Of a stretch of DNA of 64,000 nucleotides, positions 1-64,000 are shown piece after piece. Origin of the DNA: Stegostoma tigrinum. Taxonomy: Eukaryota. Under the pieces are notes generated by a model that saw only the letters and a program-made list of their open reading frames with translations, did no database searches and was not told where the DNA came from. The position numbers and the translations under genes were made by a program. The stretch is from NCBI RefSeq assembly GCF_030684315.1, contig NC_081362.1, forward strand, positions 37,943,958 to 38,007,957, in the 5' to 3' direction. How positions within the stretch are numbered: the first letter of the stretch is position 1; the number at the start of each line of letters is the position of its first letter.

Positions 1-159
1 AATGTATGTGGGTCGGGAAAGGGAAAACAGACAATGAGACAGCGCCAGCGTACAGGGCGGAGTAAAGTGGGATGGGAAGCTGGGGGTAGGGGATGTTCGC
101 TCCAGAAGGAGCTGTGGGGGTGGGAGAGAGGAGGAAGAGCAGAGGGGACCGACACAATA

Positions 160-3100
160 CTCTAGCAGTGGCCTACAAACTTTTTATCTAGTTCCAGCAT
201 CACCTCCCTCCTCTTAAACTCTGCCTCAGCGAATAAAGACAATCCCTTCCATATGCTTTCCACTTTGTCAATGTATCCCACTGCTTTAAGGGACCAGTGG
301 ACATGTACATCAACGTTCTTCTGATCCTTGATGCTTCCCAGGATCATTCATTAATTATTCCCTTACCTTGGTTGTCCCGCTCAAGTGCATCAACTCACAC
401 TTATCCAGATTGTGTTCCATCTCCTAATGATCAGCCATTCAAAACAGCTGGTTTACATCCTCCAGTAAGCTAAGGTCATCCTCATTAATTACCTCCAATT
501 TGTGTATTATCTGGGAAGCTCCCTTCTCGCTACATTCAAGTCTAAACCATTTACATATATCACAACAACAAAAGGCCCCAGCACTGATCAGTGCGGAGCC
601 CTACTGGACACAGGCTTCCAGTCACAAAAACATCTCTTAACCATCACCCTCTGCTTAGAAACAAAACAAGGCAGGAGCAGGAGTACGCCATTCAACCCCT
701 CAAGCCTGGTCTGCCATTTCAATAAATCATGGTTAAGCTGAAATCTGCTCTCCCCTCAGATCTCTTGATCCTATTAGCCCGACGATTTACATCTAACTCC
801 TTTCTGAATACACTCAATATTTTGGCCTCAACCACCATTTTTTGAAAGGAAATCCCACAAGCTTACCACTCTTTATGGGTGAAGAAATATCTCATTCGAG
901 TCCTAAAAGATTTACCCCATATGCCCACTCAATCTCCACTCATACATCTGTCCTGTCATCCATGGAATCAATTTGGTACACCTTTGCTGGGCTCCCTTTA
1001 AGGATCCGTCCTTAGATACCAAAGCTACATTCAATTTTCCAGATGCAGCCTCACCAATGTCCTGTATAACTGAAGCAAGATGTCCTTATTTCTTTACTCG
1101 AATCCATTTTTCATGAAGGCCAACATGAAGTTTGCCTTCTTTCCTATCTGGTACACTTGCATGCTTACTTTCAGCAAATGGTGCAACAGCATATCCAGGC
1201 CTCATTAATCATTCCGCCCTCTCAAACTACAACTATTTAAATAACCAGATGCTTTCCTATTTTTGCTACCAAAGTGGATAACCTCCTATTTATTCATATT
1301 ATACTGCATGTGCCCAATCACTCAGCCAACTCTGGATCTATTAGCCAAATTTCCTTGGATCCCACGGACTCTTGACTTTGTTATCATCTCTCATGCAGGA
1401 CCTAACAGAAGCCCTGCTGAAGTCCAAGTCGAATACATCAATCGCACGGTCCTTATATACACACCTGGTTGCCTCTGAAAAATTCAGTCAAGTTGTTCAG
1501 ACATAACCTCTCATTAATCAAAAACATTCAGCATGGTTTTGTTAATGTCTACCTCTCCAAGTACAGATTTATCCTTTGCTCCCTTCTTGAAATAACAGTG
1601 CTACATTGGCTCTCCAGTGCCCAGAGAAATTGAAAATTGTTGCTAGCAACCCTTCTATTTTCTCCCTTGCCTCACTCAACGATATAGGATATGTTTCATC
1701 CGGCCTTGGAAAATGATCTACTTTTAAGCCTGCCAGACAACTCAGAACTTCCTGTGCCCACACCAATTTCTTTAAGCATGTCACATTCCTTCTGCCTGAT
1801 TTCTATGCCCACATTAGCATGCTCAATAGTGAACATCAACACCAAGTATTCATTTAGAAACCAACCTGTATCCTCTGGATCCACACGCAAATTAATGTCC
1901 TAATGAGTCATACTTTTTGCCCAGAGAAAGTAGGAACTGCAGATGCTGGAGAATCTGAGATAACAAGGTGTAGAGCTGGATGAACACAGCAGACCAAGCA
2001 GCATCAGAGGAACAGGAAAGCTGACGTTTCGGGCCTTTCTGAAGGGTCTAGACCCAAAACATTAGCTTTCCTACTCCTCTGAGCCTGCTTGGCCTGCTGT
2101 ACTCTTTGCCCAGTTACCTCATTATCCTTAATGTACTTAGAACATAAGTTAGGATTTTCCTTTTCTTTTATCTGCCATTATTTTTTCATGCTCTCCTTTA
2201 GCTTTCCTATTTTAAGTTTCTTCTTGAACATTCTGCATTTCTCTAGGGCTCCTGCTGTTTTAAGCTTTTCATAGCTGTCACAAGCCTCCTATTTTTTCTT
2301 TATCCCATCCTGTATGCACCTTGATATCCAGGTTTAGCTGGAGTTTTTGATCTCATCTTGCATTTTTCTTGGAATATTTGGCCTTGTGCACTCCATATTT
2401 CTTTCTTGAAAGTGTCCTCCTGCTCAGACACAGATGCAGCTGCTCCCAGTCCACTATGACCAAATCATATCTGATCTTATTAATATCGGCTTTCCCCCAA
2501 TTTAGAATGGAGATTTCAGGCTCATTCTTGTCCTTTTCCATAATAACCTTGAATCTCATCATCACCAGCAATCAATAGCAATCAATAACACACATGATTG
2601 TTCACCTAGGAAATACTGTGTCAATGATCAGGGGTAATTTGGATCCTTAGCTGTTGAACCTGAGAGTACAGTCACAACTCCAACCAGACATTTGGAAGGT
2701 ATTTCCAGGAGATGGAATTAGTCCTTGGCCTCAAGGTTGGTGGCATTCTGTTCTCCAGTTTCTTTTCTGAACTTCCTCTTGCTGATAGGTGTTCTGAAAG
2801 AATTGTGTCCCTTCATATAGAAGCTCCTCTAAATCTGTTTCTTCTGAATGAGTGCATCTAACAGTTACAACTGTTGTACACAAAATGGTCCCCTACTGAT
2901 ACTTAAAACTAAAATTAAATCCAGAACTTGGAGGGCCCTCTACATAATGGTTTTAATAAGTCCACTTGCCTCTCAACCTTTCACACCACGTCTACCCCAA
3001 TTAATGCTGAGGAAGTTGAAACTCACTATTATCACTACCCTATTACTTATACATTTCTCTAAAATTTGCCCAGGTATCTGGTCTTCCATTTCTCTCGGAT

Positions 3101-3600
3101 TATTAGGGGGCCTGCTGTACATTCCTAGCAAATCAAATGCACCTATTTGGACTTTATGTTTCACCCACATCGCTTTATCTGTGGAGCCTAAGGTATCATT
3201 CTTCCTTACTAATCTAACTGATGCCCTGATCAATACTGCAACACCCCCTCCTCTTTTACCTCCTTCCCTATCTTGCCTGAAGACTCCATTTCCTGGAATA
3301 TCCAGCTGCTAATTTTGTCCTTTCTCAACTCTACTTTAGTGAACTCAATGTCATTGCATCCTCATATTTTTAATTTGAGCCCTCAACTCATCTGCCTTGT
3401 TTGTCAGATTCCTTGCAATAAAATAAATACCATCCAATTTTACCAAACCCTCTTGTACCTTAAAATTGCCTAAAATTTCTATGCCTTCTTGACTCATTTG
3501 CTTCTAATCGTGGTCCTTCATTGCCCCTTGCTAAACATTCTCTCTGGATCCCAGCTCCTGCCAAGCTAGTTTAAACCCTCCCCAACAGCACTAACAAACC
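160..3600 (-). mobile_element. Cluster of decayed CR1/HER1-type LINE fragments (RT, 3' ends, AP endonuclease remnant)
   Basis: Minus-strand remnants resemble the CR1 copies elsewhere in the window. ORF 2973-3233 has endonuclease-like YSRPPN...VVII..FNF..INW. The cluster is interrupted by a PLE palindrome. Confidence 0.75.
1925..2099. mobile_element. Palindromic Penelope-derived insert (family A), degenerate hammerhead cores
   Basis: Arms match the 3' end of the PLE at 54905. TSD tact(t/c)tttgcccag at 1911-1924 and 2100-2113. Confidence 0.85.
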
Positions 3601-3603
3601 CCG

Positions 3604-3730
3604 CTAAATTGCTGTGTTTAGGCACGTGTAGATTAGGTGGGTTATCGGGGGATGGGTCTCAGTGGGATGCTGAGGGTCAGAGTGGACTTGTTGGGCCAAA
3701 GGGCCTGTTTCCACACTGTAGGAATTCAAT
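3604..3730 (+). mobile_element. HE1 SINE 3' fragment
   Basis: gctaaattg...gtagattaggtggg...gggcctgtttccacactgtagg matches the full copy at 53661. Confidence 0.8.
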
Positions 3731-4009
3731 AATTCTGGTTCTGGTGCACTTTGTTTACTTTCACAAATGCTGACTCCAAAAATAGTATGAATGCCACTGA
3801 AAGCTAAGGCTCATGATTTTGAACCATCACTCCATTCACAGTTTCATCTGGACTAATCACCTATTTCTATATTCACTAGACCATGGCACCAGAAGTGATC
3901 TGGCAATTACTAATTTTGGGTCGCATTTCTACTTTGTAGCTCCCTATGTTCCGCTTGCAAGACCCAATCCCAAGGAAGACCAAGAAATAGATAGAAGAAA
4001 GAAATAAAT

Positions 4010-5060
4010 CAAGTTGGGAAAAAAGGAAAGCAGTAGATCAAATGCCACCTCGAACTCAGGTCCACCATTCAATACTATAGGAATGCATGAACAGGTAGGC
4101 TATTTGCCATTCAAACCTGCTCACCCATTCAATAAGATCCTAGCTGATCCTCAAATCCACACTCCTGCCTGCTCCAACAACTTCTCACCCCTTTGCCTCC
4201 TATGAATCGATCCAACTGCTTAAAGATGGTCAAGAAATCTGCTTCCACATGTTTTCAGGAAAAGTTCCAAAGACTTTCTATCAGATAAACAATTTCACTT
4301 TAAATATGTGACTCCTTATTTAAAAATAGCGACACCCAGGTCTTGAATCTTCTATAAAAAGCAACATCCTGTCTGCATCCAGTTTGTCACGACTCACCAA
4401 GATCTTGCACATTTCACTCAAGGCTCCTCTTCCCATTCTCTCCAAGTCTAGTCTATCCAACCTTTTCTCGTAAGACAACCCACCCAATCCATGGTAGTCT
4501 GGTAAACCAGCTCTGAACTGCTTCCAATACATTTACATTCTGCCTTAAATAAGGTCACCAATACAATGCATAGCATTCCAGCTGTGATAAAGAAAGCAAA
4601 ATTCTACACTTTTGTATTAAATTTCCCTTGCCTCCTTAGGTCTCCTTCACAATTTACTTCCTACTTATCTTGATATCATCAGCAAATTTGGCAATCAAAC
4701 TGTCTCTTCATCCAGGGCATGAATTGTAACCAGTTGCAATTCCAGCACTGACTCCTGCAGCACATCATAGGCTACATTTTACATCTTGCCAATTTGATTA
4801 AGGTCCATTTATGCTTATTCTGTTTCCCATTAGGCAGTCAATTTTTTATCCATCCATTGAATTATTCCATACACCATAAGCTTCTATTTTCCATAATAGC
4901 CACTGATGCAGCACTTTATCAAACGTACTCTATGTCTTCATTTGTAAAGTCGAAGGTCCACAAGCCTCATTAACTATGTCAACTTGCAGTGACTTCCAAT
5001 AATTTATGCACATATACCCGCCTTCCTCATTGCTCCCACACTCCCTTTAGAATTGTATCC
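4010..5060 (-). mobile_element. Decayed CR1-type LINE 3' region
   Basis: ORF 4320-4532 contains GLSYEKRLDRLDL, a CR1 ORF2 C-terminal motif. Confidence 0.7.
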
Positions 5061-5999
5061 TTTGACTTATATTGCCTTGCCTCCAGAATTTTTTGCATCA
5101 AATTTTATCAGCCGCATATTAGTGTATCTCCTGCAAACTTTAAAACAAATATCTTGCTCATTCCCCAATCTAACGTAGCAACCCTCTTTCCCCGAATGTA
5201 TTTCTGCTACAATCTAATTGTTTCCTTGATTCTTCCTCAAAACTTATCTTGGATTTTGTTTACTAGTCTGTGTTCATTTCTTGTTCTTCTTCATAATTCT
5301 GAAATCAATGGGATTATTTGCATTCGTGAAAGCCCTTTCTTTGAGTTTTATACTATGCATGCCACCATCCAATGGGTATGCTTAAAAGAACTCAACGAAG
5401 TTACCACATTATTACCAGCCACTCAAATCTCTCCTGTTTGGTACCTCGACCCATCACTTCTTATTGTCCTTTGTAAAACTGATCAGCATCGGTCATCTGA
5501 CTTCACCATGGCCGAGTTTCATTCTTTTTTCTTACTTGCTGACTTATTACATTTCCTATCACACTGGTATGATGTGTTGCTGATTTAGGGATAGGTTTAG
5601 TATAGTGATGGTCAAACGGATTCACAATATTTTTTATTTACCATGCATTTTGTTGCTTCACAGATTGCCTGTGATTATATAACAATCAAGTAAACAAGAC
5701 TAAACGTTCCAATGTTTTAATTAGGATCTTATATTGATTAAAACAAAAGAAAAACATTCTGATATCATATCGTGTAAAGGCTTGTATCATCAATTTTAGG
5801 TTTTTGTTCTAAAGCAACACAGATACAAAGTACGCTGAAACATGCTCAATAGTTACATTACAGATAAGAATGCACAAAATACACTGGACAGAACTGTTCG
5901 TTCCAACAAGAACTTAAATACACAAACACAAGCAAGTGTAGTATGCTGGCCCACATTTACACTTAGTTGCTCCCACATGCATGTTTAAGTTTATAACTT

Positions 6000-6270
6000 A
6001 ATGTATAAGTCAGGGGGTGCAATTCGAGACAGAGATGAGCAGGACTTTCTTCTCTCAGAGGCTTGAAAGTTTTTGGAGCTCCAGAGTGCTCTAGGGGAAG
6101 AGTCTTTGTGTGTATTTAAAGGATGCAATAGGTAAATTCTTGATCAGTAAGACAATCGAGGGTTCTGCGAAAAATGCAGGGTGTGAGGTATTTTGGAATT
6201 ACTAAATGACACAGCAGGCGCAAGGGGCCAATTAGACCCACTTCTGTTCCTCCTTTTTATGGTCTTGAAC
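6000..6270 (+). mobile_element. CR1-type LINE 3' end fragment
   Basis: acagagatgagcaggactttcttctctcagag...ttcttgatcag is similar to 61300-61550. Confidence 0.65.
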
Positions 6271-6627
6271 ACAAACATGTACTGCTACACCTACAGAGAA
6301 AATGACTTAATGGGCAGATTGTTTTAAGTACAAGCCAATAATGGTGCGGCTATGTCCTTGCTATATGCCATAGGCAGAGGGTCTTATTGAGAGATTTTGA
6401 CTTTTTGTCAAACTAGCACGTGAGAAAGGCAAGAAATTTAAAAATTATGTCTAGAACAAGTGTCTGCAACAATATGCCTCAGAAATAAAATGGGACAGAT
6501 AATTAAGGAGGCATGACAATGTAAAACTAAAATAAACGCACAGGAAAATGCAAGAATCCAGAAGCACAGATTACGCAATGGGAAGAGATACCAACAGCAA
6601 AGGATGACAAAGATGACAGTAAGAGTT

Positions 6628-7150
6628 TCAATAAGGGATAAAATAAATATTTAGTGAAAAGATCAGGTCAGAGGCTGAGAGCTCTGTGGCGAGTAACACC
6701 TCCCGAGTTCCCAAGTCTCTTCCACCAGTTAACAAGTATAAATCAGAAGCATAATGGAATATTCTCCACTTCTCAGGATGAATGCAGTTCCAGAAATATT
6801 CAAGAAGCCCCACATCATCTGGAACAAAACAGCCCACTTGAATGGCTCCCCACCCACCACCTCAACAATTACTCCCCTCACCGCCACACACAGAAGTAGT
6901 GTGCACCATCTACAAGATGCACTCTAACAGCTAAATGTTCTTTGACTACACCTTCGAAACTCCTAACCTCCTGCACCTAAATAGGCAAAGACAATGGATA
7001 CATGTGAACGTCACCACCTGCAGGTTTCCCTCAAAGCCATACACAATGTGAACTTCAACTACAGTTGTCAATCCTGCACCAGCGCAGAATCAAAATACTT
7101 GAACCCCTAACACAACTGTGGGTGAACCTGCACTACATGATTGGAGCAAC
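6628..7150 (+). mobile_element. L2/CR1-superfamily LINE 3' fragment
   Basis: gtgtgcaccatctacaagatgcac motif and flanks recur at 7700-8400 (minus), 11700-11930 and 46600-46960. Confidence 0.55.
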
Positions 7151-7320
7151 TCAAGAAAAATAAAACTGTTGATATAGTTTAACTGAAGGGCAACACTGCA
7201 AAAACTGGTTTTAACGGCGGGCACATTAACGGTGAGAAACAATGGAGACTGAAAAGGACCAGGAACTGGTTGAAACAATAAAAGGCTAATGGAATGCTAA
7301 TCCTCACAAACCACACCGAA

Positions 7321-7358
7321 ACGACTATCAGCAATTCTGACGACTATCAGCAATTCTG
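7321..7358. repeat. Perfect tandem duplication, 19 bp x2 (acgactatcagcaattctg)
   Basis: Read directly from the sequence. Confidence 0.95.
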
Positions 7359-7689
7359 GACAACACATGTAGGAAGGATACAGTGATTATGGTAAGAGTA
7401 CTGTGCAAATTAAATCGGAATAACACCTGAACATGAAGGTTTAATTAAAAGGAGAGACTACACAAACCAGGTATAGACTCTTTGGAATTTTAAAACTTTT
7501 GTTAGCAGGTGATATCAACAGATATGAGGCAAGGCAAAAGTCCACCCTACTTTGCAGCCAAAACATGCTATCCTTATATTAGTAGTTAGTCTCAATTTTC
7601 TTAAGCATATGTATATGCATGTTTTACTTACTAGTATACTAAAACTAAGCGCAAATGATCAAGCAGGTAATACAGGCTACTGTTTACAT

Positions 7690-9260
7690 TTTTTCACATG
7701 GATGTGGAGCTCTGTCAATATCTGCTGCCTTGAGAAAGTAATGGTAGGCTGCTGACTTGAAATTTTGCAATCCATGTGGTATAGGTACATCAACAGTGCT
7801 TTTAACAAAGGGAGTTCCAGGATTTAGATTAACAACAACAATATTGTTCCAAATCACGATGGTGTTTGGCTCTCACGGGGTTTTGCAGATGGTGGCACTC
7901 CAACACATTTGCTGCCCTTGTCCACCTCAGTGGTACAAGTCAGCAGCTGCTGTTGAAGGAATGTTGGTGAGCTACTACAGAATCCTACAGAGGGCACAAA
8001 CTGCTACGGCTGAGCACTGGTAGTATAGTAAGTGAATGCTGAATATAGTAGATGGGTTGGCGATTAAGTAGCTGTTTTGTCTTGTACGGTCAAGTTTCTC
8101 ACATGGTGTTGAAGCTGTACTCATCCAGATAGTTCTGTACCTATGGAGTGCTTTAGCATTGTCTTTCTCATGTCTTGCAGATGGCAAACAGGCATCAGGG
8201 ATCAGGGATTCAGGAGATGAGCTATACACCCAAATTCCATGCCGACCTGCTCTTGTAGTCACACTTTTTATACGGCTGGTCCAGTTCAGTTTCTTGTCAA
8301 AATTAATAACTAGGAGATTGACAGTAGAGGATTCAATGATGGTAATGGTAATGAATGTAAACAGGTGGTGGTTGAATTCTCTGTTGTAAGAAATGGTCAA
8401 TATTTGCTACTTAAGTGGCAAGTACCTATCCATAAGTACCTATCCCTGGCTTTGTCGGGTTTTTGCAGTACATGGCTATGGCTGCTTCAGCATGAGTCTT
8501 TGTGAAGGGTGCTAAACATTGTGCATCATCAGCAAAGATCCACATTTCTGATCTTTCGAGGATGGGAATGTCAGTGATGACAGCAGCTGAAGTTGGTTAA
8601 GTCTAGGTCATTACATATATACAATACTGCAGTGATACCCTGGGATTGAGATAACTGACCTTCAACAACGTATGTGCAACATATGACACAAGTGAAGAGT
8701 CAATTCCTCCATACTCATTCATACCATCCTCCCAATTCCTAATGGTGAAAATTTCACTAGGGCTTCTTGATGCTATTATTTGGTCAAATGCAACCTAAAG
8801 CAGTCACCCTCATGTCACCTATGGAGTTCAGTTCTTTTATACAAGTTTAGACCAAGTTGTATTAAGGTTAGGAGCTGAATGCTCCTAAGGGAACCCAAAA
8901 TGAATGTCAGGGAGCAGGTTATTTCTGAGTAGATGTTGCTTGGAAACACTACTGATAATCCCTTCCATTAATTTGTTGACAATCGAGAGTAGACTGATGA
9001 GCCGATAACTGCCTTGGCTGGATTTTTAGTAGACATGACATATCTGGGCAACTTTCTACACTGTTGGGCAGATATCAGTGTTGTAACTGAATCAGAACAG
9101 CGTGACCAGGAAAGAAGTCACTATTGTCAGAACACTGTCAGGGACATTAGCCTTAACAGCCCTCAGTATCTCCTGATGTTTCATGACATCACACAGGACT
9201 GAACTGGCTGAAGACTGGTAGCTGAGACACTGGGGACTTCAGAATGAGTTGAAGATGTTG
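7690..9260 (-). mobile_element. Decayed L2/CR1-superfamily LINE (RT and 3' region)
   Basis: ORF 7975-8400 reads LLVINFDKKLNWTSRI..VTTRAGR, a LINE RT thumb region. catcatcagcaaagat reads IFADD on the minus strand. Confidence 0.7.
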
Positions 9261-10019
9261 CAAAGATCCCTCAGCATTTAAGATGTGCCTACTGCTGCAA
9301 CTGGAAGACACTGACATTGATTCTTTTAAAAAAAAAACCCTGTAACCTGTGCCAGCACTTCACTCATACTTGGCATAGAATTTACCAGTTTTTTCAAGGT
9401 CTCAGAAGTCAACTTATACATAGTAACATCTAGAGTATCAATGGCTGGGAAATTTCCATGCTTTGTCATACTAAGGCAGCTGTGAAGATCTGGGTAGAAT
9501 CTTAAATGTATGCCAAGCAGACACGTTTTATATCACTCTTAAAAATATGTATTAAAACTACACTAAAAAGATTAATCTTACCGAGGTAAACAGCTTGAAC
9601 ATATAGCCACTACAAAGTCTAATATAACTGGAATAAGTTTTATTCCAATACAATACAATAATTAGTTTTAGGTAAAAAAATTCAAATAACGTTCAGGACT
9701 TAGTAATGACCAGATTTTCATAACAACATAATTTCTGTATATTTTTATAAAAGATCACAGCTCCTGTGGTGTATTCCTACCTCTTATAAAAGGTGACACA
9801 CGTGTGCAATGTGTAAAATTAATATTGTATCCTTTCCAATCAAATACATCAAGTAGACTACATTTTGGAAGTGGAGCATATCTCAATGGGAAAGAAAAAC
9901 ATTTGATTGCTACTCTTCACTATCTATATCTTGAAACTTACACTCTATAACAAATTATCATCAATAGCAATGACAAAACTAACAGTAATTATGTTGATTC
10001 AATGCAAATCCAGACGAAA

Positions 10020-10210
10020 AAGGGCAAATCTCACCATAACAGGTACAGAATTTGTTAGTTTAATCAATAAAATCCAGAATAAAAATCTACCGTCAGTATT
10101 GGTGGCTCAGACATTGCAAGATGTCGTAGAAACTTATCTGCTTTACACACGTCCTTTATGGAAGGAACTCAACTGATCCGGTCTGCATGCAGTCACGTAC
10201 CTACAGTCCA
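10020..10210 (+). mobile_element. DeuSINE/SacSINE-like SINE remnant
   Basis: caaatctcaccat...aatccagaat...gtcctttatggaaggaa core. Related copies at 22260-22560 (minus) and 28010-28175. Confidence 0.5.
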
Positions 10211-10226
10211 TGAATGTTTCCATTTA

Positions 10227-10534
10227 TAGAATCATAGAATTCCTACAGTGTGGAAACAGGCCATTTGGCCCATTAAGTCCACACAAACCTGAAGAACATC
10301 CCACCCAGACCCGTGTAACCTGCATTTCCCATAGCTAATCCACCTAACTTGCACCTCCCTGGACACTATGGGCTATTTATCACAGCCACCTAACATGCAC
10401 ACCTTTGGAATGGAGCACCCACACAGACACAGGGAGAATGTGAAAACTCCACACAGTCACCCAAGACCGGAACTGAACCTGGGTAGCTGGCATTGCAAAG
10501 CAGCAGTGTTAACCACTGAGCCACCATGTCACCC
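10227..10534 (-). mobile_element. HE1 SINE, near full length
   Basis: tRNA-like A box (TGGCTCAGTGG) and B box (GGTTCAGTTCC) on the minus strand; HER1-like tail. Confidence 0.9.
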
Positions 10535-10699
10535 TCTGACAGAGCAGAACACAAGTGCAAAGTACAAGGCTGCACAGTCCGCAACTACCTTCAGAAAATG
10601 ACTTTTCCTCTACTTTCTCCAGAGTTTCGAAATATCAGAGTTAAGTCTTTAGCTAATTCAATCCACCACAATTACCACAAAATAGCTGAACACACTGAA

Positions 10700-11950
10700 C
10701 AAAAAAAAGGTCATGAGCCCTGACAACTTCCCTTTGTAGTACCAAAGACTTGCACTTCAGAACAAGTTGCAACTGCAACTAAGCTGTTCCAATATGGACA
10801 CTACATAACAATGTGGAAAATTGCCTGGGATGTGCTAACCAGAAAAAGACAAATCAGCTCTAATTTGTTACAGTCCAAACAGCTGACCCTCAATTTTCAG
10901 CAAAAGTAATGAAACATGTGGTCAACAGTTTTAGAAAGCAGCATTTGCTATCTTTGGAGGGTTCCACTGGATCATAAAGCTTCAGTCCTCATTACAGCCC
11001 CAACAAAAATATAAATAAAAGTATCAAATTCCAGGGTTTAGGCGAGAGTGATTGCCCTTGATACAATGATTGCATTTGACTGAATATGGTATGAAGGAAC
11101 CCTAATAAAACCGAGTCACAAATCAAATTACACCAGATTATTGTCCAAATTTTCGGAGTCTCACTCCATCATTCGAAAGCTTGCGTCTTCAAATAAACTT
11201 GTTGGGCTATAACCTGTGTCGTGTGATTTTTGACCTTGTCTACCCCAGTCCAACACTGGCAGCTCAACATAATAGTTAAGTAAACAGGAATCAAGGAAAA
11301 CTCTTCACTGGTGAAAGCGATACATACTTAAGACAAAAGATGATGGTCGTCAATGTTGGAGGCCAATCACCTGAGCGACAGGTAATCACAGCAGGGGCTT
11401 TTCACAGCAATGTTCAAGGCCGAACCATCTTTAACCGTTCCATTAATGATCCTCCTCCAACACAATATCAGAAATGAGATGTGTTCTTATGTGTTTGCTA
11501 ACAATTCCACATTGTTCAGAAATATTTGTAACCAAAGCAATTGTGTCTGGCATGTAGAAGTAACACACATAACCCAATAATACCTGAAAATGACCATTTC
11601 CAAAATCTCTGCACAACATTTAAAGCCATTACCATCATGGAATTTCCAAGCATCATTTACCAGAACATTTCAGACCAGCCAATACAAATACAGCAGCTGC
11701 AATAGTAGGTCAAAGGCTGGTACTCTGAACTAACTGACTGATCTCCAGACTTCCCAGAGCCTTTCAACCATCTGCAAGGCACCAGGGAGAAGTACGATGG
11801 AAACCATCCACTTGCCTGGGTAAGTGCAATTCCAAAAACATATAGGGGGTTTAACACCATTTCGGACAGAAACAGCCAATGGACCCACATCCACCATGAC
11901 ACAAACTGTGGCAGTACATAGCAGTGATTCAACACCCCAATGATTGCTAA
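10700..11950 (+). mobile_element. Decayed L2/CR1-superfamily LINE, interrupted by a PLE remnant
   Basis: Reverse-complement similarity to 7690-9260. Confidence 0.55.
11113..11270. mobile_element. Degenerate palindromic PLE-end remnant (family D)
   Basis: acaccagattattgtccaa and ttgggctataacctgtgt form inverted arms around tttcggag...ctccatcat/cgaaagct; the longer tail is on the right. Confidence 0.55.
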
Positions 11951-11995
11951 TCAATACACGCATCCCATGACTGTACAAAAGAGAACACTATGTAG

Positions 11996-12069
11996 TATCT
12001 TTCAAGTAGTAAATCATTCTAATGAACTTTATTATCTTTCAAGTAGTAAATCATTCTAATGAACTTTAT
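11996..12069. repeat. Perfect tandem duplication, 37 bp x2
   Basis: tatctttcaagtagtaaatcattctaatgaactttat occurs twice head to tail. Confidence 0.95.
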
Positions 12070-12559
12070 TAAACACAATTTGATGTTGAGCTAGTTAAGG
12101 AGACTTTAGTGCAGATGACGGTAAGCCTGGTTAAAGCTGTCAGTTTTAAGAAACACCTTAAAAGGAGGCAAGAAAAACAGAGATTTTAAAAATTAATTCT
12201 AACTTCCAGGTGCATTTTCCATGGCAATGCCTTCCCCAAAGCTGATCTGCCAACCAGTCAGCACTCTTTTCTCATACAGTACAAGGCGTTGTTCCCTTTG
12301 AATTCTGGCATTCTTGCAACTTGCTGATGACTGCCAGGTCAAAAAGCTTAAACAGCATGTCTTTTTTTTAAAGAAACAGAATTTGTGAAATGATTAATTG
12401 AATGAATCAGCTACATTCGATCTCTTGCATTCTGCACAATGGGGTAAAAATCAGAGAACTTGGAAAATTTTGTACATCAGGTGTAGAGGTGCCAGCTGTG
12501 CAAAATCATCCCAATATTCCCCAACTGCATACATAAACAAAAACAAAGGTGTCACTAAG

Positions 12560-12910
12560 CAGCTGAGAGCATTCTGAAAGGACAGGGTATGAGGCAAAGG
12601 TTATGGTACACACTGGTACTAACTGATACCAATGTATAGGCAGAATGAGAAAAGAGGTCTTTCTTGAAGAGTTCAGGGAGCTAGTCAGCAGCTTAAGATG
12701 CAGGATCTCGAAGGCTGTAATCTCAGATTACTCTTGATGCCACAGCTGGCAAGCACAGAAATAGGAGAAAAGATCGGATGAATGCATGGCTCAAGAGTTG
12801 ATGTAGAAGGGTGAGTTTAGATTCCTGGGTCATTGCAAAAGGTGGGAACTCCGCAAGTGTCTTCAAGTCTACACTTGAACTAGAATGGGACTAACATCCT
12901 GGCCAGAGGG
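12560..12910 (+). mobile_element. CR1 ORF1 (SGNH esterase-like) remnant
   Basis: gtacacactggtactaac reads VHTGTN, resembling the VHIGTND motif, followed by NAWLKS*CRR..FRFLGH-like sequence. Confidence 0.6.
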
Positions 12911-12911
12911 C

Positions 12912-13200
12912 TCTGGACTCAAAATGTTAACTCTGCTTTCTCTCCACAGATACTGCCAGATCTGAAACAAAGTTTCTGGAAAAGTTCAGCAGGTCTGGCA
13001 GCACTTGTTGAGGAGAAAACAAAGTTAACGTTTCGGGTCTGGTTACCGTTCCTCAGAACAAGTTGCTGCCAGACCTGCTGAGCTTTTCCAGCAACTTTGT
13101 TTTTGTTCCTGATTTACAGCATCTGCAGTTCTTTTGATTTTTACTGCCAGATCTGAGTTTCTCTAGAAATTTCTGTTTTAGTTTCAGATCTCCAACAACT
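12912..13200. mobile_element. Palindromic PLE-end insert (family B) nested in a related older element
   Basis: Inverted arms aaagttcagcaggtctggcagca / tgctgccagacctgctgagcttt, with a hammerhead-like core at 13024-13059. Confidence 0.75.
13024..13059 (-). ncRNA. Minimal type I hammerhead ribozyme motif (family B)
   Basis: GUU-CUGAGGA-ACGGUAACCAGACCC-GAAA-CG-UU^AAC. Stem I is GUU/AAC; stem II is weakened by a mismatch. Confidence 0.55.
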
Positions 13201-13820
13201 TTGTTTAGTACAAATATGCAAGTCTTGCTTGAACTAATACAAGGCATTAGTCAGACCTCACCTGGAACACCATCAACTAACTTTATCCCTTTTCTAAGCA
13301 AGGTATATGGGCATTGAAGACATTCCACAGAAGGTACACTAGGTTGATCTGGAGTACGATGGGAGTTTCTCATGAATAGAGGCTACGCAGTTTGGGTTTG
13401 TACTCACTGGAATTTAGAACAATGGCAAGGTATCTTATTAAAACCCACCAGATTCACAAAGGGTGACAAGGAGAGAAGGGCACTTGACAGAGAAAATGTG
13501 CAGGTTGTTTCCCTTTGTGAGAGATAGCACAGGACCAAATCAGAGTAAGGGGCTGCCCATTAAGAAAGTGATGCAAAGGACATTTTGCCCCCTTTTGGAG
13601 ACTACTCAATCTGTGGAATTCTTTATTTCAGTGGACTGTTGAGGCTGAGTTGTTAAGTATATTCAAGGCTGAGATTAACAGACTTTGAATCAGTAAGGGA
13701 ATCAAGTATTCTGGGGATAAGTGGATTTAAGGATTATCAAATCAGACATAACCTCACTGAATGGCAGAGCACTCGATGAGCTGAATGACCTACTCCTGCT
13801 CCCATATCTTATGATCTTAT
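13200..13820 (+). mobile_element. CR1-type LINE 3' end
   Basis: LGLYSLEFR-like motif (ttgggtttgtactcactggaatttaga) and a ttatgatcttat tail. Confidence 0.75.
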
Positions 13821-14158
13821 CAAGAAATTCTTAATATGTGATGGACACAAGGTGGAACAGTGGAGGCAACAACCCTTGGAATGATTTAATAACCAATTAC
13901 ATGTTGAAATGAGGGGGAAATGGCATCATTCAGGATGAATTAGCTCTCATGGAACAAATGGCTTCACTTCACTTACCAACACTGAGGATTAAATTTGGCT
14001 TTGGTGGACATAAGCAAATGCAGGAGGGTTAGGGAGAGCTGTGCAGAGATGCTTCTCTTCCAGTTAATCCATCATTCTGTAGACTCTTTAAAGATCAGTG
14101 CAGAAATGGAATAATTAGGGACCCTACATGGTGCACATCACACTTTCATGGACTTTCC

Positions 14159-14365
14159 AAAGAATCCCTACAATGTGGGAGCAGGCCATTTTGCCCATCA
14201 AATCTACACCAACCCTCCAAAGAGCATCCCAATCCAGACCCACTCCCCTACTCTATCCCTGTAACTCTGTCTTTCCCATGGCTAATCCACCTAACTTGCA
14301 CATCCACAGACACTATGGGCAATTTAGCGTGGTCAAACCCCTTGAACAGCACATCTTTGGACTTC
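14159..14365 (-). mobile_element. HE1 SINE 3' half
   Basis: Matches 10227-10410. Confidence 0.85.
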
Positions 14366-14382
14366 AAAGATTTTTTGGAGAG

Positions 14383-15410
14383 CACAGAACACAGAACATT
14401 ACAGTACAGTACAGACCCTTCGGCCCTCAATGTTACGCTGACCTGTGAAACCAATCTGAAGCCTGTCTAACCTACACTATTCCATTATCATCCATAAGTT
14501 TATCCAATGACTATTTAAACGCCCTTAAAATTGGCAAGTTTACTACTGTTGCAGGCAGGGCATTTCACAACTTTACTACTCTGAGTAAAGAACCTACCTC
14601 TGACACCTGTCCTATATCCCCTCAATTTAAAGCTACGTCCCCTCGTGGTGGCCATCGCCATCTGAGGAAAAAGGCTCTCACTGTTCATCCTATCTACTCC
14701 TCTGATCATCTTGTATGTCTCCATTAAGTCACCTCTTAACCTTCTTCTCTCTAACGAAAACAGCCTCAAGTCCCTCAGCCTTTCTTCATAAGACCTTCCC
14801 TCCATACCAGGCAACATCCTAGTAAATCTCCTCTGCACCCTTTCCAATGCTTCCACATCCTTCCTATAATGCGGTGACCAGGACTGTAAGCAATACTCCA
14901 AGTGTGGCCACACCTGAGTTTTGTACAGCTGCAACATGACCTTGTGGCTCTAAAACTCAATCCCTCTACCAATAAAACCTAACACACCATACGCCCTCTT
15001 AACAACCCTATCAACCTGGGTGGCAACTTTCAGGGATCAATACACATGGACACCGAGATCTCTCTGCTCATCCACACTACCAAGAATCTTACCGTTAGCC
15101 CCGTACTCTGTAGTCCTGTTACTCCTTCCAAAGTGAATCAACTCACACTTTTCCACATTAAACTCCATTAACCACCTCTCAGCCCAGCCCTGCAGCTTAT
15201 CTGTGCCTCTCTGTAACCTGCAACATCTTCCACACTATCCATAACTCCACCGACTTTAGTGTCATCTGCAAATTTACTAACCCATCCTTCTACACCCTCA
15301 TCCAGGTCATTTATAAAAATGACAAACAGCAGCGGCCCCAAAACAGATCCTTGCAGTACACCACTAGTAACTGAATTCCAGGATGAACATTTCCCATCAA
15401 CCTCCACCCT
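14383..15410 (-). mobile_element. 5'-truncated HER1/CR1 LINE (RT and C-terminus), relatively young
   Basis: ORFs contain [24 protein letters not shown]...SKFADDTK and PHLEYC...ERVQRRFTRM...RRLRGDL. Confidence 0.93.
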
Positions 15411-15552
15411 TCTATTCCCTTCCTATTCATTTAGTCATCCAGGTCCTTCTTGAATGCTTCTATTGTGTCTGCTTCCACCACCTCCTCTGGCAGCGTGTTC
15501 CACGCATTCGCCATCCTCTGTGTGAAAAACTTGCCTCACACATCTCTTTTCA

Positions 15553-16127
15553 ACAGATTTCTAGTTCAGGTCGCGGATGAGGTCATAGACTTGCTTGCCG
15601 AGCTTGTGTGTTTGACAGCAGACATTTCGTCACTGCACCTCTGGTGAAGCATTGGTGTTCTATCACACCTGTTATTTATCCGCCTCCGTTTGATTGGCAT
15701 TAGTTCTAGTTCCATTTTTCAGTGGTTTGTATATCGGGTCCAGTTCAGCTTGTTTGTTGACAGAGTTCCTATTGGAATACCAGGCCACCAATAAATCTCT
15801 CATGTCTCTGTTTGGCTTGTGCTATATCGACCGGAACAACACATCCATAATAGCACAAGCCAAACTGAGACATACCAAGGGATTCCTGGAGGCCTGGCAT
15901 TCCAACCAGGGCTCCGTCAACAAACACAATGAACTGGACCCCATATACAAACCACCGAGAAAGAACCCTAAGTAATGCCAACCAAAACCAAGGCATATAA
16001 ATAACTGGCAGGACAGAACATTTAACGTTTCACCAGAGGTACACTGACACTGACAATGTCACCCAGCAGGCTGACAACACATCTGCAATCAAGCTCACCG
16101 ACTCGGCAAACAATTCTACAACCTCAT
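15553..16127. mobile_element. Inverted-repeat PLE remnant (Poseidon-like, related to family C)
   Basis: GIY-YIG C-terminal remnant NNTSIIAQAK...FLEAWHS...NKHNELDPIY on the plus arm, with its inverted counterpart on the left. Confidence 0.75.
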
Positions 16128-16287
16128 CTTTGGACTGTGGGTGAAAACTGGAACACCCAAAGGAAACACACGCAGACATGGGGAGAGCATGCAAACTCCA
16201 CACACAGTCACGTGGAGGATGGAACCAAACCTGAGTCCCTGGCACTGAGAGGCAATAGAGCTAACTACTGAGCCACCGTGCAAACCC
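16127..16287 (-). mobile_element. HE1 SINE 5' half
   Basis: A-box region cactgagccaccgtgc-like plus the HE1 core. Confidence 0.85.
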
Positions 16288-18622
16288 TATTTGCAGAAGT
16301 CTTGACATAGGACTCTAATACTGCACAGCTTTCAAACAGAAACCAACAGCATCTAAATGTACTGTCAACTAATATGGTACCGTCTACTTTGGGTTCAATT
16401 TTTTTTTAAATTGAGAAACCAGTACAGTAAAAGTTTCATTGCAAAGTGGCTCATACTAAAAGCTGGTCAAGAGAATTCAATAGTAATACGATGAGTGAGG
16501 AAAAAGAAATGGCAGACAGCATTCTGTTGTAGAAGCAGGCTCCATGATGCTCATCATAAGACTGTAAATAGGCAGTTACATCCACTATGTCAAACCACTG
16601 CAAACGTTACCAGATATAGATTCCTGTACTATTTACTATATCCTTAGACTGGGAAGCAGTATGGAGAGTTGATGAAGGAACACATCTCTTTCTAATGACT
16701 TCAGACAGATTCTTAATTTTGTGTGACTGGTTAAAAAATAATACATTTCACGTATCTATGTATATTGTAAAACTTTATCCAGATATATCAACAGAACTAT
16801 TCAGTATACAACAATGGATGATTTGTCAAACAGGTTGCAGAAGAGACTCCACATGAAACACCGTGTCCAATGTGTAGTCGCCCACAAGGCAGGTAACGTA
16901 GCAGTCTTGCAAAAGGTCCAAGGGAGAACTGCTTAAATGATTTCTAGATTACATAAATTCCACTACTTAAAAGTTTTCCCTATAAAGAATTATAACATAA
17001 TAATTAAAACATCGGATAGTGAGTCCATTGGTAGTTTATTCCAGTTTAGAAGGCAAGGGAAGATCAGGTTAAATGTTTGCAACCTTATCTAAAAATAGGA
17101 AGAAACAGATTGTTCATCTTTTAGCAGATAATAGTGGAGCCTTGCAGCATAGTGCTGAATGGTGTGGTGTATGTTGGATTCAAGAAGAAGCTGGCCTGGT
17201 TATTCACTGCAGCAGAGATTGCATTATTTACCAACAAAGTGTCTATAAATCATACTTGGCCCATGTGATCATAAACTGTTCTGAGAGCCCCAACAGCATA
17301 ATTTCCAAAACATTTTTCCCTACTAGCCTGACTTTCTTTTCTCCACACAGGAGGTTACAAGACTACAGAATGTTTGTTTAGGGGCCTGGCAATGAAAGAG
17401 GGAGTTTAGTCAAGATATGGCAATCATGAATGTAAGACAAGCTGGATGTAGAGTTGATCTTTTCCTGCCTGACAATTTTATACATTCACAAATATCAAAG
17501 TCATCAAACAGCAGTGATGTTTAAGCCTACAGTATGATTACTCAGTCTTCTTATCCAAGATGCAGCAGGAGTTCTTATCCACCTGCTGTGCACAAAATAG
17601 ATGTCTGGCATCTGAGATTCAATCACCTGTAAAGTTTAAGGGCATCAACATTTCGATCACACATAAGAAATTATTATGAAGAATAACACATATCTACAGA
17701 GAAGCACCATTCTGGGGAGGAAGCTGAAGGGCAAACGAACCATTTGATGAGAATTCAAAGTCAGAAATGAAAGCGATTTTCTTTCATTCATATGAGATGT
17801 GGGTGTTACTGACTTGACTAGCCCTTATTGTACTAGATGCCCTGGAGAAGTTGGTGATGAACCGCCTTCTTAAGCCGATGCAGATTTGGAAGGACTAAAG
17901 CTGAACTAAAATAATAGAATAAATTCAAATATCAAGTAATCACAGATAACCTTTTCATAACTTTGTAGCATCTATCAAAGCAGCATGTTTTAATCAAAGC
18001 TTTTAACTAATGACTAAATACGTATTGCTAAGCAAATAGCCACCATACATGGGCTGCTAGAATTATAAATTTTATAAATGGAAAATGACTATAATGTTTC
18101 GGCAAATTACCTGATTTAAACATGAACGTCTCAAGTGGTGTAATATATCGACTGCATACACACACATCCTCACAGCATACAATGATCAAACAGCTTTTCT
18201 GAAGTAAGACTCTATGCTCCAAAACAAATGGAATTTGTTCCAACCACAAAACTTTATGCAAACTAATCCGGCACCATCATGCTGACACAGTTAGTATGCA
18301 AGAGAGGGAGATTATAATAAACTGCACGTTGTTCAGATTAAACATGCTCAGCAATCTGAAGCAATAAACATGAGAAATGTGAAAATGACTCCAACTTAAT
18401 GAGGGGCTTGTAATATTAATAGATAGCATTAAAACCAAAAATATTAGAAGACCAAACAATGCCAGAAAAGGACACAAAGACGTTAAAAGGTTCAACTCTC
18501 AGTTACCTCAAAAATTGAATGTTATAGAATCATGGGTTCGCCGACTGTGAAAGGAGACACTAATGCATAAATATACGAACATCGAATTAAATATTCAGTT
18601 TTATACAATAATAAACTCTTAC

Positions 18623-18667
18623 CCTTTGAATAAACTTTTCCACGCTCTGAACCACATGTTTATAGAA
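18623..18667 (-). CDS. SCAF8: SCAF8 coding exon (probably exon 3): FYKHVVQSVEKFIQR
   Basis: 45-nt phase-0 exon with ttttactttacag acceptor and AGG|gtaaga donor. It continues the previous exon in frame and matches SCAF8 FYKHVVQSVEKFIQK. It is too short to appear in the ORF track. Confidence 0.93.
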
Positions 18668-19117
18668 CTGTAAAGTAAAAGAAAATAAAAATTACACTTT
18701 TAAAGATAGCTAAACAAGTTAACCAAATAATTAATAAGGCATACAAGATCTGGTATTTATGAAGGCAGAATTCAAATGATCAGTCTGGAAATACTCGAAA
18801 GTCTGGCACTCTCTATGGTGAAAGAAAGTGTCAGTACTTCAGATTAATAAGTTTCACCACACCTGAAAATTATTAGATATTGAACAGATTTTGGACATAT
18901 TCTGGAGGGAAAAGAGCCAAAGGGAATATCTGTAATGGCATGAGAGAGGTTAAATGACAAAAAGAGATGACGGGTTATTTTAGAATGCCAAACTGCTAGG
19001 AGAAGGAGTTGTCCACTGAAGACATCTCACAGCAGGAAATGGCAAAACACGGTCCATTTAATATGGGAGCTGGATGGACAAGAGGAGGAACAAAGGGAAC
19101 CCAAATCTGGTAATAGA

Positions 19118-19335
19118 AATAATGGGAACTGCAGATGCTGGAGAATCCAAGATAACAAAGTGTGAAGCTGGATGAACACAGCAGGCCAAGCAGCATCTCA
19201 GGAGCACAAAAGCTGACCTTTAGGGCCAAGACCCTTGAATCTCTGATGAAGGGTCTAGACCCGAAACATCAGCTTTTGTGCTCCTGAGATGCTGCTTGGC
19301 CTGCTGTGTTCATCCAGCTTCACACTTTGTTATCT
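19118..19335. mobile_element. Palindromic PLE-derived insert (family A)
   Basis: Near-perfect arms of about 90 bp. The plus-strand core CUGAUGAAGGGUCUAGACCCGAAACAUC is retained. Degenerate TSD tggt(a/t)ataga. Confidence 0.9.
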
Positions 19336-19516
19336 ATGGTTATAGAGGGTTGGAAAGGGACAAGGGTGACAGCATCCAGGATTGGAGTGACCACAATTGA
19401 CGGCTCTGTTAACCATGGCTGAAAATCCACAGCAGAAGAAATGGAAGGACATATCAAAGCTATTGCTACAAGAAGAAGTGGTAGTACTGGCAGAATAGAG
19501 ACAAGCTATTGGGTGA

Positions 19517-19726
19517 GTGATAATGGGAACTGCAGATGCTGGGGAATCCAAGATAATGAAATGTGAAGCTGGATGAACACAGCAGGCCCAGCAGCATCGC
19601 AGGAGCACAAAAGCTGATGCTTCGGGCCTAGACCCTTCATCAGAGGTCTAGACCCAAAACGTCAGTTTTTGTGCTCCTGAGATGTTGCTGGGCCTGCTGT
19701 GTTCATCCAGCCTCACATTTCATTAC
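19517..19726. mobile_element. Palindromic PLE-derived insert (family A) with perfect 15-bp TSD
   Basis: caagctattgggtga at 19502-19516 and 19727-19741. Confidence 0.92.
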
Positions 19727-22259
19727 CAAGCTATTGGGTGAATGGAATAGAACTCTTACAGGAACCAAGATGAAAGGAAACATAACAATGGTCATTGTAT
19801 GAGTTGATAACATTAGTTATTAGAGAACATTAGTTGATAGCCTTTCTAAGGAAACTAAGACGGAAGAGAATTGGAGATAAACAATATACAGGTGAAGGAA
19901 GGGTGGAAATCAGGAGAAAATAAATTTCCTGTCTGGAGCAATAGCAGGTGGTCAGTATATTTTAAGATGAGTTAAGGAATGATATGTGAATAGGGCTGAA
20001 ACAAAGAATTCTGGAAACAGATTCAATGCTAATTATGAGAAGGGAATTTACTAGGTACTTAAACAAGGAAAAAGATTCCAGGAATAAACGGGAAAGACCC
20101 AGGTAGAGGGATTAATGTGGCTGTTATAATAAGATCTGGGCAGACCTGACTGGCTAAATGGTCCCTTTCTGTGCAGTGCTATTCTAAAAGATGAAACAAA
20201 CAAACCAAGAGGGAGTCAAATTTTAAGAAATATAAAGCTGCAGCCTCTGGAGCAGTTGCTGAGGTGTTCCCATGGGAACCAGCGGGCTGAGCTGGAGAAT
20301 TTGAAACTAAAGAAGCTGAAGAATTGCGCCTACAACACCACAGTATTTCACCAATTCTGCATCTGCTTGAGCATTAGCTATGTCAGTAAAATGATTTTTA
20401 CTTTGCTAAATTTGTTAAACTGAATAGCTACAAAGTATTATTTTCCACATTGCATCTTAGCAGTAATTATAAGTCAGTCTTGCCCTCAAATTAAACGAAT
20501 TACCATTTCTCCCCTTAAATACTGATAACAACGTATAATCCAAAATACATTCACTTCTCATTCTTAATGCCAGAAATAATGAACATTATCGTTTTTTTGT
20601 GGTTTTGGAGGAATTTCAACAACTTGTACTTGTAAAATGCCTTTTATTTGGAAAACATCCCCAAGATACTTACTTCACAAGACTAGAATCAGACAAAATC
20701 TGACAGTGATGGCAAATATTGGGAAAATGATCAAAAGCTTGTTCAAAAAAGGTAGCTTTTAAGGAGCATGTTGAAGGAAGAAAATAAAAATGTTTTCAAC
20801 TAGAGCTTGGTGGGAATCTGGAATGCATTGCCTGGGAGGGTAGTGGAAGTAGGAAAACGCATACCCTCTAAAAAGCACTTCAAAACAATGTGGTAGTAGT
20901 ATAGATTTAGAGTTTTTTTTGTAAATGCAGACTCATTGGGCTAAAGGGCTCTTCTGTACTGTATGATTCTACAATAGATGGGTTGGCAAAGGATAATCCA
21001 GTTCTTGGGACCTAATTTAAATTATGATATTGTTACTTTGCAGTACACAAGACACAAATTCCCTTAATTTGCAAAATTTGAATTTAGCCCCGTGATTAGA
21101 ATCATATTCTTGCATATCATAAAATGTTGAGATAATGGAGCTTTTGCCAAAGCAAAACTGGACAATGTCGTCATGATAACTTCCTTCACTGAATTCAGCA
21201 GAATCTATAAATCGGCTAGGCAAGATGTTCCCTTCATTAACGCAAGAGAGGGGCAAACTAGACAGCAGTACAGGTAAATCTTAAAAAATAAATTAAGAGG
21301 GTTAGAAGTCAAGTTTCTTTTCCAACTGGGTGGCATTTCCAAATACAAAGCCATGTTGCGTGCTGTCACATGACCAGATATTGGGCACTAACAGCAAATA
21401 CGTGATCATAAGTGCATGAAATCGGTCTACAGATACAACAACGGACGTCCAATTTGGGATAATATTGAACATAAACCCAAAATTTATGAGACAATGTTGC
21501 TGTAATAATAGAATTAACCTTTTAACAGTGATACAATTAACAGTCTAAACAACTGTAGCTTTACAAAAGCTCTATATAATATTTTCTTAGGACAGAAGCA
21601 TAAACATAAACAAACAGACTAAACATTATATTGCCAAAATCTTTCTTGCCAGACCTCATTACTTGTCAATCTTCATCACAACCACTGACTGAAACATATC
21701 TACTCAAATTACTCCATAGCAGGAATCTTTAATTTTAAAACCTGAGCATTCTGTATCAGTTACTACTAAAGTAGTGTCACCCAACTGCAACAGCACCAAG
21801 TCAGTAGAAGACTATCAGTCTGCCAGTTGGCATGGAGATTAAACATCAAGACTCCAAGCAGGTATGTCATGCACAGAGATTAATAGAAGCTGAGGGATTT
21901 CACAACCTCTCATAATCACTTCAAATTTCCAACATGGAGTAATAATAAAGGTCTTCTGTAGCAAATAGCACTGAAGAATAACTAAGATCAAAAAGCAACT
22001 GAAACAAATATTAACAATAATTATCAACTAGGTTTGGCACAGAAGCTTTGAAAAATTTTGAGTAAGCTTGGAAACCAGTTATGGTACAAAAATTTGAAGT
22101 CATACATTAAATCTTGTAGCTATTAGAATTAAGTATGTTAAAATAAATCCAAAAAGCAATGAAAGTGGGAAGTTTCCTCATGAATTTGCAACCTAAGAGC
22201 ATTTTAAAGAGAAGCACTTCCATGCTAATGTTCCAATGCCTTCTTCACAATTTTATATT

Positions 22260-22560
22260 TTCTTTCAACATATGCGGGCTTTGCTTAAAGTATTTATTGC
22301 TCATCACTAATTGTCCATCATGTGAGTTCTTAACTGTGCTTTTCAGAGGAAGTTTAAGAGTCAACCAAATTACTTTGGAGCTGCATTGGAGCCAGATAAA
22401 GTAAGAATGGTAAGGTAAGGTAAAGGACACAAGTGAATCAAACAGGTTTTTACAACAATCAATTATAGTTTCATTGTCATCAATACTGAGGCTAGCTCGT
22501 AATTCCAGATTTATTAATTACCTAAATTCTACCAGCTGCAGTGAGATTTAGTCATGCCCC
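22260..22560 (-). mobile_element. DeuSINE/SacSINE-like SINE
   Basis: ttaagagtcaacca...taaaggaca..agtgaa...aattccagattt core in reverse orientation. Confidence 0.6.
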
Positions 22561-22584
22561 AAACACATCAGCATAGATTATTAG

Positions 22585-22811
22585 AGATAATAGGAAGTGC
22601 AGATGCTGGAGAATCCAAGATAATAAAATGTGAGGCTGGATGAACACAGCAGGCCAAGCAGCATCTCAGGAGCACAAAAGCTGACGTTTCAGGCCTAGAC
22701 CCTTCATCAGAGACCCTCTGATGAAGGGTCTAGGCCCGAAACGTCAGCTTTTGTGCTCTTGAGATGCTGCTTGGCCTGCTGTGTTCATCCAGCCTCACAT
22801 TTTGTTATCTT
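22585..22811. mobile_element. Young palindromic PLE-derived insert (family A) with perfect 15-bp TSD and hammerhead cores on both strands
   Basis: TSD agcatagattattag at 22570-22584 and 22812-22826. The arms are almost perfectly complementary; the left arm has about 30 extra nt. Confidence 0.95.
22716..22747 (+). ncRNA. Minimal type I hammerhead ribozyme motif (family A)
   Basis: CUGAUGA-A-GGGU CUAG GCCC-GAAA-CG-UC^AG. Palindromic ACGU stem III as in dimer-type PLE hammerheads; stem I is only about 2 bp. Confidence 0.7.
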
Positions 22812-23109
22812 AGCATAGATTATTAGTCCAGTAACACTACCACAACATCACTGTCAACTAAGTTACTTCAATCTTGTGTCCAAAGCTGCAATTTTTTTGA
22901 GCCCATTTTCAGTTATATTCTCTTGCAGACTTGATGGCATTGAGTAGATCTTTCATGCTTCACTTTCATATTTTGAAAGCATGCCTTCTGCAAGGATATG
23001 CAAAACTGAATTCATAATTTCCTGTATAAATTAGAAATGAATTGGGTCAATCTACAAAAATCCAATGATTTGCAGCTACTCATCATTCTTAACCAAAAAA
23101 CTGGTGCTC

Positions 23110-23525
23110 GAATTTGTCAAAGATGGCAGCAAAGTAGGGAAGCTGAGCCTAGGGCTTATCTGCTCCTGTCAGCTTTCTCTTCTTCTCTTTAGTTTTGTTT
23201 TATTCTTTTCTCTTTGTTTTGGTTTCTTTAAAGCCTGGAGAGTGACGGGTAATGGAAGAGACCTCCAGCAGCAGTGGCAGCAACAGTAAGACAAGCTGGA
23301 CATGTCTTGTCCCTGGCTCCACCTTCAGGGTATTCTATCATTCCTTAAATTGGCTTTCCCCAAGCCTAAGAGCCATTCAGTGAACTGTGATGATCTTTCT
23401 CTATATTTTAAAATTACATATTTTTTCTGTCATTATTATGGGTGATGTGGTGTGGCAACTCATAAAACCTTTCACTGTATTTTTCATGTAAAAGTACACG
23501 TGACAATAAATTTCTATTGTATTCT
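23110..23525 (+). mobile_element. Possible internally deleted Rex/Babar-related element or SINE
   Basis: Starts aagatggcagc. The 3' end ctttcactgtatttt...gtacacgtgacaataaa resembles the Rex 3' end at 26490-26530. Confidence 0.4.
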
Positions 23526-23805
23526 CTTCAAATTTTGCCTCCTTTATACCTTTGTTTTCTTAGAGCAATTTCCAACTTGAGTATAATTAAATGGCTGTTT
23601 TCAATATACTCGAAGTACCACACTGAGCCAAAAATAGACCAGCAATTCAATGTGGTTCCAAGATAGACTATTCATTAATATAGTTTATAAAAATTCTGAG
23701 GCATTCGTTTGCAGAAATCAACTACAACATTTGAAAAATTAACAAAATTCTACTATTGTAAGCAGTAAGTGTCTCAAGAGTAAATGCAGATCATAAGACA
23801 AGATA

Positions 23806-24126
23806 AAATGGCATAGAGCTGGATGAACACAGCAGGCCAAGCAGCAGGAAAGGTAACACCCCCACCTACACTTGCCTTTACTGGCTCTATCTCTGACTCT
23901 TCGACCTGTCCTCCTCTCCACCTATCTGCTCCTATATCCATCTTCCATCCGCCACCCCCCATCTCTATTTATTTCAGAATCCCCTTCCCCTCCCCCATTT
24001 CTGAAGAAGGGTCCAGACCCCAAATGTCAGCTTTCCTGCTCCTCTGATGCTGCAGGGCCTGCTGTGTAAATCCAGCTCTACACCTTGTTATCTCAGATCC
24101 TGCAAGATCGGCAGTTCTCACTACCT
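23806..24126. mobile_element. Asymmetric PLE-derived insert (family A variant), tail on the right
   Basis: Short inverted arm 23806-23850; main arm has a degenerate core ctgaagaagggtccagaccccaaatgtc. Degenerate TSD cataagacaagata / cattaggcaagata. Confidence 0.8.
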
Positions 24127-25024
24127 CATTAGGCAAGATATTCCTTTGAATCTTTAGTTCTCCCAAGGCATTCTTCACAAGTAGTTATAAATATAGTTAG
24201 TATACATTTAAATAAAATAACTTTATTTAAATATAAAGTTAGTACGCATTTCCAAAATATAGCAAATCATGCAAAACTAACTGTCTTTTGTTCTGGGAAG
24301 TTAGACAAAACAAAGCCTGGAGCAGCCAGGTCTTTGGATGTAAATGCCCACATATCAGACAGCTCATTAAAGCTGAAGGCCATCAAAATGAAAAATACTA
24401 CCCTGGTGAAAAAATTATTTGAGCAGTATATGACAGATTACATGGCAATCATCTCTATTCTAATCTGACAGGATGTGACCAGTGGTCTCCTGCAAAGAAT
24501 CTGTGCTGGGGCCTCAATGACTTAGCATACAAAGGGTCCCCATTTATGAACATCTGACATTAGTTTGTACTTACAAACGGCTACATTATATTGTCCTGCA
24601 TGGTGTTCCTACTTGCACACAAATTGATTTGCAAACAAACTCAAGAACAGAACCAATCGCAATCCCAACCCAGGACTTCCTGCATTAAACTTCAACTAAT
24701 CAGATGACAAGAAGTGCTGGGAAAATGGGGAAACAAGGGAGAAAGAGACTGTAGGGCCAACATATGGCACGTGTGAGGTGGTGATGGTGGCGAGGAGAGG
24801 AAGAAAGAATGAATAAGAGAGAGAAGGATGAGAAGATAATTTAAAAAATGGTGTGGCTTGTGTCCTAAATCTGATCTGCTAAAGGCAAATGCAAGCTTTA
24901 GGATCATGCACTTTTAAAAGCTGATGTTATATTGACTCAGTAAACTGACCCCCTTTTTTAACTTTTTAAAATGATTCTTCACTTTGTTTGTTTGTTGAGT
25001 CATTGTGCAATATGTTGTAAGCAA

Positions 25025-26548
25025 ACACAGAAGTCATATCAGTCTTCCTGGGAGTCAACCCAAGGAAAGCAACAGGCTCGGATGGTGTCCCCAGCCAAGC
25101 ACTCAGATCCTGCGTGGACCAAATAGCGGAGGTGCTCACTAATATCTTCAACCTCTCCCTCCTACAAGCCAAAATCCCCACTTGCTTCAAGAAGACCACC
25201 ATTATCCACGTACCCAAGAAAATACATGCAGAATACCTTAATGCCTAGTGCCCAGTAACTCTGACTTCAATAATCATGAAATACTTAGGGGCACTGATCA
25301 TGGTCCACATTAACTCCAGTCTCCAACCCTGCCTCGACCTGTTACAATTTGCCTACCAACATAACGGGTCCACAGAGGACGCTATACCCCTAGTGCTGAA
25401 CTCACCTCTGGAACATCTGGACAATAATGACAACTACGTCAGACTCCTGCTTTGTTGACTACAGCTCTGTCTTTAACACTATTATCCACTCCAGACTGAT
25501 ATCAAAACTGCATGACCTTGGTCCTGGCTCTGCCCTCTGCAATTGGATCCACGGCTTTGTGACACATAGGTCACAATAAGTGAGGGTAGGTAACTGCAGC
25601 TCTTCCACAATAACACTCAACACTGGAGCACCCCCCCTCCCCAGGATGCATTCTCAGACCCCCTACTGTTCTCCGTGTACACCTACAACTGTATTGTCAA
25701 ATTCCAAATGAACACCACATACAAGTTTGTTGACGACACCACTGTAACGGGACAGATGTGACCTCAATGAGTCAAAATACAGAAGGGAGATAGAGGGTTG
25801 GTGACATGGTACAGCGAAAACAATCTGTCTTTCAGAAAAACTGAAGAACTGATCAGCAGCTTCAGAAAGCAAGGAAAAGAACAGATGCACACCCTCCCAT
25901 CCACCAATCTACATCACCGGCACGGAAGCGGAGAGGTTAAGTTTCTCAACTTTCATCAAGTTTCACAGGGTGATGGTAACCGATGAGCTGGACTGGATTT
26001 CCCATGTAAATACAACAGTCAGGGTGGCACAACAATGGCTCTTCATCCTCAGCTAGCTCAGAAAATTTGGCATGTCCATAAGGTCCCCCACCAACTTCTA
26101 CAGATGCACCAACGAAAGCACACTGTACGGGTGCATAATGGCCTGGTCTAGCAACTGCTCTGCCCAGGACCATAAGAAACGACCGAAGGCGGTGTGCACA
26201 GCCCAAATCATCACGCAAGCCAACGTTCCAGCCACGGAATCTATTCACAGGCTCACTGCCACGGAAAGGCAGCCAACATCATCAAAGACCCATCACACCC
26301 TGGTAATGATCTCCTATATCCTCTTCTGTCAGGCAGAAGATACACAAGCAGGTTCAGGAACACCTTCTTTCCAGCAGTTGGCAGATTGTTGAATGGACTC
26401 TAGCCTTAAATAACATAAACTGTATGATTAAGTCTTTTTGATCTGTACAGCCTGTGCTTGTTGTGATCTGCCTGCACTGCTTATTAACTAAGCTTTTCAC
26501 AGTATTTCAGTACATGGTGACAATAGATCAATCAAATCAAATCAAAAC
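25025..26548 (+). mobile_element. Rex1/Babar-clade LINE, 5'-truncated and disrupted
   Basis: VNPRKATGSDGVP...FKKTTII, LDLLQFAYQHN.STEDAI, NFYRCTNES..GCIMAW, IIKDPSHPG..LLSGRRY, RNTFFP; (atcaa)n tail. Confidence 0.88.
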
Positions 26549-29429
26549 TTAGTCTTGGTGTTAACTCAACTTGCAAAGGTGACTTTATTAACTCTCAAAA
26601 AAAATGAACACTTGATATGCTGAGGAATCTTTATGCACATCCTCATGGACTTAATTTTTTTTCCCTTTATGCATTCACAAGATTTGGATATCACCGGCTA
26701 AGCCAGCATTTATTGTCTATCCTTAGTTGCAATTGAACAGGTGGTTGTAAGCCACTTTCTGAAAAAGACTACAGTCCTACATGTAATAAAATAAAACTGC
26801 TAGCTTTCTGGACATACAATGAAAACAAATTAACTGCATATTCAGCAGCACAAGGTTTATTGTGTGCAGAGGTATATCAGTTGTTTTTTAAATAAACTTT
26901 TAATGTTAGCTTATTCCCCTTTTCTTGTGCAAACTTAAAGACAGTGACACCAAGGAAATTTGTGTTCCGTATGTGGCGTGGCTTTAAGTTTAATCGATGG
27001 GTGATGACAATTAAGGATATTGGTGAATTCTTCCAATTCAGCTTCTTTGAAAGTCCAAAACCCCTGTGTGTCATCTAAATATCTGAATCAGTTTTAAAAG
27101 ACTGTGGCTGTAAGAGGAGGTCAGCGGCTGAGAATTCTGTATTAAATACATTATCAGCAAACACTGCTGTTGGCTGTGTTACACTTGCAAGGTCCAGGGA
27201 TACACTTGCAGATACATGCAAGATCCTCTGCAAGTCAGACAAAGTGCTAGAACAATACCACCCTTCTTTTACCGTTGCTGGGTAAAAATCCTACACCAAC
27301 CCTATACCATGTGAAATATAGCAGTACAAAACAACAGCTCTATCAACTTTGCAAAGGCAATAAGGATGAGCAGTAACTGTTGGTTCAGTTAACACATCCC
27401 CTCCAACAAACATACAGACACACGCCCCAAGAGAATAAGAATTTGTATTAAAACAAAGGAATCCAGGTCATTTTTTAAAAAAAATGTACACTCTTCTTCC
27501 ACTCTGCCATGTACACAGTTGTAGAGGCTAAGAGAAATTTCTTATTTATGACTGTACTTTTGATTGAAACATAGAATTTGTTATTGCACTCGAAGTAATT
27601 CTTTGTTAAACCCAAGTGTAGTGACTATACTGTAGCTTCATCTGACCTGTCAGTCTGGGGAAGTTTATTTTGGACAGCCAACAAACATCTGTTTCTAAAT
27701 TTCTGTAGAGATGGCCAGATGCCTAGCTGAGAGAGCAAATGTGGATGCGGTGATGGTGTACAGAAGTCATGCACATCCCTCTCAACCAAGAGCCCAGTTG
27801 ATATTATCTTGTCCCTCATTTCAGTACCCCCTGTAGTTATTCTTCAGCATCCAATGTTTTGATATCACTACAAAGGTTTCTGTGTAATTGTTCTACATTA
27901 ACGGCGTCATTGCCCATTTTGTCACAGTAGCCATCTTAAAGAACATAAAACTTTACAATACAAAGTTATTGAGGTTCATTATGTCTTCAAATAATTTTGA
28001 ATGTGTGCTTTAAAGGAAGGAAATCAGCCATTATATGCGGTTATACATATGACCCTAGATCCATAGCAATGTGCTAGACATTTAACTGCCCTCCAGAAAG
28101 GCATAGCAAGACACTCAGTTCGATGGCAATTACAGACAGACAACAAATTCCAGCCTTCCCAACAACACCCACATTTGGAAAGACAATTTCTTTGAAAGAT
28201 AAGGATGCAGAAATTACTACGTCAAAGAAAAATATTCCAATAGTTCAGACGGCACTAATGTGACTTGGGAACTGGATTAGAGATTTCAAATAAAAAAACG
28301 TTGGTAATATTGAAAGACAACTTAATAAACCAAACACAAAGTCTATAATTACTTAAGCTTATTTGTTTGGATCCAAATTTTAGAATGGACAAATGACAAA
28401 GGCAAGAAAATTTTTTTTGGTGACCTATGAGGAACGACAAAACAGTTTCATTGCATGGCAAAGGTGGTAGCTTATAAACATGAACCACTGTCCTTTTATT
28501 GTTGTAGGGTAACAGATCATCACTATCTTCTCATGTGCAATATATACTGGCCTGGTCAATAATTGTCCACAGCCCAGTAATAAAGCTATCAAAAAGCCAG
28601 TTAGCACTGATTAGAGTACCACCTAGTGGTACTATTAGATAATAGAAGTTAACATTAATCTGAAACGTAATGCATTAGGTGAGTATCACATATTTGATTA
28701 TTTACTTACACAATAATAACTTAATTATTTTCAGTAATTAACTTCTGCAGTTGGCTATTTTAAACCCATCATGCCAAACTTTGCATACATTGGAATAGTG
28801 CTTGCATTTGCTGTCAATATGCGAATGAAACTGGTAATTTTAGATTCCACACACCTCAGAAATCAACACATCGTGACCAGTGATTTTACACTTCATATAA
28901 GGCAACAGCCCCCAACTTCTCCCATACGCCTCCTAACTAGCAATCCCATGATGAAAGGCAATTGAGCCATTGAGAACTTCCACTCTCAAATATTAGGCAA
29001 ACTCATGAGAAGTTTTTACCTGTTGCATGATATACAACTGAATTTTTAAAGGTTTATTAACTTTCTAACCATGGCTAAACACCTTCGCCAGCCACATTAA
29101 CTTTACTGCAGAAAGCCAAAATTCCCCAATTTCTTTCCTGAGCATTGACAAGTGAATACATTTTACCACTGCTCAAAATTCAACATGATTTTATTTAGTA
29201 TGTGTGTCTGTGCACAACCTATTGCTAGTTTTCTGCCATTACTATAATTCTTAAAGGCATTACATCTCACTTCTTCACTAAACATGTATTTTAATTTCTT
29301 TAAGACAACGTTTTATTACTGTATCTGTTTGTCATCAGGTGGATTAAGAGATTTATTCTGAAGCCCTTTACAGGAGCTTCTTCTAATCAAGTTAATTTCT
29401 ATAAAAGATCCTGTATGTAACAATAAGGA

Positions 29430-30545
29430 CGTCAATAAAGTATTTGACAAGAGCCCTCATGGTAGACTGGTTAGCAAGGTTAGATCAGACAGAATAGAAA
29501 GAGAACTAGCTATGTGGATACAGAACTGGGTTGAAGGTGGATGGTGATAGGTGGTTGCTTTTCACACTGGAGGCCTGTGCCACAAGGACAAGTGCTGGGT
29601 TCACTTACATTATTTACATAAATGATTCGGATGTGAATATACAGAGGCATGGTTAGTAAGTTTGCAGATGACACTAAAATTGGAGGTGTAATGGACAGCT
29701 AGGAGGTAACCTGAGTACAATGGGATCTTGATCAGATGGGCCAATGGGCTGAGGAGTGGCACACTGAGTTTAACTTAGACAAATGTGAGGTGCTGTGTTT
29801 TAGAAAGGCAAATCAGGGCAGAACTTATGCACTTAATGGTAAGGTCCTGAGGAGTGCTGCTAAACAGAGAGACCTAAGAGTGCAGGCTCATAATTCCTTG
29901 TAAGTGGGGTTGAAGATAGATAGGACAGTGAAGGCAGCTTTTGGTATGCTTGCCTTTAATGGTCAGTACATTGAGTATAGGAGTTGGGAGGTCACGTTGC
30001 AGTTGTACAAGACATTGGTTCGGCCACTTCGGTGTACTGCATGCAATTGTAGTCTGCCTGCTATAGGAAAGATGGCGTGAAACGTGAAAGGGTTCAGGAA
30101 AGATTTATGAGGATGTTGTGGGCTTAGAGGGTTTGAGCTATATAGCGAGGGTGAATAAGCCGGGGCTAATTTCCCTTGAGAGTTGGAGGCTGAGTGACCT
30201 TACAGAGATTTATAAAATCGTATGAGACATGGATAGGGTAAATAGCAAGGTCTTTACCCCGGGATAGGGGAGTCGAAAAGTAGTGGGCATGGGCTTAAGG
30301 TGAGGGGACAAGGATATACAAGGGATCCAAGTGGCAACTGCGTCAAGCAGAGGGTGGTGCATACATGGAATGAGCTGCCAGAGAAAGTGGTGGAGGCTGG
30401 TACGATTACAACATTTCAAAGGCATCTAGATGGGTATATGAATAGGAAGGGTTTAGAGGGATGTGTGTCAAATAGGATTAGATTTATATAGGATATCTGA
30501 TCCGCATACATGAGTTGGACCGAAGGGTCTGTTTCCATGCTGAAT
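29430..30545 (+). mobile_element. HER1/CR1 LINE, 5'-truncated
   Basis: agtaagtttgcagatgacactaaa (SKFADDTK), WNELPEKVVEA, and 3' UTR gaccgaagggtctgtttcc. Confidence 0.9.
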
Positions 30546-31974
30546 ATCCCATTAACTCTAGCAACCAGATGTGCAGAAATTAATGCAAAGGCGCTTGCAG
30601 CATAAAAGCACTCGAAGTGTGAAAAATTTAAATGAGTACTTTGTAGCAATTGAAAATCAAACTCCTATTGCCCTTCCATTGCAGAATTCACACATTTAAG
30701 TGCTGTTTATCACCTTGCAGCTTTTTTATCATAGGACTTTTGGTAAATAAAGGCATTTGCCAGCAGCAGAGGGATCCATCAGTTTTAGTTTTCAGTAGAC
30801 AATTTAGCAAGTTGCAAATAAACAAACAGCGGCAATTTGAATTCACTCCAGGCTATCCTTTTTTTAAAAAAAAGTAATACTTTTGAATATCTTCTTCATG
30901 ATTCGTGTTAATATTTTAGAGGTAATCTTTAGTATTGGGGAAAATTATTGCTACAAAAGCAAGGTAATGAAAATGCTGGGCTCCAGTGATTGTCAAAACA
31001 AGTTACCCACAATTATTTAGTCAGATAGAGATGGAAATATAAAATACAGGTGGTTGTACTTAACTGGAGAAAGCATAAATATGAGAAAATGAACTTAAAA
31101 GGTCAGTTTGAGGTTGGCTCAGAGAAACTATGTCAGCAGAGAGATGGGTAGTGCTTAGGCAGGCTCTCTGGTTTCAATTTCTGGATGTTTGCTGGGAGAC
31201 ATTTAAGCCACAGTTTGGACTCCATATATTTTGCAGCTCACCAAGAGGATGTTTGCTAAAACAAACTACTAGCTACATCTTCAATGCAAGCAGAATAAAA
31301 AAAAATCACCACTGAGTGCATGGAAGAGGGAGGTTTATTCTCAGATTTAGTCTTAAGAGGAACAGAGGTGGGAGACTGCCTGGAAATGATAATGGGACAA
31401 ACCACAGTGGGCCACACATCATCATATTGCAAAAGAAAGCAAAGTAGCTTGGAAATATTGGCAAAGGAATCAGAGCATGAGTTCGAAGTCTCTGCAGTTA
31501 CAAAAAAAAAGTAAATAATACTTTTATCAGAGAATAGCTGGAGCTCAAGAAGATTCTACTGAGGATGTGACCTACCCATGGTGGTTCCTACAGAAGTAGG
31601 AAGGTTGATTTGTCTCGTAACAGAAATCTCAGAGGAAATTGAAGCAAACTTGGTGCATAATACATACGATTACGAGCCATACCATCAGTTTAATAGCGCT
31701 TGGTTAAGGCATTTACACACAAATAAGTTTGTCTTGTTAAAGAAAGCATGAAACCTTGTGGCATCATTCTATTGGCTAAACTAGCATTCAGCCATCTTTT
31801 CATACATTAACAGTCCTTAGCTGGGTCACAACACATCAAAAAAAAATCTCAAGTTGGCAGTAAAGGAGGAGAGACCATTGTCTTTCATCAATGTTTTCAT
31901 TAAAACAATCCCAAACAAATCCCACTCTCATGTCTTCTCACAGTCTTCATTTAGTTCTGCTTGGGAAGCATCTG

Positions 31975-32890
31975 GGACCTTAGTGTACATGTACATCAGT
32001 CCCTTAAGGTAGTGGGACAGGCAGATAAAATGATTTAAGGTTGCATATGTGAAACTTGCCTTTACTAGCCAAAGCATAGAGTTTAATAGCAGGGAAGTAA
32101 TATTAGAACTGTATAAAACATTGATTGGGCCACAGGTAGAATAGTGCAGTGTTCTGGAATCCACATGACAGAAGGGATGTGATGGCACTGGAGAAGGTAT
32201 AGAGATTTACCAGGATGTTGCCTTGGCTGAAGAGTTATAGTCATGGAGAGAGATTGGATTGACTGCGATAGTAACTGCCAATGCTGGAGAATCTGAGATA
32301 ACACAGTGTGAAGCTGGATGAACACAGTAGGCCAAGCCGCATCAGAGGAGCCGGAAAGTTTGACATTTCAGGTCGAGACCACTCTTCAGAAAAAAATAAA
32401 GAAGGGTATCGACCTGAAACGTCAAACTTTCCTGCTCCTCTGATGCTGCTTGGCCTACTGTGTTCATCCAGCTTCACACCTTGTTAAATTGGGTAGACTG
32501 GGGTTGCTTGCCTTGGAGCAGGAGATCAAGAAAGAACACGATTGAAATATATAAAATTCTGAGGAGTATAAGCAAGAGTAGATGAAAAGAAAACTTTCCA
32601 CTTTGTGGAGGGATCAGTGACTAGGAGACACAAATGTCAGGTAAGGGGCAGGTTTAGAGGGGATGTGAGGAAAAGACTTTTCACCCAGAGACTGATGGGA
32701 ATCTGGAACACTTCGCCTGTACGGGTGGTAGATGTAGAAACCGTGAACATTCAACAAGTATTTTAGATCACCTTTTGCGATGTCAGGGCATACAAAGTTA
32801 ATGGGTCAAGTGCCGGAAATGGGATTAGCATAGTTAGGTAGTTGATTTTGACAGGAGCAGACACGATGGATTGAAGGGTTTTTTCTATGG
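31975..32890 (+). mobile_element. CR1-type LINE 3' part interrupted by a PLE palindrome
   Basis: LELYKTLI.PQVE and RFTRMLP motifs; the sequence resumes after 32488. Confidence 0.8.
32266..32487. mobile_element. Palindromic PLE-derived insert (family A variant)
   Basis: Inverted arms; degenerate TSD attggattgactg / attgggtagactg. Confidence 0.85.
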
Positions 32891-33244
32891 TGCAGATCTG
32901 CATAACTCTAACTCTGAGATATGGTAAATTACCTGATTATATCCCAAGAGCAAAAGTGATCACAGAGAACTCAAACAAACATGTAACACTTTTGAATATC
33001 TTCTTCATGACTCATGTTAATATTTTAGTGGTAATGTTTAGTAATGGGAAAATTATTGCTACAAAGGCAAGGAAATGAAAATACTGGGCTCCAGTGATTG
33101 CCAAATGCTTACAAATATCATCTAAACTCCATGACTATTTCCTTGCTCTATTAGCACTTGCCAAAATTCTTGTATTTTAAAGCTTTACTGATGTCAACAA
33201 TACTTTCAGATTACAACCAATAGTTATATAAAGTTTAGTGTTTT

Positions 33245-33788
33245 TGAGATATTAATGGGATAATTTCCCATTAACTGTTATTACACAGGGTTTTGTGGAA
33301 ACTGTCTTAAACTTCCTGCCCGAATAGGATTGGATGGGAAACGTTTGTAAAGGTGAGATTTCTGTAAATCTGTAAAGGGGTGAAACTTTTGTAAAGGTAT
33401 GAAACTTCTGTTTTTATTGAAGTGGCCAGGTCAGTGACCCTTGTTCAAGCCAGACAATTCGGCGGCTTGTAGCCGCATTCTGTCACTTCGGCGACTTGAA
33501 ATCACATCCTGTCGTTATCAGTCACTTCACAAATGATCAATGCTGTATCCTGTTCTCTTTATGTTCCAAGTAATTGTTTTATGTAAAAGCAAAATCATAA
33601 TAAAAAGCAGGGAATGTCCGCTGTTTGGGGAGAATCGCTTATGAAACTCAGCGCTCTATGCCGGGTTGAGTACAGCGATCCTCCACAGCTTGTACTTGCT
33701 TAATAATAAAGGATTGTGTTTTTGTCGCCAGGTCAGTGTCTAGCTATTGCATCAAGCCCGTGAGGGTCTCCGAAAAACAAACCTAACA
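33245..33788 (+). mobile_element. Probable solo LTR (ERV-like), 544 bp
   Basis: TG...CA termini with tttt on both sides (4-bp TSD), short direct repeats (gaaac.tttgtaaagg) in the U3-like part, a TATA-like ataaaa near 33600, AATAAA at 33705-33710, and CpG-rich relative to the flanks. Confidence 0.65.
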
Positions 33789-33792
33789 TTTT

Positions 33793-34140
33793 AGCAAAGA
33801 GCTGTAGTTCAGGTTGTGGCTGGAGTTGTCGGTTGGTTTGCCTCGGTGACTGGTTTTTGTGTAAACATTTTGTTCCCCTGTGGCAAGCAAGATACAGGAC
33901 AGACGAGCAAAAAAGTCGCCACCAGGATACATGAACACAAACTTGCAGCAAAACGACACATTCAACTTGTCCTTCTTTGTTAGGATGAAGAGAAAGGAGG
34001 GAAATCAGTTTAGTTGGGGGAACTTAACAGTACTAGGACAAGCAAAACAAAGTACAAGAATTTCTGGAAGCATGGTCTTCAACAAATGATGCCATAAACA
34101 AACATGTTGGAATAGACGCCATCTACATAATACTACATAG
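33793..34140. mobile_element. PLE remnant (family C-like tail plus inverted GIY-YIG piece)
   Basis: ctgtagttcaggttg tail as at 40280, and FSWGNLTVLGQAKQ / EFLEAW-like sequence. Confidence 0.65.
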
Positions 34141-35256
34141 TGTATAACAACTGCATTTATATAAGCAATAACCATTCTCGATAACAGAGCTGCTACTTTC
34201 CAGTACATTTTATTTCTGCAAATGGTTTTACATACACATTTTTACAGGTTTCAGAATATTGAAGAGAATTACTTAAACAGGAGAAAAGTAGTCAAATGTT
34301 GAACATATAGGAACCAGCTCAGATGCAGTTTTGATGAAGTTATTGTAGAAAGGTGAACCAGAATCTCCAATAATTTTTGTTTTAAAATTATCCTGCTTCC
34401 AGCATTGTTTTTTTTAAGTTCCAATTAAAATGAAATGCTTAATTTGAAAAAAGCTTTTCCGGATGTGCTAAAGCTTCATGCTAAAGTCTCTCCGGCGTTC
34501 CATGACATGTCCGCCATAAACCTGGTTTTGTCAGTAGTTCTCTGCAGTTTCTGGTCAACCTTTATATACCCTTTCGTAAAGTTGTTGATATGAAGCCTGG
34601 CACAACTTTATGATCAGTATATACAGAATTAAAGAACACAGGCCTCCAGAGATATGTGTTTCACCAAGAATACCCAGGCAAGAAAATTACCTGCAGTGCC
34701 ATGGAATAATTAGATTAGTTCTTTGAAATCATTCTTTGTTGCTAATGCTGCAAATTCAACATCTTATCGTCAACTAGCTTCATCTTAAGTTGAGATGAAG
34801 TTAACGCTCAGGTTCTAAAACTCTCCAAATTTATTGGGGAAAATGAGGAGATCTGCATTATTATATCAATTAACAGAGAACATTTCTGTTTGCTAAAACC
34901 GTCTTATTAATTCTTTAGTCTGCAGTCATCTTAATTGTACTACTCAATTACAAGGTTACGTGATCATTTATGAACTTTTTTTTCCTTCAGTACGAACAGT
35001 TCAAGCTCTTGATCTCAAAGGTTGGCCTTAGACCTCCAGCAGGTACTAACTAATCATGCAACCTCAAAATTACTTTACTGCAGAAGTCCCTTGATAAAAA
35101 CAAGTCTCCAAACAACTCAATGGTTCTATCGAAAGACAGAGGCTTCATTATGAACCAAATGAGTTAGTCACTCCACTAATTTCAAACGAGACGAAAGCTG
35201 TACATAGTTCTCCAGATGTAGTTTCACCAGGGCCTTGCACAGTTGCTGAGAAACAT

Positions 35257-36460
35257 GAGATGATGGGAACTGCAGATGCTAGAGAATCCAAGATAACAAA
35301 GTGTGGAGCTGGATGAACACAGCAGGCCAAGCAGCATCTTAGGAGCACAAAAGCTGGCGTTTCAGGCATAGCCCCTTCATCAGAGAGGGGGATGGGGAGA
35401 GGGTTCTGAAACAAATAGCGGGGGGGAGAGAGGCGGACCAAAGATGGATAGAGAAGATAGGTGGAGAGGAGAGCATAGGTGGGCAGGTAGGGAGGGGATA
35501 GGTCAGTCCGGGGAGGACAGACAGGTCAAGGGGGCGGGATGAGGTTAGTAGGTAGGAAATGGAGGTGCGGTTTGAGGTGGGAGGAGATCGGTGAGAGGGA
35601 GAACAGGTTAGGGAGGCGGGGATGAGCTGGGCTGGTTTTGAGATGCGGTGGGGGAGGACAGATTTTGAAGCTTGTGAAGTCCACATTGATACCATTGGGC
35701 TGCAGGGTTCCCAAGCGGAATATGAGTGTTGCTGGCAATGTAGTATATTGCATCCACTGTACCCGCTGTGGCTTCCTCTACATTGGGGAAACCAAGCGGA
35801 GGCTTGGGGACTGCTTTGCAGAACACCACCACTCAGTTCGCAATAAACAACTGTACCATTTTAACTACCCCTCCCATTCCTTAGACGACATGTCCATCGT
35901 GCGTCTCCTGCAGTGCCACAATGGTGCCACCCGAAGGTTACAGTCACAGCAACTCCTATTCAGCTTGGGAACCCTGCAGTCCAATGGTAACTACGTGGAC
36001 TTCACAAGCTTCAAAATCTCCCCTCCCCCAACTGCATCCCAAAACCAGCCCAGCTCGTCCCCTCCCCCGGCTGCATCCCAAAACCAGCCCAGCTCGTCCC
36101 CTCCCCCCACTGCATCCCAAAACCAGCCCAGCTCATCCCTGCCTCCCTAACTTGTTCTTCCTTTCACCTGTCCCCTCCTCCCACCTCAAGCCACACCTCC
36201 ATTTCCTATCTACTAACCTCATCCTGCCCCCTTGAACTGTCCATCCTCCCCGGACTGACCTATCCCCTCCCTACCTGCCCACCTATACTCTCCTCTCCAT
36301 CTATCTTCTCCTCTATCCATCTTCGGTCTGCTTCCCCCCCTCTCCCTAGTTATTTCAGAACCCTCTCCGAAGGAGGATCTAGGCCCGAAATGTCAGCTTT
36401 TGAGCTCCTAAGATGCTGTTTGGTCTGCTGTATTCATCCAGCTCCACACTTTGTTATCTT
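35257..36460. mobile_element. 1.2-kb inverted-repeat Penelope-like (Neptune-type) insert with GIY-YIG remnant in the loop
   Basis: NVVYCIHCTRCGFLYIGETKRRL..F.EH; arms of about 450 bp; TSD tgc(t/a)gagaaacat at 35244-35256 and 36462-36474. Confidence 0.93.
36022..36140 (+). repeat. 39-bp minisatellite x3 within the PLE 3' region
   Basis: ctgcatcccaaaaccagcccagctcgtcccctccccc repeats; similar array at 55280-55390. Confidence 0.9.
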
Positions 36461-37219
36461 ATGCAGAGAAACATCCCTACTTTTATGATCTAATATCCTT
36501 CCAATAAATGCCAACATTCCTCTGGCCTTTGTAACTGCATACTAACTTTGTGTGATTCAGGTACCAGGACACAGAAATCGCTCTATCATCAAGTTAAAGT
36601 CATATCAGAGTCATAAAGGTCTGCAGCACAAAGGCTCATTATGTCCACTCCAGTCAAAACCACAATAAAGCAATTCTGATCCCACTTTCCACCAGTTAGG
36701 CCATAGCCTTGCATGCCTTGGCGTCGCAGGCACTCACCAGAATATTTATCAAATCTTGAGGATTTTTGCCTCTACAAGTCTGGGTGAAAAAATTCTCTTC
36801 ACATCTATTGTTTTTCTAACCATCCTACCAGAGTGAAAAAGTTCATATTTTACCACATCATGTTTAATCTTCCAATCTTTTGCCTACTTAGTTAACCAAT
36901 CTATTTTTCTTGTAAGCGCTTTACCTCATTACGGGAAATTACCTGTTTCTTAAATCAAAATCACCAATGTGCTGTTAATGGCTGGCTGAGCCAGCGACAC
37001 CCAGATGATATGAACGAGTGTTAAAATAAAAACCTGAGCACTGTCTATCCATGAGACTCCACTAGCTACAGATTGCCAACTCAAAAACAATATCGTCAGC
37101 TAGTCAATCATTTATGCACCCACACCCCCAACCCAAAATGTTCCCTTATTTTGAATAGTGACCTTTGATATAGCACCTTATCAAAGGCTCCATGAAAACT
37201 TAATTAGAATACATCTAGA

Positions 37220-37550
37220 GGTGACATGGTGGTTCAGTGGTTAGCACTGATGTCTTACAGCGCCAGGACCCAGGCTTGATTCATCCGGGCAACTGTCTGT
37301 CTGGAGTTTGCACATTCTGTCCCTGACTGTGTGGGTTTCTGCCAGGTATTCCAGTTTCCTCACACAGTCCAAAGATGTGCAGACTAGGTGGACTGGCCAT
37401 GCTAAATTGTCCAATGTGTTCAGGAATGTCTAGATTAGGCAGATTACAGGGAAAGGATAGGGTGATGGATCTGGGTGGGATGCTCTGAAGGTCAGTGAGG
37501 ACTTGATGGGCCAAAGGGGCTGTTTCTACACAGCAGTGATTCCATGATTC
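37220..37550 (+). mobile_element. HE1 SINE, full length
   Basis: A box tggttcagtgg, HE1 core and tail. Confidence 0.9.
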
Positions 37551-39024
37551 TAGAGATTCGTATTCATTCACCGTTCTGGTTACGTACAAAGAACTCAAAT
37601 TAAACAACCTCAGTTTCCCAAAATCATCGCTGACTCTTCATGATTTAATGCGGATTTTCTAACTGTGCTGTTACAACTTCACTAATAATTTTTTAAGCAG
37701 TTTCCTTGTCATAGATGCTAAACCAACTGGCCTATAATTTCCTGCTTTTTATATCTATTCTCCATTGAATAAAGGTCTTAGATTTATTATATTACACCTA
37801 CTGGAATCCTTCCACAATATAATAACTTTTTCAAGTTTGTAGCCCCTAATGCTTCTACCTCTGAAGTCACTTGTCTTAAGGCCCTGGGAATATGGCCAGA
37901 CTTACCAGTCTTTATGTTAAATAGCTTTCTCTGTACCTTTTCCCAGGTAATAGTGATTTTTTTTTGCCCTCAAGTTCCTCAATCCCTTTCACTTTTCGAT
38001 TTTCAAGCATTTGTAAGTTCTTTTTTTAAAATCTTCTAATGTAAAGACATATAAGATAACAGTTGCCAATTCCTTCTATTTCATTGCCAGTTCCCAAAAT
38101 AAGACCAACAAACTCTTAAAATTATTTTTTTATTTGAATACTTACAGGAAGACACATTTGTAGCCAACATTCTCTTATGCACTAATTTCTCTTTCTTCTA
38201 GTCTTTCCTTAAGTGGGCGGAGGGGGAAACTTGTTAAAATCTATTCACTCTTCACATATTTGGGCTTTTCTTCCGCCTCCCCCAATTGATATTATCCTTA
38301 GCGTCCTTATTCAGTCACAGGTGACGTGACCTTCTGAGACAAATTTCTTTCACACTGGGATAAATTATTGCTGTGAGTTAGCACATATTTTATTCAAAGC
38401 TTTCTACTGCACCTCTAAAGATATAACCTTATTTTTCCCTTCATTTTATATAGCTGCTTTCATGTCCAAATTATTACTTTTCATAGCCATCACTGCTACT
38501 CTGATTTTTCAATAATGAGAAAGTTGCGTTCTTGGGCTATTTTGCAACAGTATCTCATTCAAAACTTAAACTCATACTATTCCTCATCAACGAGGCAAAA
38601 TTCAGACTCCAAAGTAAAAAAGCACTAAACTTGACAACTTCAAAGTATTTAGTTATAAGAATGGGAACAGCTTTGTAAAAGTAAAAATTGTGGGTTGTCA
38701 CTACATCACCTACAGGTGTCAGCAGTTTAAAGTGCATTACGAAAATTTGAAATTTGACCACATAACTGTGCGTAAGACAACATCCAATTTGTTTTTTACA
38801 TTTATTAGTCCCTACCATTCAGTTCAAAGCCTGTGAGCCACATGTAAAGTTAAATCATGATTCCTATTTATTTGCACATTTCACAACCAGGAATACTCAT
38901 GGATGAATCCTCTAAGTCATGGGTCAAGAATGGCCCCTTCCAAACAGAACCATAGTTTTTCCCCAAACCACAAGGTCACCAGAATAATAAATAGGGCAAA
39001 ACAGCAAGCAAAAGTTAAAGCCTG

Positions 39025-39140
39025 GAGGTATCTTGTGGTGCAGTAGTAGCATCTTACCTCTGAGCCAAGAGGCTTGGGTTCAAGACCCACCTGCTCCAGA
39101 GGTGTGTAATAACATTTCTCAACAGGTTATTTAGAAAATA
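39025..39140 (+). mobile_element. tRNA-derived SINE head (non-HE1)
   Basis: A box tggtgcagtagt and B box ggttcaagacc, but no tRNA cloverleaf acceptor stem. Confidence 0.55.
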
Positions 39141-39503
39141 TCAAAGTAAAACTATTTCACAGACTTTACAACCCCGATTCATTGAACTCAGAATTCATAG
39201 ATATCACCAAAATAATGCTGAACATCACCGTTCTGAAGAAACAAGTCTTGATAGGACAAATTTACGACAGTTGGAAGTAAAGTATGGTGGGAATGTAATC
39301 AATAGTGGTGACTTTGCAAAGTCAGAAAATCAGCAAAATTAAAAACATAACTGCACATTTATGACAGTTAATGCACGACTACAGTTAACTACTAACTAAG
39401 CAGAAGGTGTGAACATATTATGCTGCAATATATAATTCAGAAACATTTCATTCAAAGATTGCTGTAAAACAGGTGCAGCAGACAAATCCATTTTAAAATT
39501 TAC

Positions 39504-39587
39504 CTTAATAGACTTGATAGCCGCTTTTGTCACCTGGTTCATTTTAGCCCTGGAAATGGGTGGTTTATACTCATTCAATGAGTACAA
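39504..39587 (-). CDS. SCAF8: SCAF8 coding exon (probably exon 2), N-terminal CID domain: LYSLNEYKPPISRAKMNQVTKAAIKSIK
   Basis: 84-nt phase-0 exon between a polypyrimidine acceptor (ttttctgttttag) and an AAG|gtaaat donor. The peptide closely matches the vertebrate SCAF8 N-terminus as I recall it (LYSLNDYKPPISKAKMTQITKAAIKAIK) and fits SCAF8 better than SCAF4. Confidence 0.93.
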
Positions 39588-40261
39588 CTAAAACAGAAAA
39601 AGAGAAGGTTTGAGAATCAGGAAACAAAAAAAAATCCTTCATCATAAAATTTAAGTGGCTCATTATCCTTGGTGTTTGTGCACATGTGTTTATGTCAGTA
39701 CAGCATGGCTGCCTGGCTGTCAATTAAATTACAACCAGTGAATCAATCATAACTTCTCTTCCTACTCCTGCACCATTACCTTCGTTATCCTTGGCCAACT
39801 CCTATTTTGCAAATATACACCAATCCTCAGAGAGATAATCCAAATGCCTAGCATTATATTTCATACGTACGTTGACAACACATAATTCTACCTCATCAAT
39901 ACCTAGTTTAATACCTTCACTGTTTTCAAATTATCAGACTTTTTCCTTGATAATCTAATTAGCGATGAAGAGGAATTTCCTCCAAATAAATACCAAGACA
40001 ACCAAAGTCATCATTTTCAATTCCAAAGATAACAGATTTCATCTCTCTTCCTGGCAAATCTGCAATTAAGTCAATCCACTTGCAGTCTTGGCATCACATC
40101 TGAACCCAAGATTAGATTCCAAACCCATACTCAAGCCTTCACTTAGGCTGCCTATTTCCACTTATGAAGCATCACTGTTCATCCTGCTAAAATCTCAATC
40201 ATTCTTCCGTTATCCTTAGACTGGACCAGACCACTGCACTCTTTGCTAACATTTTCCATTT

Positions 40262-40858
40262 TAAAGTTTTGGAGTAGATCTGTAGCTCGGGTTGTGGGTG
40301 TTGAGGTTTGTTGGCTCGCCGAGCTGGTTTGTTGTTCCGCAGACGTTTCGTTACCATGCTTGGTAATGACCTCAGTGCAGCCTCTGATGAAGCCTCGGTG
40401 TGTTTTCCCGCCTGGTTTTTAAACTCTGGGGTCCATTACAATGGATTGCCTCACTTCCTGGTTTCCTCCGTAGTGGAATGTATATGGGACTGAGTTCAAT
40501 GTGTTTATTACTAGCATGCTTCATGGAGTGCCATGCTTCCAGGAATTCCCATGCTTGTCTCCGCGTAGCCTGTCCCAGGATCTTGGTGTTGTCCCAGGCG
40601 AAGTTGTGGTTCTCCTTGTCCATGTGGATTGAGATGAAGCATACTATTAATAAACATATTGAACTCGGCCCCATGTATATTCCACCACGGAGGAAACCCG
40701 GAAGTGAGGTAATCCATCGCAACGGACACCAGAATTTAAAAACCAGGTGGGAAAATACACCGACGCTTCATCAATGGCGGCACTGAGGACGTTACCAAGC
40801 ACGGTAACGAAACGTCTGCAAAACAACAAACCAGCTCGGCGAGCAAACCAACATCAAC
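40262..40858. mobile_element. Palindromic PLE insert of about 600 bp (family C, Poseidon-like)
   Basis: Arms of about 220 bp flank a loop encoding HNFAWDNTKILGQA...EFLEAWHS...NKHIEL (GIY-YIG C-terminus); both arms carry hammerhead cores. Confidence 0.9.
40780..40819 (+). ncRNA. Minimal type I hammerhead ribozyme motif (family C), best-formed copy in the window
   Basis: GCA-CUGAGGA-C-GUUACC AAGCAC GGUAAC-GAAA-CG-UC^UGC: 3-bp stem I, perfect 6-bp stem II, GUC site at 40814-40816. Confidence 0.8.
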
Positions 40859-42227
40859 ATCTTCTATTTGCTTTCCATAAAACTGAAATTTTCCAAAACT
40901 CCACTGCCCATGCCTTAACTTGCAGCAAGTTCTAGTACCCTATTATACATTTATATTGGCTCCTGTTCATGCAAAACATTGATTTTAAAGCTAAAACAGA
41001 AATTGCTGGAAAATTGCTTGTAATCTTGTCTGGCCCTACTGCATTCCAAGGTATGTATGCCCCTGTAATTCTGGCCTCTTGAGTACTCTCAATTTTTGTG
41101 GCTTCACCACTGGTGGCCATGGTTTCAGTTTTTGATCATTTGATTCAACATCTCGTCTCATATTTAGTTTAATAATGCTCTTTAGAAGCACCTTGGGAAG
41201 CTGCATTACATTAAAAGAGACTTCACAGAATTGCTGGATAAGAAATAATAAGAATAAATCAATTAAGTAATTTGCAATGAATGAGGATTATTATTTTGTA
41301 TGTCAGTGCCCCATAATAGATTCCAGGTTGTTAGGGTCAGCAGGTTGGAGGAGTGGGGAGGTGGGTGTAAGGGATCAAGGGAAGTGTAGTTTTGGATGGT
41401 ATGTGGTAGTTTGGGCACCAGTTTAACAGTTACACTAGGTTTAAGATAACTACTAGGCAACTACTAATTTTGAGAAGTGGAACCATACAAATTCTCTGCT
41501 TTTAATGAATTTGAGAGATTCAGATGCAGGGAAATTATCCACTGGAATCTTAATTTCCCAGGCAATTGACATGGAGTCCATACTTGGAATTCCAAAGTAT
41601 AATAACTCCAGTCTGTGCTGTTCCAATGATTACCTGAGTAACTGAGTACATGGGCCAAAATCTCTTCCAAATGATTAATTGTCATGAAAATGAAGACTAA
41701 CAATCAACTTTTATAACTAAAATGAACACCTTAGGAGTCTTTCATAGCTTGTTTATTTTTCTAAAACTATTCACAGCATTACAGAGGTGTTAGAATGTTG
41801 TGTCTCCAACTTGTAGGTACAGCACGCTTCATTGAATGGTGAGATAGCTTCATGCACAGATTATTGTGCATATACTGATCCAGATATTGTGGGACATTGC
41901 TTGATGTCACTGATTTTGCGTCATTGGCTGGTGATGTTGATTATGTTGTTTTGTTCAGTGGTGTTGCTGCTGTCAACAATCTCTTCCAGCTCAGGTGTAG
42001 GTCGCATCTGGGCTCTGTTCCTTCTCATTTGCTTACCAGTTTCAGTCTCAATGGTGCACCATTTTTAGTGGGTTCCCGATTTTCTTGACTAGCTCCTGCA
42101 AATGTATACAATGTCCTTTCGATAGCTTAGGCAAGCATTTAGCACGTCCGTTGATGTGCTGACCTGTATCTGAGAGACATGGTCTTACTTTCTGCTGGTC
42201 ACTTGGAGCAAGCAACTTGTTAGCAGA

Positions 42228-42440
42228 GATAGTAGGAACTGCAGAGGCTAGAGAATCTGAGATAACATGGTGTAGAGCCGGATGAACACAACAGGCCAAG
42301 CAGCATTAGAGGAGTAGGGAAGCTGACGTTTTGGGTCTAGACCCTTCTTCATTAAAAGGGTCAAGACCCAAAACATCAGCTTTCCTGTTCCTCTGATGCT
42401 GCTTGGCCTGCTGTGCTCATCCAGCTCTACATAGTGTTAC
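42228..42440. mobile_element. Palindromic PLE-derived insert (family A variant) with perfect 12-bp TSD
   Basis: cttgttagcaga at 42216-42227 and 42441-42452. Confidence 0.9.
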
Positions 42441-42949
42441 CTTGTTAGCAGAATTGTCTTATACATTCTACTGTTTATGCATCACAGGTGATTTCATATC
42501 AACCTTGACAGATTTGGATCAAATTGATGAGAAGGTGACGGTTGTGGTTCTCTTGTATAGTATCAGCAGGATGATACTCTATGGTAAGGTAAGGTAAGGT
42601 TTCAGTGCCCCCTCTCCTCTGGTCATGCAAACAAACTCTATTTCATTATGTATCAAGAGACAGTAAAACAAAAGAATATAAAAAGGTTCTTGAGTACATT
42701 TGTGGAACCAACCAAACACAGCAAAAGAATATAAACAATGAATCTGTTCATTAACCCATAGTTAGATTACAGTGCGCATTTCTGAATACCACCATTATAG
42801 GAAATCTATAAAAATAGAGAAGATCTAAATAGTCAGAACTTGAGTACGGTTGAAAAAAAATGACAATTTGTTCAAGTTTTTCATTTTGCATCATTCGGAC
42901 ATTTCACAAGAATACCATCTCAAGGGAAAACCAAAATTTGTACTGCTTG

Positions 42950-44340
42950 ACAGTCCTGATTGGCTGAGGTGTTGCCACAGAGCAAGCATTATACCTTGCT
43001 TACTGTTGATACACAGGTTTTGTTTAAATTTCAAAACAGTCTGCTTCACAGGTTGGTTAACGCATTGCCTTGGTAAAGACTATTTTGTGTAGTTGAAACA
43101 GGTGCAGTGTGTGTGTACATTATGTGTCTGCAAAGAACAAAACCCCATGCTTGAACATCTGTAGCTTATAGGACACAGAGGTGCACTACACTAAATAGCC
43201 CAACACAGCGTCATTCCACTTACACTTAGAATTGTAAAGCAGATGTTGTCAAATTGCAGAATCACAAAATTTTAGACATCACTGCAAATGTTGAAAGCAT
43301 GGGCAGATTGGGTACAGTCTAAACTTGGCTCGTTGCTAATACCCAAAAGGACACACTGTTTATTTCAATTTGCCGATCTTTGTCATGTAGAGACTACACA
43401 TTTGGCATCACAGCACCGATGGAATTCATTCATCCATTTCTCATTCGTATGATCTGCAGAATATTTTTTAGGCTTCACAGCACCATCCTGTTAGTGGCAA
43501 AGGCCACTCATGTCATGACTGCACCGTGGCACTGGGGAACAGCGAGCTTCAATTATTGCTCAAACTTTTATGATACCTTACCTGAAAAAAACTGGGCATT
43601 TCAGGACCAAGAGTGGCTGCCTTAGGCCCTAACATGAGTTTATGCAATATGCAGTGAGAAGTTATTTGACCATGACGGTCACTATCCCATAGGATGACTT
43701 TGACGCATCAGACTTGCATGGTAAACAAATGGTTTCAGCCCTATCTACGAGCTTGCACGTAAAGCCAACCTTACGAATCACGGAACTGCAGAAATCCAAA
43801 TAAGTATTACAACTAGTGAAGGTAGGCTTATGGTAGATAGTGCTGGGAAACCCTTGGTCAATTTCTCAACTAGGACACCAAGGGGCTCATTCACTTGTTT
43901 TATTTCAAATGTGATTTTAAGAGTAAATTCAGTCAATTAACGCATGAAATTCTTACATGCAGTTAAATACAGAAAATGTATCATCTGCATATTGAAAATA
44001 TGCAAAGAGTGGGAAGCTAGGTGTCATTCCAAAGATGTGATCCCAATAAAGATACTTGTGAAAGCTGAGTCTGGTGGGGATCCCATGGCAACACCATCTA
44101 ATTGGGCATAGAGTGCATTTGCCAAACATTCAGCAACAAACTCTCATGCAATATAAATGTCCGTTTTCCCCATGAATTGATATTTTTGTGAAATGTACCA
44201 AAGAATGCAAGACAATAAAAGCGCTTCAAAGAAATGTGTCTCTTTCCAGAAACACTGAAAAGATATGGCTCAAGTTCATCAATATGTCATGCGATTTGTT
44301 GCTATACTTACTTAAATCTTATTTCCAATTGGACCCTCAC
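42950..44340 (-). mobile_element. Ancient decayed Penelope-like element (RT plus GIY-YIG)
   Basis: Manual minus-strand translation gives LYAQLDGVAMGSP (about 44075-44113), YFQYADDTF (about 43974-44000), CDAKCV..QR (about 43370-43420), SAI*QHLL and VLCR. Confidence 0.75.
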
Positions 44341-46479
44341 TGAACAATTAAATGAGTGAATCGGTTAAGATAAATTCCGTTTTACAAACTTTAGTCACGC
44401 TCAGCAGCCAAAACGAAGAGAAAAGCTGCAACACTCAGTCATTGAAAGCAGCTATATTTCACCATCCAATTTACATTATTAAAATGTTTAATTTATTTTC
44501 TTTGATATTTTAACTACTGTTTAAACAAATACACATCATTATGACTGGCTTCATTCGCCAATCAACTTCACTTTCCTCAATCAGAGCAAAGTACAATATT
44601 TATAAAAGCAGCTGATGGATGAACATGGCCACATCAGAAATTTACTGCCCTAAGACTCCAATTTTTATTCCCAAGATGGGTGCACAGAATTGGGAAATTT
44701 TTCAAATAAACAAACTCTAACATATTAAATATCTCCATGCAGCCAGATTTTCCTTCCTATGGGGCAGGTACAAGCTGGAGATCCCCCAAAAACAGTTCAC
44801 AGACAACTACAGTAGCTCAGTGCCATGGCAAGTAGGTAAAATGAGCTGCCTTTGTATGAAAGCATGTTCATCCACTTCCCATGACCCCTCATGTCTACCA
44901 CATAAAGCTGCGTCCTTCAAACTACCCCGATGGTGCTTCGTGTCTTCCATGCCAACCTCTTCCCTTCTACCCACCAATATGGCCCTTTAAAGCCCCTATA
45001 TTAACTGTTCCAACTCACGTCAACATGTGACACATGGCCAACACACCACTCTTTGCTCTTATACCTTTCAAACCAACTCACCCAGTATCCACAATAGGCA
45101 AAACAAGAAGTTGACTTTATTTCATTTAGCATTCCAATTGTAATCTACTATTAGATTTCAATACATCAAAACACTAACTGATAAAAAAAGCATTCACTTA
45201 ATCCCTTAGAAAACAAATATTTACATTCATAACTTCGTATTAAAAGCAGCTAATCCCTTAAGGTCTCGGAGACGTCAGTGATCTGTGAAGTTACAATCAC
45301 TCACCTATGATAATGGTAAGACTGTGGAAATAGTCAAGCAATAGTCAATAAATAATAGCACTCAGGCTTATGCCAGCAAACAACCAAGGTTTAAAGTTTT
45401 CTTTTTCAATGCCCAGGCATGACCTGCCGGAGCTTCAAATAATTCCACAGATCCACAGACTTTGCCCACCTTTCACTCTCCTGTGTCTTAAGCGCTGATG
45501 TGAATAAGTCATACACTGTAAGAAGCAGACCTTACTCCAGTGAAAATGGAATGTGTGTAAATTCAACACAGCATTCAAATGCTCTGTTGTTTTTTGTGAA
45601 CACATGCATGCCCACACAATGAAAATGGGGTGTGTCAGAGATCAGAGCAGGGCATTCAGATCTAGGCCAATGTACTCAACTACCACAAGCCGTAGCTGAA
45701 ATAATAACTTTAAGATGTGTTTGAAGATAAGCTAGATAGGTACACATGGAAGGAAAGAACAGAAAGGTACACTGATGATGTTACATCACGATGAGCTGAG
45801 GGAGAATCCTATGACGTGTAAACACCCACGTGGACCTACAGAACTAAACACCTTATTCCTGTGCAGTAAATATATTGAAATACAATGTAATAATAAAGCA
45901 GACCTGCTGGAAACTTTATTTAATCTCTTTTTTACTTGAATTGCTCAATGCCTTAAATGTCTACATCACTATTTTGCTGACACAAATAGTTAACTACCAT
46001 TTGATGAGCAACAAGTAAATTTATGTGGGCACAACAAGCTGGTGACTATATTTGGAGAATACAAATTAAATAAGACATTGCAGTTTTGAAAAAATTCACA
46101 ACTACTACACAATTTACAGGTAACTATTCAATGGCCATCATGGGTTATTATTTCATTAAACTTTAAAACAATCATAATTTTGTCTTTTAACTGGAGTACT
46201 TGCATTTCAACTTAATAAAAACCATCTTATTTCATTTACTGACTGAACGCTTTAAAATAAAGTAGAACAAAAATCAATTCCAATTAGTTTGAAATTATAT
46301 ATCAATGATTTCATGAATCCTACTTGAAACTTCAAAGCATATAGTTCAGCAACTTGTTGCGTACTTGGAATATTGTAAATTAAGGGATATTACTATGCTG
46401 CTCTGCACCACAAAGTATACGACCCCAAAATTCCAATACCAATTCACTCTGCAGCATTATTGGATTTTCAAAAATTTGT

Positions 46480-47650
46480 ATATGGGGTACTGGTATCACT
46501 CATTCAGATCTTAGGGCTTCATGGATGGCATTTATTCCCCATATATGGGAAAATGGTGGAGTGAGCTCCGTTTTTGAATTGCTTCAGCTCTTAGGGTTGC
46601 TACTATGAAAGGCGTTTGACTCAAGGACAGTGATGGAGCAGCAATATAATAACAAGTCAGGATGTTGAGAGATGAGATGGGGAACTTATAGGTGGTGATT
46701 TTCCCCACGTTCTTCTGAAGAGGTCACAGATTTTAAAGGTGCTCTAAAAGGGTGCTTGTTGAATTATGCCAGTTCATCTTGTAAATGGTGAACAAGGTCA
46801 CGACAGACCGTTGGCAGTGAAGGAATGTTCAAGGTGGTAGATGGGGTGCCAATCACACAGGCTGCTTTTGTCCTGAATGGTGTCAAGCTTGAGTATTTTT
46901 GTAGTTGAACACAGCCAAACAAGTAGAGAATGTCAGAGGTTAGGAATTTCGTGCTAAGTAGCTTACCACAAAGATCCTCGGTGATTGTCCATCATATACA
47001 AGACACAAGTTAGAAGATGTAATTGTATGGGATGTAAAGGATTAACATGTTGACTGGTGCTTCAGTACCACCCAAAGTTCTAACTTTGGAGCGGCACAGT
47101 GCTCAGCAGTTACCACTGCTGCCTCACAGCGCCAGGGATCCGGGTTTGATTCCACCCTCGGGCGACTGTCTGTGTGGAGTCTGCACATTCTCCCAGTGTC
47201 TGAGTGGGTTTCGTCCAGATGCTCTGGTTTCCTCCCACAGTCCAAAGATGTGCAGATTAGGTGGATTGTCCATGTTAAATTGCCCAGAGTGTTCAAGGAT
47301 GTGTAGATTAGGTGGGTTATAGGGGGATGGGTCTGGGTAGGATGCTCCGAGGGTCGGTGTAGGGATTCTATGATACTATGTGCCTTGTATATAATGCACA
47401 AGCATTGGAGATTCAGGCGGCGTGCTACTTACAACACAATTCCAAGCCTTTGACTTACGCATGTTGCCACAGTATTTATATGGCTGATCCAGTTCAGTTT
47501 CTGGTCAATGGTAACCACCAGGATATTGGGACTGATGCTTTCAACAATGGTAATGATACTTAACATAAATAGACAATGGTCGAACACTCTCTTGCTTGAA
47601 ATGGTCATTGCCTGGCAGCTGCACGGTGCAAATGTTACTTGCTACTTGTT
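46480..47650 (-). mobile_element. Decayed L2/CR1-superfamily LINE interrupted by HE1
   Basis: tggctgatccagttcagtttctggtcaatggt matches 8275-8310. Confidence 0.6.
47090..47375 (+). mobile_element. HE1 SINE
   Basis: A and B boxes plus HE1 core ggcgactgtctgtgtggag. Confidence 0.9.
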
Positions 47651-48109
47651 AACTGTCCTAATTTTGGTCCAAGCCCTTTGATATTGATGATTTGGATTCT
47701 CTATGGTTGGGCAGCACTGTTTTTGACAATGTAATTTCCAATGCCTAGATCAATACTGGGTGGCCCATACAGTTTAATTCTTTTGTCACATAGTTCACAA
47801 CTGAACGACCTCCGGGCCAGATCAGAAACAGTTAAGAATCATCTATGTGTCTTTGGGTGTGGAGTCACACGTCAGTCAGACATGGAAAGGATGACAGATA
47901 TCTAAAAGAACTGGCTAAGGAATGTGTGAACAAGTTTTAAATCTCACAAGGGACGCAAAATCCTTTTTTTGATCACCTGCTTGCTCAACATGCATTTATG
48001 GGGCTTAATGAGAATACTCATGGTTCAGCATTCCCTGCACCGCTTCTATCTGAAGAATAATGTCATGACCGTTGGAGCAAATTAAGCAAACAATGAACCT
48101 AACTCCAAT

Positions 48110-48235
48110 AAAAACCAAATGAACTGTGGACGCTGTAAAGCAAAACAAAGTTGCTGGGAAAGCTCAGCAGGTCTGGCAGCATCTGTGAAGGAAAAAACAG
48201 CGTTAACATTTTGGGTCCAGTGACCCTTCTTCAAA
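48110..48235 (-). mobile_element. PLE-end fragment (family B), single arm, degenerate hammerhead
   Basis: Matches 13066-13140 in reverse; gttaacattttgggtccagtgacccttcttca core remnant. Confidence 0.7.
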
Positions 48236-48469
48236 TCTAACTCCAACATGAGTTCTCACCTCAGCAATGTTAAGTTTCACCATGGCAAAGATAAAGAAGG
48301 AAAAATAAACATCAGAAATCTGGGCAAGTAGAAGAGAATCTGTGCTTAATTTTTCCTACATGTTATTTGTCTTCTATTTCTTTTGATTGTTAAACATCTT
48401 CCAGTCTTCAAATGCAAGACAAGCAAATGCATTTTGCTGTAGAATAACTCAGCAAGTACTTCATATTAG

Positions 48470-51070
48470 TTTTCACAGTGGAAGACACCAGCAGCATACC
48501 AGAACTTCAAGACAGTCAAGGCACAGAGGTGAGTGTAGTGGCCATCAACAAGGAGAAGGTGCCAGGGAAGCAAAAAGGTCTGAATATGGATAAATTACCT
48601 GGAACGGATGGAGTACACCCCACTGTTCTGAAGGAGATTATGGAGGCTTTGGTGGAGATCTTTCAGGAATCACTGGAGTCAGGAAGAGTAAAAGAAAACT
48701 GTAAAATGAGTAACAAAACTCCCCTATTAAAGAAGGAAAGCAGAAGACAGGAAATTTATAGACCAGTTAGCCTGCCCTCCACCATTACTAAGATTGTAGA
48801 ATCCATTATTAAGCCTGAGATTGTGGAGTGCTTGGTAGGGCACAGTATAACGGCTGAGTCATCTCAGCTCCATCAAGGGGAAATCATGCCTGACAAATCT
48901 GTTACAATCCTTTGAGGAGGTAACGAGCAAGTCAAACAAACGAAAGCCAGTGGATGTGATCTATTTGGATTTTGAGAAGGCCTTTAACAAGTTGCCACAA
49001 AGGAGACTGCTAAATAAACTGTCCTAACAGCTTATTAGGAGTTAGCTCCTGTTAGGAGCAAGGTGCAGGCATGGATAGAGGTTTAGCTGACTGGCAGAAG
49101 GCAGAGAAAAGGGATAAAGTGTTACTTTTCAGGATGGCAGTAAGTGACAAATGGAGTTCCAAACAGGTCAGTGTTGGGACCACAACTATTCACGTTATAC
49201 ATTAATGGTCTGGACAAAGAAAGAGGGGATTGTTACAAAGTTTACAAATGACACAAAGATATGCAGAAGTACAGGTAGTGTTGAGGGAGCCAGGAGGCTC
49301 CAGAAGGACTTCAACAGGCTACAAGAGTGGGCAAAGATGAGGCTGACGGAATACAATGTGGGAAAGTGTGAGGTTATGTACTTTGATAAGAAGAGGAGGA
49401 AGAACCGGGGCTGGACTTCAGAAATCTGAAGCACAAAGGGACTTGGGAATCCTCACGCAACACTCGCTTAAGCTTAACATGTAGGTTCAGCAATCAGGAA
49501 GGCAAATGCAGTGTTAGCATTCCTTTCAAGAGAACTAAAAGCAAAGATGCACTGCTGAAGCTGTAAAAGGCTCTGGTCAGACTGTATTTGGAACAGTGCA
49601 AACAGTTTTGGGCCCTGTATTTAAGGATGGACACAATGGCCTTGGGAGGGGTCCAGAGAAAATTTACAAGAATGATTCCAGGGATGAAGAGTATGTCATG
49701 TGAGGAGAGTTTGAGGGCTTAGAATCTGATTACAGAAAGTAAGCATGGCTTTGTGCACGGGAAATTATGTCTCACCAACTTGATTTGAGTCTTTTTTTTG
49801 AAAAGACTACCAAGAAACTTGATGAAGCCAGAGCAGTAGACCTTGTCTATATGGACTTCAGCAGACTGTTCCACAAGGTTCCACATGGTAGACCGATTAG
49901 TAAGGTTAGGTAACATGGGACCCTGGGGGATTAGCCGAATGGATACAAAGTTGGCTTGAAGGTAGGAGACAGAGGGTGGTGGTGGAGGGTTGTTTCTTGG
50001 ACTGGAGGCCGATGACCAGTACGTGCCCCAAGGATCAGTGATGAATTCACTGCCGTTTGACATTTATACAAGTTATTTGGAAGCAAATGTAGGAGGTATG
50101 GTTAATAAAACGGCAGATGATGCCAAAATTAGTGGAGTAATGGATAGTGAAGATTATCTCAGATTACAACAGGGCCATGATCAGTGGGGCAAATGGGCTG
50201 AGTGACAAATGGAATTTAATTTAGATACAGTGAGGTGTTGTATTTCAGTGAGACAAACCAGAACAGGATTTATATAATGACAGGGCCCTGGGGAGTGTTG
50301 CTAAACAGAGACTTAGGGGTAGTAAGAACTGCTGATGCTGGAGTGTGAGATAACAAGGTGTGGAGGTAGATGAACACAGCAAGCCTGGCAGCATCAGAGG
50401 AGCAGGAAAGCTTACGTATTAGGTCTGGAGACCTACAGGTGCCTTGAAAGTGGAGTCACAGGTAAACAAGGGTGGTGATTAAGGTTGGTACCCCTGCCTT
50501 CATTGGTCAGAACGCTGATAATAGGAGTTGGGATGTCATGTGCAGTTGTACAGGCCAGTGGTGAGGCCACTTTTGGAATACAGCATACAATCTGGTCATT
50601 CTTCTATAGGAGAGATGTGGTTATGCTTGAGAAGGTGCAAACAACATTTACAAGGATGTTGTTGGGATTGGAGGGTTTCAGCTATAGGAAGAGACTGACT
50701 ATGGTGGGGCATTTCTGTCCTTGGAGCTTTACAGACTGAGTGGTGACCTTAAAGGTTTATAAAATCATAACAGACATGGATAGAGTGAATAGCCAACGTC
50801 CTTTTCCGAGGGTCTTGAGGGCACAGATTTAAGGTAAGACGGATAAGATTTAAAAGGGACCTGAGGGGCAATCTTTTCATGCAGAGGATGGTGCGTGTGT
50901 GGAACAAGCTGCCAGAGGAAGTGATGGAGGCTAGTACAATTACAACATTTAAAAACCATCTGGGTGGATATGGGCCAAATACAGGCAATGGGGGCAAAGT
51001 CAGATTTGGGTGTCTGGTTGGTGCAAATGAGTTGGACCGAAGGGTCTGTTTCTGTGCTGTATGACTGTAT
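48470..51070 (+). mobile_element. Two tandem 5'-truncated CR1/HER1 LINEs (about 48470-49720 and 49720-51070)
   Basis: PGTDGVHP.VLKE, YRPVSL.S, VPQGSV, KTADDAK and WNKLPEEV motifs. Confidence 0.88.
50321..50428 (-). mobile_element. Single-arm family A PLE end inserted in CR1
   Basis: gtaagaactgctgatgctggag...gatgaacacagc matches the family A tail. Confidence 0.75.
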
Positions 51071-51099
51071 GGATCAGGAGTGATCTGAGTGAAACAAAA

Positions 51100-54000
51100 T
51101 AATGAGACACCTGGATATAGTGCAAGAGGGAAATACATTTCTACTAGTAGGAAAGATTAGGATCCAAGGGCAGAGGGTGGTTAAAATCAGGAACAGGGTA
51201 TGGTATCATATGGAAGTATGATTAATACGTGGCAAAGTTGTGACAAAATATTGAGAGGTGTAGCAATTTTATAGGACCAATAAAGAGATCGCATTTTCCT
51301 AACAACGGTCAAAGGTTTGGAGGGAGAACAGAATAAAGAACCAACAAAAAGATCTAAAGCTACATTAAGGAGATAAAAAATACAGCATTCCTCAAATTAT
51401 AAAATTGCAAATCTGAGAAATTATGTTAAATTTGTAGAGAACACTGGTTACAGCACCACTGGAGCAGTGTACAGTTTGGTTCTCTAAATTATAGACAAGA
51501 TATGTGGGCTCTGCAAAGGGTACAAAAAAATCATGTCAGAACTATGGTTAAATCTACAGTGAGAAGACACACATAGCAACTAATTCAGAGAGCCCAGAAC
51601 ATTTAAAAAAAGGGCAAAATGGTTTGAGGACCGAGGTGTTTAACATTACAAAGGGATTTGATAAAGTAGGCATAACACAAGGTATGTTTCACTTGTGGGA
51701 GAACAAAGCAAGGGGTTCATAAATGTCAGGAAAAAATGCAAAATGGAATTCAGGATTAGTTATTTTCCACAGAGTTCTTGGAGTATGTAAGTTACGACCA
51801 CCCATAGTTTAAGCAGATATCATAAATGCATTTAAAGGGAAGTTAGATAAACAAATGAGACAACAGTAAAACAAAAGGAACAGAAGATCCCACTAACAAA
51901 GTTGGAAAAGGAGGATGGAAGAAGGCTCACATGGAGCATAAATATCTGCACCTATAAGATGGGCCAAATGATCTATTGTTGTGCTGTACATTCTAAGTAT
52001 GGCTACGTGAATAAACTTGAACTACTTATTTAACTATGCATAAACAGACAAAAGCATTTAATTCTCAGCGGCTGCTGCAATTTCAATACCACTTATGGGC
52101 AGGGCAAATCATCAGAATTCTTGAATATTGTCACTACTCAGTGATCCAGATCAAAATCTGCACATGTGGATGCTGCACAAAGTTAAAATAGTGATGACTT
52201 CCTTAACTAATTAAGTTACCAAACATCCACACTGTAGACAAAGGATAATACAAGTGCTCCTGACTGCAAGAAGAAATGGAATGCATAACAATGACAGAAA
52301 AATGAAACATTCAAGAATGAGACGAGTTACAAAATATGTACATCGCATTCACAAATGTTGTAGCATCTAGTTTATATTTGGTTGCAGAAATAATGCAGCT
52401 TCAAACTAACTCAGTTTTAAGTAATACATTCTATCACACAATGGCAAAGCACTTTGGTTGAATATACACTGGCAGGCTCAGCATAAGTATTTGGACCAGA
52501 ATATATAAAATTCAATATTGCAGATTTGAAATTAAACAATAAAACAAGCCCAGACTGAAAGCGGAGAGTCAATATAACTTGGCTATAGAAATGATCAGTT
52601 GTTTTGGATGAATCTGTTTATTTTAAAAGAAAATACATCTGATAGAAAACTGAACTAAAATGAATTGGTATGATTGCACATCAGTATATCTTATTTCAAA
52701 ATCATATAAGACAACAGATAGAATATAAAAAGAGAAAAATTGCATTGGACAAATTTTGCTGAAATTGGGTTCTCATAATGTATGGTATTTAAGACATTTT
52801 CTTTCAGCTAAAGAATCTGCCCTGTAACCTGAGAATGTGAACTGGTGACAAGACATGTGATCTTACTGAACAACAGGACCAATGCAGCTCTGTAAACAAT
52901 AATATTTAAGGGTTGAGAACGAATCAAGAACAAGGAAGGAAAATGAATTAAAGCTAAACCAAGATTAGAAAGACAGAGAGAGGGGGAAAACAAGTGTGGA
53001 TTTAAGGAGGGAAAGAGAAGCTTGTCAAGTATAACAACAAGCCCAAGGGTTGGAAAGATTTAGAAACCATGAAAGGATAACAAAAAGTCCACAAAAGAGG
53101 GAAAATGTAGTAAGCTTGCAATAAGAATATAACCAAGTATATTAACTGGAGGAAACGTTATTCCCTTTGATCTGGAGACGGGATAGATTACCATGGGAAT
53201 GAAGCAATGACACAGAGACTGAACAAGTATGCACGCCAGTCATCATGATGGAAGACACAAATAATATATCAAGAAAGTACATCAAAAATATTAAATGTAG
53301 AGGAACTTAAAAAAAACAAAATCAGCACAGAAAAAGTATCAGGAGAAACTAAGGCAATGACAATCTGTTGGCATTCAGAGTTTGACAGTCTTTTCCAGGG
53401 TACTAAAAGAGACAGCTAGAGATAGGAGATAAATACTTTCCAATAAACTATTCAGTTATTACACATCTCGAGCTGACGGGGCTTGAACACTTGGTAGGGA
53501 TACTACCACTGAACCACGCAAGCCCTCCAAAGCTTGGATACAGATTAGTATTATCCAAAAATTTCTCATAAGTCATGGTGTTCCCATGTGACTGAAATTT
53601 AAGAAATCCAATTCCACTATTCACAGAATAGGCAGAAAACAGGGAACTACAGGTCACATAGGGCAGCATGGTAGCACAGTGATTAGCACTGTTGCCTCAG
53701 AGCGCCAGGGACCTGGGTTCGATTCCAGCCTCAGGTGACTGTCTGTGTGGAGTTTGCACATTCTCCCTATGCCTGCATGGGTTTGCTCCCATTTCCTTCC
53801 ACAGCCCAAAGATGTGCAGGCTAGGTGGATTGGCCATGCTAAATTGCTCATCATGTTCAGGGATGTGTAGATTAGGTGGGTTTATAGGGGGATGGAACTG
53901 GGTGGGATGCTCCGAGGGTCGGTGTGGACTTGTTGGGCAGAAGGGCCTGTTTCCACACTGTAGGGTTTCTATTAAAAAAATCTGCTATCAGTTATGGAAA

Positions 54001-54880
54001 AATGCTCTAATCGATTGAACCTTACAAAAACAGCTTGGAAATTGTAGTATGATCAGATGGCATCAACATGCTTTTATTAAAGTGAAATTGTGGATGGCAA
54101 ATTTATTGGAGATTTCTAAGGATGCAGAAAGGGAAACCAGTGCATGCCTACACTTGCCAAAATAATTCGATAAAGTACTATGTTAAAGGATAATATGCAA
54201 GATGAGGATTCAAGGAGGATAATACTTCAGCTTTGATGGAGGATCATTAAAGAGGCAGGAAAAACGATAGAGATAAACAAGATGTTTTCAAGTTGGCAGA
54301 CTAACTTGTGAGCACTACAAAAATCATTGCTAAAACTACAATGACTTACAAAATAACGCATACTAATAAGTCTGATGAACAGACCAAGAATAATGCATCC
54401 AAATTTGTTGGTGATATAAAGCTAACTAGGGAGATAAGTTGTTAGGAAAACTCAAAAGGTTGAAAAGAGGTCAAAAAAGGTCAATTCAAGAAGCAACATG
54501 ACGACACATGGAGAAATGTGAAGTAAACTCAAATCCAAATTTAAAACGCATAAAACTTTTACATGTTGCAATTCAGAGAGCCTTGGGCACATTTGTACAA
54601 GGAACAGAACATTAACATGCAGGCATATCAATCAATTGAAAGGGGAAATATCACAGCAATCTTTATTGCAAGAGGACTGGAATAAAAGAATGAACAACTC
54701 TTACTACATCGCAAGGGCCTTCGATGGGACCACACAGAGTGTTTAATGAGGACTTAATATGTGTCTTGGAGGTGATGGGTAAAAGTTCACCCGATTGGTT
54801 TCAGGAAAGAAAGGGTTATCCCATGATGAGAGGTTGAACAAGTGTCATTTGTACTCTTTGGAGAAAAAAGGTAATCTAAT
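51100..54880 (+). mobile_element. Highly decayed CR1-type LINE fragments (51100-52000 and 53100-54880)
   Basis: Residual RT motifs, e.g. tccaaatttgttggtgata (SKFVGD). Confidence 0.5.
53661..53970 (+). mobile_element. HE1 SINE, full length
   Basis: A box tagcacagtga, canonical B box ggttcgattcc, and tail ccacactgtaggg. Confidence 0.92.
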
Positions 54881-54904
54881 TAAAACGTCCTGGCTTCTGA
54901 ATGA

Positions 54905-57240
54905 CTGATAATGGGAACTGCAGGTGCTGGAGAATCCGAGATAATAAAATGTGAGGCTGGATGAACACAGCAGGCCAAGCAGCATCTCAGGAGCACAAAA
55001 GCTGACGTTTCGGGCCTAGACCCTTCATCAGAGAGGGGGATGGGGTGAGGGATCTGGAATAAATAAGGAGGGGGGGAGGCGGACCGAAGATGGAGAGAAA
55101 AGAAGATAGGTGGAGAGGAGAGCATAGGTGGGGAGGTGGGGAGGGGATAGGTCAGTCCAGGGAAGACGGACAGGTCAAGGAGGTGGGATGAGGTTAGTAG
55201 GCAGGAGATGGAGGTGCGGCTTGGGGTGGGAAAAAGGGATGGGTGAGAGGAAGAACAGGTTAGGGAGGCAGAGACAGGCTGGACTGGTTTTGGGATGCAG
55301 TGGGTGGAGGGGAAGAGCTGGGCTGGTTGTGTGGTGCAGTGCGGGGAGGGGACGAACTGGGCTGGTTTTGGGATGAGGTGGGGGAAGGGGAGATTTTGAA
55401 GTTGGTGAAGTCCACATTGATACCATATGGCTGCAGGGTTCCCAAGCGGAATATGAGTTGCTGTTCCTGCAACCTTTGGGTGGCATCACTGTGTCACTGC
55501 AGGAGGCCCATGATGGACATGTCATCTAAAGAATGGGAGGGGGAGTGGAGATGGTTTGCGACTGGGAGGTGCAGTTGTTTATTGCGAACTGAGCGGAGGT
55601 GTTCTGCAAAGCCGTTCCCAAGCCTCCGCTTGGTTTCCCCAAAGTAGAGCAAGCCACACCGGGTACAATGGATACAGTATACCATATTGGCAGATGTGCA
55701 GGTGAACATATGCTTAATATGGAAAGTCATCTTGGGGCCTGGGATAGGGGTGAGGGAGGTGGCGTGGGGGCAAGTGTAGCATTTCCTGCGGTTGCAGGGG
55801 AAGGTGCTGGGTGTGGTGGGGTTGGAGGGCAGTGTGGAGCGAACAAGGGAGTCACGGAGAGAGTGGTCTCTCCGGAAAGCAGACAAGGGTGGGGATAGAA
55901 AAATGTCTTGGGTGGTGGGGTCGGATTGTAGATGGCAGAAGTGTCGGAGGATGATGCGTTGTATCCGGAGGTTGGTGGGGTGGTGTGTGAGAACGAGGGG
56001 GATCCTCTTTGGGCGGTTGTGGCGGGGGTGGGGTGTGAGCGATGTGTTGCGGGAAATGCGGGAGACGCGGTCAAGGGCGTTCTAGATCACTGTGGGGGGG
56101 GCAAGTTGTGGTCCTTGAAGAACTTGGACATCCGGGGATGTGCGGCAGTGGAATGCCTCATCCTGGGAGCAGATGCGGCGGAGGCGGAGAATTGGGAATA
56201 GGAGATGGAATTTTTGCAGGAGGGTGGGTGGGAGGTGGTGTATTCTAGGTAGCTGTGGGAGTCGGTGGGCTTGAAATGGACATCAGTTACAAGCTGGTTG
56301 TCTGAGATGGAGACAGAGTTCCAAGAAGGTGAAGGATGTGCTGGAGATGGCCCAGGTGAACTGAAGGTTGGGGTGGAAGGTGTTGGTGAAGTGGATGAAC
56401 TGTTCGAGCCCCTCTGGGGAGCAAGAGGCGGCGCCGATACAGTCATCAACGTAACAGAGGAAGAGATGGCGTTTGGGGCCTGTATAGGTGCGGAAGAGGG
56501 ACTGTTCCATGTAACCTACAAAGAGGCAGGCATAGCTGGGGCCCATGCGGGTGCCCATGGCCACTCCCTTAGTCTGTAGGAAGTGGGAGGAATCGAAAGA
56601 GAAGTTGTTGAGGGTGAGGACGAGTTCGGCTAGGCGGATGAGGTGTCGGTGGAGGGGACTGGTCGGGCCTATGGGACAGGAAGAAGCGGAGGGCCTTGAG
56701 GCCATCTGCATGCGGAATACAGGTGAATAGGGACTGGACGTCCATGGTGAAAATGAGGTGTTGGGGGCCAGGGAATTGGAAGTCCTGGAGGAGGTGGAGG
56801 GCGTGTGTGGTGTCACGGACGTAGGTAGGGAGTTCCTGGACCAAAGGGGAGAAAATGGAGTCCAGATAGGTGGAGATGAGTTCGGTGGGGCAAGAACAGG
56901 CTGAGACAATGGGTCGACCAAGGCAGGCAGGTTTGTGGATTTTGGGAAGGAGATAGAAACGGGCCGTGCAGGGTTGGGGAACAATGAGGTTGGAGGCTGC
57001 GGGTGGGAGGTCCCCTGAGGTGATGAGGTCATGAATGGTGTTGGAGATGATGGTTTGGTGCTCGGGGGTGGGGTCATGATCGAGGGGGCGGTAGGAGGTG
57101 GTGTCGGAGAGTTGGCGTTTGGCCTCGGCGATTGTACCCGGTGTGGCTTCCTCTACATTGGGGAAATCAAGCGGAGGCTTGGGGACTGCTTTGCAGAACA
57201 CCTCCGCGTCACAAACCATTTCCACTCCCCCTCCCATTCT
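54905..57240 (-). mobile_element. Penelope-like retroelement (Neptune-type), 5'-truncated, RT plus Cys linker plus GIY-YIG, frameshifted
   Basis: FYLLPKIHK..GRPIVS, TMDVQSLFT.IP, QTKGVAMG..MGPSYA, YVDD, HFKPTD, CNRRKCYTC, VYCIHC..C...YFGETKR.L...EH and LGTLQPYGIN. An inverted GIY-YIG piece sits at 57132-57238. Confidence 0.95.
55002..55033 (-). ncRNA. Intact minimal hammerhead motif at the PLE 3' end (host-sense strand)
   Basis: CU-CUGAUGA-A-GGGUCUAGGCCC-GAAA-CG-UC^AG; predicted cut between 55004 and 55003. Confidence 0.72.
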
Positions 57241-59179
57241 GGTCATACTGAATGGTAGAACAGGCTTTGAAAGCCACTGGTCTATTTCTGCTTTTTTTCC
57301 TCACATCTTCAGTTTTACAAATCACAACTATATCACCCATTAGCCTCCTGTTTCAATTAAAATAACTCCAGATTATTCATTCTTTCACAGCTAAAATTCT
57401 TCATTCCTCACAACACCATTGTAATTCTGCTCTCTAACCTCTTCAGTACGACTTCATTTGTCTTGCAACAAAGTAACCAATACCATCGCTGTCCAACTGA
57501 TGCTCTACATAGTTCGTGTTATCACCTCACTGCTCTTAAATGTGAGGTCTCAGTCAATGAAGGGAAGTATTTTACATACTTTCTCTCTGTCCTGCTATCA
57601 TCGATGTCTTTCTGCAGTCTACTGTTTTATTGTCAACCACAAAGTGTGTTTTAGTAATTGTTTGCAAACTTCTTCCTCCCCAACCTATATAGCATGCCAT
57701 CCACAACGCCATAGATTTGATTCTGACTGCAATTCCCAAAGGAACTATCTCCGTCCGCAGTACTATATACTGTTTGAAGAGTAAGACATAAACATGGGAC
57801 CCATGCCTTGTTTGCTTGGTGCTCCTCGTTCTTCTGTCAGTCGCTTTCTCTCAGTACCTACACATTTTTAAATGAGAAGACGACAATCACCACCAAAAGT
57901 ATTCCACCCTCAAAGCTCATTCAGTAATCTACCATATTCTTCCTCACTATCACCCACAAACTAAATTTTAGTATCACCTGAAAACTTCTTAGTCATGTCC
58001 CCATGCAGTTAAATCTAATTCATTAGTAAATGTCACATTATTTTCTGTTCAGTTTGGGATCTTGTCAATAGTTCTGATATAATCCACATTGACTATTCAA
58101 AATGCTACCTTCATCAAACCTTCTTGCTTTTTGCAAAAAATTCAATCAAGTTCATCAACAGTAATTCTATAAATCCATAATTAATATGAGTAAATTGCAT
58201 CTCAACATATTTTCCTGTAAGTTGCCCAAGGCTGGGCTGAATGGCATGTAATTACTCAGGTTATCCTTTCTATCTCTTTTTAAACAATGATACAAAAATC
58301 GGCAGATTTTCTGTACCACACCTGTCGGCAAAGAGGATTGAATAATAGACACAACTTCTGTTATTTCTTTCCTTGTCAGGTGGAATATATCATTTCTGAA
58401 TCTGACAAGTTATTCATTTAAAGCAACTAAACACCCGAATATTTCCTATCACTGTGCTTATCACATAATATTTCACTCTCAACTATAATATCTGCCCCAT
58501 GCCATTATCAAAACAAGAACAAAATATTCATTTAGAACACAGTTCACCTCCCATTAAATTTCCACGCCCTCATTTTGTTTTCTTTATTTCCTTTCTAATT
58601 TTCAACTGACATTTTTACTTAGGCAAGCTTTAAAAACAAACGTAAGCCCTCTTTTTTGCCATACATCAGTCTGCATAAAATTTAAGAATCTCTGCCCTCT
58701 CTACCCTTTGCGCTGAATTTATTCCCGTTAAGAGGTATTTGAAATCCTGAACTACTACAGCCTTTTTGTTTCTGTACTTCTCAGCAATTTGCCCAGTTTG
58801 TCCTATCATCTCCCCCTTACAATAGTAGTGCATTGTAAACGTGTTATCATCCCATTTCTAATCAACCAATAAAATGCTAATTTGATGCCTTTTCGGGCAT
58901 ACTACCCCTCTTCACAGGTGATTGTTTCATTAACTAATTGTGACTTTCCCTCCTTTTTATCCCCGCCCTCAGCCCACCAGAAAGCGCAGTAATTGAGAAT
59001 GTTTAACTGCCATCCCAGTTCTTCAACCACATTCCAGTAATAGCCAGGATGTAATATTTCCGAACGTACACCTGTGCTGTCAGCTCATTTGCACTGAAGA
59101 AACAAACGTAGGCCATTTGTTCCATCAAGCCAACTTCATTATTCAACGTGATCATCCCTGGTCCTCTATCTCAACATTA

Positions 59180-59730
59180 CTTTGGACCAAAAAGGATAGA
59201 TTAGGGCAATTTCTACATGGTATGAGGTCCAATATAATGGATGTCCAAAGAGACTTAGGGATTCAGGTGCACAGATCTTTAAAATGTCACAAACAGGTGC
59301 AGAAAATAATCAAGAAAGCTAATGGAATTTGGGCCGTCAAACAGACTGCAGTATAGATTGCCAAACATTTTGCTGCAATTATAGAAAATGCCCATTAAAC
59401 TTCATTTGGATAACTGTGAGCTGATCTGTGCACTACACCTTTGGAAGGACTTATGGCCTCGGAGGGAGTACAGTGTAAGCTTACAAGAACGATGCACACT
59501 TTTTATAGAATTTAGAATGTTTAAGGGGTGATGTGATTGAAGTCTTCAAGATATTAATGGGAAAAAAAACATGTTAGATAAACTAATTCACTGCTTGGAA
59601 ATTGTAGAACTGGGGGTACAGTCTGTGAATTCGGGCCCGACTGTTCAGAAGATGTTAGGAAGCACTTCTACTCACAAAGGGTGGTAAATGTTTGGAAAGC
59701 TTCAGGGGCTGAATTACCTACTCTTCTTTC
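59180..59730 (+). mobile_element. CR1-type LINE 3' fragment
   Basis: QRDLGIQVHRSLK...IIKKANG. Confidence 0.75.
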
Positions 59731-60025
59731 TATAGACCATACTCTTGTTCTCTCCCCATACTCCTTGTTGCCTTTAGTATCTAAAAATAAATTTCTTTCT
59801 TAAACTTATTCAGTGACATGGTCTCCACAATCTTTTGTGATAAAGAATTCTATAGGTTGACCAGCCTGAGTGATGAAATTTCTCATGTTAGTCCAAAAAT
59901 GACTTATCCCATATCCTGAGATTTTTACCCCTTACTCTGGATTCCTCCTTCATTTGCTGTGCCCTCCAAATGCAAGGGAAACATCATCCCTCAATCCAGT
60001 CTGTTCAATCATACCACAATGTTGT

Positions 60026-61560
60026 TAGTGGCTGAGGAAATAGCAGAGGCTTTGGTTGTGATCTTTCAAAAGTCACTGGAGTCAGGTCAAGTTCCTGATG
60101 ATTGGAAAATCGCTGTTGTAACCCCCTTGTTTAAGAAAGCATCAAGGCAAAAGATGGAAAATTATAGACTGATTAGCCTAACCTCGGTTGTTGGTGAAAT
60201 TCTTGAACCACTGTCATGGATGGGATTTCTAAATTCCTGGAAGTGCTGGGTCAGATTAGAACAAGTCAGCATGGATTTAGTAAGGGGAGGTTGTGCCTGA
60301 CAAACCTGTTAGAATTCTTTGAAGAGGTAACAAATATGTTAGACCAGGGAAACTCAGTAGATGTTATATATCTAGACTTCCAAAAGGCCTTTGATATGGT
60401 GCCTCATGGGAGGCTACCGAGCAAGGTGAGGGCCGATGGTGTTCGAGGTGAGCTACTGGCTTGGACTGAGGATTGGCTGTCTGACAGAAGGCAGAGAGTT
60501 GGGATAAAAGGCTCTTTTTTGGAATGGCAACCGGTGACGAGTAGTGTCCCGCCGGGTTCAGTGTTGGGGCCACAGCTGTTCACCTTGTATATTAATGATC
60601 TGGATGAAGGGACTGGGGGCATTCTGGCGAAGTTTACCGAAGATACGGAGATAGGTGGACAGGCAGGTAGTACTGAGGAGGTAGGGAAGCTGCAGAAAGA
60701 TTTAGACAGTTTAGGAGAATGGTCCAGGAAATGGCTGATGAAATTCAACGTGAGCAAATATGAGGCTTTGCACTTTGGAAAAAAGAATACAGGCATGGAC
60801 TATTTTCTAAATGGTGAGGAAATTCGCAAAGCCAAAGTATAAAGGGATCTGGGAGTGTTGGTCCAGGATTCTCTAAAAGTTAACTTGCAGGTAGAGTCCG
60901 TGATTAAGAAAGCGAATGTAATGTTGTCGTTTATCTCAAGAGGGTTGGAATATAAAAGCAGCGATATGCTTCTGAGACTTTATAAAGCTCTAGTTAGGCC
61001 CCATTTAGAATACTGTGTCCAATTTTGAGCCCTACACCTCAGGAAGGACATACTAGCCCTGGAGCGTGTCCAGCGGAGATTCACATGGATGATCCCTGGA
61101 ATGGTAGGTTTAACGTACGATGAACGGCTAAGGGTCCTGGGGTTGTACTCATTAGAGTTTAGAAGGTTGAAGGGAGATCTAATAGAAACTTACAAGATAA
61201 TGTATGGCTTAGAAGGGGTGGACGCTGGGAAGTTGTTTCCGTTAGGCAGGGAGACTAGGACCCGTGGGCACAGCCTTAAAATTAGAGGGTGTAAATTTAA
61301 AACGGAAATGAGACAACATTTCTTCAGCCAGAGAGTGGTGGGTTTGTGGAATTCATTGCCATGGAGTGCAGTGGAGGCCGGGACATTAGATGCCTTCAAG
61401 GCAGAGAGCGACAAATTCTTGATCTCATAAGGAATCAAGGGCCATGGGGAGAGTGCAGGGAAGTGGAGTTGAAATGCCCATCAACCACGATTTAAATGGC
61501 GAAGTAGATGTGACGGGCTGAATGGCCTTACTTCCACTCCTATGTCTTATGGTCTTATGT
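60026..61560 (+). mobile_element. Young 5'-truncated CR1/HER1 LINE
   Basis: Long ORF pieces QHGF.KGRLCLTNLLEFF, YLDFQKAFD.VPH, GSVLGPQLF..YINDL, LGLYSLEFRRLKGDLI; ttatggtcttatg tail. Confidence 0.95.
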
Positions 61561-62720
61561 TACAGTCTTAATGAGATCCTTTCTCATTCTTCTAAACTCC
61601 AATGAATACAGCCCTAGTTCAACCAATCTCTCTTCGTATAACAAACCTGCCAATATCATTGCAGGAATCAGTCTAGTCAACTTTCGCTGCACTCTCTCTA
61701 ACGACAAATATATGCTTTCTAAGGCAATGGGACAGAAACGGCACACAATATACCAGCTATGGTCTCAAGGCCCTTGTAAAGCTGCAGAAAGACATGTTTG
61801 CTCCTACACACAAACCCTCTTGTAATTGATACATACCAGACCAAACCCCCTCAAAATACTTCAAGGAGATAGCCTAGACCGTAACTTTTTATTTTAATTA
61901 AATGCAACAGTAAGGCACTGTGTTCCATATGCCAATAAATTGGTCAAGTAATAGGCTTTAAGGAAAACACACTTTAGTCCTACTGCATAGTTAAAAATAC
62001 AAAAACAAAAATTGGCATTACTTTAACTCTACTGAAATACTTAACAAAATTGTTTAACTACTAATCATCAATTATTTTAATATAGCAGCACCCCATAAAC
62101 ATACTGTTGGCAAAGCAAATTCAGCAGAACAGATTTTCCTCACATGTTATCTCCTTTCCAGTCCAGAAGAAAGGAACGCCAAAAGGAAAACTGTGGTGGA
62201 CAGAGAACACAAGCATTTTCCTGCAGCAGAGAGCGCGAGCTATATCTATCAGTTTGAACAGCCAACTGCAAACCCCAACTGAAGGCACAACTAAAACCCT
62301 GGGTCTATGTGAGCCTGACTCCATCCTCATATCTAATTTAAAAACAACACGCTCAGGGAAGTCAAAGCTATTTATGCACTGCTTCGAAAGCCTCTGTAAA
62401 AGAAACAGCACAGAACAAACCTCTCTAAAAGGCACAGTAATATTACATGATGAAGGCCAACACACCATGGCCTTCCTAACCATGTGCTGCACTTGCATGG
62501 TTGCTCTCAATGACTGGTATATAAAAACATCCAAATCTTTTCATATACCAACGTTTTTCAATCAATCACCATTTAAACAATGCATCGTCTTTCTGTTTTT
62601 CCTACTAAAGTGCATAATTTCACATTTATCCACGAAATGCTATGTTTGGCTACTCACTCAATTTGTCAAAAATCGCCTTGAAGTCTCTCTAGTCCTCACC
62701 ATTCACAACTCCATCTAAAT
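61560..62720 (-). mobile_element. CR1-type fragment split by an LTR-like insert
   Basis: ERVQRKLTRLIP..LGLYSLEFRRMR on the left; continues at 62448 (gaaggccaacacacc). Confidence 0.75.
61821..62447 (-). mobile_element. Probable solo LTR (about 620 bp) inserted in CR1
   Basis: Termini tgtaat...attaca (or TG at 61827 with a taat/tgat TSD). It interrupts collinear CR1 sequence and has a minus-strand AATAAA at 61888-61893. Confidence 0.55.
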
Positions 62721-62727
62721 TTGTAAT

Positions 62728-62850
62728 ACAAAGAACTGCAGATGTTGGAAATCCGGAACAAAAACAGAAAGTACTGGAGAAACTCAGGTCTGGTGGCACG
62801 TGTGGAGAGAAAGCAGAACAAATATTTCAATCTAGTGACCCCTCTAGTCC
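62728..62850 (-). mobile_element. PLE-end fragment (family B-related)
   Basis: aaagaactgcagatgttggaaatc...gagaaactcaggtctgg. Confidence 0.6.
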
Positions 62851-62859
62851 TGAGCTCTC

Positions 62860-63420
62860 ACTTTTTCAGTGAACTTGATTCCCACCATCCTCTGGGCAAA
62901 AAACATTTTCCTCTCAATCGCTCTAAATCTCCTGTCTCAACCTAAATCTACATCTAGTCATTGATCCCTCCACAAAAAAAAAGGGGGGGAAAGAGTGTCT
63001 TCCTGACTACCCTATCTCTGCCTACCACCCCCCATAACTTATATATTGCAATCATGTCCCCCCTCAGTCTCCTCTGCTCCAAGGAATGCAACTCCAGCCT
63101 GTCCAATATTTCTTCGTAACGGAAGCTTGCCAGTCTAGGCAACATCCAGGAAAATCGCCTGAATCCTTGGCAGCACGATTACTTCAACCTTGTAGCATGG
63201 ATTCCAGAACTACACAACATACTCTAATAGAGGCATAACCAACATTTTATACAGTTTCAGCACAACACTCCTGCTCGTAAACTCTATGCCCGTGCTAATA
63301 AAACAGGCATATGCCTTCTAAACCTCTTTATCTACCTGCATTGCTACATCAAGGAACCAGTGGACATGTACTTAGAGGTCTCTCTGGTCCTCAGTACTTT
63401 GAAGGGTCCTACCATTCATC
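62860..63420 (-). mobile_element. CR1-type LINE fragment
   Basis: YEEILDRLELHSLEQRRLRGDMI..YK. Confidence 0.8.
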
Positions 63421-63934
63421 ATATATCACCTCAAACTTATCTGGATTCAAGTTCATAAATTTTCCCTTTCACTTTTCCATCACTTATTTCAAAAGAAAAT
63501 TTCCTTTTATTACTCCTTCCCAATGGACCTTGCCCGCCTTGTATTTCTCAAATGCCCAACTTGTATAGACAGAACTAAAGTTGTTAGTGAATTGCTGTGC
63601 CATTTCCTCGCTCTCCGTTATAATTCTCCCTTTTCACATTGTAAAGAGCTGACACTTGTCTTGACTCATCTTTTTCTCAACATACAAACAGTTATTATAA
63701 TCTGCATTTATGTTCCTTGCAAATTTACTCTCATACCCTTAGCGACCTTTGCTAAATTTAAACTGCTCCCAATCTACAGACTTGCTCCTTTTTCTAGCAA
63801 CTTTATATCACCCCTTTGATCCAACAATTCCTAAATGTCCTTTGTTAGCCACATCTGGGCCACTATCTGTGCCATGTTATTTTGCGTAACTGTCAAATCA
63901 ATTACTTGTTCCTTAAATATTAGCCACTATCAAG

Positions 63935-64000
63935 TCAGTGGCTCAGTGTTTAGCACTGCTGCTTCACAGTCTTGGATGACTGTCTGTGTGGACTCTCCCC
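63935..64000 (+). mobile_element. HE1 SINE 5' fragment at the window edge
   Basis: gtggctcagtgtttagcactgctgcttcacag...gactgtctgtgtgg. Confidence 0.7.

Follow-up and report, generated by a model that had tools for sequence, protein, structure and literature searches.

Short head-to-head palindromes in a shark genome: probable minimal insertion products of a Penelope-like element with a sharp limit at the hammerhead edge

Six short palindromes in a 64-kb stretch of Stegostoma tigrinum DNA (the window, 64,000 nucleotides in all) consist of the last 111–129 nt of a Penelope-like element (PLE), two copies of which are fused head to head at their 5′ ends. We are nearly certain that they are products of PLE inverted-end insertion, and there is good reason to think that each was built anew. 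Our preferred overall reading, which we consider probable, is that they represent the short extreme of ordinary insertion by a Neptune-type PLE that bears an endonuclease, made afresh each time. The arms stop at a sharp limit beside the hammerhead, and on balance we lean toward this limit being the 5′ end of the RNA. The general architecture is already published: according to the portions of PMC8557442 and PMC3846280 on which we draw, a standard PLE insertion carries an inverted 5′-truncated copy, a tail of 30–40 nt and a TSD. Short arms with a sharp limit at the hammerhead edge are a variant of this architecture.

Results

The insert at 22585–22811 has the following layout.

22570–22584, plus strand: left TSD, 15 bp, perfect (22570/22812)
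22585–22616, minus strand: PLE tail of 32 nt, on one arm only, unpaired in the fold; matches 54907–54938
22585–22713, minus strand: long arm, the last 128 nt of the PLE, 96% identical to 54907–55034
22683–22710, minus strand: minimal hammerhead motif, left arm
22713–22715, no strand: apex, the head-to-head joint, with about 2 bases fitting neither arm
22716–22811, plus strand: short arm, sense, beginning 2 nt before the core and ending at the inner tail boundary; identity to the PLE 98%
22718–22745, plus strand: minimal hammerhead motif, right arm
22812–22826, plus strand: right TSD, 15 bp, perfect

Its paired arms (22617–22712 and 22716–22811) are 96 nt each and 97% complementary around a 3-nt loop, and the predicted fold has z = −25.7, with none of 200 shuffles equally stable. 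Five sister palindromes share this architecture.

1911–2113, no strand: older subfamily; TSD of 14 bp with 1 mismatch (1911/2100); short arm without ~60 nt
19108–19346, no strand: young subfamily; TSD of 10 bp with 1 mismatch (19108/19337)
19502–19741, no strand: young subfamily; perfect TSD of 15 bp (19502/19727)
32253–32500, no strand: older subfamily; TSD of 13 bp with 2 mismatches (32253/32488); private variants common to both arms
42216–42452, no strand: older subfamily; perfect TSD of 12 bp (42216/42441)

The palindromes, located at 1925, 19118, 19517, 22585, 32266 and 42228, are ~190–230 bp each, and in all six an inverted 5′-truncated copy adjoins its partner head to head. Compared with the 3′ terminus of the 54907 PLE, arm identity is 96–98% for 22585 and 80–95% for the other five. 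By local alignment the longer arm ends 121–128 nt from the PLE 3′ end in every copy, never beyond ~129, and the partner arm ends 111–127 nt from it. One arm exceeds the other by a tail of 32–35 nt in five of six copies, the short arm at 1925 being the one without ~60 nt. TSD length varies between 10 and 15 bp in all six palindromes; among 2000 random position pairs, a TSD of at least 10 bp with at most 1 mismatch arose by chance 4 times and a 13-bp TSD with at most 2 mismatches twice. These results bear out the original prediction of six head-to-head inserts derived from a PLE 3′ end, each at its predicted position, with ~30 nt of extra tail on one arm and TSDs of 10–15 bp that are perfect at 19517, 22585 and 42228. 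The two young palindromes within 19108–19741 lie ~155 bp apart in the same orientation.

MITEs are short, non-coding elements of DNA-transposon origin, with terminal inverted repeats that reach both ends and a TSD of fixed, short length. The shark inserts are likewise short and non-coding, with inverted ends and a TSD, whereas their arms are a retroelement 3′ end, one arm carries an unpaired tail and the TSD spans 10–15 bp. With an asymmetric tail, a variable TSD and a PLE origin, they fall outside the MITE class, as anticipated when they were first described as MITE-like but retro-derived. Such palindromes are open to mis-annotation as MITEs or SINEs.

A BLAST search returned ten insertions of the parent PLE family within the window. 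The six palindromes form the short end of a length series, with four further copies at 23801, 35258 and 54907 (longer arms) and 50320 (solo); the same inverted layout recurs with arms of 214, 790 and ~2200 nt.

54907–57240, minus strand: parent-type PLE, 5′-truncated and frameshifted
23801–24126, no strand: same architecture, flipped, tailed arm of 214 nt, older subfamily; TSD uncertain
35244–36474, no strand: same architecture, arms of ~610 and ~790 nt reaching into the endonuclease region; TSD of 13 bp with 1 mismatch
50318–50428, minus strand: solo tailed arm, older subfamily, ending inside the hammerhead

The parent copy at 54907–57240 contains an RT remnant, a CX4CxxC linker, a GIY-YIG-like endonuclease, a C-rich 3′ UTR of ~200 nt, a hammerhead and the tail. 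Its RT remnant matches RVT_1 at E=6e-4, under the Pfam cut-off, and this broken copy has no direct Pfam GIY-YIG match; its endonuclease region resembles GIY-YIG clusters (0.96–0.97 by features) and matches shark proteins at 83–89%, the closest of 12 proteins found being from zebra shark (89%) and whale shark (83%). Two relatives (P0009 and P0012) combine RVT_1 above the cut-off with a weak GIY-YIG match. The family of 54907–57240 has the layout of an EN+ PLE, an RT followed by a C-terminal GIY-YIG endonuclease in one ORF. A PDB sequence search with the RT frame gave one irrelevant match (E=0.96). The parent translation contains CNRRKCYTC and VYCIHCTRCGLLYFGE. In the published descriptions available to us in part, a CX2-5CxxC linker before GIY-YIG, together with two Cys inside the GIY-YIG core, marks the Neptune and Nematis clades; the parent PLE has such a linker and such cysteines, and from these motifs we infer a Neptune rather than a Nematis type. 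The parent ORF ends ~200 nt before the hammerhead at 55031–55004.

Several further features of these elements were apparent. The 5′ end of the long copy (57131–57240) is capped by an inverted internal fragment of the endonuclease region with a deletion, rather than by a pLTR arm, and no clear TSD accompanies this cap. On the minus strand of 54907–54984, a frame that starts at an ATG in the arm runs without a stop across the tail, in young as well as old copies; the ORF may begin there, within the pLTR. At 55230–55391 and 36019–36139 a ~35-nt repeat, present two to three times depending on the element, encodes a C-terminal extension rich in Pro and Ser that follows the endonuclease. Remnants of LINE-type ORFs, not related to the PLE, lie at 60207–60842 (RVT_1 E=5e-15) and 48448–48915 (no Pfam match). 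Pattern scans for further copies gave 0 in metagenome contigs, viral contigs and prokaryote genomes.

The window holds other PLE families as well. A second family, with copies at 12965 and 48109, ends at the equivalent position with respect to its hammerhead, and two other PLE palindromes (40299 and 15629) run well past theirs. The second-family copy at 12951–13156 is a palindromic stump with a perfect 15-bp TSD, one arm of which ends 3 nt past the core, and it sits inside a still older PLE end. Second-family solo stumps at 48099–48246 (10-bp TSD at 48099/48237) and 62730–62845 end at or inside the hammerhead. The PLE-like inverted pairs at 40270–40862 and 15570–16110 have longer arms, with AT-rich TATA-like boxes 48 and ~54 nt before their cores; the hammerhead at 40783 has a stem II of 6 bp.

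Three features define the region in which the short copies end.

55004–55031, minus strand: parent hammerhead; predicted cut between 55004 and 55003, placed by the motif given in part of PMC4209133
55032–55035, minus strand: boundary at which the short copies stop sharply on their 5′ side; candidate 5′ end of the RNA
55058–55065, minus strand: TATA-like AT island TATTTATT of putative function, 34 nt before the core

A relaxed minimal-hammerhead descriptor matched eight times in the window, seven of them inside PLE copies, against a shuffle mean of 1.05 (n=20), in agreement with the earlier claim that the inserts carry a minimal hammerhead; Rfam at gathering score gave 0 matches. In the right-arm motif at 22718–22745, stem II has 4 bp, a palindromic ACGU replaces stem III and stem I is only ~2 bp. 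The core boxes, stem II and the palindromic stem III remnant are those of a minimal type I hammerhead. Stem II is 92% paired across 18 arms, with covariation not above shuffles. In the predicted RNA fold the core is sequestered by pairing with the cut-site strand. The hammerhead is a candidate for self-cleavage, as a dimer or with protein. Core boxes, a single base before a G-C-opened stem II and the palindromic replacement of stem III are shared with the minimal PLE hammerheads described in part of Cervera and de la Pena 2014 (PMC4209133), although a 4-bp stem II and a ~2-bp stem I are shorter than in most of these. The same portion of that work reports dual Schistosoma motifs on opposite strands 100–700 bp apart, compared with ~10 nt between the paired motifs of the shark palindromes.

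The boundary lies 1–4 nt upstream of the hammerhead CUGA core and ~30 nt from the predicted cut. In seven of the ten family insertions the longest arm ends inside a 19-nt span. Simulated truncation with a mean of 100 nt gave P = 0.0014 for this clustering, and longer means gave lower values; the end of the copy at 1925 was taken as 127 by eye and 121 by alignment, both inside the span. The edge is one-sided, with a hard upper limit at ~128–129 and spread toward shorter lengths only. Apexes were therefore not distributed uniformly along the element, an outcome that the original prediction had named as telling. Its placement of the apex at or just 5′ of the hammerhead core holds in that the limit is 5′ of the CUGAUGA core, with the refinement that it is not at the cleavage site.

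We mapped contigs of four out of 23 public runs (X1, X5, X6 and X10) on 54843–56762, noting that contig assembly may collapse hairpins and hide fold-back joints. Run X1, which may be the source of the window itself, contributed 387,108 mapped contigs, with some of its events left uncounted. Among the six X1 loose ends listed (24 over all runs, with 3950 more), the only three leading into long unrelated flank were at 54907 (563 contigs), 54939 (741) and 55032 (732). Of these, 54907 and 54939 correspond to the tail ends, and 55032 is the boundary joined to flank without a mirror arm. Since 732 contigs join the boundary directly to unrelated sequence, neither fold-back nor template switching is needed to set the limit. 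Among the loose ends listed for the other runs, X6 had a small one at 55036 (4 contigs) and X5 and X10 had none at the boundary. A step in contig depth at 55034 was rejected as a measure of copy number because older subfamilies align better over the conserved end and later bins of X10 regain similar levels.

The older copy at 23801 retains the AT island, at −35; in the two arms of 35258 it is degenerate. Only two TATA-like sites occur in the 2224 nt of sense strand, one of them at −34 from the core. The box, noticed after the fact, has one mismatch in seven to what we take to be the consensus, and we treat the island as a lead toward a pLTR promoter box. For D. virilis Penelope, partial published accounts give a TATA-less internal promoter with the start 46 nt before a 75-nt intron whose end is at helix I; this RNA start lies well upstream of the hammerhead.

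We also asked whether the palindrome behaves as a propagating unit. All six apex junctions are unique, with bases fitting neither arm at 22585, 19118, 32266 and 42228. Mean arm identity is 90% within a copy, compared with 82% for left-left, 84% for right-right and 83% for cross comparisons, and subfamily and private variants are common to both arms of a copy. Among the variable columns listed, none was side-specific or mini-specific. Of the 18 aligned arms, 17 went into a tree (the deleted left arm of 23801 was omitted), which has two supported subfamily groups, each with long copies, left arms and right arms; left, right and long labels did not cluster on it, 500 of 500 shuffles being as low. 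The shared internal junction and unit-specific variants of a SINE-like unit were absent from the six copies. Nor do they have the co-oriented, head-to-tail hammerheads of a retrozyme: their two motifs lie on opposite strands and point outward. The proposal of a SINE- or retrozyme-like unit fares poorly here, as every junction is unique, the very outcome it had named against itself, and side-specific variants are missing. Judged from six copies in one window and a partial view of contigs, the inserts are probably not a propagating palindromic unit.

The best-supported X1 joints, among the 15 listed, run tail to tail on opposite strands between 54906–54907 and 54939–54941 (21+33+22 = 76 contigs), precisely linking the full tail end with the short end. 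The 64-kb window has no tail-to-tail joint or tandem unit. No head-to-head apex joint was among the 15 joints listed (of which there are 560 more, and in which hairpins may be collapsed). The tail-to-tail joints fit insertion at the tail boundary of an older copy, self-priming of RNA, or tandem or circular palindromic units.

Discussion

Based on these observations, we propose that the PLE protein would nick both target strands 10–15 nt apart, the spacing seen here as TSDs; part of PMC11167929 demonstrates two-strand nicking in vitro for an anole PLE. RT would then be primed internally, at two RNA sites separated by ~32 nt, each serving one strand. The copies have two fixed 3′ ends ~32 nt apart, which, carried over from the anole system, could be these start sites; the in vitro two-strand evidence comes from the Poseidon clade and not from a Neptune-type PLE. 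The cDNA would run through the uncut hammerhead and end 1–4 nt beyond it, where the template RNA would begin; this is probably where transcription starts in the pLTR, ~30 nt behind the TATA-like box. With the boundary ~30 nt 5′ of the cut, the template would not be the cleavage product and RT would have passed through the fold. Finally, a head-to-head joint would form between the two cDNA ends, presumably by end-joining and with loss or gain of a few bases; the ragged, unique junctions of the six palindromes are consistent with such a step. Extension of only one strand would leave a solo stump, and stumps, which are without the upstream box, are probably dead ends. Unique junctions and matched arms could alternatively come from tip deletion and gene conversion in palindromes after insertion, and with as few as six copies these processes could blur the signature of a master.

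The limit itself might be set by the sequence of a longer template, with RT falling off at the end of the CUGAUG/CGUCAG hairpin, where the C-rich tract begins (G-rich in cDNA), and joining then proceeding as above. The 5′ base of the predicted hairpin is indeed the first core nucleotide, 1–4 nt from the boundary, composition changes abruptly there and some copies read through. The hairpin, however, folds no more stably than shuffles (z about 0), and the edge is one-sided rather than spread. Moreover, RT reads RNA 3′ to 5′, so a stop at the template fold should fall on its 3′ side, ~30 nt earlier. We regard such a stop as rather unlikely. The earlier suggestion of an RT stop at the ribozyme fold followed by a template switch is not supported, as the longer arms reach into or past the CUGA core in all six palindromes and 732 contigs run directly into flank. 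We rejected a G-quadruplex stop at the boundary, finding no four-tract G-run motif before 55223. The mirror arm could instead arise at the boundary by self-priming on antisense RNA or by fold-back of cDNA; antisense self-priming has been proposed for head-to-head PLE junctions in rotifers (part of PMC3846280), the arms within a copy match closely, and the junction at 19502–19741 (the 19517 insert), the only one roughly compatible with fold-back or microhomology, roughly fits a fold-back via a 5-bp stem. Against this, fold-back should leave overlapping arms, one shorter by the stem and loop, whereas the two arms of 22585 extend as far as the boundary and are separated by extra bases, and unmatched apex bases recur at 19118, 32266 and 42228. 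An antisense AATAAA at 55058 would also place the RNA end beyond 55070 and not at 55032, and the in vitro template was sense RNA in the portion of PMC11167929 on which we draw, so that self-priming appears improbable. That the template was the 3′ cleavage product of the hammerhead is largely refuted for the six copies and hardly credible: 11 of 12 arms extend 18–31 nt 5′ of the cut by alignment (the shortest 14 nt) and so include sequence absent from that product, stem I is only ~2 bp, and cleavage was dispensable in vitro (part of PMC11167929). One contig joint, among those listed, links 55003 to 54935 exactly at the predicted cut (depth 129) and is possibly a rare cleavage-derived insertion.

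The palindrome, or several masters, might instead spread as a non-autonomous unit, perhaps by way of tandem or circular intermediates, with junctions diverging after insertion. Uniform size, six copies in 64 kb and published precedent for non-autonomous PLE derivatives (in the accounts available in part) speak for it, and the precise tail-to-tail joints, an expected product of palindromic units in tandem or circular form, keep it alive through their 76 X1 contigs. It has to contend with six unique junctions among six copies, the lack of side-specific or mini-specific variants, the missing apex joint among the 15 listed, solo stumps that have the same boundary, and the absence of tandem units and tail-to-tail joints from the window; a 96-bp hairpin RNA would also be a poor template. 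We give this model little credence. It is also conceivable, though unlikely, that the 128-nt module headed by the hammerhead serves as a separate short template, transcribed from the 3′ pLTR of longer copies, that a dimeric PLE protein inserts two cDNAs of it, one per strand, and that some palindromes are re-mobilised through circular or tandem intermediates. If true, the stumps would map where PLE RNAs start and by what chemistry PLEs integrate, and re-mobilisation would explain the tail-to-tail joints.

Our preferred reading, ordinary insertion by a Neptune-type PLE, places the inserts close to known systems. With the EN+ PLE insertions described in parts of Arkhipova 2013 (PMC3846280) and Craig 2021 (PMC8557442), they share a head-to-head copy, a one-end tail of 30–40 nt, a TSD of ~8–15 bp and a pLTR hammerhead; they differ in having both arms at ~120 nt, a sharp limit at the hammerhead edge, which those parts of the two papers do not describe, and no ORF. 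For the anole Poseidon element PAc (Frangieh 2024, PMC11167929, in part), two internal RT starts bound the tail, product length follows the template's 5′ end and cleavage is not needed. Common to both systems are RT starts bounding the tail ~110–150 nt from the hammerhead, nicking and extension of both strands, and an uncut RNA, but the shark PLE belongs to a different clade and has the CX4CxxC linker, and neither mini-palindromes nor a fixed 5′ limit are reported for PAc in that portion of the work. Non-LTR retrozymes (bioRxiv 10.64898/2026.07.22.740005, in part) are also short, non-coding, PLE pLTR-derived and equipped with a type I hammerhead; they form head-to-tail tandems with two co-oriented ribozymes, whereas the shark inserts are head-to-head, flanked by TSDs and not bounded by the cut site. 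No title or abstract opening returned by searches of open-licence literature describes hammerhead-edge mini-palindromes in sharks.

Part of PMC8557442 concedes that the way in which PLEs come by their inverted ends and tails is unsolved. If the boundary is the RNA start, the abundant stumps would be an in vivo read-out that matches the two-strand, internal-start reaction observed in vitro, and would point to a testable promoter.
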